A stretch of 8,804 nt of DNA from Chlorokybus atmophyticus (Eukaryota; Plantae; Mesostigma and Chlorokybus algae), in NCBI GenBank assembly GCA_009103225.1, contig RHPI01000536.1:3578-12381 (forward strand), read 5' to 3'. The translations under genes and the position numbers were made by a program. The stretch's first letter is position 1. Every line of letters begins with the position of its first letter. Shown in pieces: positions 1 through 8,804 of the stretch. The notes beneath the pieces were generated by a model that was not told the DNA's origin, did not search any database, and saw nothing but the letters and a program-made list of their open reading frames with translations.

Positions 1-141
1 AACCTCACCTACGAGCGGACCAGTGACGGGAGCATCGACCGCAGCAGCAGAGGCTCGCGCTCCATCTCCGGCTTCACCCCGCTCCACTCTACTCCTCGTC
101 ATCCAGCTTCTCCACTATCATCGAACAGCGACGACAATGAG

Positions 142-2886
142 ATGGAATCTTCCAGTTCAACCACATCCCTGCGCTTCTCCGGACGTGCCGGCACCACCTC
201 GCTGGATGAGTTCATCATCAAGTTCCACTCCAAGATGCGGCAGCAAGCACTGAAGAACAAAGACTGGTCAGATGAGATCTCTTTCCACATTGCTGCTCAG
301 TATCTTGATCATGAAGCACACGATGTCTGGAAGTCCGTTGCTGAACTGCATCGAGTAGACGGCTATGGCGAGCTTGCCAGCACCATAGCATCTGCAGCCC
401 GGCACCGTCCAGCAGGTGTCATTCCACCTGCCACTTCAGTTGCAGTAACAGGCTTGACCATAGTTGCAACTCTCAAGCAGGCAGAGGAGGAGGAACCAGA
501 GTTGGTACTTGTCAACTTGACCCCTGCAGAAGTTGAGTCCAAGGAGGCCACACGTCGAGTCCGCATCCTTGACCGTTCTGCCATCATCATTGAGGAACAA
601 AGAGCTGTACAGCAAGCGGCAGCCGCAGAGTGGGGTACTCCTCTACCTCCAGCAACACCTGGCTCTCGTGCAGGAGGCAGCGCTTTCACCCTCGGGTCAG
701 TAGCACTGCGCGCACCAGCCATCACCGTAGGTGCTGCCATCTCTGATTCTCCACTCAAGGACCTGTACGCTGCCCTGCGCCGTACCTTCCCTCCTCAGAC
801 CACCAGCAAGGTTGAGGAGCTGAGACGCTTCCGACGCAAGCCCAATGAGGATCCCCTCCGCTTGTACTCCAGACTGGAAGGTCTGCTGAAGGACACTGAC
901 TACAAGATTGTCAGTGAGGAGGCTGCTGCAGTAATATACGTCAATGAGTTGGATGCTGCTCTGAGCGAGTCGACACGCCTGACTCTGAACTACAGCAGGC
1001 CCCTTGGCTACACCCTCAAAGAAGCCTTCGAGACTGCACAAGCCATCCACAAGCGCTTGGTGTATGAGAAGGCAGTGCTGGACACCAACCGCAGCGCCGT
1101 ACGGCCTGTAGTCAGCACGACAACTGAGCCTCCTCGCCGCGACCGTGACCGGGACGCTCCACCAGCACGCGACAAAGGTAAACGGTCAGCTCATGCTGCA
1201 CTTGCTGTCCCTGTGCTGTGTCATCGCTGTGGACGGCATGGGCACTACCAAAAGGAGTGCACCGAAGAATACTCAACTTTGGTTTGCGACCACTGTCACA
1301 AGACTGGTCATTTGGAGTCAGTCTCCTGGCTCAAGTTCCCAGAGTTGAGGCCCGCCAACAGCTACAACCACAACTACCTCGGTGGCTACAACATCAACAA
1401 CACCGGGGGCCACACTGGCAACAACTTCAGTGGCTACAACAGTAACAACACTGGGGGCCACACTGGCAACCACTTCAGTGGCTACAATAGCAACAACACT
1501 GGAGCCCACAACAGCAACAACGCTGGTGGCAGTAACAACAACAAAAGCGCCAGTGTTCGCAAGGAAGAGCAAGGCTACAGGGGGAAGAACAGACCTCCTC
1601 AGCGTAAGGGACCAGTGACACGTCCGCGCGCTGCTGCTGTTGCCGCCAAGGCTTCAGCCAACCCACCAGCTGATGACCATATGGCAGCCCTCATGGCGCG
1701 TATGGCGCGCTTGGAGGAAGACAAGGAGCAGGACTACCGCGCCTGCTACGCTGCCCGATGGGCGCTGATGGCTGTAAAACGCGAGAGAGACAGGAACACT
1801 CCGTCCCACGTGCAACCATCACGACGAGCACGAGGGGAAGCTGCAACAATATCAGCAGGCATCTCCTCCGAAGCCACCAGTGGTGCTGCCTCCGCAGCAA
1901 CAGCCACACCGGCTACAACGTCGACTCCACCAACGTCAGCAGTACCCACTCCAGTTGCACCACAACCTGGTACACCGGTGGGCACCGTGACGCCGACGCC
2001 GGTGAGCACACTGGCAGCAGCCGCCATCTCTACCGAATCTGCACCAGTGGGCGCTGCACTTCCCACTGCAACAGTGCCTCTGTCCGTAGGCGTTGAGACA
2101 ACTCTCGCACCACCGACCGATACCGTCGCAACTGCCACAATGGCCATCGTCGAGCCCAGTGTCTCTGCAGCGACGCGCGCAGCCACTCTGCCCGCTCTCG
2201 ACGTCACTCAGGCTGTCCCAACTGGTCAGCAAGCTGAGCGAGCATGGGAAACCATCCTGCGCGGAGCAGACCCCACTACGATCGCCTTCAGTGGGGGGGG
2301 GGAGTGCACCACGCGTGTCGCCCGCGATGATCGCGTCTTCCCGCTACCAGAGGTTCACACCCTTCCAGCACTCACTCAACACCAGTTAGAAGATGAGATC
2401 CTTGCTGGCACTGCACCTCCGATGCGTGACAGGGTGTTTTTGATCAGCTACAGCCCACCTGTAGTGTTGGAGATGGCTCTGCAGCTGTTCTGGGCGTTGC
2501 ACCACAACATGCAGACCGCCCCGCGCCAGCCTGCACGCATGCCAACCACCACCTTTGAACCCAGCCCGTTGGACACGTATCGGGAACGCCGAGACGCCGT
2601 CCAGCAGCGCATCGCCGACGCAGCCGACCTGCCTTTGGGCACTGATGAAGCACTCGGACCTCCTACAACCGCTCGTCTTCATCAGCGCTACCACGCACTG
2701 GAACAAGCATATCATTGGCGACAGGATCAAGCTGCCGCCATTGCTGCACGTGAACAAGCTCTTGAAGCTACACGTGCACCAATACCTCAGTCACCAACTG
2801 CTGGTCCATCCTCCAGCACCACTCCGCTCTTCGTCGAGACCAACTCTGACCAAGCGAGGGCGTTGGCTCAACAAACCAGGGGGTGA
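142..2886 (+). CDS. gag: Gag-like polyprotein ORF1 (914 aa from ATG142; the frame is open back to base 1, so it may start upstream)
   Basis: Capsid-like motifs (RFSG...LDEFI.KF...W..E....A..L..EA..W; LRRTF...VEELRRFRRKPNEDPLRLYSRL), CCHC knuckles, TGA stop at 2884-2886. Confidence 0.88.
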   Translation: MESSSSTTSLRFSGRAGTTSLDEFIIKFHSKMRQQALKNKDWSDEISFHIAAQYLDHEAHDVWKSVAELHRVDGYGELASTIASAARHRPAGVIPPATSVAVTGLTIVATLKQAEEEEPELVLVNLTPAEVESKEATRRVRILDRSAIIIEEQRAVQQAAAAEWGTPLPPATPGSRAGGSAFTLGSVALRAPAITVGAAISDSPLKDLYAALRRTFPPQTTSKVEELRRFRRKPNEDPLRLYSRLEGLLKDTDYKIVSEEAAAVIYVNELDAALSESTRLTLNYSRPLGYTLKEAFETAQAIHKRLVYEKAVLDTNRSAVRPVVSTTTEPPRRDRDRDAPPARDKGKRSAHAALAVPVLCHRCGRHGHYQKECTEEYSTLVCDHCHKTGHLESVSWLKFPELRPANSYNHNYLGGYNINNTGGHTGNNFSGYNSNNTGGHTGNHFSGYNSNNTGAHNSNNAGGSNNNKSASVRKEEQGYRGKNRPPQRKGPVTRPRAAAVAAKASANPPADDHMAALMARMARLEEDKEQDYRACYAARWALMAVKRERDRNTPSHVQPSRRARGEAATISAGISSEATSGAASAATATPATTSTPPTSAVPTPVAPQPGTPVGTVTPTPVSTLAAAAISTESAPVGAALPTATVPLSVGVETTLAPPTDTVATATMAIVEPSVSAATRAATLPALDVTQAVPTGQQAERAWETILRGADPTTIAFSGGGECTTRVARDDRVFPLPEVHTLPALTQHQLEDEILAGTAPPMRDRVFLISYSPPVVLEMALQLFWALHHNMQTAPRQPARMPTTTFEPSPLDTYRERRDAVQQRIADAADLPLGTDEALGPPTTARLHQRYHALEQAYHWRQDQAAAIAAREQALEATRAPIPQSPTAGPSSSTTPLFVETNSDQARALAQQTRG
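172..1065 (+). other. Capsid (retrotransposon Gag) region of ORF1, boundaries approximate
   Basis: Helical pattern typical of Ty3/Gypsy CA, including an MHR-like LRRFRRKPNEDPLRLYSRL segment, lying just upstream of the zinc knuckles. Recognised by eye, no HMM run. Confidence 0.65.
1219..1260 (+). other. Zinc knuckle 1 (CX2CX4HX4C), nucleocapsid
   Basis: Translates to CHRCGRHGHYQKEC, an exact CCHC spacing. Confidence 0.95.
1285..1326 (+). other. Zinc knuckle 2, degenerate (CX2CX4HX4S)
   Basis: Translates to CDHCHKTGHLESVS. The last ligand is TCC (Ser), one base from TGC (Cys), and is followed by WLKFPELRP. Confidence 0.8.
1384..1509 (+). repeat. 48-bp coding tandem repeat, about 2.6 copies (GYNINNTGGHTGNNFS / GYNSNNTGGHTGNHFS / GYNSNNTGAH)
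   Basis: Units start at 1384, 1432 and 1480, e.g. ggctacaacagtaacaacactgggggccacactggcaaccacttcagt. Confidence 0.93.
1840..2226 (+). other. Thr/Ala/Pro/Ser-rich low-complexity linker in ORF1
   Basis: AATISAGISSEATSGAASAATATPATTSTPPTSAVPTPVAPQPGTPVGTVTPTP... Confidence 0.8.
2293..2302 (+). repeat. G10 homopolymer within ORF1 (frame preserved)
   Basis: agt GGG GGG GGG Gag at 2290-2304. Confidence 0.9.
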
Positions 2887-3995
2887 TCGCCCCGTTGCTG
2901 CCTGCGCTGGTGGAGGATCTACCCGAGGACCAAAGGGAGCCAGGGAGGGGCTACCTTACACCACAAGGGTGTACACAAAGAGATGGAGCAGGACTGGTTG
3001 GAGAGCAACAACTACGCACTGCTCTGTTGCGACAAGCAACCATGCTGCATCGTCAAGAAGGCATCGGTCTCCGACAGATGCTTGGGATGCGAGACAATGG
3101 CAACGCGGCACGCGCACGTTTAGTGACGTGGCTGGTCACCAACCATCCCGCAGTCCCGTTGTTCGCTTTCGGCGCCAGAATAGCGTGGGTGGACGCATTC
3201 CTTCGCTCCATACGGCAAGCCTATGATGAAGTGGCTTCCGCCGCCACTGACACTCTGGAGGGAGCTCTGGAGGCGATACTGAGTTTGCCAGGGGTGGAGG
3301 CAGGACGTCAGCGCAGGCGCATCGCCACTGCTTACGAGCAGCATGTCCAACAGCCAGAGACCCGGCTCACTGTACGCACACGAGCAATAACAGTGCTGGA
3401 AGTGGGAGTGGTCAACGGCAGATGGGATGCTTACATGGCAGGGATCCTCAGGGTGCCCACCATCACCCACGACATGAGAGCGCGGCTCCTACGCGCAGTG
3501 TACCTGCAGCCCATGCCTCAGAACCATCGCTATATAGATGCGGACAACAATGCGACGGCGACATGGGAAGGTACACTAGTCAGAGAGGCAGCCCATGCTG
3601 TGCGATGGACCTATGCAGAGGAGCAGGCTGCACGAGAGGCAGTCCCGCAAACACCAGGTCCTCCAGGGTTCCCGCCACAGCCACTGGCCACTCCTCCTGG
3701 CATGACAACAGCTGCACAGAGGGTCAACCCTCCTGCACCTCCACTTGGACAGGTTGCAGCAGCACCTCCAGTGCCTAGGCCACCACGCGTGTACCAGCAA
3801 CCGCGACAAGGACGGTTTGGACAAAGCCGAGGACAAGGAGGCCCACAAGATCCATCAGGCAGAGGAGCCCTGGCTGCCCTACGGTCAGGCCCCGCAGATG
3901 AGAGTAAAGCAACAGTCTCTCCACGCAAGAGGTTCCGTCGCTTCAAGAGGCTGCGCATCAACGCCAATGCAGCCATGATCGCCAACCAAGGCAAG

Positions 3996-4343
3996 CATGT
4001 GACCGTCAATGGGCGGGCACCCAAACGCGTGATGCTGGACACTGGAGCACAGCCTGTCATCATTGGGCGCTACCTCGCACGAGATCTCGGCATCACCAGC
4101 GCTGAGCTGCTTCCCTGTCCCTATCAGCTGGACACCGCAACCGGCAACCGTGACAAGGTACTCGGCCTTACCAAGCAGGCTGTGAGCATCCGCCTCACCG
4201 GACTAAACCCTTCCCACAGCACCGAGATTGTACAAAGGTGTGTGGTCACCGATGCCGGGTCCTTTGACCTACTGTTGGGACAGGACTGCAACTTCCCTGT
4301 CGGCATGGGGCTGGACTGCTGGACTGAGCAGGCATGGTTTCGA
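3996..4343 (+). other. Retroviral-type aspartic protease domain
   Basis: VTVNG...VMLDTGAQPVII (DTG at 4038-4046), flap region YQLDTATG, C-terminal FDLLLGQD (4263-4286). Confidence 0.92.
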
Positions 4344-4763
4344 CCACATTGGGATGAGGACGATGGAGAGGAGCAGGGATTCCTACCTCTCGAACTGGTG
4401 GCCAAGGACCGCTCGCAACGAAGATCGGCTGCAGCAGCCACCTACAGTCTTACAAAAAGCTCACGTGCGCCTCGTGCCCGGACGCAGCCAAGGACAACTG
4501 CAACGAGCTCGAGCCCGAGCCTAAACGCTGAAGAGGACTCCCCTACACCGTACGATGAGTCTCAGGAGACTGTCACCAAAGAAGTGGCCTTTCAGGAGCC
4601 ATCCGAGCGTCGCTGGAGCGCACAAGTAGCAGCACACATGCTGCTGACCAGGCCTCAGCTCACTGCACACTTCCCTGCCTACAAAGACCAGGCTACAGTG
4701 CAGGAGCAGTACCACATAGCTACGGGAGTTGTGGAGTTCCACATGTTCCGCCGACAACAAGGC

Positions 4764-5723
4764 ATCACCGTGCTGGAGCTGTTCGGAGGCATAGGCAGTG
4801 GGCTTGCGGCTGTCCTCAACACAGGAACAACAGTCACCAAGTACCTCTACTGTGACCCTGACCCTCATGCACAGGAGGCTCTGAGCCATCATTTACGACA
4901 GCTGCACCAGCGCTACCCGCAGCAGCTACCACTGTCGGCACTGCAAGGAAGCCAGAAGGCTCTACCGCAGGACATCCGCTGGATTACCAAGGATCACCTG
5001 CAGGCAGTCGGCAACATTGACCTGCTGATAGCAGGGTGGGAGTGTCAAGGGCACTCCAGGGCAGGCAGAGGCCAAGGGCTCTCGGATCCTCGCTCACAGC
5101 TGTTCTGGGAGCTAATGAGAGTCATCAAACTCCTACAGACCAGTCAGATCGCTAGGCCCTTGGGGTACATCATCGAGAATGTGCACTCCGAGGATGACAA
5201 GCGGCATCACGTCGCTAAGGCCTATCGACAAGTATGCTCCTTGCTAGGGCATCCTCTCAAAATCAACGCCGCGCGTCATGGATCTCGCGCACACCGCGTC
5301 CGCGCCAAGTGGACCAACCTGGCCATTGTGGAAGACCTGTTTCTGGCAGAGTACCTATACAGCAATCGGCCACGAAATCTCGTCGTCGATGACATCCTGG
5401 ACCCTGGACGCACAGCGCAACCAGTCACACGCCTTGACCACCACCACTTCTACCAGTGCAACCAGCCTTGTCAGCCGCGCCGCGCGCTACCCACACTTGT
5501 ATCCTATCCAGGCTCCTACGCGTTCCGCAATGCAGGCGACGGCATGGTGTTGGACTCCAACATTAGACAGCTGGAAGAACCCAATGCCCGCGAGCGCGAG
5601 CGTGCTATGGGATTCTTTCCAGGCAGCATCACAGGCTCCACGCTGACAACCAGTCAACAATGTCAGTTGTTGGGGCGCGCCATGGATCAGAACAGCATGG
5701 TGTGGTACTTGGAAATGTGCTTT
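4764..5723 (+). other. C5 cytosine DNA methyltransferase catalytic domain (DNMT3-like), in frame within pol
   Basis: Motif I VLELFGGIGSG (FxGxG 4782-4796); II YCD (4848-4856); III QDI (4968-4976); IV DLLIAGWECQGHS (Cys 5043-5045); V DPRSQLF (5085-5105); VI IIENV (ENV 5175-5183); VIII AHRVRAKWTNL (5289-5321); IX ERERAMGFFPG (5592-5624); X QLLGRAMD (5664-5687). Order and spacing are canonical. Confidence 0.95.
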
Positions 5724-5906
5724 GCTCTCCAGGACCGCCATGTGTCCTTCCAAGAGCTCGAACACCTGGCTGGGGGGTGGATTGCTCGCTTTTCAGAGAC
5801 CAAAGCAGCACACACCGCCCTCGAGACCGCCTACATGGAGGAGCAGGCAGCAGTCACTGTGGAAGACATTCTAGTGGTCGCCAACGCTACCTCGTGGTCC
5901 CACGCC

Positions 5907-6944
5907 ATTGGACCGCTGGCCACAGGCCAGACTCGAGAGCAACTCGAGGCTCTCCTCAGCAAGTGGAGGAGCCAATTCAGCTTTAGTGTGAAGGAGCTGG
6001 GCATCTGCTCAGCATACCAGATGGACATTGAACTAGTGGACACCGAACCGGTGTTCAGAAGACAGTACCGCCTCACCAAGCTAGAAGAAGACTTGGTGGA
6101 ACAGAGGTGCAAGGCGCTGCTAGATGCAGGCCTGATCGAGGAGTCCACATCGGACTTTGCGGCCGCGACCGTCATGCCCCTGAAGAAAGATTCGACAGGC
6201 AACTGGACAGACCGGCGCATGTGTGGCGACTATCGCCCCCTCAACAACAAGACCAAGCAGGACAGGTATCCAATGCCTACCGCAGAAGGCATCTTTGACG
6301 ATGCAGGAGAATGCACAGTCTTTAGTATCCTGAATATGCGCCAAGGGTACAACCAGATCGCCATCAAGGAGGAGGACAAGCACAAGACTTCCTTCTGGGG
6401 AAACCGGCAGCTGTACCAGTGGAAGGTTATGCCCTTCGGACTGAAGAACGCTCCGGCCAAGTTCCAGCGCGTCATGGACAAAGCCCTCAAGGGGTTGGAC
6501 TTCGCGCGCTGCTACATCGACGACATCCTCATCTTCAGTCACAGCAATGAGGAGCATCTCCAGCACATCGAAGAGGTGCTACAGAGGCTGAAGGAAGTCG
6601 GGATGACGGTGCACCCTGACAAGTGCACCTTCTTCACCCACAAGGTACCCTACCTAGGACACATGATTGTGCCCCATGGTGTGTACGTACAGCAGGCCAA
6701 AATGGAGGCATAGGTGGCTATCCCTGCCCCCACAGACCTCACGCGGCTGCGGGCCTGCCTCGGCCTTGCCAACTATTACCACCGATTTGTCAAAGACTTT
6801 GCCAAGATCGCAAGGCCTCTCAACGAACTACTCAAGAAGGACACCGAGTTCTTGTGGAAGGAGGCACAACAGGAGGCCTTTCAAGAGCTGAAGCTCCGCC
6901 TCACCACAGCTCCCATTCTGCAACGCCCTTACTACACCAGGTCG
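5907..6944 (+). other. Reverse transcriptase with thumb/connection (inactivated)
   Basis: RRMCGDYRPLN, DRYPMP, MPFGLKNAPAKFQR, YIDD (6513-6524), KC.F...V.YLGH, LGLANYYHRFV. The first catalytic Asp position reads LNMRQGY (AAT at 6333). Stop at 6711. Confidence 0.96.
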
Positions 6945-7307
6945 TTCATCCTGCACACAGACTGAAGCAAGCTCGGCATGGGGGCCGTGCTCGTACAGCA
7001 TGACAACAACAAGAAGGAGCGCGTAGTGTCGTACGCCAGCCGCAGCAACAACAGTGCTGAGGCCAACTACAGCAGCTACGAAGGGGAGTGTCTCGCCGCA
7101 GTGTGAGCCATCTCCTTCTTCCGACCCTTCCTGTTTGGACGGCAGTTCCAACTGGTCACTGACCATTAACCCCTCAAGTGGCTAATGAACAACCAGCACT
7201 TGACAGGAAAGTTAGCACGGTGGGCACTGCTGCTCCAGGAGTACGACTTCGAGGTGGAACACCGCGCAGGCCTTGCCAACCAGGATGCGGATGGCCTCAG
7301 CCGTAAC
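6945..7307 (+). other. Ty3/Gypsy RNase H (three internal stops)
   Basis: FILHTD*S, GMGAVL, VVSYASR, NYSSYEGECLAAV*A, LVTDH*PLKWL, KLARWALLLQEYDFEVEHRAG, ADGLSR. Confidence 0.94.
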
Positions 7308-7724
7308 CCCCACCTCAGCACCAACGACGCCACGGGCGCCCGACATGAGTTGGGTCCTACAGCTGCACCTTCAGGTATGGCCACCATGTTCGCTGTCGCT
7401 GCGCTACGCTCGGGACGCAGGACTTAGACCACTGAGGCAGCAGCAGACGGGGACATGCCCGCTCTCGAGCCCGCCATCACCACCACCGATCCTTTATCAA
7501 AAGAAGCAATCGCTGCCGACCCGGAGGTGGATGATGAGGAGCTGGCACCCACCGACACACGACAAGACATCTGGCTGGACGAGCCATCCCTCGCACTGCT
7601 TCAGACTGGACAACTTCCAGCAGGCATGAGCGCACGCGAGAAGGACCGCGTCCGACAACGCACTCAGCGTTACCGCTGGGCCAACGACAGGCTGTATCGA
7701 CGGATACAAGATGCAGATCAGGAG

Positions 7725-8804
7725 GTCCCCACACCAGCTGCACGTGAAGGCATCATCTCCTCCCTTCACACCGAGCTCGGGCACTTCGGTGTCAAGCGCA
7801 CGGTCAGCCTGGTCAGGACCCAGTACTGGTGGTATGGGGTGCACAGACAGGTGCGGGAGTTCGTCAGCAACTGTCAGCAGTGTGACATGGTTCGCGCCAG
7901 CCTCAACACGCGCAATGCCTTGCATCCCCTTCCCATTTTCGGGTTGTTCTACCGCTGGGGACTGGACATCCTCGGAGACCTATCGCCCTCAGCACGAGGC
8001 AACCGCTACATCCTCGTCATGATCGAGCACTTCTCCAAGTGGGTGGAGCTGGTGCCCCTGCCCGACAAGAGCAGTGAGGGAGTAGCCCAGGCTTTCCTCT
8101 CCCATGTACTCGGACGCTTCGGCAGCTGCGCTGAAGTCATCACCGACCAGGGTACGGAGTTAAGAGGAGCCTTCGACAAGCTTATGGACAGATGCTTCAT
8201 CGACCACCGTCGCACCTCACGCGACCACCCGCAGGCCGACGGCCTCGCCGAGCGTACCGTGCAGACCATCAAGAAGGCACTGCGCAAGTACGTCCTTGCC
8301 TACGAGAAGAACACCTGGGATGATCACCTCTCATGGGTAGCAATGGGCTACCGGCTGTCCAAGCAGGCAGCCCTGCGAGAGTACAGCCCATACTATCTAC
8401 TGTTCGGAAGGCAGCCATTGCTCCCTTTCCGCGCACAGCAGGAGGTCGACAGAGTGGTGGACAATCTCGACAACCCCGACGAGATGTTGTATGATCTGAC
8501 AGTGCGCAGTGCGCTGTTCGAACACACAGTCCCCATGGCTTTCAACAACCTGCGCATCGCGCAGCACCGCGACACGATGCGTTACGAGCGTGTGCGCAGT
8601 GGTTTCTACAAGGAGCGGGAGCGCCGCTTCGAGTTAGGAGACTTCGTCTACCGTATGGCGTCTACACGCGACACCCTCGATACCTCCGTCGGGCGTGCTG
8701 TCTACAAGGTATTGAAGGTGCACCCCACAGGGGTACTGGACCTGTTGGGACAACGAGGCGAGCGCATGAAGGACAACATGGTCAACTGTGCGCCCTGTCA
8801 TCTC
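7725..8804 (+). other. Integrase (HHCC zinc finger, DDE core, start of the C-terminal domain), open to the window edge
   Basis: H7767, H7782, C7872, C7881; WGLD (D7965), TDQG (D8145), GLAER (E8250); SPYYLLFGRQP; FELGDFVY. Confidence 0.95.

What the first reader, a model, noticed from the sequence alone, without database searches (positions are those of the whole stretch)
4764..5723. Cytosine-5 DNA methyltransferase encoded in frame inside a Gypsy pol, between protease and RT
Seen: a full ~320-aa C5-MTase with SAM-binding FGGIG, catalytic Cys, ENV and RxR motifs intact, in the same uninterrupted frame as PR and RT. Established: standard Ty3/Gypsy pol has no such domain, but DNMT capture by retrotransposons was reported in Symbiodinium and charophytes (de Mendoza et al. 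2018), with de novo CG methylation activity and proposed self-methylation of cDNA. Inference: being part of Pol, the enzyme would be packaged with RT and could methylate the new cDNA before integration, pre-marking it as 'self', tuning its own silencing, or altering chromatin at the insertion site. This may be a new family or host for the system.
Basis: partly seen in the sequence, partly recalled or inferred. Interest (0 to 1): 0.92.

Follow-up and report, generated by a model that had tools for sequence, protein, structure and literature searches.

The report
Gypsy retrotransposon carrying DNMT3-type methyltransferase
The window is an inactivated internal piece of a green-plant-lineage Gypsy retrotransposon whose Pol protein carries a complete DNMT3-like cytosine methyltransferase, a real but already described kind of element (Gypsy-DNMT3) of which this is a divergent new member.

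Summary
Window 4746-5735 (+) encodes a complete C5 cytosine methyltransferase domain. It lies in one uninterrupted frame with an aspartic protease upstream and a reverse transcriptase downstream.

- **Domain evidence:** Pfam PF00145 gives E 1.7e-11. The AlphaFold model has pLDDT 92. The best PDB fold matches are the DNMT3A, DNMT3B and DNMT3C catalytic domains (E 7e-20).
- **Catalytic residues:** all are present, but motif IV reads Glu-Cys instead of Pro-Cys.
- **Known kind:** de Mendoza et al. 2018 described KnitGypsy-Dnmt3 in Klebsormidium, and later papers call it streptophyte Gypsy-DNMT3.
- **Family size:** 247 protein clusters match at E below 1e-30. The catalytic Cys, Glu and two Arg are kept in 189-192 of 192 domains.
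- **Host hint:** named streptophyte relatives share the window's order PR-DNMT-RT. Named chlorophyte relatives have RT-RNaseH-DNMT-INT.
- **Divergence:** the window is at most 50% identical to anything on record, and its host is unknown.
- **State of this copy:** it is dead. Pol has five in-frame stops downstream of the RT core, and gag and pol are in different frames.
- **Limits:** methylation of the element's own cDNA remains inference. The published yeast assay of the Klebsormidium homologue showed no activity.

Verdict: a new member of a known kind, of moderate interest.

The parts
142..2886 (+). ORF1 (914 codons from the first ATG; the frame is open back to base 1, so the gene may start upstream of the window). 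Gag plus a long lineage-specific tail.
   Evidence: the ORF listing. No stop in this frame in 1-141. Residues 1-404 are homologous to the N-terminal part of relative P0003 (E 9e-13).
142..1353 (+). Gag-homologous part of ORF1
   Evidence: BLASTP to P0003 residues 61-470 and to the L003 ORF; 22-27% identity.
1219..1326 (+). Two CCHC-type zinc knuckles of Gag
   Evidence: Pfam zf-CCHC at ORF1 residues 360-375 (weak: 18.4 bits against a cut-off of 20.8). A second Cys/His knuckle aligns with the second knuckle of P0003.
1347..1544 (+). 24-nt tandem repeat inside ORF1 (8-residue Gly/Asn/Thr-rich peptide repeats)
   Evidence: the repeat finder family D1.
2850..8804 (+). pol reading frame, which runs off the 3' end of the window. 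Broken gene: five in-frame stop codons (2 TAG, 2 TGA, 1 TAA). No frameshift was detected inside it. It is in a different frame from ORF1.
   Evidence: Translations and stop counts. Each segment (DNMT, RT, RNase H plus tether, integrase) aligns to the intact relative L003 in a single high-scoring segment and the same frame.
3999..4286 (+). Retropepsin-type aspartic protease
   Evidence: Pfam Asp_protease_2 E 4.9e-08 and gag-asp_proteas E 8e-07. 41% identical to the protease of P0003.
4746..5735 (+). DNMT3-type C5 cytosine methyltransferase domain (the finding)
   Evidence: PF00145 E 1.7e-11. PDB phmmer best hit DNMT3A, 7.6e-08. Family profile against PDB: DNMT3A 2.6e-24. AlphaFold model pLDDT 92.3. 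Foldseek DNMT3A/3C/3B E 7e-20.
4782..4796 (+). Motif I (FGGIG, SAM binding)
   Evidence: The second Gly of the motif (domain residue 27) is kept in 187 of 192 family domains.
5037..5057 (+). Motif IV (WECQGHS) with the catalytic Cys, preceded by Glu instead of Pro
   Evidence: Aligns with the Pro-Cys loop of DNMT3A. Cys is kept in 189 of 192 domains. The preceding residue is Pro in 104 and Glu in 78.
5175..5183 (+). Motif VI (ENV)
   Evidence: Glu is kept in 192 of 192 domains and Asn in 179 of 192.
5289..5303 (+). Motif VIII (AHRVR; the RxR pair)
   Evidence: The two Arg are kept in 190 and 191 of 192 domains. They align with the corresponding Arg pair of DNMT3A.
5580..5693 (+). C-terminal lobe motifs (IX-like PNARERERAMG and X-like LGRAMDQN)
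   Evidence: The Gly of each motif is kept in 191 and 189 of 192 domains. The canonical Gly-Asn of motif X is not present, as the 2018 paper's supplement notes for the K. nitens copies.
6207..6668 (+). Reverse transcriptase core
   Evidence: Pfam RVT_1 E 7.9e-33. 50-59% identical to relatives.
6855..7245 (+). RNase H domain (approximate bounds). It is part of the segment of pol that carries the in-frame stops.
   Evidence: Pfam RT_RNaseH_2 on one piece. 57.6% identity over 203 columns to the RNase H and tether of L003, in one frame.
7734..8222 (+). Integrase zinc-binding (H2C2) and DDE core domains
   Evidence: Pfam Integrase_H2C2 E 6.2e-16 and rve E 1.8e-07. 49-51% identical to relatives as far as the last base of the window.

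Best explanation
The window is an internal fragment of a recently inactivated Ty3/Gypsy-type LTR retrotransposon of the Gypsy-DNMT3 kind. It contains no terminal repeats.

**Layout.** Gag with two zinc knuckles, a long unique linker, protease, DNMT3-type cytosine-5 methyltransferase, RT, RNase H and DDE integrase. In relatives a PHD finger follows just beyond the window's end.

**Shown:**
- The DNMT is an integral part of Pol that was inherited vertically with the element.
- It has the full DNMT3 fold and every catalytic residue.
- Across the family these residues are under strong purifying selection.

**Inferred:**
- In intact family members the domain is an active SAM-dependent C5 methyltransferase, made as part of the Gag-Pol polyprotein and carried into the particle with RT and integrase.
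- There it most likely methylates the element's own newly made DNA or the DNA at the insertion site. I put this at about 35%.
- Alternatives: action in trans on host chromatin (about 15%), methylation of RNA (about 10%), or a non-catalytic DNA-binding role (about 12%).

**This copy.** It has five in-frame stops downstream of the RT core and a frame change between gag and pol. At most it could yield truncated products. The host is probably a streptophyte (an alga or a bryophyte) that is absent from the protein and contig collections searched.
For: **Domain order.** Pfam places the domains in one frame.

**DNMT3 affinity.**
- phmmer against PDB: DNMT3A 7.6e-08, ahead of M.HaeIII, M.HhaI, DNMT2 and DRM2.
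- Family profile against PDB: DNMT3A 2.6e-24, DNMT3B/3C about 1e-21, DRM 6e-15, M.HhaI 5e-09, and no DNMT1 hit.
- Model pLDDT 92.3. Foldseek places DNMT3A/3C/3B on top over the whole domain.

**Not a chance insertion.** 247 cluster representatives match at E<=1e-30. Among the 402 fetched proteins with a DNMT hit, 90 show DNMT after the protease or before RT, like the window.

**Selection.**
- Catalytic Cys kept in 189/192 domains, motif VI Glu in 192/192, motif VIII Arg in 190 and 191/192.
- dN/dS is 0.06 between relatives P0001 and P0003 on the DNMT domain.
- The DNMT (38-48% identity to relatives) is kept about as well as integrase (42-51%) and better than protease (27-41%).

**Vertical inheritance.** The four relatives compared rank in nearly the same order for DNMT, RT and integrase.

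**Known kind.** KnitGypsy-Dnmt3; 'streptophytes (Gypsy-DNMT3)'.

**Streptophyte host.** All named relatives with the window's domain order are streptophytes: Mesostigma, Closterium, Marchantia and Calypogeia. All named chlorophyte relatives have the other order. In a neighbour-joining tree the window sits in a 52-leaf clade that holds the liverwort copies.

**Dead copy.** Stop counts, and intact relatives encode gag-pol as a single ORF.
Against: - No activity has been shown for any Gypsy-type DNMT. The K. nitens domain gave no methylation in yeast, which the authors call inconclusive.
- Motif IV has Glu-Cys instead of the canonical Pro-Cys, and motif X lacks the usual Gly-Asn. Altered or lost catalysis is therefore not excluded.
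- I could not compare the window directly with K. nitens sequences, because none surfaced in any search. Membership of the same lineage as KnitGypsy-Dnmt3 rests on architecture and on streptophyte relatives.
- No terminal repeats lie in the window, so LTR status is untested here.
- The host assignment is indirect, and the window's GC content (0.58) is higher than that of the related loci (0.44-0.51).
Confidence: 0.85

Rival explanations
1. The DNMT-like domain no longer methylates. It is kept as a DNA-binding, oligomerising or chromatin-targeting module of Pol, in the way that DNMT3L is a non-catalytic DNMT3 paralogue.
For: - Motif IV is Glu-Cys rather than Pro-Cys in the window and in 78 of 192 relatives.
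- Motif X is atypical (also noted for K. nitens).
- The K. nitens Gypsy DNMT gave no methylation in yeast.
Against: - The catalytic Cys, the motif VI Glu and both motif VIII Arg are almost invariant across 192 domains that otherwise differ by 50-65%. That pattern is expected for catalysis, not for a scaffold.
- The SAM-binding motif I is kept.
- In the same yeast assay human DNMT3B was also inactive, so that negative result is weak.
Confidence: 0.12
2. The window represents an independent, new capture of a DNMT by a Gypsy element. It would be a new family, not the lineage described in Klebsormidium.
For: The window is at most 50% identical to any protein in the collections. No K. nitens sequence was available for a direct comparison.
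Against: - The domain nests inside a large clade of retrotransposon DNMTs with the same PR-DNMT-RT order, found in four streptophyte genera.
- DNMT, RT and integrase diverge in step.
- The Marchantia relative has the unusual A-coding-B-A-B repeats reported for KnitGypsy-Dnmt3.
Confidence: 0.1
3. The juxtaposition is an artefact: a misassembly, or a host DNMT3 gene or retrocopy nested by chance inside a Gypsy element.
For: None beyond the rarity of the arrangement. Only one copy of this exact lineage is available.
Against: - One continuous frame runs through protease, DNMT and RT.
- 90 fetched proteins, including annotated genes on Marchantia chromosomes, show DNMT after the protease or before RT like the window.
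- No repeats flank the domain.
- Composition is even across the window.
Confidence: 0.02

Closest known systems
KnitGypsy-Dnmt3 of Klebsormidium nitens (de Mendoza et al. 2018, PMC5890265); called 'streptophyte Gypsy-DNMT3' in later papers
   Same: - A non-rearranged, Dnmt3-type DNMT lies inside the intronless Pol ORF of an LTR Gypsy element.
- The key catalytic residues are conserved, motif X is poorly conserved, and the domain is under purifying selection.
- The host lineage is streptophyte (inferred for the window).
   Different: - No direct sequence comparison was possible.
- The window is at most 50% identical to any relative on record.
- The position of the DNMT within the K. nitens Pol is not stated in the text I could read.
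- The A-coding-B-A-B repeats cannot be checked in the window.
Chlorophyte elements with the order RT-RNaseH-DNMT-INT-PHD
   Same: Homologous DNMT3-type domain (37-45% identity), the same Gypsy-type RT, RNase H and integrase, and a PHD finger after the integrase.
   Different: The DNMT sits between RNase H and integrase instead of between protease and RT. In the DNMT tree these elements form a nearly separate block.
SymbioDIRS-Dnmt3 of Symbiodinium (same 2018 paper)
   Same: A Dnmt3-type domain inside Pol. This is the only retrotransposon DNMT class with demonstrated de novo CG methylation.
   Different: It has a DIRS backbone with a tyrosine recombinase. The window has a DDE integrase (rve) and a Gypsy-type RT and RNase H. 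The 2018 paper treats it as an independent acquisition.
Cellular DNMT3A/3B/3C catalytic domains (e.g. PDB 6w89, 6f57, 8tci, 6u8p)
   Same: The fold matches over the whole domain (target TM about 0.83), with the same motif order I-IV-VI-VIII-IX-X and the same catalytic Cys, ENV and RxR.
   Different: - Only about 21% sequence identity.
- Glu-Cys instead of Pro-Cys.
- No PWWP or ADD reader domains.
- Embedded in a retroelement polyprotein.
Plant DRM2 (PDB 4onj, 7l4c)
   Same: A member of the DNMT3 superfamily, and the second-best group of PDB matches (E 6e-15 with the family profile).
   Different: DRM has circularly rearranged motifs. The window's motifs are in the canonical order.
Other retroelements carrying epigenetic modules: chromoviruses (chromodomain), PHD-bearing retrotransposons, CopiaMBD, and DAM-LTR/EpiLTR elements (PMC6673714; bioRxiv 10.64898/2026.05.21.726589)
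   Same: The same general theme: a chromatin reader or DNA-modifying domain captured into Pol.
   Different: The captured domains differ (chromodomain, MBD, adenine methyltransferase, DNMT4-like). The authors of the 2026 preprint state that their EpiLTR DNMTs are distinct from Gypsy-DNMT3.

Membership tests
C5 cytosine DNA methyltransferase (Pfam PF00145) | Profile match above the curated cut-off | tested here: met
   44.6 bits against a cut-off of 22, E 1.7e-11. The match covers only motifs IV-VI.
C5 cytosine DNA methyltransferase (Pfam PF00145) | Motif I (FxGxG), motif IV catalytic Cys, motif VI ENV and motif VIII RxR, in that order | tested here: met
   All are present and aligned to the DNMT3A motifs. 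The deviation is Glu rather than Pro before the Cys.
C5 cytosine DNA methyltransferase (Pfam PF00145) | Complete two-lobe methyltransferase fold | tested here: met
   AlphaFold pLDDT 92.3, pTM 0.91. Foldseek aligns about 330 columns to DNMT3A/B/C.
C5 cytosine DNA methyltransferase (Pfam PF00145) | Methyl transfer to cytosine C5 | not testable with these tools
   The only published assay of a Gypsy-type homologue was negative and inconclusive.
DNMT3 clade | Closer to DNMT3 than to DNMT1, DNMT2, DRM or bacterial enzymes | tested here: met
   Ranking among solved structures with the family profile: DNMT3A 2.6e-24, DNMT3B/3C about 1e-21, DRM 6e-15, M.HhaI 5e-09, DNMT2 3e-04, no DNMT1 hit. Foldseek gives the same order at the top.
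DNMT3 clade | Placement inside the DNMT3 clade in a phylogeny with cellular DNMT3s from many eukaryotes | not tested
   No cellular DNMT3 sequences from algae or plants were among the fetched proteins. The 2018 paper reports such a placement for the K. nitens copies.
DNMT3 clade | Companion reader domains (PWWP, ADD) of animal DNMT3 | tested here: not met
   No such Pfam hits. This is not expected for protist or algal DNMT3s. Relatives carry a PHD finger at the end of Pol instead.
Ty3/Gypsy LTR retrotransposon | Pol order protease, RT, RNase H, DDE integrase, preceded by a Gag with zinc knuckle | tested here: met
   Pfam hits in that order; Gag homology.
Ty3/Gypsy LTR retrotransposon | Long terminal repeats, primer binding site, polypurine tract | tested here: inconclusive
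   The window contains no long direct repeat and no tRNA-like feature. It is open at both ends, so the termini lie outside it.
Gypsy-DNMT3 (KnitGypsy-Dnmt3 type) | Non-rearranged Dnmt3-type domain within the intronless Pol ORF of a Gypsy element | tested here: met
Gypsy-DNMT3 (KnitGypsy-Dnmt3 type) | Key catalytic residues conserved and purifying selection on the domain | tested here: met
   Column counts over 192 domains. dN/dS is 0.06 for one pair of relatives. Pairs that include the window are saturated.
Gypsy-DNMT3 (KnitGypsy-Dnmt3 type) | Split direct repeats in the arrangement A-coding-B-A-B | not testable with these tools
   Outside the window. Present in the Marchantia relative L004.
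Gypsy-DNMT3 (KnitGypsy-Dnmt3 type) | Sequence clustering with the K. nitens copies | not testable with these tools
   No Klebsormidium protein surfaced, and no tool fetches it by name.
DIRS-type DNMT3 retrotransposon (SymbioDIRS-Dnmt3) | Tyrosine recombinase instead of a DDE integrase | tested here: not met
   Integrase_H2C2 and rve are present, and there is no phage-integrase hit. Not a member.

The most novel reading that the evidence does not exclude
The window would be a deep, unsampled branch of an ancient Gypsy lineage found across the green plants and algae. In this reading a DNMT3-type methyltransferase has been kept under purifying selection since before the chlorophyte-streptophyte split. 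It has survived a relocation within Pol (PR-DNMT-RT against RNaseH-DNMT-INT) and repeated Pro/Glu switches next to the catalytic Cys. That would make the methyltransferase an integral part of this lineage's life cycle rather than an occasional capture in one charophyte. It might work together with the C-terminal PHD finger as a chromatin reader and DNA writer pair.
Probability: 0.3. Interest if true: 0.6.

Novelty: new member of a known kind. Interest (0 to 1): 0.35.

Why it matters
Cytosine methylation is the host's main means of silencing transposons, so a transposon that carries its own de novo methyltransferase is a striking reversal of roles. That point was made in 2018, and this window adds no new principle.

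What it does add is breadth. Its relatives show that Gypsy-DNMT3 elements are not a Klebsormidium curiosity. They form a very large family present in liverworts, Zygnematophyceae, Mesostigma and, with a different domain order, chlorophycean algae. The catalytic residues are almost invariant throughout. Conservation that long-lasting argues that the enzyme does something the element needs. It also identifies organisms with existing methylomes, Marchantia among them, in which that role could be read from data already in hand.

Tried and rejected
- **Exact-sequence look-ups** of the two long ORF products found no record.
- **Scans with the DNMT domain** of viral contigs, JGI metagenome contigs and GTDB genome contigs found no close relative. 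Neither the source contig nor sister copies could be obtained.
- **Literature search** for assembly GCA_017884025 found nothing.
- **Direct comparison with K. nitens copies** was not possible. No such protein surfaced, and the paper's supplements hold no sequences.
- **dN/dS between the window and any relative** failed because synonymous sites are saturated.
- **Search for LTRs, tRNA genes and Rfam families** in the window found none.
- **Pfam on the roughly 860 residues between the zinc knuckles and the protease** found nothing.
- **Host gene co-opted from the 5' part of the element:** considered and rejected. The integrase downstream of the stops is as intact and as conserved as the rest.
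- **Hypermutation as the cause of the clustered stops:** considered and left open. No composition anomaly is seen in that segment. I did not analyse the individual codon changes.
Full report
**What is in the window.** The 8,804-base window (GC about 0.58, CpG observed/expected 0.72) is coding on the + strand from end to end.
- ORF1 (142-2886; its frame is open back to base 1) has a Gag-like N-terminal 404 residues with two CCHC knuckles. These are homologous to the N-terminus of relative P0003 (E 9e-13).
- The pol frame opens at 2850, in a different frame from ORF1, and runs off the 3' end of the window.
- Pfam places the following in the pol frame, in this order: aspartic protease (3999-4286), C5 DNA methylase, RVT_1 (6207-6668), an RNase H piece, and integrase H2C2 plus rve (7734-8222).
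- Protease, methylase and RT core lie in one uninterrupted run of more than 1,250 codons.
- The window holds no long direct or inverted repeats, no tRNA genes and no Rfam families. It is therefore an internal piece of an element whose termini lie outside.

**The methyltransferase domain.** I place the fold at 4746-5735.
- PF00145 scores 44.6 bits against a cut-off of 22 (E 1.7e-11), but the match covers only motifs IV-VI.
- phmmer against all PDB sequences puts DNMT3A, DNMT3C and DNMT3B first (7.6e-08 to 5e-06), ahead of M.HaeIII, M.HhaI, DNMT2 and DRM2. The printed alignments match motifs I, IV, VI and VIII to those of DNMT3A.
- A profile of the window plus 29 short relatives sharpens the ranking: DNMT3A 2.6e-24, DNMT3B/3C about 1e-21, DRM 6e-15 to 8e-12, M.HhaI 5e-09. 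DNMT1 is not found.
- An AlphaFold model built on that alignment is confident (mean pLDDT 92.3, pTM 0.91).
- Foldseek against the PDB returns DNMT3A/3C/3B catalytic domains as the top 50 matches (E 7e-20 to 8e-16, target TM about 0.8, about 330 aligned columns, about 21% identity).
- The motifs read FGGIG (I), WECQGHS (IV), ENV (VI) and AHRVR (VIII), with IX-like and X-like motifs in the C-terminal lobe.
- The one clear departure from the canon is Glu in place of Pro before the catalytic Cys. Motif X also lacks the usual Gly-Asn, which the supplement of the 2018 paper also notes for the Klebsormidium copies.

**Not a one-off.**
- A full HMMER search of 1.84 billion cluster representatives with the domain alone found 2,604 proteins at E<=1e-3 and 247 at E<=1e-30. 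Most were hit at an internal position of 1,000-3,000-residue proteins.
- Word-indexed searches returned 77 long and 101 short relatives. None was more than 50% identical.
- Named relatives come from Marchantia polymorpha, Calypogeia fissa, Closterium and Mesostigma viride. Two contigs are filed under bacterial MAG names and are evidently mis-binned.
- In 192 near-full-length domains, the catalytic Cys is kept in 189, the motif VI Glu in 192, the two motif VIII Arg in 190 and 191, and the second Gly of motif I in 187. The residue before the Cys is Pro in 104 and Glu in 78.
- For the one pair of relatives close enough to measure (P0001 and P0003, 78% identical), dN/dS on the domain is 0.06, with dS 2.4, which is near saturation. 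All pairs involving the window are saturated.

**Inherited with the element.**
- Identity between the window and four relatives is 50-59% for RT, 42-51% for integrase, 38-48% for DNMT, 27-41% for protease and 22-27% for Gag.
- The relatives rank in nearly the same order for DNMT, RT and integrase.
- The DNMT is therefore about as constrained as the core Pol enzymes and has diverged in step with them.

**Two domain orders that follow host lineage.** I located protease, DNMT, RT and integrase in all 410 fetched proteins with the window's own segments as queries. Of these, 402 carry a DNMT hit.
- 90 proteins show DNMT after the protease or before RT, as in the window.
- 159 show DNMT after RT or before integrase.
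- Every named streptophyte protein has the first order.
- Every named chlorophyte protein whose domain order can be read has the second. These are Haematococcus lacustris, Monoraphidium neglectum and Chromochloris zofingiensis, found with a class-B query.
- In a neighbour-joining tree of the DNMT domains the two orders form two nearly clean blocks. The window groups with two metagenomic proteins inside a 52-leaf clade that contains the liverwort copies.
- On this basis I infer a streptophyte host. The inference is indirect, and the window's GC content is higher than that of the four related loci (0.44-0.51).

**Relatives read at the DNA level.**
- L003 is an ENA metagenome contig carrying head-to-tail copies with a period of about 8.44 kb. 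It holds an intact 2,300-residue single ORF: Gag, protease, DNMT, RT, RNase H, integrase, PHD finger.
- The window's integrase aligns to it at 49% up to the last base of the window. That point is about 20 residues before the PHD finger of L003 begins, so the PHD cannot be checked here.
- The Marchantia chromosome 4 copy (L004) has all domains in one frame. Its repeats are arranged A, coding region, B, A, B. This is the unusual DIRS-like arrangement that de Mendoza et al. report for KnitGypsy-Dnmt3.

**State of this copy.**
- pol has five in-frame stop codons (2 TAG, 2 TGA, 1 TAA). All lie downstream of the RT core and upstream of the integrase.
- No frameshift was seen inside pol.
- ORF1 and pol are in different frames, whereas intact relatives encode gag-pol as one ORF. 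This is either one more break or a lineage-specific frameshift signal. Without sister copies I cannot tell which.
- The five stops fall within 239 of 1,974 codons (permutation P about 0.001). Yet that segment aligns to L003 in one frame at 57.6% identity, as well as RT does. The copy looks recently inactivated. The clustering is unexplained.
- Between the zinc knuckles and the protease lie about 860 residues with no counterpart in relatives, where the spacing is 250-385 residues, and no Pfam hit. They include a 24-nt tandem repeat.

**What is known.**
- de Mendoza et al. 2018 (PMC5890265) described Dnmt3-type DNMTs inside the Pol ORF of an LTR Gypsy element in Klebsormidium nitens. They reported conserved catalytic residues and Ka/Ks below 0.2.
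- A 2026 preprint refers to 'streptophytes (Gypsy-DNMT3)' as established.
- De novo CG methylation in yeast was shown only for the Symbiodinium DIRS-type enzymes. The K. nitens Gypsy enzyme gave none, and the authors regard this as inconclusive because human DNMT3B also failed in the assay.
- Their 96-genome survey did not include Marchantia.
- I found no paper describing the liverwort, Zygnematophyceae or chlorophyte members, the alternative domain order, or the PHD finger of these elements. The library searched is incomplete.

**How it most likely works.**
- Shown: a complete DNMT3-type fold with all catalytic residues, embedded in Pol, inherited with the element and under purifying selection across a very large family.
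- Inferred: in intact members the enzyme is translated as part of Gag-Pol and so enters the particle with RT and integrase.
- In both domain orders the DNMT always sits inside Pol, next to enzymes that act on the element's DNA. This fits a role on the new DNA copy or at the insertion site, as de Mendoza et al. proposed. I rate this at about 35%.
- Rivals: action in trans on host chromatin (about 15%), RNA methylation (about 10%) and a non-catalytic role (about 12%). The rest is unknown.
- This copy, being broken, can at most supply truncated products.

**Verdict.** The thing is a divergent new member of a known kind from an unidentified, probably streptophyte, host. The more interesting result is at family level: wide distribution in green plants and algae, two domain orders that follow host lineage, and the Pro/Glu variation at motif IV. 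That result deserves a proper phylogenetic study.

**Note on procedure.**
- Its end coincides with one of the stops.
- While reading the raw translation I also looked at the contexts of the stops.
- I have not listed the places of the stops in this report, made no statement about changes that would undo them, and built no repaired, joined or consensus sequence.

Noticed in passing
Relatives P0023, P0036, P0133, P0140, P0339, P0381, P0388, P0393 and about 150 more: A second architecture of the same family, RT-RNaseH-DNMT-INT-PHD, occurs in chlorophycean algae (Haematococcus, Monoraphidium, Chromochloris). Named streptophyte copies all have PR-DNMT-RT. The two orders form nearly separate blocks in a DNMT tree. 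I found no paper describing this.
   Followed up: partly
L004:6826-17657 (Marchantia polymorpha chromosome 4, AP019869.1): A relative in the same PR-DNMT-RT class, with all domains in one frame, has split direct repeats arranged A (6826-7122), coding region, B (17134-17246), A (17248-17545), B (17545-17657). This is the DIRS-like arrangement reported for KnitGypsy-Dnmt3, seen here in an element with a DDE integrase.
   Followed up: partly
L003:1-16317 (ENA ERZ25067493, a 21-kb contig named as circular): Head-to-tail, near-identical copies of an intact relative with a single 2,300-residue ORF, at a period of about 8.44 kb. This could be a tandem array, a circular form, or an assembly effect.
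   Followed up: no
window 8784-8804 and beyond; L003 ORF residues 2252-2296: Most full-length relatives carry a PHD finger after the integrase. The window ends about 20 codons before the point where it would begin.
   Followed up: partly
window 5037-5057: Motif IV has Glu-Cys instead of the canonical Pro-Cys. Across 192 family domains the split is 104 Pro to 78 Glu, and both variants occur in both architecture classes, so the switch has happened repeatedly.
   Followed up: partly
window pol frame, segment between the RT core and the integrase: The five in-frame stops are clustered (within 239 of 1,974 codons, P about 0.001) in a segment that is otherwise as well conserved as RT (57.6% identity to L003, one frame). 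The cause is unknown.
   Followed up: partly
window 1354-3944: About 860 residues between the Gag zinc knuckles and the protease have no counterpart in relatives and no Pfam hit. They are low-complexity and Pro-rich in part, and they include a 24-nt tandem repeat at 1347-1544.
   Followed up: partly
window 2850-2886: ORF1 and the pol frame overlap here in different frames, whereas intact relatives have gag-pol as one ORF. It is undecided whether this is a programmed frameshift or decay.
   Followed up: no
P0245, P0370: Two relatives are deposited under bacterial MAG names (Candidatus Obscuribacterales, Minisyncoccia). They are almost certainly eukaryotic contigs mis-binned into bacterial genomes.
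   Followed up: no
P0339 (EukProt entry derived from TSA record GHRQ01002908.1): A complete ORF of the chlorophyte-type architecture comes from a transcriptome assembly. At least one relative is therefore transcribed in some organism.
   Followed up: no
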